A stretch of 64,000 bases of DNA from Scyliorhinus canicula (GCF_902713615.1 NC_052152.1:167832712-167896711); one strand, 5' to 3'; positions 1-64,000 are shown, counted from the stretch's first letter. Numbers and translations are program-made. Notes: generated by a model from the letters alone, not told the origin.

Positions 1-460
1 GCCAAAATTCCAATCTTGTAACCACATAAGGAAATACAATATAAATGTCAACAATGAATGAAAAGAGGATTGATTGAAGATAACAGTCCTTCAAAGTACA
101 CATTTATTTTAAACTTCCCATGCCCCCTTCATGACCACTTCATCAGAAACTAGCTCTGATACATGGCAGCATTGGGTTCAGGCTGCTTCCTGCGGTCAGT
201 TATTGACCTGTAGAATGAAGTTGTTTGAGGTAAAACACTGCCAATGTGCGGAGCGATAGAATTGTTTTATTCAAGTAGTTGAGTTAGCCAGTCAATTTCA
301 TCCTTCCTGTATCTCTCACTCAAATTGATATGAACCAATTCTCATTTATCTTGGGAGAAGCAATTGTATGGCAGCATAAAAACATAGGCCGGAATTCTCT
401 GGCCATTTGCTGATCCCACCGGCAGCTCACCCCCGCCCGTGGGTTTTCGATGATGCGGGG

Positions 461-830
461 TGTTGTGTTCTTTGTTTTTGTTCTTTCAGGTTGGTGAAGG
501 TTGCAGTGCTAACAAAGAACAGCAAGCTGTGTTGAACGAACAAAGCTAATTTATTACACAACACTGAATTAGATTCAAACATATTACTAAGGAATTAATG
601 AAATAAAGTTTGCACTGCACATCTGCGCTATTAACTTTACTATTCGTTCAACTATCTCACGACAACTCTGTCTTGCTCTCTCCCACTCTCTCCAGCTATC
701 GCCATCTGTTTCCCAGAAGTCAAGGAGGCATGTAATATATATATGGTTTCTTTATAGCACCATCTAGTGACTAGAGTAGTAACATTATGTTAACCCTTTA
801 TGTGCTTTACAATATCCACATATTGTGACA
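461..830 (-). repeat. 3' LTR of Gypsy element
   Basis: 370 bp, aligns end to end with 3634-3999; TGT...ACA termini; adjacent PPT at 831-843. Confidence 0.9.
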
Positions 831-1412
831 TCCCCCTTCCTTTGAAAAAATTGAACTTGCTTTCAAATATACATACAGCTACTATATTGGAATTGTACAA
901 TAATGAACATCATTAAAAGTTGCACATGAGTTAAGTCCATGTTTTACAGTTCATTAATTGAGATGATCAGGTTTCTTTCTTGATTGCGTTGATCATCTCA
1001 ATCAAACTGTCAGTGAGTCAGAATTTTCCAATTTCTGATTGATATTTGAATCAGGAAGTTGAGTATCAGATATCTGAAAAGATAATATTCTTTTACTTGT
1101 GCTTGTGGTGTTGAAGTTGTGTCTACTTTGCCCGAAAAATCGGTGGTCTTTCAGCAAGTACCAACTGTGCTAATTTGTCAGAATGATGCTTTCTTTCAAA
1201 CAAAGTCCTGCAGTCCTTTGCTCGTTTGCTATCTGGATTGCTTTCCATCCTGCATGGTGTGTCAAGTGTGACTTACAAGTCCCAACACTTTGTGGTCATT
1301 GAATTGCAATGCATTGGTTAGTTGTTCTTTGGTTTCAAAGTCGTATCTTTGTGCAATTCTGTTGTTCTGTGGTTACTCTTTGTGTTCTCAAGTCCAGTTC
1401 CTTTTGGCTTAT

Positions 1413-1576
1413 CTGGATTGGATTGGATTTTGGATTTGTTTATTGTCACGTGTACCAAGGTACAGTGAAAAGTATTTTTCTGCAAGCAGCTCAACAGATC
1501 ATTCAGTACATTGAAGAAAAGGGAATTAAACAAAATTCAAGAAAATACATGAGAATACATAATAGGGCAACACAAG
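1413..1576 (-). mobile_element. LINE 3' end fragment (L2/CR1-like) inserted in the LTR element
   Basis: (GGATT)n-like microsatellite tail followed by gtttattgtcac..., i.e. AATAAAC on the minus strand; atctg on both sides. Confidence 0.5.
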
Positions 1577-1989
1577 ATCTGATTCATCTTTGAGTTTTTA
1601 AAATATCAGTTCCCTCTGGATTATCTGACGTATGTTTGATCTTTTTAATATCAGTTCCCTTTAGATTATCAGATGTATCTTTGAGCTCTTTGTGCTTCTC
1701 ATCTGGAATCAACTTCTTTAAGATGTCTTCATTTTCTTGTTGGCTGCTCACAATTGATTTGCTCCCAACTGATTTGTTCACTGTTGCACTCTTATTGTCA
1801 GCCTCTGCACAGTCCAGCTGCGAACTGTCAGTCTCGCCATTGTCCTGCACAGCTTGTGTGCTACTTGTGATCACTTCATCACTAGTTGCAAATGAAGTGG
1901 ATGGACCTTCATAGTCTTCCTCTACTGGCTCATCGCCTGATTCTTCACTGAGATCCGATGTTGCACTGGCGTGCAATTCCATCTGGTTA

Positions 1990-3475
1990 TTGGTTGTGTC
2001 ACTCTTCAGTGAACCAGCACATCGATTGGCGCTGTGAATCCTTTCCACAAGATTCAGCATTAAACAAGCATCAACACCTGGTAGAGACAATTTATTGGCA
2101 TCAACTATTTAACATTGTACTGGCAGGTGGGTACCATTGTTGCTAACTGTTGGACAACACAATCCTCTTGTGCTAATGATGTTGCCATTTTAGTCCCTCA
2201 ATTGCCATTTAGCAGCTTTCATTCGAGGAGGACACTATACTTTAGAGAGGTCTGATTCTATGATCAAATTAACATGAGCTCCAGTATCCGACTTGAAAAC
2301 ATTTTTTTTTTCTTTTTTCTTTTTATAAATTTAGATTATCCAATTATTTTTTCCAATTAAGGGGGCAATTTAGCTTGGCCAATCCACCTACTCTGCACAT
2401 TTTTGGGTTGTGGGGGCGAAACCCACGCAGACACGGGGAGAATGTGCAAACTCCACACGGACTGTGACCCAGAGCCAGGATCGAACCTGGGACCTCAGCG
2501 CCGTGAGGCGGTTGTGCTAACCACTAGGCCACCGTGCTTCCCCTTGAAAACATTTTTGACCCATTTACTCTTAAGGGTACATTTCAATCTTTCTTCGTAT
2601 GAACAGATGATATCTGCTTTAAATGTGATTTTTCAGCATTATCAATCTTCTTGACTGTATCAACAAAGAATGTGTCTTCTAAATCGTATTGTCGTGTTTC
2701 AACATAGGAATGAGAAATGTATTCTTCATTTCATCCGCTTTGCACACTTAGAATCTTCATGGCATTGTTCAAAAAGTTTTTCATTTACATTTGAGGCTTT
2801 TCTTTACTTGAATCACACTTTGAATCATAGTGATTACGTTTGCAACAGTTTGCGTCTACTTTCCCGATGGCTAGGCATTTTTGTCTCTGGTGGGCATGGC
2901 CACAACACGTGCATGTTATGACGTCATGCACATGTGCAAAACTGGTCAACTTCTGGAATGCCTTGATTCTTCAACTATCCATGTGCGGAATGTGATTCAC
3001 AGATTGTGTTGATTTTCCTTTTTTACAAAGATTCCTTGACAAAAATTTTCCTTTTTAATACTAAACACGATTTGGTCATGGAGGAGGGAGTCTGTCAGCA
3101 TAGAAAAGTTGCAAGTCTGCGCTTTTAAACAGAGACTCGGAACGAAAAAATCTACCCAGTCACCTTTTTGTACCCATTTTTAAAATATATATCTTTCCTA
3201 TGTTTCATTAATTTGAGCTTTACAATGCAGATCAAATCTTTCCATTACTGCAATAACATTTTTCATTTCGGCACTATTTTCAAAGCAAAACGTATTAAAC
3301 AGTTCTATGGCTTGAGGTCCATCCACGGTGAGAAGCAGCACAATTTTTCGCTGGACTCCAGAGCTAAAGCAGAGAGATACAACTGATACTTTTGCTTAAA
3401 ACTTCTCCAATTTACATCTAGTTTACCGGATGGTTTGAAGTGTTTGGGAGTCTGCAGACCTTCTATGCCTTCTTG
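1990..3475 (-). pseudogene. Gypsy gag and aspartic protease remnants
   Basis: Minus-strand translation gives GIEGLQTPKHFKPSGKLDVNWRSFKQKYQLYL...LLLTVDGPQAIELFNTF (gag N-terminus), CTCCGHAH...CLAIGK...NCCKRNHYDSKC (zinc knuckles, about 2820-2920), FKSDTGAHVNLI (DTG protease motif, about 2260-2300) and PGVDACLMLNLVERIH (protease end). Frameshifts and stops are present. Confidence 0.8.
2307..2542 (-). mobile_element. HE1-like V-SINE, short A-tailed subtype, with TSD
   Basis: tRNA-like head and V-domain, A-rich tail; TSD cttgaaaacattttt at 2292-2306 and 2543-2557. Confidence 0.9.
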
Positions 3476-3633
3476 TTTCACTCTGGGCTTCTAGATATGA
3501 CTGCACTTTGTAGAGTGCGATGTTTTTTTTTCACAACAATTTTCTTTTCTCAACAAAGTTTTTTTTCCCAACAACCTTCTTGCTAATCTAACTAAACCTC
3601 ACTAAAAACCTTTAGCACACTCTCCTAGCACCA

Positions 3634-3999
3634 TGTTGTGTTCTTTGTTTTTGTTCTTTCAGAATGGTGAAGATTGTAGTGCTAACAAAGAATAGCAAAG
3701 CTGTGTTTAATAAAGATAGCTAATTTATTACACTACATTGAATTAGATTTGAACTTATTACTGAGCAATTAGTTAAGTAAAGATTACACTACACATTTAC
3801 ATTATTAACTATACTATTAGTTCAACTATCTCACAACTACTCTGTCTTGCTCCACTCTCTCCAGCCATCTCCATCTGTCTCCCAGAAGTCAAGGAGGCAT
3901 GTGATATTTATATGGTTGCTCTATCGCACCATCTAGTGACTAGAGTAATAACATTACATTAACCCTTTATGTGCTTTACAACATCCACATAGTGTGACA
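3634..3999 (-). repeat. 5' LTR of Gypsy element
   Basis: 366-bp partner of 461-830; PBS immediately adjacent (3620-3633). Confidence 0.9.
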
Positions 4000-4639
4000 G
4001 TGGGGCGGTTGCAATGGGAGTCCCCATTGATAGTGGCAGGAACAGAAAATCCTGCCACCATCAAATGCCAACCGCCTCCCGCTGCTGAGTAACACATGGC
4101 TGGGAGATCGGAGAATCCTGCCTATTATTTTTTTTCAGAGATTTTGGACTTAATGGAACACAAAGTCAAGCTCGATGTAAGCAGGTGACTAACCTAAAAT
4201 ACACTGGCCAGAATTTTACTTTTCTCGTGCAGGCACCCGCTCAACGCGTAAAGTGCACCAAGTCGCAGGAGAAGACGTAGGACACGTGTCTTCACACACT
4301 TGTGAACCGTTTCACTCGGCAGGCACGCACAGGTGTTGAAAGTGCACATTGACAATCAAGTAGCCAATTTCTCCCATTGAGGGGCCAACTGAACACAATT
4401 TTACAATTCTCCAATTCTCCCTGTTCTTGGCACCCACAATCTCCCTGCCCTGCCCAGTAATGCACAGCCTTTCAAAGACTGCGACCAGGAACACATTTTG
4501 TGCCTGCCTCCAGTGTGCATGCCCGACGGATGATTCATTCAGGCCCAGTGGCGTGCGGGGGGGGGGGGGGGGGGGCAACGGTGCATTGGCCCCGGGCATC
4601 CATTGGATGGGGGCATCCAATCAGAGAAGGAAAAAAACA

Positions 4640-4885
4640 TTTTTTTTTTTTTTTTAATTTTTTTTTTTAAATTTAGATTACCCAATTATTTTTTTCAATT
4701 AAGGGGCAATTTAGCGTGGCCAATCCACCTACTCTGCACATTTTTTGGGTTGTGGGGGCGAAACCAACGCAGACACGGGGAAAATGTGCAAACTCCACAC
4801 GGACATTGACCCAGAGCCGGGATCGAACCTGGGACCTCAGTTCCGTGAGGCGGTTGTGCTAACCACTAGGCCACCGTGCTGCCCC
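4640..4885 (-). mobile_element. HE1-like V-SINE, short A-tailed subtype, inserted in the hAT 5' subterminal region
   Basis: Nearly identical to 2307-2542; TSD agagaaggaaa(a/t)aa on both sides. Confidence 0.9.
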
Positions 4886-5515
4886 AGAGAAGGAAATAAG
4901 ATAGTAATTTTAAAATTTCAGCGGTGATAAATCAATTTTTGGAGGCTCACCACACTGCAGAGGCAGTTGTTAGCCCTTTATTCCTTTAACATGGTGTACC
5001 CTTTCTGTCTAGAGAAAATGGTCCTTCTCCCCATCCCCCCACACGCATGCGGATGATGTACGTGGTGCAACCATCAAAAGCAACAAGCAGACGTGGCTGT
5101 TCATTCCTGCGTTTCCTCGAGTCATAACTCGTCTTTTCTTCAGCTTTTTGTGCATCTAGATTAGTTCTTTTACCTACTCAGGTCAGTGAATAGCTCTAGA
5201 ACAGGTGCAACTACGGTTTTGTATAGGTTTTTTGGCGATATTTAATGAAATATTTACGTGGGATGTAGTAAGAGTGAAGTCTGGATGATCAGAGGACTGC
5301 TATGGCATTTAATCTCGGAATAGGAGACATTTATTCCTTAACATGCTAATATTCGAATACAGATACCACTAATTTGCAAGTCTATGATATAAATTGCACA
5401 AAATTATCAGTGGAGAATCAGTGTGAAATAATTTGATACGAAGGAACAAAGAAATGAAATATGGTTTATCCGTCTGCAACTGACCGATTGTTTACCATTT
5501 TCTTCCCATTTTCTC

Positions 5516-7939
5516 ATGCGTCTTACGGTTTTTGAGATAGAAAATGAAATGTTACGAGTATTTCGTGTACAACCGAGTGGAGCACAGAACAGGAAAAAAA
5601 AGAGGGCCAGAGTCGAAGAAGAGTCCCATGAAAGAGGGGCATTAGATGCATGGATAAAAAGAAGTAAAGAAGAAGTAGGAGAACCTGGAGAAGTAAAAGA
5701 TGATGTGGGTGCAGAGAAGAATTTTTCTGATACGGATTCAGCTCGGTCAGAACATAATACTCTCTCTCCTCAGTCTCGTTGGCAGGATGATGATCCAGGT
5801 AAAGAAAGTAAAGAAGATATTTGCATATTTTTGCAAAGAAGCGATTTTGGCTGTTTGAAGAAACCGATTCCAGATCATTTGAAGATGACAATATTACAAC
5901 ATGGCCCTGAAAGATATCAGAATAAAAGTGGTCCATTTGCTGAGAAGGATGGGAGATCATTTTCCAAACAGTGGTTTGATAAAGTTTCCACAAATGGAGA
6001 AATTGTGGAGAGAAAATGGTTGTTATACTCTCCATATCGGAAAGCATTCTACTGTTTTGTTTGCTTTTTGTTTTCAAAGGAGCATTTGTCGTCTGTGTCA
6101 AACTTTGGAAAGGAAGACGGTTTCTCCACTTGGAGAAAATTAAATCCAACAATACATGACCATGAGAAAAGCCCTTCTCATAGAGCTCACATGAGGGAAT
6201 ACCTGGACCTTGTAGTTCGACTCCATCATTCAACTACGATAGATGCTGAACTTCAACAGCAAATGTCTGCTGAAAAGAAAAGATGGAAAGCTATAACTGA
6301 ACGGATTGTCGAGGTTATATCCTTTCTGGCAAAACAGAATCTGGCCTATTGTGGACATCGAGGAGAAGGAATATCTGGGTTATCAGAGCCAGGGGAGACA
6401 GTCAGTGAAAATACAGGAAACTTTCTAGCAACAATCAGACTTTTGGCCAAATATGATGACATCTTAGCAAAACACTTGCAGAGAGGGAAAGAGAAACCAA
6501 AAAGTGTCACCTACTTGTCCAACAGAATTCAAAACGAAATAATCAATCTTCTTGGTGAAACTGTCAAGAAAAATATAATTTCCGAAATTAAGGACGCAAA
6601 ATATTTTAGCATAATGCTGGATTCAACTCCAGATATTGCCCATGAAGATCAGGTTTCTGAAATTCTGCGTTACGTTCATATTGATGAAAACAGAAAAGTA
6701 GAAATAAAGGAGACATTTCTGGGATTTTTTCAAGTCAACAAGAAAGATGCAGTCAGCCTGGTAAATAAAATTCAGGAAAAATTGGAAGAAGACAAAATTT
6801 CCATGAATGACTGTCATGGTCAAGCATATGATAACGCAGCAGTTATGGCTGGAGTGAGAGGAGGTGTTCAACAAAAAATTCTTGAAGTTAACCCAAAAGC
6901 TGTGTTTGTGAACTGCGAGAACCACAGCCTCAATTTGGCCTGTGTCCATGCAAGTGAGGTGCAACCTGTTGTTGTTACATTTTTTGGCATTCTAGAAAAA
7001 CTCTTTACTTTTTTTTCTTCATCTACTTCTCGTTGGGAAGTGTTAAAATCATTTGTCACTCGGACTGTGAAAAGACAGTGTGACACAAGATGGAGTTCCA
7101 GCCATGATGCTGTGCAAGTAATCCACGAAGAGTGTGACAACATTATTGCAAGCCTTCAACACCTGCTGGAAGGAGAATTTTCAAGGGAAACTAAATCTGA
7201 TGCAGGATCGCTACTTAACTCTATTCAACAGTTCCCGTTTATAGCTTTATTAAATTTTTGGTACTCAGTTTTATCATCAGTGGAGAAAGTCTCAAAACGT
7301 TTGCAGGATCCGAAAATGGGGTTCCATGAAGCTTCTTGTGATCTGAGAGGACTTATTCATATCTTGAATTTGAAGAATGACGAAATTATCCACAATGCAA
7401 TAGATTTAGCCAATGAATATTCTGAAAATTGGGGAATACCAATTGCACGAACAAGGAGAAGAAGAAGAATGCCTGGAGAGTCAGCAAGAGATAGTGGACT
7501 GACGGCACAAGAAGAAATGAATAGAGTAATGGTAGAGATTGTGAACAGATTAAAAACTGAAATTGAAGACCGCAGTGTCCGTCTTCAAAGACTCAGTGAC
7601 CGATTTTCTTTTCTTCTGAACTTGAATTCAGTAGTGATTGAAGATGAACAAGGAAGAGAGAAATTAAAAAAGGAATGTTCAGACTTTGCAAATTATTATG
7701 ACAATGATGTGGTTGCAATTCAGTTATATGACGAAATTATTGATTTTGTGATGCTCCTTCGAGCTGGAGGGAATAGAGTTCCCCCTGATCCTAAAGATGC
7801 TCTGGAGTCTTTACTGCAGTATGGGAGGGATGGCTTTCCGACGCTGTGTGTTTCATACAGATTACTGCATACAATTGCATTTTCAGTCGCAAGCTGTGAA
7901 AGGTCATTTTCAAAACTGAAATTAATAAAACATATCTGA
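5516..7939 (+). CDS. hAT transposase (ZMYM1-like / DUF4371 type with TTF-type zinc finger); C-terminal frameshift
   Basis: 807-aa ORF with WLLYS...YCFVCFLF...HEKSPSH zinc finger, catalytic MLDSTPD and AYDNAAVM, CENH (CxxH), TRW and SCERSFSKLKLIK. The conserved tail TYLRSSMSQERLTNLALISIE continues in another frame to a stop at 8074-8076. Confidence 0.92.
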   Translation: MRLTVFEIENEMLRVFRVQPSGAQNRKKKRARVEEESHERGALDAWIKRSKEEVGEPGEVKDDVGAEKNFSDTDSARSEHNTLSPQSRWQDDDPGKESKEDICIFLQRSDFGCLKKPIPDHLKMTILQHGPERYQNKSGPFAEKDGRSFSKQWFDKVSTNGEIVERKWLLYSPYRKAFYCFVCFLFSKEHLSSVSNFGKEDGFSTWRKLNPTIHDHEKSPSHRAHMREYLDLVVRLHHSTTIDAELQQQMSAEKKRWKAITERIVEVISFLAKQNLAYCGHRGEGISGLSEPGETVSENTGNFLATIRLLAKYDDILAKHLQRGKEKPKSVTYLSNRIQNEIINLLGETVKKNIISEIKDAKYFSIMLDSTPDIAHEDQVSEILRYVHIDENRKVEIKETFLGFFQVNKKDAVSLVNKIQEKLEEDKISMNDCHGQAYDNAAVMAGVRGGVQQKILEVNPKAVFVNCENHSLNLACVHASEVQPVVVTFFGILEKLFTFFSSSTSRWEVLKSFVTRTVKRQCDTRWSSSHDAVQVIHEECDNIIASLQHLLEGEFSRETKSDAGSLLNSIQQFPFIALLNFWYSVLSSVEKVSKRLQDPKMGFHEASCDLRGLIHILNLKNDEIIHNAIDLANEYSENWGIPIARTRRRRRMPGESARDSGLTAQEEMNRVMVEIVNRLKTEIEDRSVRLQRLSDRFSFLLNLNSVVIEDEQGREKLKKECSDFANYYDNDVVAIQLYDEIIDFVMLLRAGGNRVPPDPKDALESLLQYGRDGFPTLCVSYRLLHTIAFSVASCERSFSKLKLIKHI

Positions 7940-8868
7940 GGTCTTCTATGTCGCAGGAGCGACTGACCAACCTGGCTTTAATAAGCATTGAAAAAAAATT
8001 TCTCATAGCTGATGTAAAAAGTGAAGTAGTTCAGGTGTTTTGTGACAGGAGGTATCATTTGGGGAAAATAACTTAATAAATTTGATTGATTAATATTAAA
8101 ATCGAATAAAGCGTTTATTTCATGTTTCATCTGTGTTTATATATTCAAAATGTTTTCCTTTCTCATAATATTTCTCAGTATATTAGGCCTTATACTTGAG
8201 TGTTTGGGGCATATAATCAAGATTTGCCCCGGGCATCACCAGACCTCTGCACGCCGCTTTTCAGGCCACAGTTCTTGCAAAGTCATTAAGGTAAAATTAC
8301 CCCTTTTGATTTTAAAGACTCACTTTTCAAATTAAGCTAAAATGTTTCAATGTAGAATGTTGGCATCCATATAAATGTACCAGATATAATTTGTAATGGG
8401 CACAAAGATACCAAGAGCTGAATTCATTATAGAAAATAATTCTTATAATGAATGGACTTTTGGGGTCATTACATAAGAAACACTTTAGTCTTTTTTAACA
8501 AGTATGTGGCTTTATTTGTGCATTAATTTAGTTAATTTATAGGAAATATATAATTCTACTGCAATAAAGCTGAGTTCATGGAAACCCTGAGTCCCTGGCT
8601 TTCTGACAGCTGATCCTCCTCCCTATCCCTCACACCACAGCTGTGACCTCCGGATTCCCTGATCTCCCTCTCCCCCAGCCCCAAGCTGCATGCTCCATGA
8701 CCCCCCCGCGATAACTTTCCCACCTCAGCAGCCAAGAAGACTTGTGGCAAATGCTCCTCTAAGATTCATTTAATAAGTATCTGAGGCTGGACTGTTCCTT
8801 TAGGAGCTCTGCTGTTCTGCAGAAGACAATAAAACACTGTCTACCAAATTGCTAGTCACATGTCACAT

Positions 8869-9220
8869 GGGCAGCACGGTAGCATAGTGGTTAGCACAAT
8901 CGCTTCACAGCTCCAGGGTCCTAAGTTCGATTGCCGGCTTGGGTCACTGTCTGTGTGGAGTCTGCACGTTCTCCCCGTGTCTGCGTGGGTTTCCTCCAGG
9001 TGCTCCGGTTTCCTCCCACAGTCCAAAGATGTGCAGGTTAGGTGGATTGGCCATGTTAAATTGCCCTTAGTGTCCAAAATTGCCCTTAGTGTTGGGTGGA
9101 GTTACTGGATTATGGGGATAGGGTGGAGGTGTGGTCCTGGGTAGGGTGCTCTCTCCAAGAGCCAGTGCAGACTCGATGGCCCGAATGGCCTCCTTCTGCA
9201 CTGTAAATTCTATGATCTAC
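8869..9220 (+). mobile_element. HE1 V-SINE, full length with CR1/HER1-type tail
   Basis: GGGCAGCACGGTAGCATAGTGGTTAGC head, B-box-like GTTCGATT, V-domain GGGTTTCCTCC...GGATTGGCCATG, tail GAATGGCCTCCTTCTGCACTGTAAATTCTATG. Confidence 0.9.
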
Positions 9221-9224
9221 ATTA

Positions 9225-9572
9225 GGGCAGCACGGTAGCACAGGGGCAGCACAGTAGCACAGGTGAATAGCATTGTGGCTTCATAGCGCCAGGGTCCCAA
9301 GTTCGATTCCCTGCTGGGTCACTGTCTGTGTGGAGTCTGCACGTTCTCCCCGTGTCTGTGTGGATTTCCTTCGGGTGCTCCGGTTTCCTCCCACAGTCCA
9401 AAGATGTGCAGCTTAGGTGGATTGGCCATGATAAATTGCCCTTAGTGACCAAAAAGGGTAGGAGGGGTTATTGGGTTATGGGGATAGGGTGGAAGTGAGT
9501 GCTTAAGTGGATCGGTGCAGACTCTATGGGCCAAATGGCCTCCTTCTGCACCCTATGTTCTATGTTCTATGT
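9225..9572 (+). mobile_element. HE1 V-SINE, full length, tandem with the previous copy
   Basis: Same head, core and tail; (TTCTATG)n end; duplicated 5' head. Confidence 0.9.
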
Positions 9573-10196
9573 CCTCAACTCATATCTGTGATCATCATTT
9601 GCCACCGCTTCTCACAATTAAAAATGAAATCTCCGTGCAAATTTTAAATGCAAAACAATCTTGCTTTTTGTGATGCATCAGTGATGTTAATGACTTTTCT
9701 CACAGCAGTTGCCCTCAGTGCTAAGGCACAAAGCCAGTATAGCCCCTGGGGGGGGGGGGGGGGGGGAGAGGGAAATGCCTGGGCAGTCCCCCGGCACAGG
9801 TTGACACTGCCAAACCGCAACAAGGGGGCCATGTCAGGGGCGATCCCTCATGTGGGCTCCAATTGTGGGTGGGGGGCTAATTTCCATTAATGTATGGTGG
9901 GAAGAGAGAGGGTTGTGAGGGGGGAGCTTGCAGCCACAGGGGCAGGGTGGTGGTTGGGGGGGGGGGGGGGGGGGGTAGAGCAGGCACTGAGGTGAGGGAG
10001 TTCTGGTGATTCTTCTGTGGTTGTGGGGAGAGGGAGAGCCCCCGATACTTGGCAAAATTGGCTGCCCAATACCTCCGTAGTGGGAGCTGGGAGTCGTTCA
10101 GTTTTACTTCTGATAGGGACGCCCTTTAATAACGGAGCCCTGACCTCTGTGGATCCAGATGTCAGCACTATCAGAGTGATGGCACTGGAGCTACTT

Positions 10197-10335
10197 TAGG
10201 CAGGCCAGCAGCACGGTTCAATTCCCGAACCAGCCTCCCCGAACAGGTGCCGGAATGTGGCGACTAGGAGCTTTTCACAATAACTTCATTTGAAGCCTAT
10301 TTGTGACAATAAGCGATTTTCATTTCATTTCATTC
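10197..10335 (+). mobile_element. Short tRNA-derived SINE (5' truncated), (CATTT)n tail
   Basis: Matches the 3' two-thirds of the copy at 51497-51681. Confidence 0.8.
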
Positions 10336-11130
10336 ATAAACCCTGCCCACTCATTCTTTTTCTTTAAAGAGGCTCAAGATCTGGAGAGGAAACTGGCCTG
10401 TGTAACTGGGGAGCTACACACATGTTTTCAGTCTGAGCCTGACACTTTGTCAAATGCTGGTCAGATTCTACCCATTGTGCACAACATCTCAGCTGTGGCT
10501 CTCTCGAGGTAAATTTTCCTCTGGAATGTTTGAGATTTAGCTGATGGCTGACTCCTAACAATAGATATGTGGGAATTAAGTGGCTATGTATGAAGTAGTA
10601 ATGTATTTTAAAAGTAATTGTACCGTTATTGTTATGGTTTTAGATGTGGCAGTCATAGGTCTGGATTTACAGATAAAGCTGAAGCCAAGATGTGGGAAGC
10701 TTTGCAATACACATTCAGCACAAGGCTCGACATAGAGCTATCTCTTGTCATGATCTTTTGTCATGTGTTCTTAACATCACCGATTATGTAGATGTTTACG
10801 TACATATTTAATATTGACCCTTTGTACAGCATCTCCCCCAAGTCCCATTTTCCAATAAATAATCTTTACATTATCCCACATAGCCCCCTCCAGAAATAAA
10901 GCCTTTATCTCTGGTTCACAGAGATAAGCATTGTGGCGGTTTCACCAATATGCCTAACCTTGCTGTCAGCTCTCTGGAGGCTGCATAGGATTCAACTGCT
11001 CCATGCTCCCTCTCGGTCCCAGCAGAGTATCATGTGAATGTTCACAGCCTTTTTGTTCTCGATTCATGTTGTCTCCCTGATTATATGGTTAGTTGGTCCA
11101 TTCCATTAATGGTCTTCTTGTAGATATTTA

Positions 11131-11990
11131 TGGGTGTGATTTTCAGCCCGGTTTAGCCATCAGCGAGACCAGCAGTGTGGGAGCAAAATATGGCAAGAAT
11201 TGAGCAACACGATTCTCAGAGATAGCGGGCGGGATTCTCTGATCCTGAGGCTAAGTGTTGACACCGTCGTAAACGCTGCCGCTACTGCCGGTGCAAATTT
11301 GCGTATGCGCACTACAATCGGAACAAACTCACGCATGCGCGCTAGTTTACTTCTTTGCGCTGGCCCCGACGCAACATGGCGGAGAGGCCGATCCTCGGGT
11401 ACAGGATGTTACGTCTCTGCTCGACACCATCCAGATGTTTGTTGAGGGATCTAGCTGCAAGGTGTGGCGCTTTCCTCCCGGCAGCCACCCCCCCTGCTGG
11501 ACTTGGAACAAGTGTTGGGGAAACGTCCCACTGATAACAACAGTTAGGACAAAATTCTTTGTTTGGGTGACTATGTTCTCCCACCCAACTGATTTGTGTT
11601 CTCTCTGGGAGCGGAAATTGGGAAACAATTCCATATCTCTTGCCATGCAAATTTATGCATGGCGAGGAATATGAGGGATTCCCAAGGGAATCCTGCTATT
11701 GGGCCGCTATTTTGAGTGGGCGGCTCGATAGCGAAGTCCCACAGCTGCCTCACCCCCCACACCGTAAAGCAACCCCTCACCCCCAGGTTGCCTGGGTGCC
11801 CCCCTTTCCCCTGAGTATGGGGATGACCTGACCCATGCCCCGGGAATCCCTTATTAGGGGCCCCTCCAAGGACCCTGTTAATTGGGAGACCCCTAGGGAC
11901 CCCCCAACTCGAGCCCCCACCCAAAGCGACCCTCTGACTAAAGGGACCCCTCAAGTGGACCTCCTGACTAAAGGGACCCCCCTTTGTTTA
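11131..11990. mobile_element. Harbinger-derived composite remnant including an ORF1 (Myb/SANT) N-terminus on the minus strand
   Basis: GGGCGGGATTCTC-type termini. The minus frame at about 11390-11490 reads AAGRKAPHLAARSLNKHLDGVEQRRNILYP, resembling the APRF...LLDAVE.RR..L.P start of Harbinger Myb/SANT proteins. Confidence 0.55.
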
Positions 11991-14900
11991 ACAATAACCT
12001 TCTATACTACATTTGTCATTGTTGTAATCTCACATAATTAGAATTGTTTGGCAGTACAAGTCTGAGGCCTAGAAAGACCTTTTTGCTGTGAGCTTGCCCT
12101 CTATTTATTTGAAATGGTTTCCCTCTTTATAAGTACGTAGCTCCTGTGTGATTTAAGATTTGCGCTGTGATATTTATGATGCAGTGCTTGTTGGATTTAT
12201 GTGAAACTAATCTCTTCATTATTTTAGCTCATTCATTTTGTAACTGCAGTAAATTAGTGAACATGGAATATAGGGTGGAACTTTACACCAATGGGGTTTT
12301 ACAGTGCGGCCGAAGTCAATGGACTTTTGAATAGCTCGCCACATTTTGCTGTGACAGGGCCGGAAGCACCCAATCATAGTGCAAGTATCCAATTTTTAAG
12401 CTATGTGCAACTTTCATCATGTTGACATCAAGGCATTGCAGCTATCACACAGTAGATATCCAGACTATAGTATTTACTTAGCAAATCCCTGTCATGCATC
12501 TCCTTGATCCTTATAGAAAATTACATGTCACATTCTGAGTTTAAGTGTGTCATTTAAGTGTGTCGCATGTGTGCCTGTGTGTTTTCCACAGCTATGATAC
12601 ATGGAGACATCAGAAACCAGAAAAGTGAAGCTCAAATTATTTACAGATAAGGCACTAGGGGCAGTTTTAACTTTGGGCACACATCGGGTGAGCAGAATGT
12701 TTCCCATTTCAGGGAGGGAATTTGACATCTCCCCTGCAGGGACAAGCTACAAATAGCATTTTATTGGGAAAGGGGAGGCAATCTTTGGTGAAGAGTGGGG
12801 ATACATGGGAAGTGGCATTAAGTGAGAAAACTTTTGTGGGTGAGAAAGAGAATCATTGAGTAAACTGCACTTCTAATGTTTCCGAAGCATTCTACAGAAT
12901 GGTGCTGATAAGGACCATTAGCTATTTTGCTATACTTCCTGTTTCACTTGACATGTTGACCATCAGATTTGCACTGGGATCATACATATTTGTATATTTA
13001 AGTGGACTGTTTCTGACAGCAGCACTTTTAGCTGTTTGTCAGGCCATTCCAAATTTGCGGAGGAGTACAGCTTGACAGGAACAGTTGGCAAAATTAGACT
13101 GCACACTTAACCGGCTGCTACCCTGACACACTCAAAATCATGGATGGAAATAGGCCCACTGTAATTAATTGTGTTTGGACAAAGGGCTAAAAAGTTGGGT
13201 TAGACTTGTTAGCTCTTTTTCAAATCGCACAGAATGAATGACTGAATGATCTCCTTCCGTGCCATAGATTTTTATGCTTTGTGTAACTTTCACCATATTG
13301 ACATCAAGGGGCTTTGCTGGTCATGGGTATTCAATTAGAATAATAAGAGCTAATCCCATTTAATCAATTTATTTTCTTCCTTGATCCAAAGAGCTTTGAC
13401 TTTAAGCACAAGCCTCTCATGAGGTGCTTAATGCACTTTATTTTATGAAAATCAAGATGTATCATACCTGGTACATTATGATAATTTCCTGATTCTGTTT
13501 TATCTTCAGAGAATTCCAACAACTTTGTAAACCATAATCTGCCTTTTACAAATACACTCAGGTTTCAAATTATCACCATTATTCCTGTTGAATGTGCATG
13601 AATTGCTTCAATAATGAAAAATAATATTTTCCCAACCACGATAATTCCCGTGATAATGCTCCTGACATCTTTTTTAGCTTCTGGTAATAGCTGGCATTAG
13701 TAGATAATGAACTGCCAAAGATTCCAACAAGAGCACCCCTTATTTTTGCCTATATATCCTTGAGTGCTCTTAAGTAGGTTCCATTTGGTCCAAAGTTACC
13801 TTATGAATATTCTGGTTTTTAATGATAATTTCATTTGTAATCTCTATTTTTCCTGTGAATCCCATATGTGTCATCTATTTCTTTAAATACTGGCAAGGAT
13901 TTCGCACAAATTAAAAGGTGTCTAATTAAGCACCTCAGGTGCCGTAACCTTCAGGGTTCTGAGTCAAATGCCGGAAGTGGGATTAGGTTGATGGCTCATT
14001 TTGCAGCCAATGCAGTTGGGCCAAGTGGCCTCTTTCTGTGCCATAAACGTCTGAATTATTCTGAATTATAGAAAACAACTGTACAAAAGTGAATTACATT
14101 TTCTGCCATATTCCATTCCTTCTGTTACACTGCTCAACATTAAGACGTCACTGGAATTGACCTTTAATCCTCTGCTTACTAAATATATCCAAATACCTCA
14201 CTGCTTGTTCTCAGTCTCTCTAATAAAGCTATACGTTCAAATATAGAGGATCAAAATTGACATTTCCACTGTATTCCATCTACTCAGACAATAAAGTACA
14301 AAATCATTGTTTGACCATTGGCTTATTTATTTGCGTCAAGCCATCTTTGAAGTTGTCCACAGTGGAATTAAGTTTGTAGCTTAGGAAACCAAAGAAAGAG
14401 CATACACATGTAACAAAGAGACAGAAAAACTGAGTGCTATTCACAGAACCATTAGTGATGGAAGGTACTTTTTCCTTTGCAGTTGGTTAGTCATCCCTCT
14501 CACTGTGGCCAGAAGTGACCATTAAATTATAAATAACTTTGGCTTTTTCGTAAAGCCAAATATTCTGTAAAATCAAAGAATGGAATAGATGCAAAAATCA
14601 ATTGGTACTCTTTGGTCAGATTGTATTTGTTGAAATTATATGGGAAAAGAAGATATGCATTTCAACAGTGTCTTTCATGACCCTGTCAGGGGTCCTTCTT
14701 TCAAAGGACCTTAATCGCCGATTGAGCAACCTGGCATCAGTAAGGGTGGTGTCTGCTGAAAACCATACCAAGCACTTACATCCGACCCTCACCAGCAACA
14801 CCCCTACCCCATCCTCCCCCCCCCCCCCCCCCTAATTGCTGGTGACTTCCCTCCAAGGCAGCCCACTTCCCTCCCATTCTGGCAACCCGATACCCCACCC

Positions 14901-15324
14901 TCACCAAACCCCATCCCCCCACCCTCACCAGAGACGCAATCCCTACAACATCCAACCCGCCGTTGCTCACCTTTCTTCAGTAATCTAGTGATAATCCCTG
15001 AGGAAGGCCCAAGTATATTACTGGTGGAAGCTACTGTTCCTGCTAAAGCGACCGGCAATGTAGATCTGACAGCCTCTCACTGGCAGCAGCTCTCATGTGT
15101 TGGATTTCTGGTCTACTAGGGACTATTCTGTGGCTCAGTGTTGCTCACTTTAGTGGCTGATTGCACGTAAATAGTGTCAGTCACCAGTTGCAGTGGTGAC
15201 ACCAGTTTCCCACTGGTCCTCCCATCGGTGGATTGAGCCCGCAACACCTCCACTTCCGCATCCAGTGCCACAAATCCAAAGTATTTCACTGTAGCGACAA
15301 TTAGGGTTGTTTCTGGGAATTAAT

Positions 15325-16110
15325 TGGCTAATTTTGCCGATGACACAAAGCCGATGGAGATGGCAGATGCCAAAGGTAAACAGGATAACGAACAAGAATA
15401 TGTTGGGAATTGGGCAGACAAATGGCAGATTAAATTAATTGTAGAGAAATGAAAAGTGTTTCACATAGGTGTGAAATATCCAGGATGGGACTATTACTGA
15501 AATGGAAAGAAAGTAATATGAATGGAAAAATAAAAAAATACCTGTGAGACCTGATTGAGAATAAATTGAAGTTTTCACAACAGTGCTCGGCAGCATTGAA
15601 TGAAGCAAATCAGATGCTGGTGTGCATTTAAAGGCCTGTATTAAGCCAAAATAGTAATCTAACTCCGGAACTTCACAGATCATTTGCTCGACCGCACTCA
15701 GAATACTGCGTGCTGTCCTTCTCACCACAGTACATTAAGAATAGGGAAGCTAATAGAAGAATACAGAAGGGAACAGCTAGGATGATTGATGGGGTTGGTG
15801 GGGCAGTTATGTAAATTGGGAATGTTCTCACTGGTAAAGAGAAAGTTGAGATCATTACTGTTTTTAGAATTCTAAATGGTCTAGATAATGGAGACCCTGA
15901 GAAACTATTTTTCCTCGTCTACAATCGTAGAGCCAGAGAACTCAGCCTTCACTCAAAGAAGGGAAACATTCAAAACAAATTTGTAGAAACAGGATTTTGG
16001 TAAGTCAATGGTCAATCAAAGAAAGAGACTCTCTGGGGAGACATGGAAGCAGTTTGAATTAATTCATTCAAATACAAATTATAATGATTTATTTTTGCAT
16101 ATAATATTTT
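15325..16110 (+). mobile_element. Degenerate CR1 LINE RT 3' fragment
   Basis: tttgccgatgacacaaag encodes FADDTK; tgggcagacaaatggcagat encodes WADKWQ; downstream RP.L.YC-like and RR.Q.R..RMI-like remnants. Confidence 0.75.
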
Positions 16111-16280
16111 GGAATACATAATATGAGTAATTTCTGGTGAGTGGAATATTCTTGGAGAGAAAAACCTCTTCACTGTCAAGGTATTTCTCATGTCATGTCT
16201 GGGTCAGCTGTAGGCTAATTGACAGGACTTAATCTCCATGAATAGTTACCAACTCCATGATTAGTGTATCTTATGACTAC

Positions 16281-16597
16281 TGTTATGTTCTGTGTTGTGG
16301 CCGCAGAACAGATGCACACAGAATTCAGACTAGTAAGATAGTTTTATTAACAAGATGAACACGTGGAAAGATAACTAACGAACTATGATACAAACGGTAA
16401 CAAAATAAATGAATTAGTTGAATTCTCCTGGAGCTACTTCTAGTGCCACTGTTCTCTAGAATGACTTACTACCAACTGCCAAATCTCTCGAGTCGCATGG
16501 TGTATCTCTATTGCCACTTGCTGGTTGGATGTTGTACCGATAACTATATACATTGACAGATAACTTTCTACATCAACATCACATGCATATCACCACA
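16281..16597 (-). mobile_element. Solo LTR
   Basis: TGT...ACA ends; perfect 5-bp TSD actac (16276-16280, 16598-16602); layout similar to the LTRs at 461 and 56057. Confidence 0.8.
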
Positions 16598-17271
16598 ACT
16601 ACCAAGATGGTAGAAGGCAAACTAGATGAACCTTGTTCTTTCCTCATTTAGTAATTCCAGTCATCCTTAAATCCGGCAGGGTATGATGATTTCAGCACAC
16701 AATTCCCAATATAGTTGGCATACAAGAGCTATGTGCTGAGCATGTGAATTCATAAGATATACCTCATTAACTACAGAGAAAGAAAGAGCTCATATTTAAA
16801 TAGTACCCTCAGGGTGTCTCAAAACACTTTACAACAAGTGAATTACTTTTACATTTTAAGGGGGATTGTCTGCCCCCGTATTTGTGGGGCAGGATTAATG
16901 ACGGGTGCAGAAAGTCCCATGAGAGGCCCAATTTGTGGTTTATGCCGGTGTAAAGGCGTTCAATGTCAGAGATCCCATTACAATAAGTTAGCATCTAATT
17001 ATCAGGCTAGCATGAATTATGACAGGTCTCCCACAGTGCGCACCTGGGGATCAGAACCTGCCAGAGGAGCTCAGGTGAGTGCGTCACTCAGGAGAGAAAG
17101 GGTCATGGCCAGGCACTGCCCCCTGCCACTTCCCAGGCTGCTCAATGTCAGGGCAGTGCCGGGGGGGTTGTTGTATAGGTGGGGATGCATTGAAGAAGGG
17201 AGGGTGGTGTGTGAGGGGAGGTGCAGGAGGGTGTTACATTTTTAACTTTTTGTTAAGCAGGCCTTTAGAAA

Positions 17272-17497
17272 GGGCATCCCAGTGGGTTAGCACTGCTGCC
17301 TCACAGCGCCGAGGACCCAGGTTTGATCCCGGACTTGGGTCACTGTCCGTGTGGCGTTTGCACATTCTTCCTGTGTCTGCGTGGGTTTCACCCCACAACC
17401 CAAAGATGTGCAGGGCAGGTGGATTGAACACGCTAAATTGCCCCTTAATTGGAAAAAAAGAATCGGATAATCTAAATTTATTAATTTTTAAATAAAT
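17272..17497 (+). mobile_element. HE1-like SINE, short A-tailed subtype
   Basis: Head and V-domain ending CCCCTTAATTGGAAAAAA...TCTAAATTT. Confidence 0.85.
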
Positions 17498-17659
17498 AGG
17501 GTTACCGGTGGACCAGGTTGAAACAGAGCCTGTTCTGCCAGCATGACATTGTGGGATCCATCCCTTGTAGTTTTATCTTCAACCGTTTGAATAATATGGT
17601 GGAGAAAGCCGTTGTTGTGGCCAGTGGCTTCAACGCCCGCTGCAACCCCCTGCATATTT

Positions 17660-17970
17660 TAGGAAATATTCCACCCATAGTTACTGCTATTTGTAAGTAA
17701 ATTTTGCAGTCATCCGCATACAGCGAGCTCTGACTAACAACAGGGAGATAACAATCAATCAATCTGTTTTTGATGGTGTTGGTTGAGGGATACATGTTGT
17801 CTAGGGTGTCCGGGGTACTGCCCTGGGATCTATCGCATCCATTTGAGAGAGCCATGGTTTAACTGAAAGACAGTACCTCCGACAACGCACAGGAGAATCA
17901 GAGTGGACTTGGTACCCGGGTCTCTGGAGTCAGGCTTGAACCAATGACTTTTAGACTTGGAGGCCTTAAC
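17660..17970 (-). mobile_element. DeuSINE-like (SacSINE-type) remnant
   Basis: On the minus strand: tRNA-like head (GGTTCAAGCC), then ...CCCTCAACCAACACCATCAAAAACAGATT, which resembles the Deu domain. Confidence 0.5.
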
Positions 17971-18268
17971 AGCTAATCCAAATTCAGTCTGACAATATGA
18001 CTAAAAATTAACCAATCTGGAATTACTTCATTCTCAAGCTTGTATTTAGCTGATGAGCTAAGATTGATTCTCCGGCTTTGGAGTACATACAGCTGAGGCA
18101 CAACCTGTGTCAGAATAAAATGTTTAGAATCCCTGATTTTAAACCCCAAAGGTATCATTGTATACATATGCATAGTTAAACAGTGCTACAATGGCAACTT
18201 GCACTTTTATAGCATATTTAAAGTAATGAAGCATTGCAAGGTTCTTCCCACGAGCATGATAAAGCAAC

Positions 18269-18522
18269 TGTTATAACCCGCACGTGTCTTACGGGGTGGG
18301 AATTATTAACTACCCCATGGATCTTGCAGAATACGAGCTCCTCTGATAAGGGGTCAGGGGACCTCTTACAATGTCTGGCTTTGTATAAATAAAATCGTCC
18401 AGTAATGCAACGACTAGTGAAGACCCAGTGGGGGCCTACTAAAGCTGCATATAATAGTTGTTGTAAAATAAAATACGTTTTTGTTCTACAAACTTGGTGT
18501 GGACTCTTAGTGGCTTATAAAA
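18269..18522 (+). mobile_element. Solo LTR
   Basis: TGTTATAA...TTATAAAA inverted termini; TSD gcaac on both sides; TATA (gtataaata) and AATAAA inside. Confidence 0.75.
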
Positions 18523-18529
18523 GCAACAT

Positions 18530-19070
18530 TTGACATTAAACCACAGACGATAATATTAGAGCAGCTAGCCGGAAGCTTGGTCAAAAAGGTATGTTTCAAG
18601 GAATATCTTACAGGAGGAAAGAGAAATAGAAAATGGGAGATGCTTAGCAACGGGATTCCGGCAATCAAGGTTTGGCAGTTAAAGGCACACATGCCAATGG
18701 TAGAGTAGTTAAAATTGGGGATACCCAAGAGGCCAGAATTAAAGAAAGCACTGATATCTCAAGAGGATTGTAGGCCTGGAGGAGGGAGGGTTGAGGCCAT
18801 GGATGAACTGAAACGAGGATAAAACATTTAAAAATCTTGGCATTGCTTCTCCAGTAGCTAATGTAGGCCAGTGAGCACAGGGGCGAAGGGTGAATGAGGC
18901 TTGGGGCAAGTTAGAACACAGGCAGCAGAGTTTTGGATGACCTCAGGTTTATGAAGGGTATAAAGTGCGAGATTGGCCATTAATGCATTGGGATTCTCCA
19001 ATCAGGTGATAACGGCATAGATGATGGTTTCAGCAGCAGAGGAGCTGAGGCTGGAATTGAATGGATGATA
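18530..19070 (-). mobile_element. Degenerate L2/CR1-clade LINE 3' region
   Basis: Similar to 21780-22400 and 49680-49900 (ggcagctgaaggcac..., ttttggatgacctcaagtttatg). Confidence 0.55.
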
Positions 19071-20050
19071 TATAAAGGTGTAATTATCATCCTCTTCTAT
19101 GGTGTATTTGTGCAATGCCAGACTAAAAACAAGTGAACAACATCCACTAAGTCTGCTTACCGATGAATAGTATTGCTCCAGAATTTAGACCACTTTGTCA
19201 CAGAATCTTACAGCACAGAAAGAGGCCCTTTGGCCCATCATGTCCGTGCTGGCCATCAATTGCTATCCATTCTAATCCCATATGGAGTCATAGAGTTTGT
19301 CCTTCGGAGTTGTATGATTGGTTGCTTGTCTTCTGAGACATTGGGGTGATGAGACTTCATTCCATAGGAATGTTGTCTGTTCCTCCCTGAGATTCTGTCC
19401 TTGGTAAATCTATGGCATGATTCAACAGATTGAAGATGTCTGCTGAAAGGTGTGTTTAGGGAAGTGTTTCTCGGTGGCGGCAACCCCAAGAAACATCCCG
19501 CTATCCGACGGCACTTTGCCATTTTTTGGTTTTGGGGAGGCCACACTTAGAGGGATTTCCTGCTGACGAGCTGATCTCGCCAGCAGGAAAGGCTCCTCAC
19601 AGATCGGGGTGCCATTTTGCCCAGGAGACCTGATCTCCCCACCCCACCCCTTCCTTGCTGCGCCCCCCCCCCCCGGTTTTTTGACATCGCCCTCATCCCT
19701 CCAACATTTGGAAGGCCCCCGACCCCCTCACTCCCCTCTACTTGGCAATGCGCCCAGATGCCTGACCCCTGGCAGTGCCAACCTGGCACCTGAGAACCAT
19801 TGCACTGCTAGCCTGGCACCCTGACATAGCTAGGCTGGCAGTGAAGGTAAGCAGGTACCAGGATGAGTGTCAAGGTGCCACCTTGCCCAACCACCTGGGC
19901 TCTCCCATGGCCTGGGAAACACCCAGGTGCCATTACCACAGGTCCATGTATGTGTGGACCAGTACTAAACAGTGCTCTGATGGGTCAGGTGACTCGCGAT
20001 CAGCCCAGCTTGGAGCCCAATTGAACCGTTGGGGCCGGGATCCGCTATGT

Positions 20051-21192
20051 CACGTGTCACAAACACCCTCTGAATGACACATGAATGAAACAGTTCACTT
20101 TATCCTAAATATCTGTGTTAGTGGCCTCTGGTGACTTCAGGTGCTAACAACTGCAAAGCTCAGACATGTCAGATGCTGATTCATCCTTTCAACACCTCAT
20201 TCATTCTGTACAGAGAACTGGTATTCTGATTTCAATGGCAGAGTCATAAACTTATTTATCCTACTGACATGTGTTCCATGGCCTTGTTGTATAAGTTTCT
20301 CACAAATTTGTTAAATTTTTATTTGTTCAGTCATTCACATATTTAGCCATTGAGTACATCCCTTAATTCCACAATTTTGAGGACAACTGGCGCAGAATTT
20401 AATGGTCGTGGTGTGAGCCAGTCCACCAGCTATTGCCAACACTGCCTCTGTCATTGTGGGTTCCAGTCCAATATAATGGCCATCATGTACCCAGCTTCTG
20501 CACTGTATAAGCTGAGCTTAAATCTCACTTTCTTAACCTTAATTAAATTTGTAAATTAATTGTTCTTTTACCCTTATGTCTGGCTGCCATCTGCTTGTAT
20601 AGCTGTACAAGTTTCACTTCTATCATTTATTTCTCTTTGTCATGGATTACCTTTGGTAGTTTTCTTTGTCACTCTTCTGTGTTCACTAATTATAGATTAC
20701 TAAAAGTGAAGAGGAGAGAAAATCAAAAGCCTGAGAAACCAAAATATCAGAAAAGTCTGATGACGTGTCAAAAACACCCTCTGAATGATGCATGAATGAA
20801 ACAGTTCACTTTATTTGATATCCTAAATATCTGTGTTAGTGGCCTCTGGTGACTTCAGGTGCTAACAACTGCAAAGCTCAGACATGCCAGATGCTGATTC
20901 ATCCTTTCAACACCTCATTCATTCTGTACAGAGAACTGGTATTCTGCTTTCAGTGGCAGAGTCATAAGCTTATTTATCCTGTTGAACTGTGTGCCATGGC
21001 CTTGTTGTATAACTTTCTCACAAATTTGTTATTTTTTTTATTTGTACAGTCATTCACATGTTAAGCTATTTATTACATCCCTTCATTCCACAATTTTGAG
21101 GACAACTGGCGCGGAACTTAATGTTGGTGAGCCAGTCCACCAGCTATTGCCAACACTGCCTCCGTCATTGTGGGCTCCAGTCCAATATCATG
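20051..21192 (+). repeat. Local direct duplication (two copies of about 425 bp)
   Basis: 20051-20478 aligns with 20762-21192 at high identity; spacer about 285 bp. Confidence 0.9.
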
Positions 21193-21756
21193 TACCCATC
21201 TGGCTGGCTCCACGGTTGAGCTACCAGCGAGCCAAAGGCCAGAACATCTCAAGCACAGGCAGCACCATTGGGAATGATGGTCACTGCTGGTATTGCAGTA
21301 GGCCCAGACTGAATATCTCACTGGTGCCCTGGAGGAAAGCTAGGTGAAGTGGGAATTCTGAGGCTAGTGGAAGGCCTAGTGGAAGAGGGGGAGGGATTTC
21401 CATTTAAAGGGCAGGTGCAGATCTTCATGTGTGGGCGGCCCTTGCCAATGCAGGATCCCTCCATTGAGCACAAGCTTCCCAAATAGATGGGAACTCCCTT
21501 CATCAGGCCACAAAGTACGAACCATACTCCCATCTGCCTGCTGCCGGTAGAATGTCAGCAGTGGTTGGGCCATTAATTAGTCACTTCAGGGTCTCAATTG
21601 GTCACTGGGTGGGGAATCTGTCTTTAACCTTTCCTGTCCTAGACTTAATCAGAGGGTTGGGAAGGTGATGGGATCGCCACCCTGCACCTTGCCCTCTGAA
21701 TACTTGGCCCCACTGCCTCCCAGCCCACCTCCAGTGAAACATTAAATTCCATACCT
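21108..21756. mobile_element. Old Harbinger-type non-autonomous element
   Basis: GGCGCGGAACTTAATG ... CATTAAATTCCATACC inverted termini. Confidence 0.5.
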
Positions 21757-21779
21757 GACATTTTGCACATAAAATTATA

Positions 21780-22400
21780 ACAACAACTTGCAATCAGAGT
21801 GTCTTCAACTCAGTAAAATGCTGCAAGTCACTTCAAAGGTGAGTCATAAAAAAAATGTTTACATTAAGCCACATGAGGAGATGTTGGCACAGAAAAGAGG
21901 TAGGTATTAAAGAGCAATTTAATGCAGTAGAGAGAAATGAAGAGGCAGAGAGATTTAGGATGGAATTTTGAACGTTTGGAACCAGGCAGCTGAAGGCACA
22001 GCTGCCGATATTGAAACAATTAGAATCAGTGTTGTGCAAAAAGTCAGAATTGGAGAAATTGCGGGTCTTTCAAAGAGTTGTAGAGATGGATGATATCACA
22101 GAGGTAGGGAAGGATAAGGCCATGGGTGGATCCGAAACACAGAATTTTAAAATATAGGCAATGCCAGACTGGGAATCAACGTGGGTCAGCAAACACAGGA
22201 ATGATGGGCAAAGCTGACTTGGTACAGTAGAGCTTTGGATAACCTCAAGTTTATGGAAGGTGCAAAGTGAGAGGCTGGCCAGTCTTTCATTGGAACAGCC
22301 GAGTTAAAGGCATGGAAGATGGCATCAATGTGAGCAAAGGTGTTGGATGCGGGCAACGTTGCGGAGATAAAAGTTGGTAGTCTTGAAGGAAATTTCTGCT
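21780..22400 (-). mobile_element. Degenerate L2/CR1-clade LINE 3' region
   Basis: Homologous to 18530-19070. Confidence 0.55.
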
Positions 22401-22435
22401 CAAATCAGAGACAGTTTGCAGGGTTGAAAGATGAT

Positions 22436-22715
22436 GGGTGGCATGGTGGCACAGTGGTTAGCACTGGTGCATCACAGCTCCAGGGTCCCAGGTTCAATTC
22501 CAGTCTCGGGTGACTGTGTGAAGTTTGCACTTTCTCCCTGTGTCTGCTTGGGTTTCCTCTGGGTGCTCCGGTTTGCTCCCACAGGCCAAAGATGTGTAGG
22601 TTAGGTGGGATTGACCATGTTAAATTGCACAAAAGGTTAGGTTGGATTACTGGGATATGGGGTAGAGGTGTGGGCAAGAGTAGGGTGCTCTTTTCAAGGG
22701 CTGAATAGCCTCCTT
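22436..22715 (+). mobile_element. HE1 V-SINE
   Basis: Head GGGTGGCATGGTGGCACAGTGGTTAGC, V-domain, partial tail. Confidence 0.85.
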
Positions 22716-22777
22716 AAGTGATAGTGACTTCAATGATTAATTTTATGAATCTTATTTCCTATCAGAGGCTAGTATTT

Positions 22778-23117
22778 CATAGAATTTACAGTGCAGAAGG
22801 AGGCCATTCGGCCCATTGAGTCTGCACCGACTCTTGGAAAGAGCACCCTACCCAAGGTCAACACCTCCACCCTATCCCCATAACCCAGTAACCCCACCCA
22901 ACACTAAGGGCAATTTTGGACACTAAGGGCAATTTATCATGGCCAATCCACCTAACCTGCACATCTTTGGACTGTGGGAGGAAACCGGACCACTCGGATG
23001 AAACCCACGTACACATGGGGAGGATGTGCAGACTCCGCAGTGTCCCAAACCGGAATTGAACCTGGGACCCTGGAGCTGTGAAGCAATTGTGCTATCCACA
23101 ATACAACTGTGCTGCCC
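22778..23117 (-). mobile_element. HE1 V-SINE, full length
   Basis: Reverse complement of the 8869-9220 type. Confidence 0.9.
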
Positions 23118-23524
23118 TATTTATTGTGACTTTATCAAAGGAATCATTAATAAAGTTAAATAAACAAGAACATACAGGCTTACATAGATTAGTGGATTTG
23201 TATGGATGATTTTCAGCAATAATAAGGAAGCTGAAGCCTTATTGCTTGTTTATTACCAAAATAGTAAGAAAGACCACCTTATAAAAATAACCAGATCTGA
23301 CTAGTCTTCGGCGAAGCTCTGTTCCATTCTGAATGGATACAAACAACACAAATTCCTCATTAGGATAAACACTTCTGAACATAGATACTAATAGAATTCT
23401 TTCTTACTCTCTTCACAGGTATTCTAGATTGAAGCAAAATTGAGAATATCATAACAATACTAGAAAAATCTAGACCGATTTTCCTCTCATTTCAGTCTAT
23501 TTTCTCTACCATTAGCACTCAAAG

Positions 23525-23692
23525 TAATAATAATAATCTTTTATTGTCACAAGTACGAAGTTACTGTGAAAATCCCCTAGTCGCCACATTCTGGCGCCTG
23601 TTTGGGTAATCTGGTACGAAATTGAATCTGTGTTGCTCGCCTTGTTCTGCATTATAAACCAGCTGTCTAGCCCATTAAGCTAAACCAGCCCT
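23525..23692 (-). mobile_element. Short tRNA-derived SINE
   Basis: Reverse complement of GGGCTGGTTTAGC...GTGGCGACTAGGGG...GTGACAATAAAAG(ATT)n. Confidence 0.75.
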
Positions 23693-24076
23693 TGTAAAAT
23701 ATCCCCATAACATAAAGAAGTAGAATACAAACATTTAGAATGGTTACGGCTGTCACAAACATCTCTTATTGTTCAAATAATGTCCTTGTTCTCAATTAAC
23801 TTTCTTAAATGTTCAGTAAAGGGGTATTTAAACAATGGAACTTTCCATTGCACAAATATGAATAAACTGACAAAATTGTCATAAAATTTTGAACAAAGGA
23901 TGAGCGTCTTGGTGAGGTGGTATGTTTACATTTGGATTAGCATTAGATTTCTCTCACTCTCCTCTTCACTAACCTGTTCCACCTTTCGAAGTTTATATCT
24001 TCTTTTCCAAGACCAGCCATTGTGTATCTGCTCATATTATATGTGAGGTATCCTAATGCACTGGATGAAAACACAC

Positions 24077-24292
24077 TTTGGTGCCTGTTCGGGCACACTG
24101 AGGGAGAATTCAGAATGTCCAATTCACCAAACAAACACGTCTTTCGGGGCTTTTGGGAGGAAACCAGAGCATCCGGAGGAAACCCACGCAGACATTGGGA
24201 GAACGTGGAGACTCTGCACAGACAGTGACCCAAGCTGGATTCGAACTTGGGACCCTAGCGCTGTAAAGTGCTAACCACTGTGCTACCATGCC
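24077..24292 (-). mobile_element. HE1-related SINE variant whose 3' part resembles the short SINE (CCGAACAGGCACC)
   Basis: HE1 head and core, then GGTGAATTGGACATTCTGAATTCTCCCTCAGTGTGCCCGAACAGGCACC. Confidence 0.75.
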
Positions 24293-25460
24293 AATCTGCT
24301 CAATGCTGCAGAACAGTAACTTTGATTAGTAACAGCAGAACAAAACAAATCTCCCTGAGTTGTAGCCCCACATGCAATATTACAGATGATCACTAAATAA
24401 GATGCATTTTCCGACTGAATGCCAATCATCTCCTCTTTGCAGCATATGTAGATTATCTGCCTCATTTGGATTGTTGTGTAAAGATTTAACATGTGACAAT
24501 ATTCTTTTGGTGTTAGGTACGCTTGATGTATCAAGCATGTCTGATATGAGTGACTCACCAGCATTATTTCTCGATCTCTTTCTATATCATTTTTTAAAAT
24601 CGAGAGCTCTACCCAATCGTTTTGTGCCTGTCATAATACTAAGGCTCACAGGTCAGGAAAAATCCAGTCTCGGTCCCTGTTTGAGCTCAGTTAGTGAATC
24701 CTAACTGAGGCTGGGAGGAGCAACAAATCATCCAGGGTCTTGTTCCTGTTTGCTTTCCATTTACAGGGTTTTGGATGAGAACAGGAACAGAATTGGTTAC
24801 AAAGCTTTCCCCCAGGGTACCAGTCTGCCAGCATTAACTAAGCAGCCTGTCAGATGACTGATTCCTCAAATGAGTCAGGGAGTTGGCAACTGAGGGTCCA
24901 CCCCTGCACATGAGTCAATGCCTTTAACAGGAATGGGGAGAGAGAAAAAAAACTACTTTCCCTTTCAAGATGTGATGGATAATTCAACAAAAATCACTTA
25001 GTTTGTGACTGACTTTTTAATCAGAAATTGTAATTATAGAATGATTCAACAAGATGTAGCACAATCTCATTTTAGCTGCCTTTTAGCTGCAAAAGGCAGC
25101 AGTTGATTAAAGGTAAGTTTTGCACATTGACATTTCAGAGAACTAAATTGCATCATAATCTATGTACTGTATAATAGTTACAGTTTCACAGTCATTTTTA
25201 ATCAAGGTTTCTCTTGATATTTAGAATATTTAAAATGCCACTAAAATGATTAAACAGAATTAATTTAATAAGCATTACATTTAGGAAAGGCACACCATAT
25301 GAAGCATTCAGAAGCATTTTTGGCTTGTTGCAAATGCATAGTAATTCATCTCAACAAATATTTACCAACAACACTATTAATCTTGTGAAATATTACCAAA
25401 ACTACAGGGTACAACAGATGTTCTGTGTACATTGAAACTTTAAAGACCAAATTATTTTAC

Positions 25461-25677
25461 CTTTGAGTAAGTGGGAATAGTTTATTCTGCTCACAATGCG
25501 AATGGACACTGTACTTAATGTACCGAAGGAGAAAACTGTTGTATTTATTCCAGTAAACAAGGTAATTTAGTGTTGTTAACATAGGAATGAATAGAGACTT
25601 GACAACAAATATCAATGCCAACTTCTGAAGCATATATATTAATTCCAAAGAGAAACACATGGAAATAACATCCAGTC
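25461..25677 (-). CDS. Candidate host-gene exon (unidentified)
   Basis: Acceptor atatttttctttctag, donor AAG|gtaaaa, 217 nt open in one frame (GLDVISMCFSLELIYML...FPLTQR). No homolog recognised. Confidence 0.25.
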
Positions 25678-25859
25678 CTAGAAAGAAAAATATGGGTGAA
25701 AATTTACACACAATGGGAGCAGGATCGGGAGCGTGGCAGGCACTGGGTCCAATGGCAGCCTGGCGGGACCTTTAAAGGCAACTACCAGAGACCGCTGTAG
25801 ACATCAGAGGAGACAGAGTGGGACCTGCATCATTACAGCAGTAGCACCCAGCAGAGACA

Positions 25860-27380
25860 CCAGGCAGGCGGGAGCTTCAAGGTGGCAGCAAACCTCCAGA
25901 TTCTTGGATGACAGTCCATGCGCTATTGTGGAGGCAGTGACTGTCGGGAGGGATATCCCGATGCGTGTGATAGCAGGAGGAGGCCACCCCACCTCACCAA
26001 GAAAGCCTGGGCATAGGTGGCAGCTGAGTTCAGTGAGGATGACCTGGTCCAGTGCATGTAGATCCAGTACCAGAAAAGGTTCAATGATCTCTTGCACTCG
26101 ACAAGGCGTAGCTCTGAGGGGGCATGGTCCAGTATGGGCACGTGAGGGAGGGTGGTCGTTTGTAGTTGCACACATAGGTGTGTGGTGAACCTGGAAATCA
26201 TTGCCAGCTATGAGCTGGGTGCCCTAGAACTCGAATGAGAGCGAGGAGGAAGGTCTTCAGGTCACTGAGGCACTGGCGTCTCTGAGGAAGGTAAGAGCTC
26301 AGTGGACAGAAATGAGACAGGCAGTGAGTGAAGAGAATGGAGGGTAATCTGATCCATCATAAGGACTTCTGAGAAACTGTGCCCAGTGATTCACCGATCA
26401 TGTGATGCCCTTGATATCACTCACAACCGGAGACATAGATTGCACATCATCTGTGTGATATGATTAAAAGAACTGACCAATTATTTTCCTCTCTCAGAAG
26501 AGCCATCCTCCAGAGCTAGCTAGGAAACTGATGAACTTCCCTTAACACTGGAGCAGGTGCATGATGATGGATGGACCCGCAGCACTTACTGTCACCACAC
26601 CAAGCACCAACACAGATACTGGCACGTAGGTAGATAATAGCATGTCAGCTCAGTTGGTAGTGAACAGTGGTGAGGGCACATCGTGCTCACGTGAGGAGGT
26701 AGTGGAGGCAGAGACTGCCCTGTGCGCCAGCATTCAGAGGACTGCTGAAGACCAGGACAATGCTGAGTCCGAGGCTGATGATGAAGTTCTGGATTTGTTA
26801 GTCAGGTGGCAGACCGTGGATGTCCATGGGATGCTTGGGGAGATCTAAGAGAGATCCCTGAGGCCTGTATGCCATGGTCTCTGACATAGAAGAGTCGATG
26901 CAGAGCACGAGTGCTGTGTTGAACCTGCGTTATGGGTGCACAGCTTCATCCATTAAGAGAGTGGCGACTCTCATGAAGAGGCAGCTCCAAGAACAGAATT
27001 AAGGGTTCTTGGGATTGTGTTCGGTCCTGCAAGCCCTCACACAGGCAATGACCTCAGGAGGTCACTGTGAATGTGGGAGATGAATGTGGTACCCAGTCTG
27101 TCAGCTGGGTGCCCATCTATTAATGGTGAGCAGAGAAGTCCAGGCACACTTCACAAGGGCAGACAAGTTACCTGTCGTCTTTGTGGGCTCCTCTCACGGT
27201 GCTCCAGATGAGGGTGGAGGCTCCTCCGCCTCTCTGTCAGTCGCCTCGCCATTCTCAGAGTCTGCAATGACTGAGGACTGCTCAGCCATGCCGCTGAGCT
27301 CATTCCCTCAGGTGAAGCTTGCTCAAGTCCCACTGGTTAGAGGACGAACGTCAGGCTCATCTATGCCAACAAGATAGTAT
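25860..27380 (+). pseudogene. Harbinger ORF1 (Myb/SANT, NAIF1-like) remnant
   Basis: SRFLDDS.CAIVEAV..GRDI, then LTKKAWA*VAAE...KRFNDLLHSTR (SANT helices). Apparent introns (gtaaga donor about 26290, ttttcctctctcag acceptor about 26497). Coiled-coil EESMQS...RVATLM at about 26890-26990. Confidence 0.7.
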
Positions 27381-27619
27381 AGTCAGCAATATGCCTCGAT
27401 TGCTGTTGTCAGTGAGAGGATCAGGCACCAATGTGTAGCACCCACAGACGTAAGCTTCAGGCACTCCAGTGAGCATCGCAATGGATTTTCACAGGAGCCT
27501 TTTGTTTTGTAAATATCACAGGTGCATAAATCAGTTCAAATTGGGCGTTGTTTGTTTCACTTAATGTCATAAAAAAAGACTACTTTCCTCACAAACCCCG
27601 AGTGTATTCAATGAATTTT

Positions 27620-27830
27620 TAAAAATAAATTTAGGGTACCCAATTATTTTTATCCCAATTAAGGGGCAATTTAGTGTGGCAAATCCACTTAACCTGCACA
27701 TCTTTGGGTCCTGGGGGTGAAACCCACGCAGACACGGGGAGATTGTGCAAACTCCACACGGACAGTGACCCAGGGCCGGGAATGGAACCCGGGTCCTCAG
27801 CACCATAGTCCCATTGCGCCATGTGCCGCC
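27620..27830 (-). mobile_element. HE1-like SINE, short A-tailed subtype, with TSD
   Basis: TSD tgtattcaatga(a/g)tttt on both sides. Confidence 0.85.
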
Positions 27831-29380
27831 TTGTATTCAATGAGTTTTGATCTCATCAGAACCTGGTGAAAGACATTTGGGACCGCAAACCTTGTTACTG
27901 GGAAGTCGCATGATGTTTTTTTATTCTAGTGCATATTTCGTATTTGTCTTTTCTTGGTTTACATGGCTTGTGTTATGTCCCAGGAAGTGTTTTGTAGGTC
28001 TCTGAAAGAGAGCCGAGATAAAGTGCTAAAATCTTTATTTATTCATGGCTGGGGCTGGATGGGACCCTGCTTGCAGTGACACAATTGCGAATGAGCAAGC
28101 TTTCAAATTGGCAGTGCTGTGTGCATCGGATGATGGCTGCCAATGGAGACATTGGGCAAAATTCTTCACCTCCTGCCGCCAATAACAGAGTTAACAATGA
28201 GGTAGTGAAATCAGTGTCGTGAAGAAGCTGATCAATTTCTGCCACTTTGGCTCCCCCTGCTGGCATCAGGATCAATGGCTGCAGCCCGCACCAGTGGACC
28301 AGGTACCTTACTCACTGAGTGAGACAGACACCATATTCTACCGGCCAGCGTGATTCTCCGGTCCTCTGGGCATTGCCCTGGATGGGGTTGGGTGGGTGCA
28401 GACTTGGTGGGATGGTGTTTTGCGGGGTTGTGGGAGATCTTTGGGACATAATTTCCTGACTTTTCTTCTTGAGTAGTGCTCGGCTAGGCCAGGCCCAATG
28501 CTGTGGCTGTTAAGTGCTGTCAATTTCCAGCTCAGCACTTCAAAATCACTTTTTGATGTGGTTGATGTTTGTAAACATTGTGGTTAAGAAGATGAATGAA
28601 GCAAGGCTAACAGTTGTTGTTTGGAAGCTGTGAATTACATCCCATGACAATAAATGAATGAACGGCTTGCAGCTAATGGATCTGAGGGATTTAACACAGG
28701 TCACAGCTGTTTTCTTTCCAAGAATGGACACGTGATGCTTCCATGTGAGTGTTACAGCTGTAATTTATTTTACTGCCCTTCTCTGGACAGCTCCCTACCT
28801 TCCAGCCAGGGGTTTCTTTTCTTGGGGGTCTGTGGGGATTCCCTTTAGTTAGGGAGTCTTTGTAGGGGTCTCCCTAATTATGGTGTCCCTGTGGGGGGTC
28901 TCCCTACTTAGGAGGTCTCGGGGTAGGGGGGTCAGGGCACCCCAATAATTGGGGGGGAGAAGGGGGGCACCCAGAACATCCAGGGGTGTGGGGCTGCTTT
29001 GCAATGCGGGGGTAGGTGGGGGGCTGATTTGCTGTGTGGTGTTAATTCTTCAACTGAACTTCTTAATTGTCAACGGACACACACACCAACTGGAATTCAA
29101 GTGCACAATGACGTTGGAATACAGGCCCGACATCTTCTCACTCGATTTCACATACTTCTGGGTCAGATACGCACCCGCCTGAGCAGCGTAAAATTCTGCC
29201 ATTTTTTTCAACTGTATTAAGATTGTATATTCATCTTATTTACACCATACCAATTATTCATCCTACATCTTCCATGGAAGAGTGTTTACAGAATTTATTG
29301 ATAATCAGCGACCACTCAGGGTTCATGTTTCAACTGGCAAATGGATTCTTAAACAGTACATCACCAAAATGTACTATTTT

Positions 29381-29576
29381 ATTTTATTTTTCTAATTTTT
29401 CCAATTAAGGGGCAATTTAGCGTGGGCATTCCACCTACCCTGCATGTCTTTGGGTTGTGGGGGTGAGACCCACGAGACACGGGGAGAATGTGCAAACGCC
29501 ACATGGACAGCGACCGGGGGCCAGGATCAAACTTGGGTTCTCGGCACCATGAGGCAGCAGAGCTAACCACTGTGCC
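29381..29576 (-). mobile_element. HE1-like SINE, short A-tailed subtype, with TSD
   Basis: TSD aaa(t/g)gtactattt on both sides. Confidence 0.85.
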
Positions 29577-30203
29577 AAAAAGGTACTATTTGAAATTACA
29601 TCATACAGTCACATTGATTTTTCTTTCATAACTTGTTGCCCATAAGTTTTGTACATGATTTTAATAGCAAAACAATTCCTCAGAAAAGCCACGGATAAAT
29701 AGTTCAGAGAAATTTTGTAAGTGAGCTGTTCAAATGAATTGCACGGCTTGGTTTCTGGGAACATTAGACAGTTTATAAGGGCAGACGATACAGACAGCAC
29801 AATATTAATAGAAACATCACAAATAGTATGGGTTGCATCATTTTATTCTCATTTGCATATGTCCTCACACAAACTGCATGCTGTGTAGTGGTTGCAATGG
29901 AGTCAGAAATATGAATTAGATAGGGTGAGAAATGGATAAAACACCAAAATATTGGAGGGAATTTTAACATGGGGGGAATGTGTGAGATTGGGTGCATGGC
30001 TGAAGTTTAAACAGAGCAAAATTCCAAGCTCCTCAGGAAGGTGACTTCAACCTGTTTGCTTCCATTTGTCACTTCACCGTATTAGACACAACACTCTTGG
30101 GACAGGCAGGTAGTCAAGACATGTAAATTGCACATTGCGATATTGATGTGGAATTTGTGGTTTGTTTCAGATTCAGACCTTTCAAGGGCTTCCTAAAACT
30201 TAC

Positions 30204-30243
30204 CAGTGAAAGCAAAGCGCGATCCCAATGGCAATTGAGGAGA
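30204..30243 (-). CDS. Candidate 40-nt host-gene exon
   Basis: Strong acceptor tttctctctcatggtttcag and consensus donor CTG|gtaagt; open in all three frames. Confidence 0.35.
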
Positions 30244-31493
30244 CTGAAACCATGAGAGAGAAACATGTCAATAAGTGTTGAGTACTCATGCACTCCTCTC
30301 ATACCTGCTTCTGCACAAGTTGTGTCTACAGTACTTGTACTGAGAGGTTATTTTACACAACAAGGAGGTATCATCTATACTTAGGAGGTTTGGAGACCAG
30401 ATGTGCACTTTGGTGCTTTGATCTATTAGAATGGCATGGGCACCACTTACATTGTGCTACACAGTGGCACTCAGAAACAGCTGATAAGTTCAAAGGCAAC
30501 TAGCAACATGGGATACAACACTTTATCATGTTGGCTTGATGTTAACGGCCATTGAAATGTGATTACATGCATGATGATATCTCCTCAGTACTCATTCATG
30601 TCTTTTATCTTTGACTGACTCTTTACATGTCCAGCAGGAGCTGGCCCAGATCACCCATTAAGATGACAGGCAGAATTATCTATTTATGAGACTAAGGGCA
30701 GTAGCTGGAATGGTGGGAACTCATAGGCAGTTCTGCACTTGGAATCTCATTCATTTTGAGCAGGTGAATATCAGGCCAAAACACTGGGTGGGCTGCAAAC
30801 TGATTTGTTCACTCCCCATCAGCTGGTGGGTCTGAAGAGTACCATATTTAAACACCAGTCCAATATACACATTTCACTCTCTCCAGTCTAAGGGTCCTTT
30901 CTTTTATTTTTGCCGTGGCATTTTTGATCCACGGATGATTATTGGTCATGTCACTTTAAGGGAAGAAGCCTGTATCTTTAATTCAAGCAGCAAGAATCCA
31001 GAAGGCTGTGTTGATTCAAACTGGAGATTACAGACTGGTTAGCATCAGTGACAGAGAGATGGGTTGGCACTAGGTTTAATTGATTGACTGGTGGCCACTG
31101 AATAGGCCCAGAGAGCTGTGTCCTGCCTGGTAACAGATGGTGATTGGATATTATTTCACTGGAAGGCTTGTCGGAGTCTCAAGGTTCTAGTTTGCTTTCC
31201 GTTTTGATTCTGGCAACCCGCTGAAGAGATCCAACCAGCATTCCCCAGAAAGGATCCAATTAACCCTCTCCAGAAATAAGGTGCCTCTTCAGGAAATGTT
31301 GTGAGCAATATAACACTCTCCAGAAAGCTTCCAAAAGTTGTGACTACTGCATTCTTGAAACCATAGATACCTGAATGAATCCACAGAAAAAGCCTTCAAC
31401 TGAAGGCCAGGGTTGAAGCAAAGCTGCTAAAATATATCTGAAGCAATGACTCTTATCTTTTAACTTTCATCGTTATTCTTTTATCACCTCTTT

Positions 31494-31835
31494 GGACGGT
31501 ACATCGGCACAGTGGTTAGCACTGCTGCCTTACATCGCCAGAGACCCAAGTTAAATTCTAGACTTGGGTGATTGTCTGTGTGAAGTTTGTACTTTATACC
31601 AGCGTCTGTGTGGGTTTCCTCCGGGTGCTCTGGTTTCCTCCCACAGTCCAATGTGCAGGTTAGGCGGATTGGCTGTGATAAATTGCCCTTTAGTGTCCAG
31701 GGTTATGCGGGTTAACTATGTTTATGGGGTGACAGGGCTAGCGCGGGGTGGGAGCCTGGTTAGGATGCACTTTCGAAGCGTTGGTGCAGACGCGATGAGT
31801 CGAATGGCCTCCTTCTGCATTGTAGGGATTCTGAT
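31494..31835 (+). mobile_element. HE1 V-SINE (older, diverged)
   Basis: Head, V-domain and GAATGGCCTCCTTCTGCATTGTAGGGATTCT tail. Confidence 0.85.
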
Positions 31836-32109
31836 TCCCCCTCCAATATCAAACTCTCATCATGGCATTATGCACTCAAATGGTTACTCTTTTCAGAGAT
31901 CTCACGCAACCATTTGCAGGGGACGCCCATCAACACTCATTCTTTCACGGAGACTTACATATCACCAGCATCCCATCTGTCATGTTACTCACACTCCATC
32001 CTCTGGCCTTTCTGGGGAGGACTCACCACACTCAGAGGATGTGCGTCCCACCCAAAATCTACTCCATCCCTTTTCATCACATACCTTTCTTTCTTTTTCG
32101 TACAAGCCA

Positions 32110-32770
32110 AGTTGACACCCAGCAGGCAGGAATGATCGCAGACTGGAGGACGAATGACTGACAGCATCGCCCTCATTGAACTTGAGGAGGCTGCAGCCAA
32201 GCTGGCTGGGGAGGACAGGGTCACACCTGTGGGGAAGTGGGGTGATCAGCCTCTCCCAGCAACCTTGCCTTGATCACAGCTCCAACACTTTACAAATCCT
32301 GACAATCACAGGGAATCACATGCAGTCTTAGATAGCTCATCATCATCCATTCTCTATTTTCTAGGCACTGGCAAATCGAGGCCTACCAGGCATCAGAGCA
32401 CCAGTCTGTGCCCCCAGACCAATGTCCGAAGAGGAAGCTTTGGAAGAACAATCACAGAGCTCAGCTGCACCTTCCGCCAGCGAGAGGCACACACATCAGT
32501 GGGACACAGCTCTAGATTAGGCTCAGTCTCAGTTTCCAGCGAACGTCGTACAAAAATGTCCCCGCAGCAGTCAGAGGCAGGGACAATCCAGGTTTACGGC
32601 ACTCAGAGGGCTGATGGAGACCAGCCAGCCACTCAGTTTGAGTCAGATGATAAGCCTCTGGAAGTGGCCAGCAGGTCAATGCTGGAGATGGAACAACAGT
32701 TGGCAGAACATCAGACAGAGATTTGACAGTCAGTCAGTGGACTAGAATGAATGGCGGAGGTGTTAGGCAG
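32110..32770 (+). pseudogene. Harbinger ORF1 (Myb/SANT) central remnant
   Basis: SQTGG...IELEEAAAKLAGED-like motif, intron-like spacer with ctctattttctag acceptor, then a Ser/Glu-rich exon like that at 26500-26850. Confidence 0.5.
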
Positions 32771-32779
32771 TTCCTCAGA

Positions 32780-32878
32780 CAGAACCATCCAAGTCCACAA
32801 CCACTACCATCTAGCAAGACAGGCAGCGCCGGCCCTAGGGTTGCTGGCGCCCCGGGCAAGCTGAACTTCGGCGCCCTT

Positions 32879-32912
<34 letters not shown>

Positions 32913-33425
32913 GGGGGGGGGGGGGGGGGGGGGCGAGGCGGGGGGGGGGGGGGGGGCGAGGCGGGGGGGCGGGCCTGAGGCGGGGGGGGCGGGCCCGAGG
33001 CGGGAGGGCCCGAGGCGGACGGAGCCCGAGGCGGGGGGCGGGCGCGGGGGCGGGGCCGAGGGGGGGCGGACGGAGGGGGGGGGCGGACGGAAGGGGCCGC
33101 CCTGGGGGAGGGCGGCCACCGCGCATGCGCTGGTTGGCACCGGCCCAACTGCGCATGTGCGGGACCCGAGTCTCTGGCGCCCCCTAGCACATGGCGCCCC
33201 GGGCGACTGCCCGAGTTGCCGGTGCCTTGGGCCGGCCCTGAAGACAGGAGCAGCAGATACATGGGGATACAAACACCTGGAAGATCCTCTCCAAGCCACC
33301 TACCATTCTGACTTGGAAATATATTGCTGTTCCTTCATTGTCATTGAGTTCATATCCTGAAACTCCCTCTCCACTGCACGTGTACCTAAAACACATGGAC
33401 TGCAGTGGTTCAAAAAGGCAGCTCT
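32780..33425 (+). mobile_element. CR1/L2-type LINE 3' end fragment, interrupted by the MITE
   Basis: ccactaccatctag...gcagcagatacatggg...ctgacttggaaatatattgc...catggactgcagtggttca; paralog at 46430-46750. Confidence 0.7.
32824..33240. mobile_element. hAT-family MITE (CAGGGCCGGCCC TIR)
   Basis: TIRs CAGCGCCGGCCC / GGGCCGGCCCTG; perfect 8-bp TSD aagacagg (32816-32823, 33241-33248); inserted into a LINE 3' fragment. Confidence 0.92.
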
Positions 33426-34363
33426 CGATTCCAGTTGATGTTATAACTGGATGGGAAGATCCCAGAATGAAACCCTGACTCAAAAGACAGTAACAGTATG
33501 CAACGTGGAGGAACAGATTCATAGGACAGCTAATTATTTTTAACAACAAGAAAAAAAACTTTAATTAAACATGGAAAGTTGGATTATTATACAATACTCC
33601 TTTACTTCTCCCCCCCACCCCCCCCCTCCCCCCCCCGCCTTAGTTTAACAAATACACACAGATTTTAAGATCAACATGGATTATAAAGTGCATCTTAAGA
33701 TACAATGGTCTTATTAACACAACATCCCTTTTGAGCACACAGATTGGCTGTGGTCAAATACATGCACTCAATTCTGAACCCAAGTTAGTGCCTACAGATT
33801 TCTCTTCATATGCCCTCAGATGATTGTCACACGAGCATTTCCAAACATCATGCTTTAAAATCTTCTCTCTCATAATGATGCTTTCCCTTAATAGTTTGCA
33901 TTCTGAAACCCAGACCAGGTTTTCCAAATGACATGTTTAAATACAGCTTCTGCTCCACTTTTAACAGCAACTCCAGTCCTGGATTTACACAACCCTTTAG
34001 AATTTATTTTGTATTAAAGGCTTTCACACAATCTCTGAGGTCCAGCCACCAATATCTACAATTAATTCAGATAATGTCTCCCAAACTGTAGCAATTTCTC
34101 ACAAACGTTGGCACTGCTGCAGATATCTTTCTGGCCTCTCATGCTCCAATGCCTTTTCAACTTTCTGAGACTTTACTGAACAGTAATCCGTTCTAGTTCC
34201 CAGTTATCTCTGTTCCATCAACTCTAGACTTGTGGGAAACTTCTCTTCATTTCTCTAGTTTCCTTAACTAGCTAGACTTAAGATTTCCATATCTATTTTC
34301 TTAACTATTACTCCATATGACTTTTCAGCTAGCAAGGTTGAGAGAAACATTTCCTCCTAAACC

Positions 34364-34734
34364 TGTGGTGCTCCTTGTGAGGTTGACTTCAGGATGGAAA
34401 ACATTCTGTTCACAAAGACACCTGGAGCTATGTTCATCAACAAAGTTAAATTTATTTGCACGACCTTAATTAAAGTTTGGCACTTATTCCTTTAGTAAAC
34501 AGATAGATTATATTAAACTACACTCACCAACACTATCTCTATACTCTAACTATGATGATATTCTATTCTCTCTAGCTCTACTATGCACTTCACTCCAATC
34601 TCCTCTCCTCTATTCCACTCTATCCCAGAAGCCTAATAGTCAGAGCCTTTTATAGACTGTCCCTAGCACCATCTAGTGGCTAATTGTAACATGACATTAA
34701 CGCTTCACATGCTGTACATTTATATAATGTCACA
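34364..34734 (-). mobile_element. Solo LTR nested in a longer AT-rich LTR-like repeat (about 33439-35700)
   Basis: TGT...ACA ends; TSD aaacc/aagcc; same tagcaccatctagtgg motif as the LTR at 461. Confidence 0.75.
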
Positions 34735-35699
34735 AAGCCTTCTAAAACCAACTTCTAGCAAAGCTGTAAGAGTTGTTTTCTCTCTCATAACCTTTCTCCA
34801 ACTACTGTCACAACCCTCTGGGCTAGTACGCAGTCAATTCCAGACACACTTGACCTGGAGTCATAATGCAAGTGAAATTAGATGTTATTTTAAAATACCT
34901 GGCTGAGTCCAACAAACTGCAGTCACCAGGTTTGTAAAATCTAAACACAAATAACCTTTTATTTAACAGTAATATAATTAAATTGCCAAAAATATAACTG
35001 ACTACCCAATACCCCTCTCCCCCTTTCTAACTACCCCCACTCTCTACATGCACACACAGACAAACAACACAGAGGGAAAAGGGTGGTTGAGAGGTAGAGA
35101 AAATGTCAATAAACATAAAAGGATAAAGGATCTTTGATCTAGTCACATCTGTCTAACTCTCAAAAGTATCACGCAGGAACCAATCACTGACTGTTTTCAG
35201 GCCAAACAATGTCCCTGGCCAACCCACAGGTTCCCAGCCAACCAATCGAACCGGCTACCTCCAAAGCTGGTTCTTAAGGTTCAATTGGCAGCGACGCATC
35301 TGTTTCTCATCTACAAAATATAGAACCTGGGAGCACAGTGTGCTGACTAGCAGGCTGCTTCAGCTTTAGTCTTCTGCTTAATGGCACATTCTGATTATGG
35401 CTCTACAAATAATATAAGAAAAGAAATGAGAAGAAAGAATATGCTGCAATCAAATTGGCTAAACTAAAACTGAAATGTTTTTCTTACAAGGCCCGGTTGC
35501 TAAGCAACCATGGTTGGTTTACTTACTCTTCACCCGTAGCCCTATCTAAGCACACTAGAATCATTGTTGGAATTGAAACCAACCCCCCACACATACAAGC
35601 ACCTTCGTCCAGCATGAATCTAACTGTAGGTTTTACCATTCCAGGGACAGAAATATTACATTAAACATACTTAAAACTATCCCTTATTTCTAATGTCGA

Positions 35700-36700
35700 A
35701 CAAGCCAGTGAAGCCCACATCCCTTGAATGAATACAAAAGTCCATCTGCGTATGTCTGAATGTCGTGGCTCGGAATGCCTAAAGTTCACCATGGGAAGGT
35801 TGGAGGCCGCCATGGAGATCTTTGTCCAGCAGGTCTGCTGGATTTGCACTTGGCCCTGCACTCCATGTCCACACACCCTGGTGGGCACCATCAGGATGCA
35901 GGCCACACAGGAATGCACCATCACTTGCAAGAGTCAGGCTGGGGCCCCCTGGCACACAAAAGCAAGATGAGCATCAGCCAGACACCTAGCGACCCTCCTG
36001 TCAGGTCACTCCAAGGATATGCAGCTGCTCACAGTCCTCTTTGTGTGTGATTCTACCTACTCCAGCTGCTTAGGCTTCTGAGGACCATTTCTTTCCCTGA
36101 GAAGGTGACGCTTATCATGCCAGGGTCCTGCAGGCGTCAAGCCGCAGGAGGGCATCTTCCAGGGTAATAACGGACATCAGGACATAGCAGTCAGCCAGCT
36201 GGGTTAGGAAATGTTGATTGTTTTTGGGGGTCACAGGTCTGCTATCACTGAGCAGAAATTGCACTGTTGTGAATACATTTGAAGATTATGTGACTGTTTT
36301 TATTAACTGAAGGTCCGTGAATTTGTACATTGGAATCCTGTTATATTGAGGCTTAGCCATCCTCCCACTCTGTGATAGTGTCCCACTCTGAGGTTAACAT
36401 TCATGTGATTTCAACCTCAGTTGAATTAGTCTCCGCATCCTTATGTGATGCCAGAGATATGTGTTGAAATCTTTATTTCAAGTGTGTGATGCAAGCATTT
36501 AACCCGTCTTCCTCAGAGAACATATTGAGTGAGGTCAACTTAGAAACATTTATATCTGGTAGCATTTGTGCACCTCAGTAGTAGTGTCCAAACACAAGAC
36601 ACATATGAGAGGAGGGGACCCCTAGGTATGTTTTCACCTCAGTCGCAGCAGTCTTTGCATCATTAGATGGTGGCAAATGATTCAAGTTTTCTCTCAGATC
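35700..36700 (+). mobile_element. Harbinger-derived remnant (ORF1 C-terminal coiled coil and 3' region)
   Basis: Collinear homology with 50730-52000 (MGRL(E/A)..ME...QQV...). Confidence 0.6.
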
Positions 36701-38588
36701 GCTCTCGTTCCTCAATGGGCTCTCAGTTCCCAGAGTGACGAGGTTCATGGTGCACCACAGATCGAACCATAGGCCTGGTGATTCATAACAGCAGAGTGGT
36801 CATATGCTGTCGCTTAATTTTACTCTTCTTCAACCCTGTCAGCAGTTAAGGCACTGATCTTTCAACCTCCTTCAGTTCACCCTCTGAGAAGGGATGTAAT
36901 TTCCCCCGGCGTGATGAAAAATTGGAAGATGTGGGGAGATTCCAGTGAGCAGCTGCTTTAATGAGATTCATGAGATGTTAAAGAATACAAATTACCTTCA
37001 CACCGCTTGGCAATGGGGATAACCGACCTGCTATTAACCAGCCATCAGAAGAAATGTAAACTGTTTTTGCCTGCTGCTAGATTCTCTGCTCCTGCTGCTA
37101 TGAAACCCGTCACAAGTTGGGTGGAAAGTCCTTAAAGGAGCTCACTACTTATCAGGCTGTACCAGAGAATGCCCAGAACATGCAGGAGACTAGATACCTG
37201 CACTTCAGTGGGAAAACTTAGAGATCATTCAGTTTTCACATGGTGACACAGTCCACATAAGTGAACGGGAGCAGATTTTTGGAGTAAGGAGCAACAGCTG
37301 GAACAGCTGCTGCTGCTGTCTAGAAGTGTCCCATTCATCAGAGGTTCCAAGTTGCTGCAGGGGAAAGATAGAGAGAGGGAGAATCAAATCATTGGAAAAC
37401 GAATGGCATAACTTAGTGAGGCAGCCTCTTATCTCTACCCAAGTATCTGTTTTTATTTTCTCCATGAAGAGATATTAGAAGCAACGAAAAGCACTTATCA
37501 GAATAATGTAGGTTCAGCTTCAGAGATGTATGTCATTTTGGTAGATTTTTAACAATACAGCATAATCAACAAAGCATTCTGCTTTTGGTTCAAGAGATTT
37601 ATGATTCTAAAAAGTTTGTGCTGCAGAAAGGAAAGCATCTTTTCAATTCAAAATTCAATTCGTAACTGCTTGATTTCAAAAGACGTGCTGAGGCAAAGAG
37701 GTTGAACAACAACTGAAGAACTACCACCTGGGAAATCCTCAGGATTGGGTGGATTTTCAATAGATTTTAGTCATTAAATGTTTCAGAAAAATATTACCAA
37801 CTGGCAACGTGAAAGGTATTGGACCCTAAGTGCTACTAAAGAATAACAAATGAGCTTTGCAATGAAATCCCAATTGTAACATTTTGACTCCATGACAAGA
37901 AGAATGTCCTTTCTAATTTTCTTCTAAATGGACTCATGGGAAAAGACTATCTATCTGTCAGCAGCTTAGAGCCATGTAATTGCTAAATTGACAGAAATAT
38001 TGGGAGGAATTCTCCCAGCACCTTTGGAGATTTGGTGGGAGGTGACCTGGGGACATTTTTGGGAGGAGACCCAATAATGCCAGCTGCCTGTCCCTTTCTG
38101 ACTCCTAACACTTTTACCAAAGATAGCTTCCCCAGTAATAGTGGGAAGGTAGTTGAATAAGTTATTTATAGGGGTTTTCATCTAGTCATTCCAATTTACC
38201 CAGAGGCAACAGGGAACCCTGCAATGTGCATAACTCAGCCTCTCACAAGAGGTGAGTGCACAGCCAGAGGTGCCAGCGGTTTGATTGTTACCAGAAATCT
38301 GGCCTTTATTTGCCAACAAAGGAAAGTCTATGTACACCAGCATCCCTGACTGCTTAAATTGGGGAAACAGGAAACTCCCAGCTATTTAGTCACACAATTA
38401 AATATTAATGATCTATATGTCATACCAACTTGACTTCAAAGCTAGTGAAATATAGATCTCCTTCGGCTTGACAAGTTGTCCAATTTTTACCTTGCCAGAA
38501 CTAAATCATGATTTTCATATTTGACAGGGCCTTAACATGTGCAGCAGATGCAATTGCCAAGAATGATTTCTCAGAGGAGTGAGACCAA

Positions 38589-41283
38589 GGGCGAAATTCT
38601 CCGACCCCACGCAGGGTCGGAGAATAGGCGGGAAGCGGCGTTATTTCCGCTCCCGCAGGTTTTTCAATTCTCCCGCCGGTAAAAAACCGGCGTTGTGCAA
38701 ATCCCGCCGGCAGCCTGTGAAAACAGCTGGCGCCGGCGGGATTTCATTTTTTTTGCACTGACCTTAAATCTCCGGCCCGGATGGGCCGAAGTCCCGCCGA
38801 CGTGGCCAGGGGTCACGTCGGCGAAAATCACAGTTGATTTAAAACGGCGTCAACCATTGATGATGGTTGACGCCGTTCAGTGTCGGGGGTGGGTTGCGGC
38901 ATCGGGGGGGGGGTGGGTTCCGGCATCGGGGGGGGTGGGTTGCGGCATCGGGGGGGGGTGGGGGGTGGGTTGCGGCATCGGGGGAGTGGGTTGCGGCATC
39001 GGGGGGTGGGTTGCGGCATGGGGGGGGCATCGGGGGGTGGGTTGCGGCATCGGGGGGTTGCGACATCGGGGGGGCATCGGGGGAGTGGGTTGCGGCATCG
39101 GGGGAGTGGGTTGCGGCATCGGGGGGGGTTGGGTTGCGGCAATCGGGGGGGGGTGGGTTGCGGCATCGGGGGGGGTGGGTTGCGGCATCGGGGGAGTGGG
39201 TTGCGGCAATCGGGGGAGTGGGTTGCGGCATCGGGGGGGGGTTTGCGGCATGGGGGGGCATCGGGGGGGGTGGGTTGCGGCATCGGGGGAGTGGGCTGCG
39301 GCATCGGGGGGTGGGTTGCGGCATCGTGGGGGGGCATGGGGGGGCATCGGGGGGGTTGCGGCAGCGGGGGGTGGGTTGCGGCAGCGGGGGGTGGGTTGCA
39401 GCATGGGGGGGCATCGGGGGGGTGGGTTGCGGCATTGGGGGGGTTTGGGGGCAGCGGCGTGCAGAGAGGGGGGGGCGACGGATGCCCGGGGCCAACGCAC
39501 GTCGCCCCCTCCCTTTACGCCGCTGCCCCCTACCCCAACCATCCCCCCCTCACCACCCCTACCTCCCTCCAATGCCCCTACATCCCCTCCCACACACCCT
39601 ACCCCCCTCCCCACCACCCCTACCCCCCCATCCCAACGCCGCTACCCATCTCTCGCAACTGCCGCAACCCCCCTCTCTCCAACGCCGGGTCAACCCCCCC
39701 CCCTTAACGCCGGTCCCCCCCCTCAACGCCGGGTCCCCCCCCCCTCAACGCCGGTACCCACACCCCGTCCCCGTCCCTCTGAAGGCCGGTACCCACACCC
39801 CCCCCTCTCTCCTCCTCCCCCCCTCTCTCCTCCTCCCCCCCTCCTTCCTCCTCCCCCCCTCCTTGCTCCTCCCCCCCTCCTTCCTCCTCCCCCCCCTTCC
39901 TTCCTCCGTCCCCCCCCTTCCTTCCTCCCCCCCTTCCTTCCTCCGTCCCCCCCCTTCCTTCCTCCCCCCTTCCTTCCTCGTTAGTGGGGGGGGGGGGTGC
40001 GGCGTTGGAGGGGGGTAGGGGTGGTGAAGGGGTTGGGGTGGTGAGGGGAGGGGGTTGGGGTAGGGGCAGCGGCGTGCAGAGGAGGGGGGCGACGGATGCC
40101 CGGGGCCAATGCACCGTCGCCCCCCCCTCTGCACGCAGCTGCCCCTACCCCAACCCCCTCCCCTCACCACCCCTACCCCCTTCACCACCCCTACCCCCCT
40201 CCAACGCCGCACCCCCACACCCCCACCCCCACCCCCCACTAACGGCGCACCCCCCCCCACTAACGGAGGAAGGAAGGGGGGGAGGAGGGGGGGAGGAGGA
40301 GAGAGAGGGGGGGAGGAGGAGAGAGGGGGGGGAGGAGGAGAGAGGGGGGGGAGGAGGAGAGAGGGGGGGGTGTGGGTACCGGCCTTCAGAGGGAGGGGGA
40401 AGGGGTGTGTGTACCGGCGTTGAGGGGGGGGGGACCCGGCGTTGAGGGGGGGGACCCGGCGTTGGGGGAGGGGGGGACCCGGCATTGGGGGAGGGGGACC
40501 CGGTGTTGGGGGAGGGGGGGACCCGGCGTTGAGGGGGGGGGGGACCCGGCGTTGAGGGGGGGACCCGGCGTTGAGGGGGGGGGACCCGGCGTTGAGGGGG
40601 GGACCCGGCGTTGGGGAGGGGGGGGACCCGGCGTTTGAGGGGGGGGAACCGGCGTTGGGGGAGGGGGGGGACCTGGCGTTGAGGGGGGGGACCCGGCGTT
40701 GGGGGAGGGGGGGGACCCGGCGTTGGGGGGGGTGGGGACCCGGCGTTGGAGGGGTGTAGGTGTGGTGGGGAGGGAGGTAGGGGTGGTGGGGAGGGAGGTA
40801 GGGGTGGTGGGGAGGGAGGTAGGGGTGGTGAGGGGGGGGGTTGAGGTAGGGGTGGTGAGGGGGGGGGTTGGGGTAGGGGGCAGCGGCGTACAGAGGGGGG
40901 GCGACGGTGCATTGGCCCCGGGCATCCGTAGCCCCCCCTCTCTGCCCGCCGCTGCCCCCAAACCCCCCCCCCCAAATGCCGGAACACACCCCCCCCCAAA
41001 TGCCGGAACACACCCCCCCCAAATGCCGGAACACCCCCCCCCCATGCCGGAACACACCCCCCCCCCAAATGCCGGGTCTGTCTCTCTCCTCCTCCTCCTC
41101 CAAAATACGCCGGGTCTCACCACTTCCGCAGCTGGAGAAATTGACGCGTATAGCGTCAGTCAGCTGCTGGCCCCTCCGGGAACGGAGAATAGCGGCCTTA
41201 AAGAAGGCCCCGACGCCGGAGTGATTAACACCAATTTTTTTCGCAGGCAACCCGCGTTACGAAGGGCTACGGAGAATCCAGCC
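38589..41283. mobile_element. GC-rich foldback element with Harbinger-like termini, minisatellite arrays and internal palindrome
   Basis: Termini GGGCGAAATTCTCC / GGAGAATCCAGCCC; flanks caa/cat; internal inverted arms. Confidence 0.8.
38886..39445 (+). repeat. G-rich minisatellite (GGGTTGCGGCATCGGGGGG)n
   Basis: About 19-21-nt unit repeated more than 20 times. Confidence 0.9.
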
Positions 41284-41953
41284 CCATGTTAGAAATTAGC
41301 AATATACCTGCCATATATATATATAACATATATAAAATCAGCTTGAAATTGTTAAAGGAATCGGTTGGTGCTGCAAGTTTTGTTTTCCAAGAAACACCTT
41401 AAGATTTGAAACAAATTACTGGAATGAAGATTCTTAGGTGATGACAGCTGTGCCCAGCTCAGGTCAGGAAAGGCCTTGGCAAAGTAACAGTGCAGCTACT
41501 TAACACAAACAGCCATACTATAAAACTGTGTTCACTTCACCTTGCTTAATTAAATTGCTTGCTGATGTCTGTGAGTCCATTAGTGTGTGACAGTAGAATA
41601 GAAGTTACTTTAGTGAACAACTCTATGGTTCAGTTTGATAATAATTAATGAGCTAAATGGCCTTTATGAATGGTTTGTTCACAAGCCTTATGAACAACTT
41701 TAGGCAGAAGTCATGGATGATAAGACAGGGACAGATAATAACATTTCTGCCAATTAGCTTTAAAGGCCAGAGGTGGAATGTTTTTTGGGAGGATGAAACT
41801 GGCCATGGGGAACAGCCTATGGTGAGATAAGGAAAAGATGAGGTCAGACCGATTGATGAAGGATGGAAAGTACAAACTAAAACTCAAGAAGCTGTGTTGA
41901 AATTGAATGACACTAGCGGCAAGATTTAGACCCAAGGTTTGGAGAAAGAATAA

Positions 41954-42133
41954 GGGGCGGGATTCTCCATCTCACCAGGCCCGTAGTCAGACGCAGCCCG
42001 CCCCCGGCAATGGGATTCTCCGTTCCCGCAGCTGACCAATGGGGTTTCCCATTATGGCCACCAGGACAGAAACCTGCAGGCGTGGGTGCGCTGCCGGCAA
42101 ATAGGAGGATCCAGCCGATGGAGAATCCTGCAG
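41954..42133. mobile_element. Short Harbinger-type MITE
   Basis: GGGCGGGATTCTCC ... GGAGAATCCTGC termini. Confidence 0.7.
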
Positions 42134-42643
42134 AGGGTATTTTGCTATGAAGGAAATATTTACAGCGTGAACGATCTATGTCAAAAATCCAACCAGGTCC
42201 ACTCCAGAGATGGGTATAAAGTAAGAAGCTTCAATGCAATAGGCAGTGGAGCAAAATGCCTCAGGGTAGGTCCATGCTAACACTCTTGGGTAGTTTGGAA
42301 GTCATGAAGGCATCCAGAAAAAAAGGCTAAAAAGAATAAAGAAAGAGCTGTATGTGCATGCCTGCCATCCTGCCCAATCTGGACTGCTACTTGCTACTTC
42401 AGTCAGATGTTTTTATTGTGTAACCAGTGTGTTATATTCCATCTTAAACTCTGATTAAACACAACATTCCAGCATATTGGTTGCAGTTGATACTGTTTGA
42501 TTGGATAGTGTCAACATCAACTATCTTTCGAAGATACAAATTGTAAGGCATTTTATGATCTCTCATATTTTTGTTTGTAAGTAGAACGTAACCAAGTTAT
42601 GCTATGGACCAGTGTGTGGGGTTCACCGGGTGTGAGGAACTTG

Positions 42644-43363
42644 GGCCGGGATTCTCCCCTACCCGGCGGGGTGGGGGGTCCCAGCGTAGCGGAATGGCGC
42701 CAACCACTCTGGCGTCGGGCCTCCCGAAAGCTGCAGAATTCTCGGCACCTTTAGGGGCTAGGCCCACGCCGGAGTGGTTTCCGCCACACCGACTGGCGCC
42801 AAAACTGGTGGCAACAGCCTTTGGCGCCCGCCGCCCGGCGTCGGGGCTGGCCAAAAGGCCTTCACCGGTCCACGCATGCGCCGGAGCGTCAGCGGCCGCT
42901 GACGTCACCACCGGCGTTTGCGTGGTAGGGGGGTCTCTTCCGCCTCCGCCATGGTGGAGGCCGTGGCAGTGGCAGAAGAAAAAGAGTGCCCCCACAGTAC
43001 TGGCCCGCCAGCCAATGGGTGGGCCCCGATCACGGGCCAGGCCACCGTGGGGGCACCCCCCGGGGTCCGAATGCCCCGCGCCCCCCCCCCCCCCCCCCCC
43101 AGGACCCCGGGGCCCGCTCGCGCCGCCATTCCGGCCGGCACCAGAGGTGCTCCAATTCCCGCCGGCGGGATTGGCCTGTCAGCGGCGGGACTTCGGCCCA
43201 TCGCTGGCCGGAGAATCGCCACGGGGGCCACGCCGGTCGTCGGGGCGTGATTCCCACTCCCGCCGATTCCCGGGTGGCGGAGAATTCTGGCCACGGCGGG
43301 GGTGGGATTTACGCTGGTCCCGGGCGATTCCCTGACCCTATGGGGGGTCGGAGAATTCCGCCC
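42644..43363 (+). mobile_element. Harbinger-type MITE (about 700 bp, GC-rich)
   Basis: GGCCGGGATTCTCC / GGAGAATTCCGCCC termini; 3-bp flanks ttg/ctg; reverse-complement homolog at 59476-60141. Confidence 0.85.
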
Positions 43364-43545
43364 CTGGTGTGAGGAGGACATCAGGACAAAAGGAGAAGAA
43401 TTTTGAATGAAGTCATGATTGCTCAGGCTCATACTGAACTTTATGAAAAATAAAAATAAAAATGCAGCACGGTAGCATGGTGGTTAAATAAGGCAGTTTA
43501 AGTGAACAGAGGCACTCACACACATGTAGGAAATGTGATTGATCC

Positions 43546-43670
43546 CCATGTCTGCATGGGTTTCACCCCTACAACCTAAAGATGTTCAGGTTAGGTGGAT
43601 TGGCCACATTAAATTTCCCCTTAATTGGAAAAATAAAATAATTGGCTACTCTAAATTCTTTTTTAAAAAG
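43546..43670 (+). mobile_element. 5'-truncated short A-tailed HE1-like SINE
   Basis: TSD ggaaat(g/a)tgattga on both sides. Confidence 0.75.
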
Positions 43671-43709
43671 GAAATATGATTGAGGCACTGACTTATCACC
43701 AGACATACC

Positions 43710-43918
43710 GGGTGTGAATTACCGAGCAACCTGCCGCGTGTTTCATGGTGGCGGGAGGCAGCCTGCCATTGGCTGGTGGTGGGATCTTCTGGTCCAGTTG
43801 TTGCAAAACAGGGTTTCCCATTGAATGCACCCGTGACCTCCGGGAAACCCGTGACGGGGTAGCATTGTCGGCAGGACCGGAAAATCCAGGTGGCATCAAC
43901 AGCCAGGAAATCTTGCCC
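43710..43918. mobile_element. Short Harbinger-type MITE
   Basis: GGGTGTGAATTTACCG ... GGAAATCTTGCCC; core gggtttcccattga shared with the MITEs at 387 and 41954. Confidence 0.65.
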
Positions 43919-45739
43919 GCTGGGTGGAATTCTCCCATTCCGCCCATGGCAGGTTTAGCAGTGGGCAGGAGCAGAAAATCTAATGGGAGCCAGAAAGTCG
44001 GAAACCTGACGGCTTAAAACCACATTGCAATCCTTCCAATGGCAGGTTAATGGCCGGTCGGTCTTGATGTGAATGTTATTTGCATTCATTTCCATCCTCA
44101 GTTCACAAGAAACTTTGAGGTGTGTGCTCCAAAGGCAGAGTGCTACATTGCTCCTAATGTGCTGTCTGCAACTCTGCCAGAACAGACCAGTTCCTGCCCT
44201 CCAACTCCATGCTGAGCTGGTCTTCATAGACAGCACCGTGCTGTTGGACCCATGTGCTCCTGTGGCACTCTTTCCGCTCCGTAAAGTGCCTGTGGCTGGA
44301 GAGTACAGAGGTTGCTTTCCCCCACCATAACAAATGTTCAGAGTATGACTGGGCGTGGGGTGCAAGGTGAGGCCAGGGTGGGGGGAGGGGGAGGGGGAGG
44401 GGGAGGCGGTACTGCACTGGCCTGACAAACACAAGGACGGCAATGTGGAAGGAGGCTGTGTTAGGAGAGGGAGTGGAGGAAGGCTGACACAAGGGGGAAA
44501 ATGTGAAATGAGGGCTGTTTGAAAGAGGAAAGGGCAAAGGCTCACAGTGGCAGGCAGAGGGGCAAGGCGATGGTTGAAGAAGATGAACAGTGGAAGGTAA
44601 GACCGAGTGGAGGGAGACTGGACCCCGTCAAGGCTGTACGAAGTGTAGACAAACAAGGGCCTCGAAGTGATAGCACATGTATTACTGGGAGGGGATGGAC
44701 ACAGACTCTAGATTATGGAGTTGGGGCCTATTAGTGTGGCACATAGGGATGGTTGACATGAATGCGTAACAGGCCTGGGCTGCAGTGATTTGTGAAGGTT
44801 ATTGTTGTCCTTAGTCCTTTTTGGAAACGGGAACCATGTCAAGAATCCCGGTCATGTGCAGGAGATGGCTGATAGGAGTCAGAGAGTGCAGATATTCCTG
44901 CTGAGAAATGGAAAGGAGTCATAGATAACAGGCAGTCCAGGGGCTATGAGGACCGCACATTCTGAAGTCAGAGGAAGGAGACAGTGCAGAAGAGCAGCGG
45001 GCATGCAGCAGGAGCAATCATTGGAAGCATGGTGTACCCCAGCTGCAGGGAGGGGCAGGGCTGTGTGCTTCACAGGAAAATGCACAGCTATGTGTGCAGG
45101 TCTGTCCTTCATTTGATGTCCCTGGGCGTGGCGAGCTCTGTGCTGGGCTGCAGAGGTTATGATGATGGTCGCGGGGGGGGGGGGGGATCTGTAGCTTGTA
45201 GATAGGTAATACATAATATGGGGGATATGTGATGTTCTTTGTAAGTAATGGTGCACAGAGCCTCCAGATGTGGTCCACATGAGGCATGGGACACCTCGCA
45301 GGTGATGGGCTCGGTGTTGGTGAAGGGGGATTGGACGTGGGGGAGGGGAGTGTAACAATGTCCACCACCACAGTGGCAGGATTCAGTATTAGTGGGGGAG
45401 ACTGGGGAATAACAAGCAGCATCTCTACCTGCACATTGTGAGTATACAGGTAAATCAGAAGGAGAGAGGGGAGGGTCGAACTGAATTGGAATATATCACA
45501 ATTCCTTCGTCAATAACTAGGAATTCCCTTCCTCGAAGCACTGTGGGTGTTTCTACACCACATGGGCTGCAGTTGTTCATGTAGTCTGTTCATTGCCACC
45601 TGTTGGTCTTGACAGTGATGCTTATGGAGGGAACCTCTACCTATTGCAGTTGCATCTTCAGCATGGCTTGTTTGATTACACATCTGGCTTTCATTTCAGT
45701 GCTGTTGGCTGTCATAGTTTGGATGTCTGATGCGTGACA

Positions 45740-46035
45740 CAAGCCACATTTAAAGTGGGCATCCCTTACCTTCAGTAGCCCACTCTTATAGCACGAGGTC
45801 TGAAGAGATCAGCGATCTTGGAATGTCACAGGACAAAATGATCATGGCAACTCCCCAGGAATCTGGTTCACGTCAGTATAAATATCCTTAGTGGTAGCAC
45901 GCCAGCTGCAGATTGATGCAATGGAAGCTCTTGCAGTCAATCAATAGTCCTGGATGCTCTAGGGGTGTCCATCTTTCCACATGTGAACAGGCAATGACAC
46001 CCTACAGCTGTGGGAATCCAGCCACAGCCACAAAT
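45740..46035 (-). pseudogene. Harbinger (HARBI1-like) DDE transposase remnant
   Basis: Minus strand: AGFPQL*GVIACSHV (cf. AGFP.V.G.IDCTHV), DCKSFHCINLQLAC (cf. NRKGFHS.NVQ.VC), RFLGSCHD (cf. PGS.HD), LLxGKGCPL (cf. WLLGD.GYPL). Confidence 0.8.
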
Positions 46036-46429
46036 CCAGGCATTCTGACCGGTGTTACCTCAGACAAAGTTGGCATAATTGCCTTCCCAAAACCAAGCCA
46101 TCACCACCGGTTTTATGTACTTGCAGACTCCATACAGGAAGATCCTACATATGTCTCCAGCAGAGGCCTGAAGGGCTCCAGAGACTAAAAATCTGAGTTA
46201 ATAACTTTAACAGCCATCCATGACCACCACATCAGATATTTTAGAAAATTGCAGATGTCTCTCAGCACCTAATGTAGCAACCTGAATCTCCTGAAACACT
46301 GCTGTTCAGACTTGTCAAGAACTCTCAACCTCTGCCTCCACATCTTCTGCCCTAGCAAATGACTGCTGTGAGCAGCAGTTCTCTGCTGTTTTCCTCTCCG
46401 ATCCCTTCACCACTGACAGAGAGTAACAG

Positions 46430-46750
46430 CAGTGTATACCACGGAGATGATGCACTGCAGGAACTCACCAAGTTCAGCAGCACCTTCCAAATCATCAACT
46501 GCTACCATCTGGAAGGACAGCAGATACATGGGTCCATCAGCGGTTCCTCTTTAAACCACACACCAGTCTGACTTGGAAATATATTGCCATTCCTTCACTG
46601 TCGCTGGGTTGAAATCCCGGATTACCCTCCCTAACACCACTATGGGTGTACCTACACTACATGGACTTCAGCGGTTCAGGGGAAATTAGGAATGGGCAAC
46701 AATTGCTGGCCGAGCCAGTGACAGCCACGGCCCATGAGTAAATAAAAATA
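46430..46750 (+). mobile_element. CR1/L2-type LINE 3' end
   Basis: Homologous to 32780-33425; ends in an AATAAA-rich tail. Confidence 0.7.
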
Positions 46751-46789
46751 AATTCACAGGCGACTATCAGAAATCCTGGAATTACATAC

Positions 46790-46986
46790 CTTAGTACGCA
46801 GTCCGTCTCTCCCAAGCAGGCCATGCATATGTGACCAAATGCTTTTCAGTTTAATCAGAAAGTGGTTTGGAGTCACACAATGCGTTGACGTTTTCACCGG
46901 TTGTAACTCCCCACCCAAACTCTTATACACTTGATCCACCAGGTTAACGTTCCTTTCAAATTTTATGGGATTGCAAGACACCAATG
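46790..46986 (-). CDS. Candidate host-gene exon (197 nt, unidentified)
   Basis: Acceptor cattgttttgttcag, donor AAG|gtatgt. A single open frame (LVSCNPIKFERNVNLVDQVYKSLGGELQPVK...GLRTK), with several retained CpGs in non-repetitive DNA. Confidence 0.4.
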
Positions 46987-47687
46987 CTGAACAAAACAAT
47001 GTTTTTCCAGTTATTACTTTGCTTCTTTAAGGTGATCGGTGCTCATTACGCAGAGCAAGATTGAAAACAGTAATGCATATTGGAATCCAAATTACTGAAA
47101 ATTACAGTTGTCACCCTTCCAGCTGAAGAATTGTCCTGAGATCGAAATTCTGACAATAATTTGCAGCAAACTAATGAACATTAAACCTTTAAGGTACAAC
47201 TACTCAGCTGTAACATTTAATAAAGTAATACCGTATTGGTATACTTGACAGTGTCATAATTACTATTCTGGAATTAGTAATTATTCAATTTATTTAAATG
47301 CAACACTGTAATATATTTAAAGAAGGAATTATTGCCTGATTTGTGAATAAGTTCTTTGTTCAGCATCTTAATGATGGTGCAAGTATGCCTAAAATGATAA
47401 TTATGGCAATACAGTAACTTCACCTCTAACTTTTAGTGCGTTTGCATTGCTTAGTTTTTCCACAAGACGTTTGTGCTCTCCTGCTCCCTCTCGGTAAGAG
47501 TGCATTAGGGAATCGGACACAGAGGTCAGTCCGCTCTGTTTGCAGTCCTAGCAATTTTCCCAGGACATAAAATGTGAATTATTTGAAGGCCTTGTTAACA
47601 GAGTGAGAACCATATTACAGAGTGAAAATCCACCTAAAAGTGTGGTAATGTGAATTTGTGTGGCATGAACATGATTGGCATGATATT

Positions 47688-48039
47688 AGAACATAGAACA
47701 TAGAACAGTACAGCACAGAACAGGCCCTTCGGCCCTCAATGTTGTGCCGAGCCATGATCACCCTACTCAAACCCACGTATCCACCCTATACCCATAACCC
47801 AACAACCCCCCCCTTAACCTTACTTTTTAATTAGGACACTACGGGCAATTTAGCATGGCCAATCCACCTAACCCGCACATCTTTGGACTGTGGGAGGAAA
47901 CCGGAGCACCCGGAGGAAACCCACGCACACAGGGGGAGGACGTGCAGACTCCACACAGACAGTGACCCAGCCGGGAATCGAACCTGGGACCCTGGAGCTG
48001 TGAAGCATTTATGCTAACCACCATGCTACCCTGCTGCCC
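47688..48039 (-). mobile_element. HE1 V-SINE, full length, low divergence
   Basis: (TAGAACA)n tail, V-domain and tRNA head. Confidence 0.92.
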
Positions 48040-49904
48040 AGGGTAGCACAAAATTAGTGTGCAAATTCGCGCGACATCAGTGTGCAAGTTTTTTATCTGT
48101 ATGAAATCTTTCTTACCACTCATTTAATGCAGATGTTATCATATTCACCTAAAATGCAGGAGAAATACATTTTAAACAAATATTTTAATTGTTTGTGCAT
48201 GAATATTTGCACCACATCATTTCAAGGCCTTTGTATTTTGAATAGAATGCTTAATTTTCTGTTCCCTTTTATTTTAGTTTAATTTAGTTGAACTCTCAAA
48301 TGATTATAAATATAAACTGAACAAAGAACAAAGCAAAGTACAGCATAGGAACAGGCCCTTCAGCCCTGCAAGCCTGTGCCGATCATGACGCCCTAACTAA
48401 AACAAAACCTTCTGCCCTTACATGGTCCGTATCCCTCTGTTACCTCCATATTCGTGTAATCCATCCACATGCCTCTTAAAAAGGTGACTATAAAAAAATT
48501 AAGCACCTGAACAAAGTTTTAGGTATATTTGGCAGCAAAAATAATCTCTTTATTCGTAATTTGTGATTGCCCAGCTATGTCCTTTAACTCAAAATTTAAA
48601 TCTCACTTCCTAAATAAATTCCCTTTACATTGCTGAATGGCTCAACAGATTAATATACTGAAGGCTCCCTCACTGAATGCCAGACACATCTTTGCACCTG
48701 TAATGGACCACAAGGTGAGGTATCAGCCTTGAAACAGAATGATGTGCAAAATAAAGACTTAGCTGACCCACAAAGGAGGTGACTGAACCTATGTCCGTTT
48801 TTTTGCGCATCCTGACTATTGCCAGTGGTGGACTTGACAGTCATCAGGGTAGAAGGAGGGAAAATATTTTCCTGGCTTGTGCCCAGAGGATACTCAGCTC
48901 CTAAATCCTGGAGGGAAAAGAGGTGCAGAGCTGTGAAACTAAGTCTCCACCCCCTTTAGACATTTCCTGTGATAGGGTCGGAAGGATTGTTTTCCATTGA
49001 ACCACAGCCATTCAGGTCTGGTGACAGAGTGTGCGAGTGCTCAACACTTTAAAGACAGAAAAACAGGAGAGTCAGGGAAAAGCAAAACACTTTTTCTTTC
49101 CGTGTATACTTTCATCAAGTATTTCTCGAAGTAGCCTGAAGGTCTCTCAGCTAACAGTCATCATTACTGCTGTGGGCCCAAGAGATGTACAGGCAGATCT
49201 CCAGTGGAGGGCATGTTTGATCCAAACTAATGATCTTAACCCCTAAATTCAGACGGGTTTGGATCATATTGGTAGAGATGGTGGTGGAGGGAGGGGTGGG
49301 AGAAGTAATATCAGTACTGGGGCAGATTACTCTTCTTGGTCAGAAAGTGGTGCCCTAAAGATGGTGTGCCGTTATTAAAAAATTGTGTCTTCAAAAATTA
49401 AAAAAACAGTTGGGATAACTTTGAACTACATCAGGGACACAGAATCTTCACTGTCAAATTGGCTGCCTGCTATACAAAGCACCTTTCTATCCAGTGAAGT
49501 CAAGGGAAAAGAACATGGGATGAGTGTGTAAGGGGAAGGCAGTGTGATGCCACGAGTCTTCTGGTCCTATTGCATTTCAAAGTTATCCTCGATAGCAATT
49601 GACAACTACATTTGACACAGAAAATCATACCACATAGCTTGAGTAGGGAAAAAGAACAATGTCAAGCCTTAGAATGCCAACCTATGGACCATCAGATTTT
49701 GGCTTTCAGGGAAGGGCTTAGAGGAGAAGAGGGATATAAAGACAAAGAGGTTGAGGGAAAGAATTCCAGCGCATGAGACCCAGGTAGCTGAAGGCACCAC
49801 CAACAACCATGAGGAAAAGAAAGAGATGGTGCTCGAAAGGCCAAGTAGTGGAGAGTTTGAGGGCGAGGGGACGTTAGAGAGATAGGGAGGGATTTAGACT
49901 CAAA

Positions 49905-50089
49905 GGGCGCGATCTACTGGCTGTTCATGCCGGTGGGATATTCCGGTCTCACGGCAGCGCATAGGTTTCCCGGCGTTGAGGGGTGCAGTCACCGGAAAAT
50001 CCTTTGATAACGGCGGGTCGGTAAATCCCGCCGACAGGCTGCTTCCACTGCCAAAAAACAAATGGTGGGTTGGTCGGTAAATCCCACCC
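49905..50089. mobile_element. Short Harbinger-type MITE
   Basis: GGGCGCGATCTAC ... GTAAATCCCACCC; TSD aaa/aaa. Confidence 0.7.
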
Positions 50090-50729
50090 AAAATGAGTGA
50101 AAAAAACAAATTCATAAACTAATGGATCTACAAGTGATATCACTGAGAATGCTGGCATACTGCTTAAAATAGGATTATGACTTTGATCTTCCTCATCCGC
50201 TGTGTATTTAAGCACAGCACTGCTGTTTTAGTGAGGCACTAAGGAGAGTAATGATCACATAAGCAACACCACTACAGATGTTTGGGAGGATGTAATGTAT
50301 CCACTTGTCCTCTGAGTCACAGTTAGTGCATTTCTCAGGGAGAGCAGAAGGACCAATGTAAAAATAAAGGGGTTTAAGCATTCCCGACAACATTTGCAAT
50401 ATTTCCTCAAATGAATGTCCATTAAAAATCAGAGCTGTCAAACTGCAGCTGTAATTATTTTCCAAGTTGTCTGAACCCATGTAATCTTTTTAAGATTTTA
50501 TTCAACAATCGCAGAATTCTTAAGTATTTATTTGCATGAATTTGATCAGGATACTAAGTAACAAGAGTTTTGTTACAGAAAAAAATTAATCATCATGCAA
50601 TGTTTGAATAAATATTGTTACGTTTCCGAGAGAGTGTGCAAAATTTTATGGACAGGATTCCCTCGGGATCCCATCCACACTGACCTGGAAGCAATTTTAC
50701 GGTGAGGTGGAAGGGCCTCAGACTTCAGC

Positions 50730-53220
50730 AGACTAGAACAAACGATGGAGAAGTCCATCCATGTTCTGTCAGATGTGATTGCTCCAATATGCGAGCGCCT
50801 CAAGGTCATTATGGGAAGGTTGGCGACCACCATGGAGACCTTAATCCAGCAGGTCTCGCTGGAATGGTGCTCGGCACTGTACTCCACGGCCACACAATCT
50901 GGTGGGCATCAGGATATAGGCCATACGGGGATGAGGCACCTTGACCTCCCTCCAGTTACCCATCTCCTGCAGGAGTCAGGCTGGGGCTGTCAGACAACCA
51001 CAGGGAAGTTGAGCATCAGCCGGACACCTTGGCGGCCTTCTCTCAGGACACTCCAAGGTTGTCATAGTTCCCTCTGCCTATTCCCACACCCACTCCAATA
51101 GCCCAGGTCACTGAGGGTGCTTGTGTCCCTGAGCAGGTCACTCTTACCAAGTTGGTGCTCTCTAGGTCTCATGCCACCAGAGGATATCCACCAAGGCCAT
51201 CACAGGCGTCAGAATGTTCCAGTCAGCAGGCTCCCTCCACCTCTGCTCTGGATGTCGGGGCTGCATCCAGGCATAGTAGTAGGGTTAGAAAAGTTACGTT
51301 TTTATGTCACCTCTGGTTCACGCGTGTGCCATCACTGTAAAATTGCACTTTTAGGAATATATTTGATGGTTATATGAATGTTTTGGTCAGCTGAAGGAAT
51401 TATGAATTCCTAGAAGCCCCTTATGTTGAGGTTCAGTCATTCTCACTCAGTGATAGTGTCCTACTCTGAGATTAAAATTTGTGTGGGGTCAATTAGGGGC
51501 TGGTTTAGCACAGGGCTAAATCGCTGGCTTTTAAAGCAGACAAAGGCAGGTCAGCAGCACGGTTCAATTCCTGTACTGGCCTCCCCAAACAGGCTCCGGA
51601 ATGTGGCGACTAGGGGCTTTTCACAGTATCTTCATTTGAAGTCTACTTGTGACAATAAGCGATTTTCATTTTCATTTCATTTAATCTTAGATGAGCTAGT
51701 CTCCGTACCCTTGTGTATTGTCAGGGAGATGTGGTTAAATCTTTCTTTGAAATGTACGATGTAAATGTTTCAAACCCCTCTTCCTCAAGGAGCACCATTG
51801 AGTGACGGCCGCTCATTAGCACTTATTCTCTCGCAGCCTTTGTGTCTCCTCAGTGGTAGTGTCCGAACACAAGGCATGCATGGGAGGAGGAGGTCCCTAG
51901 GCATGTCCTCATCTCAGTCATGGCCAAATCCCCTTTTGTCGAGGTTTAACCATCTCCCACTCAGTGATACTGTCCTAGTGTGAGATTAACGTGATGTCAA
52001 CGTCAGATAAACTAATCTCTGCATTCTTGTGTGTTGTCACAGAGATGTGTTTAGATCTTTATTAGAAAAGTGCACAATAGAATCATTTATAATGCTTCCC
52101 CCTCATTCTGACCTTCAGCAACGCTCTGAACCTTTGGTCCTCCAGATCTTCAGCTTCCGATGAGCTCTCAGTTCCTCCGGTTCATCCATTGGCAAGGGCT
52201 CACTCTTTGCATAGCCAGACTGTGAAGGGAACAGCAGACTATGATCGTGAGGGAAACCCTATTGGGAGTTTATTGCAATAAGTCACCGAAAAGGTCCAAG
52301 TATCTGAAACGCATCTTCAGAAGCCCTATGGTTATTCTATGCCCCCCTCCAAAACCAGCACCTTCTGAGTGTCTGTGTGAACCACCTCTAAAGTGCTACA
52401 CTAACAAACACAACACCCCCCTCCCACCCGGTTAGCTCCCTACTCCTCAGTCTTCCCTCCGTGTTTCATTGTTCCTCATCTTCCTCCACCTCTGTGCTCT
52501 CTTTCCCTCCCCCCATACCTGCTTTTGCACAGCCTTCCTTCCCCATTGTCCCACTTCTCTTTGTCATTCCCATCCTCCCCTCACACCCCACCCCTGGTTG
52601 AAACTCTCATCTGTAACAGTGGAGGCCTGCATGGTACCATAGCACGATAGTGACCTCACAGGCAATGGTGTCAGCCACCAGGACCAGAAGATTCCTACAC
52701 TCCACAACCCCGGGGTCAGTACTGGTCAGTGTCTGAAAGTGGAGGCCTGCATGAGTACCTCAGCACAGTGGCGTCCTTGTGGGCAATATCAGAAAAGAGC
52801 AGGGGAAGACGAACCCTACAGCTCTAGTAGTGAGGTGTTCACTGCAGCAAGAGCAGCACTGCACCAATGGCAGGAAGGCTCTGTAAGATGCACTGCCTTT
52901 GATGTCATGAGCAAACTGAGGTCCGAGTGGAGAATGGCACACATTTTCAAATGGGTTTGAGACCGATATGATTTCTCTCTGGCGTGTCACAAGGTAGCAA
53001 GGCATGAGGATATTCTGGCAAGCAGCTGTTTTAATGAGCATTTGTGAGATTCAAATGAATGCAAATGGCATTCACGTCACTCGGCAGTGGGCTACCCGAC
53101 CTGCCATTAACCCACCATTAGCAGAATTGCAAACTCTTTTCATGTTAGCGGGTTGACTTTTATCCTGGTGTTTGATTCTCTACTCCCGCCTTCAATGAAA
53201 ACCTGCAACGTGTGGGATAA
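50730..53220 (+). mobile_element. Harbinger-derived large non-autonomous remnant
   Basis: Homology with 35700-37130, including the 3' subterminal region (tttaatgag...accttcacacc/attcacgtc...acctgccattaacc). Confidence 0.55.
51497..51681 (+). mobile_element. Short tRNA-derived SINE, full length
   Basis: GGGCTGGTTTAGCACAG A-box, GGTTCAATTCC B-box, (CATTT)n tail. Confidence 0.85.
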
Positions 53221-53789
53221 CCCTAACCTTCAAACCCAGACAAGTTGCTATTTTGCCTCTCCCAGCCACAGCAAGGCAACCAGCTTCCTGCCTCACTCCA
53301 TTTAAATCGTGGATGGAAAGGCTCACAGATGGCCCTCTCACCTCTCATCTGGAGACCAATCGACGTCCTTAAATGGCCACTTAAGGGCTTCATCATCACC
53401 GTTGTTGGTACGTGACTAGCGGTGTATGGATCGAGGCCGTGGCATAGGGGCATACCACCAGAAATAATCTGGCAAGTAGACAGGAGGTAAGCGTGGGGGT
53501 GTGGGGGAGGGGCAGGGGAGGCTCACTTTGCTAAATTTCACCAAGTGTTTCAGGTCATTGACCTTCCACCAGATAGGATCTGCTGAAAGGTCACTGACCT
53601 GAAACGTTAACTATCTTTGGCTCTCCATGGATGCTGCCTATCCTGCTGAGTATCTCTCACATTTTTGGTAATTATTTCAGGTTTCCAGTATCCACAATAT
53701 TTTACTTTGTGTTTGGGGTTCCATCTGCCCGCTCGGGTGGTTGTAAGATTCCCATAACACCATGGAGGTAGAACGGAGATTTGTGCTGG

Positions 53790-53995
53790 TATCGTGGCCA
53801 ACATTCAACTCTCAGATAACACCGCTGAAAGGATTATTTGATCCTTTACCTTAATTGCAGCTTGTGGATTCTTCCTGTGAGCATATGGGCTCCTGTGATC
53901 TGTGATAATGTGATTCAACATTAACTGTGTTACTAAAATCATTCATTGGCTGGGAAGTACTTTGGGATGTCCTGAGGACAAAATAAGGAACTACA
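53790..53995 (+). mobile_element. DeuSINE-like 3' remnant
   Basis: gattatttg...ttcattggctgggaagtactttgggatgtcctgagg tail, shared with 59380-60190 and 16800-16850 (minus). Confidence 0.5.
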
Positions 53996-55294
53996 AGCTC
54001 ACTTACTAACTAAACTGAAATCTATTTTCGTTCAAAATTGTACTTCAGGCAGAAATAATAAATAAAAAATAACGAGCATTAAAAGTGGAAAGAAAGAAAA
54101 TTGAATCAAGAAATCTTTGTGGAACTATTCTTTAAGCTTACTAATAGAACTAATAGAACTTTTAATACATTACTAATATATTCAAATGTGTATATTTAGT
54201 AGTCAAGTAGGAGTCCGGAAAGGAGATTCAAACAGTGGTTTATTTTCAAAAGGGAAGGGTTTACATACAACAGTCCAACTCCCAGCCAGGATTACTCTGC
54301 AGCTCAACTCCTACTTCGGCCGACTTTTATAGCAATGAATTAACAAGCCCACTGATGGGTCAATGCCTGTCAGTGGGGAGGTCGTACTCCACAAGGATCC
54401 CAGGAAGATTAATCGGATCATAACTGTGGGTCTCGTGGGGTTGACAGTTATGCTTCGCTTGTGCTGCATGACCGCTCATCTTAACTCCATAAAAATACTG
54501 CCTTTGGGAATCTATTTCTCCCCCACTGCTCATGCCCTGGATGGCTTTGGAGAGAGACAATGCACCCCCACTAACTTCAGAGTTGTTTCAAATAGAAGTC
54601 CAATTTCTACCCTCACTTTCCTTCAATACATGATACCAATCACCAATCATCTCCCACGGCTGAATAACTCTGAAGTGCTCTAACAGCAATGTTTCTAAAC
54701 ATTAAACTTTGATTGACAGCTCATGGATCACTTCAGACAGAATCAAGTGCTTTCCAATCACGTCCCTTTCACGGGTGAATGATTTTGAAGTGGTCAGCGA
54801 GAAATTGACAACACCTACCTCTGTTTGAAGTGGTCCAGGAGTTGTCAATCAAAGCTTGAAACAGAATCTGAACATGCCCCTGTCTCTGATCTCTGTTTCA
54901 AAGTATTGCTCTCCAGATTTCCCAAGGGTAGAACCTCTTGAGAAGTTTCTTAAAATTCATTTTGTGCAGTAAATAACTGATCAGCATGACGTCGCCAAAC
55001 TCTTTCATCATCCATCTGTGCAGTGTATGATATTGGATCTGTCTTTGCTAAGATTATAACTGGTACTCATTTCCTGTTGGTAATGTAGCTCATAACTAAC
55101 ACTCTTTCTCCATGGTTAAGTACTCGCTCTTTACAGTTTTTCCCCCTTTTAGCAATTTGTGCTGGCTTTTGTCATTTGACAATCTCTGAAATAGCAGATG
55201 GAGTTAACAAATTATACTGTGCTTGTAGTTTCCTCTTAAACAACAGCATTGCTGGTGGTCTTTGTGTGATAGCTTGTACAGTGTTTTGATATGT

Positions 55295-55552
55295 CATAGG
55301 ATCCCTACAATGCAGAAGGAAGCTATTTGGCCCATCAAGTCTGCACTGACCCTCTGAAAGAGCACCCTACCTAGGCCCACACTCCTGTCCTATCCCAATA
55401 ACCCAGTAACCACACCCAATCCTTTGGATACTAAGGGGCAATTTTGCATGGTCAATCCACCTTGCCTGCACATCTTTTGGACTGTGGGAGGAAATCAGAG
55501 CACCCGGACGAAACCCACGCAGATGCACGGAGAAAGTGCGTACTTCACACAG
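55295..55552 (-). mobile_element. HE1 V-SINE (5' truncated) inserted in the Gypsy integrase
   Basis: Tail and V-domain match the other HE1 copies. Confidence 0.85.
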
Positions 55553-56056
55553 ATAAGATATTAGTAATTAGTTTTCGCTTCTTGATAATGTCCCCTGCTG
55601 CTTCGATACTTTGATTAAAAAGTTCGGCCAATCCATTTATTGATGGATGATAAGGAGCTGACTTGACATTGTGTATAGCACTCCTTTCAACTAGTCCTCA
55701 ATCTCCTTTAAAGTAAACTGTGTACAATTGTCACTACAATCTTCTCCGGTGTTACAAACATTGCAAATATTTTGTCTAGTTTCTCAATGGTCTGCTCAGT
55801 CACCACTGACTGCATCATCGCAACTTCTGGCCTTTTCAAGTGTGCATTTAAAATCACAAAGAACATGTGACCTTCCAATGGACCAGCATAATCAATGTGT
55901 ATTATCTTCCATGGCTGAGACGGTCATTCACACTGATGTAATGGTTGTAATGGTGGAGTGTTCCTTAGTTTTGCACAAGCTTGGCATTGCCCAACTTTCT
56001 CTTCAATTTGAGCATATAATCCAAAAATAACTGCATGCCAATTTCTTCATCCATAC

Positions 56057-56442
56057 TGTTTTATTACTTGCTGTAATATATGTTACTCATTTGCTTCTTA
56101 CCAAGATACTCTTAAATTCAATGTTGATTAACACTCATAGTCTTCCAATGAAAGCAAATGATTGAGTAACTTAAACAAATAAAATGTGAGTTCATTCTCT
56201 CTCCAATACTTTTACTAGATATTAAATAAACAAGATTGTATAAGAATAATAACGATTAACTACACACACTCTGAACTAACTCTCTCTATCTCTGGCCACT
56301 AGTCACAATACACACGAAGAGGTGGGAACCCGGATTGAGTCTGTCTTATATATCCCTTTTTAGTGCTGCCATCTAGTGATCACTTAGCTGTTATGACTAT
56401 ACATTAACCCATTGTGTAGAGACAGAAATGCAGACCACTACA
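56057..56442 (-). mobile_element. Solo LTR inserted in the Gypsy integrase zinc-binding region
   Basis: TGT...ACA ends; perfect TSD catac (56052-56056, 56443-56447). Confidence 0.85.
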
Positions 56443-58429
56443 CATACCACAACATGATGTCCCTCATGCAGTTGGTCAAGGACTGCACTACATAAGCATG
56501 GATGAAAAATCACGTGGATTCCCCACAATAGAACTCCATTCTGTCCAGTCAGCTCAAGTCTTCATGTGATGCAGGGTTTGAGGTCTGGATTTTTCCAATG
56601 AATATCTGACAGTGTTCATTTTGGAACAATTTCTTCACCTTCCCCATCACTGGATCTGTTCTTGTATATCTTTCAACTTGAGATGAATTCACAGGTACAG
56701 TATCCATGAGTGAAAAGTACAAAAGATTGACAAAACATCTTCTCTGGGTCAGGCTTGACTTATTCAGGCAATCGTGATAAAGCATCAGAATTTGCATATT
56801 GCTCTGACTTGCAATATTGGATATCGTTAAGTATGTGCCGACAATATCAATTACCATATTTGCAATCAACCAGCTGCCAATGAAGGTATTCCTTTTAATG
56901 GCCCAATGATTGTAGTGCAGGATCAATTATCCGTCAAAATGATGCCCATAAGGCATTTTAACATTTTTACACCGAAAAATGCTCCGAGCTTCTTTTTCTA
57001 GCTGAGCGTAATTAATTTCTGCACTAGCAAGAGTGCGTGAAGCAAATGCTATCGGTCATTTCTCTCCTGAAGGCATAATGTGTGAAACGACAGCACCAAC
57101 CCCATAGCTTGAGGCATCACAAGCAGCTTGCAACTTCATCTTGGAATTATAATGAACCAACAGCTCTGACCTCTGTGAACCTTACTTCATTTCATTGTAT
57201 GCACTTTCATATTATTCTGCCCAGTGCTATGCCTGTTTGACACATAGCAAAGTGTGTAAAGGCATCAATTATGTTTCTAAATTCAGCACAGATTCACCAT
57301 AATAATTGATAATTCCCAAAAACAACCTTAGTCGTGTAAAATTTTGAGGTGCTTGTAAAACTGCTGACATTTTTTTTGGCACTATGTAAACCATCTTTGT
57401 CGATGATGTGACCAAGGTAATTTATGGATGACTTGAAAAAGTCACACTTTTCCTTTCTCTGGTTGTGGCTCAGTTTCCGCTTCGAGGTAGCGTCCAAATT
57501 GTCCAAATGTTCCTGTTCACTTGAACCGATGATGAGTGCGCATCTAAGTAACATTGCACTCCATTCAACCCACTTAGACTATGATCCATGGGCCTTTGAA
57601 AAAGAACAGATGCAGCTGTTATTCTAAAAGGAAGTCTTCTTCCAGTAAACATGGCTTTAATCAGTGGCAGTGGATAACGATCTGCACACAAAACTGGGTT
57701 AATACTAGTTTTAAGTCATCTCAAATTCTTACTGTACCGTCGTATTTTAATCCAGGAACGGTTGGTGTTGCCCTGTCATTTGTAGTAAGAGGTCCAATGA
57801 CTCCTGTTCGTACTAATCTTTCTAGTTCTCCTTCCACTTTAGGCCTGATGGAGTATGTTGCAGTTATAGCTTTGAGACAGTTGGGTGTGCTGTCTGGCTT
57901 GATTTTTTTAGGTGTACCTCAACTGCAGATGTAAAGCCGAGTGAATCTTTGAATACCTTCCCATACTTCTTCAGGAATTGTTGCAAGTTGCTCTTTGAAT
58001 CTACTAATTGATTGACTGTTTCCCAGTTAAGTACAATCTTAACCAACCATGCTCTGCCAAATAGAGCAGGAAAGGTTCCACGGACAACCTGAAGAGGCAA
58101 CATTGTCATCTGTCTAATTGCTTCTACTTTCATCATCATGCATCCTTTTAATGGTACACCCTCTTCAGTGTGCATCCTTGGGATCACATTTGACAGTTTT
58201 AAAGGCAGATGCTTCAGTTTTTGATGATAAATTGTTTCAGGTATTCGCAATACTGCTGTGCCCATATCCACTTCCATTTTAATTTCATAACCTTCAAGTT
58301 TGGATATGCCCAAAATGTTGTTGATTGCCCTGTATTGACAAAATATCTAGCTTTAACTCTTACTGCAGCAGAGAGTTTGCATGGACTTTGGACAGATCAC
58401 CATCTTGATTGCTTCCCTTATTTGAGAAG

Positions 58430-58952
58430 AGAATGTAATTGCATTAGAGGCAGTTCAGAGGAGGTTCATTAAATTGATTCCAGAGCTGAGGGGTTTGTGT
58501 TGTAAAGAGAAGTTGAGCAGTTTAGGCCTATACACTTGCGTTTTGAAGACTGAGGGGAGATCTAATTGAGGTATATAAGGTGATAAAAGGTATTGACAAA
58601 GTAGATGTGGAGCAAATGTTTCCACTTGTGGGGAAATTTAGAACGAGAGGTCATTGTTTTAGGATAAGGGGTAGAAGATTTAAAACAGAGATGAGGAGAA
58701 ATTACTTCTCTCAAAGGGTCGTGAATCTATGGAATTCACGGCCCCAAAGTGTGGTGGGTGCGAGGCCATTGAGTAAATTTAAGGAGAAGATAGGCAGAGT
58801 TTTAATTAGTAACAGGTTGAAGGGTTATGGAGATTTGGGAAGGAAAGTGGAATTGAGGCCGAGATTAGATCAACCATGATTGTATTGAATGGAAGAACAG
58901 GCTAGTGGGGCTGAATTGCCTAATCCTGCTCCTGGTTCTTCTGTTCTTATGT
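58430..58952 (+). mobile_element. CR1 (HER1-like) LINE 3' end
   Basis: ALEAVQRRF..LIP, RLRGDLIEVYK.IKG.DKVD...TRGH.FRIRG.RFKTEMRRNYFSQRVVNLWNS; (TTCTTATG)-like tail. Confidence 0.9.
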
Positions 58953-59475
58953 TTTACAGGGAAGGGAGATGTGGGTAGACAAAGTGTGCAGAGATTAACA
59001 TATCAGTAATTGATGTCATGGGAGTGATGTGGCCACATAAGATAATAAGTTCAAGGGGGTGTCCATGGATATGGGTTGGATATTTATATGGATGGAAAGA
59101 TTACGCTGGGATAAGAGGGCTTTGAGGAGAGAAAGTATGATAATTTGAGATGAAGATTAAATTCACTGAGGTGAAAACGTATTCATCGCAGAGGCTGAGG
59201 AAGGAAAGCAGTGAAGATATCTCAGTGAAACAAAATGTCATTGTCCTTAGTGATCAGTAAAGAATGAGAATTTTAAAGAAAGATGAGGGAGTGGAACTAG
59301 TTCAGATGCTCGAGGTGGAAATCTTAAGTGGAGGCCCTTCGCCCCAATCAACATGAGAAAAAAAAACAGATTATCGGGTCATTGTTGTGCATATTTGATG
59401 AATTTCTGTATTTCCCACATAAAAACAAATACTACGCTTCAGAAAACTACTTAATTCACTGTAAGATGACTTGAG

Positions 59476-60141
59476 GGGCGAAATTCTCCAACCCCCCCCC
59501 CCCCCCCCCCCCCCCCCCCGCCGCAGGGACGGAGAATCGGCCGAGGTCGGCGAAAATCCCGCCCCCGCCGTGGCAGAAATTCTCTGTCACCCGGGAATTG
59601 GCGGAGGCAGGAATCGCGCCCCGCCGATCGGCGAGCCCCCTGCGGCGATTCTCCAGCCCGCGATGGGCCGATGTCCCGCCGCTGAGAGGCCTCTCCCGCC
59701 GCTGTGGTTTCAACTAACTCTGGTGACGGCGGGATTGGCGGCATGAGCGGGCCCCCGGGGCCGTGGGGGGGGGCGCGTAGGGTGATCAGACCCCGGGCGG
59801 GTGCCCCCACGGTGGCCAGGCCCGCGATCGGGGCCCACCAATCAGCGGGCGGGCCAGTGCCATCTTTTTCTTTCGCCGCCGTCACGGCCTCCACCATGGT
59901 GGAGGCGGAAGAGAATCCCCCAGCGGGCATGCGCCGGTGGTGACGTTAGCGGCAGCTGACGCACCAGTGAATGCGCGAACCGGTGAAGGCCTTTCGGCCA
60001 GCCCCGGCGCCGGGCGGCGGGCATCAAAGGCCATTGGCGCCAGAGTATTCCGCACCTTTGGGGAGGCCCGATGCCGGATTGGTTGGCGCCACTCCACTAC
60101 GCCGGGACCCCCACCCCGCCGGGTAGGGGAGAATCCCAGCC
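59476..60141 (-). mobile_element. Harbinger-type MITE, same family as 42644-43363
   Basis: TIRs GGGCGAAATTCTCC / GGAGAATCCCAGCC; TSD gag/gag; inserted in a DeuSINE-like tail. Confidence 0.88.
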
Positions 60142-60208
60142 GAGATGTCTGATGGCCATGAAAGATGCTATCTAAATGCAAATTATTTTTTATTTCAACA
60201 CAGAACAT

Positions 60209-60555
60209 GGCAGAATGGTAGCACAGTGGTTAGCAGAGTTGCTTCACAGCTCCAGGGTCCCAGGTTCGATTCCTGGCTTGGGTCACTGTCAGTGAGGCGT
60301 CTGCACGTTCACCCCGTGTCTGCATGGGTTTCCTCCGGGTGCTCCGGTTTCCTCACACAGTCCAAAGATATGCAGGTTAGGTGGATTGGCCATGCTAAAT
60401 TGCCCTTCAGGTCCAACAAAGTTGGGTGGGGTTACTGGGTTATGGGGTTACAGGGGCGGAGTGGACGCACAGTCTTAAGTGGGGTGCTCTTTCCAAGGCT
60501 TGGTGCAGACTCAATGGACTGAATGGCCTCCTTCTGCAGTGGTAAATTCTATGAT
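60209..60555 (+). mobile_element. HE1 V-SINE, full length
   Basis: Head, V-domain and HER1-type tail. Confidence 0.9.
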
Positions 60556-61477
60556 TCTACTAAATCCATTTTTGGAATTAGGGGCATGTTTAATATACAT
60601 ACTAAATAGATTGCTAATTTTATGTTTATCACAAATACAAATCAACAAAGCAGTGATAAGGTGATGTCAAATTAGATTTTTAACAGCTTTAAGTTGGTAG
60701 AAAATAAAATTAAGAGTTATATTTGAAACCCACCAGAAAGAAAGCAATTCATAGCAGTAGAACAGAATGATATCAAGAAAATAATTTGTCCTTGTATACT
60801 CCTGATAGACAAAAGTCTCCAACTTTTGAAAATACTCAATAATAACTGCATTACAAATATTCAGTCATCATTGTAGAAATGATGGCATCAATGAGAATGA
60901 GTGCAAAAGCCACTTTCACCTTGGTAGAAATGAGGATTGTGGTGTAAGGTGCAAAGACACATAAAATAGGAACATTGCAATTCAGCATTATAATGCACCA
61001 AGGACAGATGGATAGTGTTGCAAATTACTGCACTAACATCAAGAAAATAGAATTACAATGCATAGCACTTCAGCCCATGACAGACAATAAGGTATTTTTA
61101 TGAAAGCTGTAATGCTGTATATACTTGTCTTTGATCCAGTTATGCCTTTTTTTTTTACTTGCTGTTATTCAACACTTCTGCATCTTTATCTCACTTTCTC
61201 TTTATCTGAAGCCTTTCATTTTTCTTTTACTTTGTATTTCTTGTTTTCATAATGCCAAATTTTATTGAAAAAAATAATGGCGTGCGAACAATCCACATCG
61301 TTATTAATTTGCAAATTGATCAACAACTTGGAGCAAGAACGGGGTGTCCCATGAATTGTGAGGCACCGGATGAATTAGTGTGTCACTCCAGCTAATTTCA
61401 CAAAAACATCTTTCACTTGATCTCCTCATGAGATTCATGAAGTTGTTGTATTTGTGCATTAATTGCTGACAAATCAT

Positions 61478-62023
61478 GGCCGGGATTCTCCAGTAATGGC
61501 GCTACGTTCCCATGTCCGTGAAATAAACGCACGCAAATCACCCTGGACTTACCTGGAGAACATCCAGGGCGATTCTCCAATTTTCAGGGGGCTAGCAGGG
61601 CCCCTAAGTAGTCCTCACAGCTCAGGCTGCCGATATGGGGCCCTGCACTTCCGATTGGGGGTCCACGCGACATGGCCGACATACACAAAGCAGACCGGCA
61701 CCGAAAGCATAGGCCCGCCCCAGATCATGCGCGCCCGCAATCGGTGGCCCTCAATCGGTTGTCTGGCCATCCTGGAGGCCCCCTCCCCCCGTGAATGATC
61801 TCCCCGCCTGCAGGGGAGTCTGCCGCCGCCATGCCGAGTTCCCGACGGGTGGAACCATGAGAGAACCATGTCGTTGGTAACTCGGCCAGCTGCACTCGGT
61901 GAATCGCCCTCCAGGGACCAGAGAATCGCAGGCGCAGCGTCGGACCCGATCTCGGGTTTGACGTCCGTTCTCCGCCCCTGTGCTGAACGCGATTTCAGCG
62001 CGGAGGCTCAGAGAATCACGCTC
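61478..62023. mobile_element. Harbinger-type MITE
   Basis: GGCCGGGATTCTCC / AGAGAATCACGCTC; TSD cat/cat. Confidence 0.8.
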
Positions 62024-62842
62024 CATGTTTCAGTAAGTTAAGTCTAGTAATTAATATCTTAAGTACTCTTTTAGCAATGGGATAATTGTTCATGACTGTC
62101 AATCAACCACTCTAGTCCACGAATTGAAAATGTGGAAGACTTATTACTTCACTAGTGAATTACGGTTGGAGGTTTAATAATGTCAGGCTTAAAAAAAAAC
62201 TTATTTTGCATCTCTCACACAGGGACATAGGAATTAGGAACAGAAGTAGGCAATTTAGACTTTCAAGCCTGCTCCAACATTCTTGTAATTATTTAATGAT
62301 TCAGACTCCACCACACTATGGGACAGCGAGTTTGACAAATTCGCTGTCCTCTGCGAGAAGTGGAGGACTTGAGAATCCTCATCTCAGTTTTAAATCTACC
62401 GCATCTCAACTTATATCTGTTTCATCTTTCTTCTTTCACTTTATTCCTATTTCTGTACTTGATTCAACATTGAGCTCATCCATGCTAATTCACCCTCCTT
62501 CTCTGTCCATTCTCTGTTTATTTCTCAATCCTTAAATCTCATTCATGAGAAGGTACATTGTTTGTCCTGTCATTCACCAAAATCTCAGTACTCTGTTGTC
62601 CTCGTCACACCAATATCAGTTTCCATTTCAAACAATTTACAGGGTAAAACAATAATGAACTGACATATGGAGGAACAAGATTGTTACATACTGCCTGTGA
62701 AGTCATTAAAATTATACTTGATGAGAAGGATTGTTTTATTAGGGTTTTAAAGTTCTCATTGTTAAACTGATTGGAATCTGACATACCATATAATTCATAA
62801 GACAATTGAAAAGTTAATAAAGTAGGTGTGAATGATTTATTC

Positions 62843-63420
62843 CGTCATGTGGGAGTACCTTTAAGAAATGGGTGCTTAAGAAATGTACCTTTAAGAAATG
62901 AGTGTGTATCAGTGATGTCAGATTGTGGGTTGAGCTGGGCTGTCTGTCAGCGTTTTACTTTCGTTTTAGGCTGTTTGCTGCAGGGTGTGTTTTCAGTTCG
63001 TTTTCAGTGTTGGAGCTGAAGCCAGATAGAGCAGGTGTACTGTTGATCTCTCTGCCATAAAATACTATCTCTTGATCATTTGGTGAATTCAGAATTATAA
63101 ATGTTCTCAGTAATGAATGTAAACCTAACACCTGGGATAAGGTGTTTCTTTTGTCTTCTGGATGTTGTTTGGGAAGTTATTAAGGATTACTTAGCGTTAT
63201 ATAATTTGGGGGTTGTATTTGAATTGGTGGTTGCTAAGATATTCACTGTATGTTTTTAAAAAAAGGTTAACTTGAGTTCATAGAATAACACTTTTCTATT
63301 TCTGCTGTACCACACCTGTAGAGTGGGCCGTGTGCTCCCCATACCATAATCTATTAAAAGTTGTGGGTAAGGCGAACTCTATGCTACACTTTGGGGTTCT
63401 CTAAACCCTGGCCCATAACA
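62843..63420. mobile_element. Solo LTR (about 580 bp)
   Basis: (C/T)GTCATG...CATAACA termini; flanks attc/cttc; internal gtacctttaagaaatg repeats. Confidence 0.65.
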
Positions 63421-64000
63421 CTTCTGTTTAAGTGTTTATTCTAGATGGTCATAATTCTAAATGTGGTGACTTTGAAAATATTGATTATAATCCCAATTCT
63501 TACATGTCTAGGATTTATTAATATTTGCAGTACCATGAGGTCGATTTAATGCAAACAGCTAAAGAATTAAGCCAATAATACATCAAAGGCTCTTCTTGCT
63601 TTTGCACATTAATTGCCAATGAATCAAATCTAGTAATTAACAGCTTAAGTACTCTTTTGGTAATTACAATACGTCCACAGAGGCAGAAGTCCTTTCACCA
63701 GAATCCCATCTGCATTCAGCTTACTATCTACACTGGGAGTGCAAAGGATCTGACACTCCCTGTTATATACAAAGAAGAGGTTCCCTGATTGGGCCACTGA
63801 CCAGGGAACTTGAATTCCAATTGGCCAATCCCAAGGAGCCTGTCTCAGGCATTACAGTAATTCCGATAATTGTTAATGCCTGCTAATGAATGATTCGGGT
63901 CCCAGTGTCAACATTCGTTATAGAAAACTCTAGTGTGGGAAGGAGGGAATGCGGGTAAAGACAGGAAATGAAGAAGGGGAAAGGAAAAGAGAAAGGAGGA

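What the first reader, a model, noticed from the sequence alone, without database searches (positions are those of the whole stretch)
39452..40954. Three ~75-bp 'mini-hAT' hairpin modules inside a Harbinger-ended element match the ends of the hAT transposon 35 kb away
Seen: modules at 39452-39525, 40067-40141 and 40881-40954 (the last inverted) read CAGCGGCGT(G/A)CAGAG(G)nCGACGG-core-CGT(C/A)G(C)nCTCTGC.CG.CGCTG. Their 24-nt core ACGGTGCATTGGCCCCGGGCATCC (40904-40927) is identical to the hAT left subterminus (4578-4601). Their ends match the hAT TIRs (CAGTGGCGTGC at 4546; CTCTGCACGCCGCT at about 8245). Each module is therefore a hAT left end folded onto an inverted TIR. None has an 8-bp TSD; the flanks are inverted instead. 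Established: hAT transposases leave hairpins on flanking DNA, and hairpin opening yields palindromes. Inference: a Harbinger MITE captured a hAT end and amplified it by hairpin or template-switch events. This would give a chimeric element carrying binding sites for two transposase superfamilies, possibly a 'hitch-hiking' or decoy system for hAT ends.
Basis: partly seen in the sequence, partly recalled or inferred. Interest (0 to 1): 0.8.

Follow-up and report, generated by a model that had tools for sequence, protein, structure and literature searches.

The report
Folded hAT end inside Harbinger-like transposon
A young, high-copy cut-and-paste transposon in a catshark genome carries three copies of a 74-base hairpin at the hinges of its internal palindromes; the hairpin is the left tip of an unrelated (hAT) transposon folded back on itself, which is a real oddity of nested transposons and fold-back repair but not a shown two-transposase system.

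Summary
Three 74-75-bp hairpins (39452-39525, 40067-40141, 40881-40954) consist of the first 56 nt of a hAT left end plus the reverse complement of its first 27 nt. A 24-nt core is identical to the hAT copy at 4546-8259, and a second hAT copy from another data set matches even better. The host is a 2,696-bp TIR element (38588-41283). A sister species has the exact empty site, and so, on thinner evidence, does another individual of the same species. The joint shows a 3-nt duplication (CCA), and the element ends are not CpG-depleted, so the insertion is recent. Short-read contigs show the hairpin with its fold junction at hundreds to thousands of copy-equivalents, so it is a family feature. Only the middle module has truly inverted flanks (58/59 nt). 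It is the hinge of a 283-nt near-perfect palindrome and of a 2.2-kb imperfect one, and the outer two modules mirror each other. The palindrome centre lies inside the hAT end, not at its tip. That fits fold-back repair or replication, not hAT flank-hairpin chemistry. No module has an 8-bp TSD, and I found no sign of free copies. The decoy or hitch-hiking function is untested. The scan had already noted this stretch and similar foldback elements elsewhere in this genome.

The parts
38585..38587 (.). Left copy of the target-site duplication CCA of the host element
   Evidence: Empty-site joint 38584->41284 with 3 ambiguous letters, in an organism B contig and an organism A contig; bases read
38588..41283 (+). 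Host non-autonomous TIR element (2,696 bp), Harbinger-like, polymorphic insertion
   Evidence: The left-end bins reach a summed contig depth about 10^4 times that of the single-copy flanks. Related ends occur elsewhere in the window. CpG o/e of the unique ends is 1.15-1.31, against 0.22 in the flank.
38588..38603 (+). Left TIR, AGGGCGAAATTCTCCG (the other copies in the window start GGGGCG)
41270..41283 (-). Right TIR, reverse complement GGCTGGATTCTCCG; two bases shorter than the other copies in the window if the TSD is CCA
41284..41286 (.). Right copy of the target-site duplication CCA
38885..39451 (+). G-strand minisatellite 'a' (20-22-bp unit, about 26 copies)
39452..39525 (-). Module M1; the hAT left end reads on the minus strand. 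It marks a G-to-C strand switch. Flanks are not inverted in sequence.
39526..39979 (+). C-strand arrays b, c, d (CCCTACC-type, CAACGCCGG-type, polypyrimidine)
39980..40262 (.). Inner near-perfect palindrome with M2 as hinge; folds as a stem of about 130 bp, -163.5 kcal/mol, z -24.8
   Evidence: (I6, I13)
40067..40141 (-). Module M2; hinge of the inner palindrome and of the 2.2-kb imperfect palindrome
40263..40880 (+). G-strand arrays d', c', b'; mirror image of 39526-39979
   Evidence: (I1, I3)
40881..40954 (+). Module M3; the hAT left end reads on the plus strand. It is the mirror image of M1.
40955..41075 (+). C-strand minisatellite 'e' (23-bp unit), 75-81% complementary to array 'a'
   Evidence: (I2, I8)
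4546..8259 (+). hAT transposon copy whose ends match the modules; TSD TTCAGGCC at 4538-4545 and 8260-8267
4546..4601 (+). hAT left end: tip, G-run and subterminal motif; homologous to the first 56 nt of each module
   Evidence: second copy L001
8224..8259 (+). hAT right end carrying the GCCCCGGGCATC motif (in the same orientation as at the left end) and the tip
5516..7939 (+). hAT transposase ORF (807 aa, ZMYM1-like, DUF4371); the hAT dimerisation domain is cut off by a frameshift near 7930

Best explanation
Each module is a relic of a hAT copy that once sat nested in the G-rich interior of a non-autonomous Harbinger-like element. Only the first 56 nt of the hAT left end survive. They are joined, across a 2-nt microhomology (ATCC|GTCG), to the reverse complement of the first 27 nt of the same end. 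At M2 the inverted copy runs on into at least 60-120 nt of the adjacent flank. I read this as one snap-back (fold-back priming or template switch) event during repair or replication, not as a transposase hairpin reaction. The resulting hairpin has a stem of about 27 bp and an asymmetric loop of about 20 nt. It then served as the hinge for further palindrome formation inside the element. M2 is the centre of a 283-nt near-perfect palindrome and of a 2.2-kb imperfect one whose arms carry M1 and M3 as mirror images. The composite spread through the genome passively, by transposition of the host element. Shown: the homology, the fold junction, the palindrome geometry, the empty site, and that the sequence is multi-copy. 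Inferred: the single origin, the order of events, the repair mechanism, and Harbinger-type mobilisation.
For: Homology to hAT ends: 24 nt identical and 33-34 nt at 97%. A second hAT copy, L001, carries CAGAG, the G-run, CGAC and the CpG variant of the core, and so matches the whole 56 nt. The subterminal motif and the tip are also present at the right ends of three hAT relatives, so they are intrinsic to hAT. The right half of each module complements the left-end G-run and CGACG, which the hAT right end lacks. All three modules share the same fold junction, and 16 short-read contigs span it (position 40930). M2 flanks match 58/59 inverted, and the 283-nt palindrome has z -24.8. The M1 region mirrors the M3 region at 71% over 669 columns. 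GC skew flips from + to - exactly at each module. Mobility and youth of the host: an empty site in organism B (255+ nt on each side of the joint) and, more thinly, in organism A sample S1 (26 nt on the shorter side); a 3-nt duplication; CpG o/e 1.15-1.31 against 0.22 in the flank. Multi-copy: summed contig depth over the module bins is hundreds to thousands of times that of the flanks. 31-mers of the inner palindrome are held by several samples of organism A and by organism C, but not by organism B. Fold-back priming at short inverted repeats is an established route to inverted duplications (PMC10622511, PMC3907307).
Against: The outer boundary of M1 and M3 on the 'a'/'e' side falls within about 5 nt of the hAT tip. 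A pure fold-back model does not predict this, and it hints that the module behaves as a discrete unit. The arms of the large palindrome are only about 71% alike although the insertion is young. So the structure either predates this insertion or is blurred by assembly errors in homopolymer-rich arrays. A 2-nt microhomology is weak evidence. No other full-length copy of the family could be fetched, so inheritance of the three-module architecture is inferred from contig depths and short junction contigs. Summed contig depth is not a copy number, and the two libraries of organism A differ by about 100-fold in these GC-rich bins.
Confidence: 0.6

Rival explanations
1. The module is a true two-ended hAT MITE. 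It arose as an internal-deletion derivative by recombination between the direct repeat GCCCCGGGCATC found near both hAT ends (up to 15 nt, TTGGCCCCGGGCATC, in relative L002). hAT transposase then moved it into the Harbinger-like element, possibly more than once, and the palindromic surroundings arose later.
For: Both module tips are intact hAT tips pointing outward, as in a normal element. The shared motif lies at about 45-56 nt from the left tip and about 21-32 nt from the right tip, in the same orientation, so a deletion between the two copies would give an element of about 75 bp. The 'a'|M1 and M3|'e' junctions coincide with the tip to within a few bases. Birth of MITEs by microhomology-mediated deletion is documented (PMC3814204).
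Against: None of the three modules has an 8-bp TSD. The inner 12 bp of the right stem (CGTCG plus C-run) complements the left end and differs from every hAT right end seen, which has ACCAGA or AAAGAA there. At M2 the inverted symmetry runs straight through the tips into the flanks (58/59). The loose-end rows that were shown list none at module borders, although 35 contigs cover the core (that table was truncated).
Confidence: 0.2
2. It is a functional dual-transposase device. A Harbinger vehicle carries hAT binding sites that titrate hAT transposase as decoys or allow cross-mobilisation.
For: Each module keeps two hAT tips with one difference from the TIR of the hAT copy L001 (position 4, C for T), plus one subterminal motif. 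The modules appear to be present at hundreds to thousands of copy-equivalents. Hermes transposase binds its left end through several BED domains (PMC10368747), so left-end fragments are plausible ligands.
Against: There is no sign of hAT-type mobilisation: no 8-bp TSD and no free copies seen. Nothing shows selection for the modules. Within this one element they differ by 9-11% and carry private changes relative to the genomic majority (positions 40911 and 40930). Passive hitch-hiking of a nested relic explains the data.
Confidence: 0.08
3. The large-scale arrangement (three modules, nested palindromes, 2.7 kb) is partly an assembly artefact of long, noisy reads through G/C homopolymer arrays. 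Only the module and its immediate flanks would be real.
For: No short-read contig spans more than about 150 nt of the interior. Bin 39804-39939 has no laid contigs in any run. Arm identity is low (71%), with many indels in G-runs.
Against: The module, its fold junction, the b'|M junctions and the unique-end|'a'-array junction are all present in short-read contigs from independent samples (records 13, 14, 22). The empty-site joint gives an insert of 2,699 nt with clean ends. Earlier notes of this scan describe similar foldback interiors in Harbinger-ended elements on other pieces of the genome; I did not check those notes.
Confidence: 0.1

Closest known systems
Fold-back inversions and palindromes seeded by short inverted repeats (foldback priming at a break; Tetrahymena rDNA palindrome; yeast and human inverted duplications; PMC10622511, PMC3907307; ODIRA, PMC4689423)
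   Same: A short interrupted inverted repeat sits at the centre as stem plus asymmetric loop. The DNA on one side is copied in inverted orientation on the other. Nested secondary junctions occur. There is microhomology at the turn-around.
   Different: The scale here is 0.3-2.2 kb inside a mobile element, not a chromosome arm. The seed is itself made from a transposon end. The product was then multiplied by transposition. The mechanism is inferred from sequence alone.
Foldback transposons with tandem-repeat arms (Drosophila FB, Tetris PMC4079207, Galileo)
   Same: Long inverted arms are built from short tandem repeats around a central segment. The structure is strongly hairpin-forming and is linked to minisatellite birth.
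   Different: In those elements the inverted arms reach the element termini and act as the TIRs. Here the palindrome is internal. It is bounded by about 290 and about 210 bp of non-inverted unique sequence, and the true TIRs are only about 15 bp.
hAT deletion derivatives and MITEs formed by abortive gap repair or microhomology-mediated miniaturisation (Ds from Ac, from my own knowledge; Tc1/mariner example PMC3814204)
   Same: A tiny remnant keeps the transposon tips and a subterminal motif. The junction shows microhomology.
   Different: Both halves are of left-end type. There is no 8-bp TSD and no evidence of independent transposition.
PIF/Harbinger non-autonomous elements (Tourist-like MITEs)
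   Same: A 3-nt duplication at the insertion, short TIRs, high copy number, and a presence/absence polymorphism.
   Different: The duplication is CCA, not the classical TWA. At 2.7 kb the element is large for a MITE. No link to a DDE_Tnp_4 or Myb-like gene pair was tested here.

Membership tests
hAT superfamily (element 4546-8259) | 8-bp target-site duplication | tested here: met
   TTCAGGCC at 4538-4545 and 8260-8267
hAT superfamily (element 4546-8259) | Short TIRs starting YARNG | tested here: met
   CAGTG at the left tip; the right-tip reverse complement is AAGCG here and CAGTG in copy L001. The YARNG consensus is from my own knowledge.
hAT superfamily (element 4546-8259) | Transposase with an RNase-H-like core and a C-terminal hAT dimerisation domain | tested here: met
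   DUF4371 at E 7e-15. Relatives at 67-98% identity carry PF14291 and PF05699, most also PF27073. In the window copy the last ~45 residues are shifted into another frame.
hAT-type MITE (the 74-bp module) | Two outward-facing hAT tips on a very short element | tested here: met
hAT-type MITE (the 74-bp module) | 8-bp direct target-site duplication at each copy | tested here: not met
   Flanks are TTTGGGGG/CCCCCTAC at M1, GGTAGGGG/CCCCTACC at M2 and GTAGGGGG/CCCCCAAA at M3
hAT-type MITE (the 74-bp module) | Independent copies in unrelated genomic contexts | tested here: inconclusive
   The module is multi-copy. The loose-end rows that were shown include none at module borders, but the table was truncated and the genome could not be searched.
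PIF/Harbinger non-autonomous element (38588-41283) | 3-bp target-site duplication | tested here: met
   The empty-site joint has 3 ambiguous letters, CCA. It is not the classical TWA. A 1-2-bp duplication is formally possible because the consensus right tip ends in CC.
PIF/Harbinger non-autonomous element (38588-41283) | TIRs shared with an autonomous element that encodes a DDE_Tnp_4 transposase and a Myb-like protein | not tested
   No such gene is in the window. ORFs in neighbouring related copies have no Pfam match. Earlier scan notes claim such a link elsewhere in the genome; I did not check them.
Foldback (FB-like) transposon | Long inverted arms of tandem repeats that extend to the element termini | tested here: not met
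   The palindrome spans 38885-41075 only. The terminal ~290 and ~210 bp show no inverted-repeat match to each other in BLAST; only the ~15-bp TIRs correspond.
Fold-back (snap-back) inverted duplication | Short inverted repeat with an asymmetric loop at the centre and the flank copied in inverted orientation | tested here: met
   M2: stem of about 27 bp, loop of about 20 nt, flanks 58/59 inverted, 283-nt hairpin at z -24.8. At M1 and M3 this is met only for base composition.

The most novel reading that the evidence does not exclude
The folded hAT end is a portable palindrome seed and transposase bait. A Harbinger-type vehicle carries it to thousands of sites. There it repeatedly triggers fold-back duplication, building the nested palindromes and inverted minisatellite arrays, and it offers hAT transposase thousands of paired tips. 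That would couple the activity of two unrelated transposon superfamilies, through decoy, cross-nicking or cross-mobilisation.
Probability: 0.1. Interest if true: 0.7.

Novelty: new variant of a known kind. Interest (0 to 1): 0.4.

Why it matters
This is a clean natural example in which every layer can be read from sequence. There is a nested transposon relic, a snap-back junction with a defined turn-around point, palindrome growth around that hairpin, and spread of the composite by a second, currently polymorphic transposon family. It gives a concrete substrate for two questions: whether short hairpins seed palindromes in vertebrate germlines, and whether captured ends of one superfamily affect another. 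It also warns annotators that hAT-like tips in this genome mostly belong to a non-hAT family. It does not by itself reveal a new mechanism.

Tried and rejected
1. I tested whether the G/C-rich minisatellite units derive from the hAT left end. Local alignments of five unit consensuses against the end scored no better than shuffled units, so I rejected this.
2. I tested hAT flank-hairpin chemistry as the origin. I rejected it on geometry: the centre is 28-56 nt inside the end, and the C-to-G switch points at about 39980 and 40262 are not locally palindromic and are mirror images of each other.
3. I tried to fetch other copies of the family.
 - A protein search with the ORF that runs across M3 found nothing.
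 - A metagenome scan for the 20-nt fold junction gave 11 hits that match only the 20-23 nt, so they are chance matches in GC-rich microbial DNA.
- A sequence look-up in earlier findings was blank.
 - The protein tools did not return loci from this genome itself.
4. Pfam on ORFs of neighbouring related elements gave no Harbinger domains.
5. Rfam over 38000-42000 gave no match.
6. I compared the target site with the palindromic target proposed in earlier notes (AnAY-NNN-RTnT). This insertion, GAGA-CCA-TGTT, does not fit well.
7. I tried to define TSDs for the other family copies in the window. Their ends could not be paired.

Full report
**What is in the sequence**

The stretch 38588-41283 has a GC-rich interior: 74% GC over 38880-41100, against about 40% in the flanks. 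In the interior, G-rich and C-rich runs alternate on the plus strand. GC skew is about +0.6 over 38900-39450 and -0.7 to -0.9 over 39500-39950. It is positive again over 40000-40100 and -0.7 over 40100-40250. It rises to +0.5 to +0.85 over 40300-40900 and falls to about -0.5 up to 41100.

Each of the three + to - flips falls on a 74-75-bp module:
- M1, 39452-39525
- M2, 40067-40141
- M3, 40881-40954

The two - to + flips, near 39980 and 40262, carry no module.

**Checking the observation**

- The module core occurs four times in the window, in the three modules and at 4581-4599. Chance expectation is 0.03.
- The 15-nt tip occurs only in the modules and at 8245-8259. Chance expectation is 0.07.
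- The 24 nt at 40904-40927 are identical to 4578-4601.
- BLAST gives 33-34 nt at 97% between the M2 and M3 cores and the hAT left end.
- The modules fold as DNA hairpins of -29 to -39 kcal/mol, z -5.6 to -8.4.

**The hAT element**

The element spans 4546-8259 and is flanked by the 8-bp duplication TTCAGGCC. It encodes an 807-aa ZMYM1-like protein with DUF4371. Relatives at 67-98% identity also carry the hAT dimerisation domain.

This copy is dead. A frameshift near 7930 moves the last ~45 residues into another frame. A 248-bp repeat at 4637-4884 has about a dozen other copies in the window and is absent from a 97.5%-identical copy, L001.

The left end of L001 reads tip, CAGAG, G-run, CGACGG and then the core in its CpG form. 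That matches the whole first 56 nt of the module better than the window copy does (alignment A1).

The motif GCCCCGGGCATC plus the tip is also found at the right ends of the window copy, of L001 and of an 83%-identical relative, L002 (alignment A2). So these sequences are intrinsic to the hAT family, not borrowed from the host element.

**Anatomy of the module**

Read in the orientation of M3, a module is hAT left end 1-56 followed by the reverse complement of left end 1-27. The junction is ATCC|GTCG, and two bases (CC) could come from either side.

The right stem includes CGTCG and a C-run. These complement the left-end G-run and are absent from every hAT right end seen. It is better supported than a simple left/right deletion derivative.

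**Flanks and palindromes**

- Only M2 has inverted flanks in sequence: 58/59 over 60 nt and 91/114 over 120 nt, z 8-13.
- For M1 and M3 the two flanks are no more complementary than shuffled sequence.
- The region 39980-40262 folds as a stem of about 130 bp, -163.5 kcal/mol, z -24.8.
- On a larger scale, 39337-39954 mirrors 41067-40426, and 39476-40066 mirrors 40698-40142, each at about 71%.
- Array 'a' (38885-39451) is 75-81% complementary to array 'e' (40955-41075).

The interior is therefore one imperfect 2.2-kb palindrome hinged on M2. M1 and M3 are mirror images, including the orientation of their loops. The order is a, M1, b c d, x' b', M2, b x, d' c' b', M3, e.

**The host element is mobile, young and multi-copy**

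I laid short-read contigs of four runs on 37900-41950.
- A 1,446-nt contig of sister organism B runs from 38584 straight into 41284, with more than 255 nt on either side.
- A contig from a different sample of organism A does the same at single-copy depth. It has only 26 nt on the shorter side of the joint, where a TA microsatellite stops the alignment.
- Three letters are ambiguous at the joint, so the insertion is 2,696 bp plus a CCA duplication. Because the consensus right tip ends in CC, a 1-2-nt duplication cannot be formally excluded.
- The unique ends of the element have CpG o/e 1.15-1.31, against 0.22 in the flank. This fits a recent insertion.
- The left-end bins reach a summed contig depth about 10^4 times that of the flanks. 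Related ends occur at 41954, 43364 and 59475 in the window.

The modules themselves are multi-copy.
- Thirty-five contigs of run X4 cover the M3 core, and 16 cover position 40930, three bases past the fold junction. Summed depths there are thousands of times those of the flanks.
- The majority base at 40911 and 40930 is the M1/M2 state.
- 31-mers of the inner palindrome are held by several samples of organism A and by organism C, but not by organism B.
- Junction contigs link the unique left end to array 'a' and link b' to M2 and M3 (records 13, 14 and 22).

The summed depth is not a copy number. The two libraries of organism A differ by about 100-fold in these GC-rich bins. I therefore claim only hundreds to thousands of copy-equivalents.

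**Mechanism**

hAT transposases form hairpins on the flanking DNA at the transposon tip (PMC5499845). That would give a palindrome of flank sequence centred on the tip. Here the turn-around is 28-56 nt inside the end, and all copies share the same junction.

The simplest reading has four steps.
1. A hAT copy was nested in the G-rich array of a progenitor element.
2. A break or an aborted repair synthesis occurred at nt 56 of its left end.
3. The end snapped back at a 2-nt microhomology.
4. Synthesis then copied the tip and the adjacent flank in inverted orientation.

This is fold-back priming, or template switching, as described for short inverted repeats near breaks (PMC10622511, PMC3907307; ODIRA for interstitial cases, PMC4689423).

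The hairpin then served as a hinge for the larger palindrome. Transposition of the host element multiplied the composite. These steps are inferred.

One fact fits poorly. The 'a'|M1 and M3|'e' junctions coincide with the hAT tip to within a few bases. This keeps alive the rival that the module is, or once was, a discrete two-ended mini-hAT.

**Comparison with known kinds**

- The element works like a fold-back inversion seeded by a short inverted repeat.
- It resembles foldback transposons such as FB and Tetris (PMC4079207). It fails their defining feature, because the inverted arms do not reach the termini.
- The module has the tips of a hAT MITE but fails the 8-bp TSD test.
- The host fits PIF/Harbinger by its 3-nt duplication and its TIRs. 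The duplication is not TWA, and the transposase link was not tested.

**Earlier notes of this scan**

Earlier notes describe this same stretch as a nested foldback (s1-228709). They also describe similar foldback interiors in Harbinger-ended elements on other pieces of this catshark genome (s1-200293, s1-195963, s1-207434), and variable 3-bp duplications for the family (s1-216922, s1-210618). I treated these as leads only.

**Verdict**

This is a new variant of known kinds: a nested transposon relic plus a fold-back palindrome inside a MITE-like vehicle. It is of moderate interest, mainly as a natural, multi-copy and still polymorphic substrate for studying hairpin-seeded palindromes and cross-talk between transposon superfamilies.

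Noticed in passing
window 4637-4884: A repeat of about 250 bp sits inside the hAT copy, just after its left end. About a dozen other copies lie in the window (for example 2296-2543, 17285-17480, 27626-27800). It is absent from the 97.5%-identical hAT copy L001, where 15 nt align on both sides of the gap, as a target duplication would. It is probably a SINE insertion.
   Followed up: partly
window 7925-7945: A frameshift in the hAT transposase ORF moves the last ~45 residues (part of the hAT dimerisation domain) into another frame. This copy is probably inactive, although near-identical copies with an intact C-terminus exist in other data sets.
   Followed up: yes
L002:3395-3434: A Logan contig of an 83%-identical hAT relative ends in Illumina adapter sequence directly after the right TIR, one base short of the tip. 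Library fragments therefore ended at the transposon end. This could be an excised linear element or just a library accident.
   Followed up: no
window 41954-43364 and 59475-60100: Further members of the same TIR family (GGGGCGG(A/G)ATTCTCC) lie here. They have different, CpG-rich interiors and long G or C homopolymers but no hAT module. Their ends could not be paired into elements with matching TSDs.
   Followed up: partly
L001:1033-1619: The second hAT copy has about 585 bp that are missing from the window copy at about 5568. Either the window copy has an internal deletion upstream of, or within, the start of the ORF, or L001 has an insertion.
   Followed up: no
window 32881-33001: A G-rich low-complexity stretch is 70-80% similar to the polypurine and b' arrays of the element. 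It may be an unrelated simple repeat or a fragment of a related element.
   Followed up: no
window 38965->41264 and 39641->41082 (joints): Organism B contigs join the start of array 'a', or region b, directly to the right end of the element. Only 21 nt lie on the shorter side of each joint. This hints at shorter family members without modules in the sister species.
   Followed up: no
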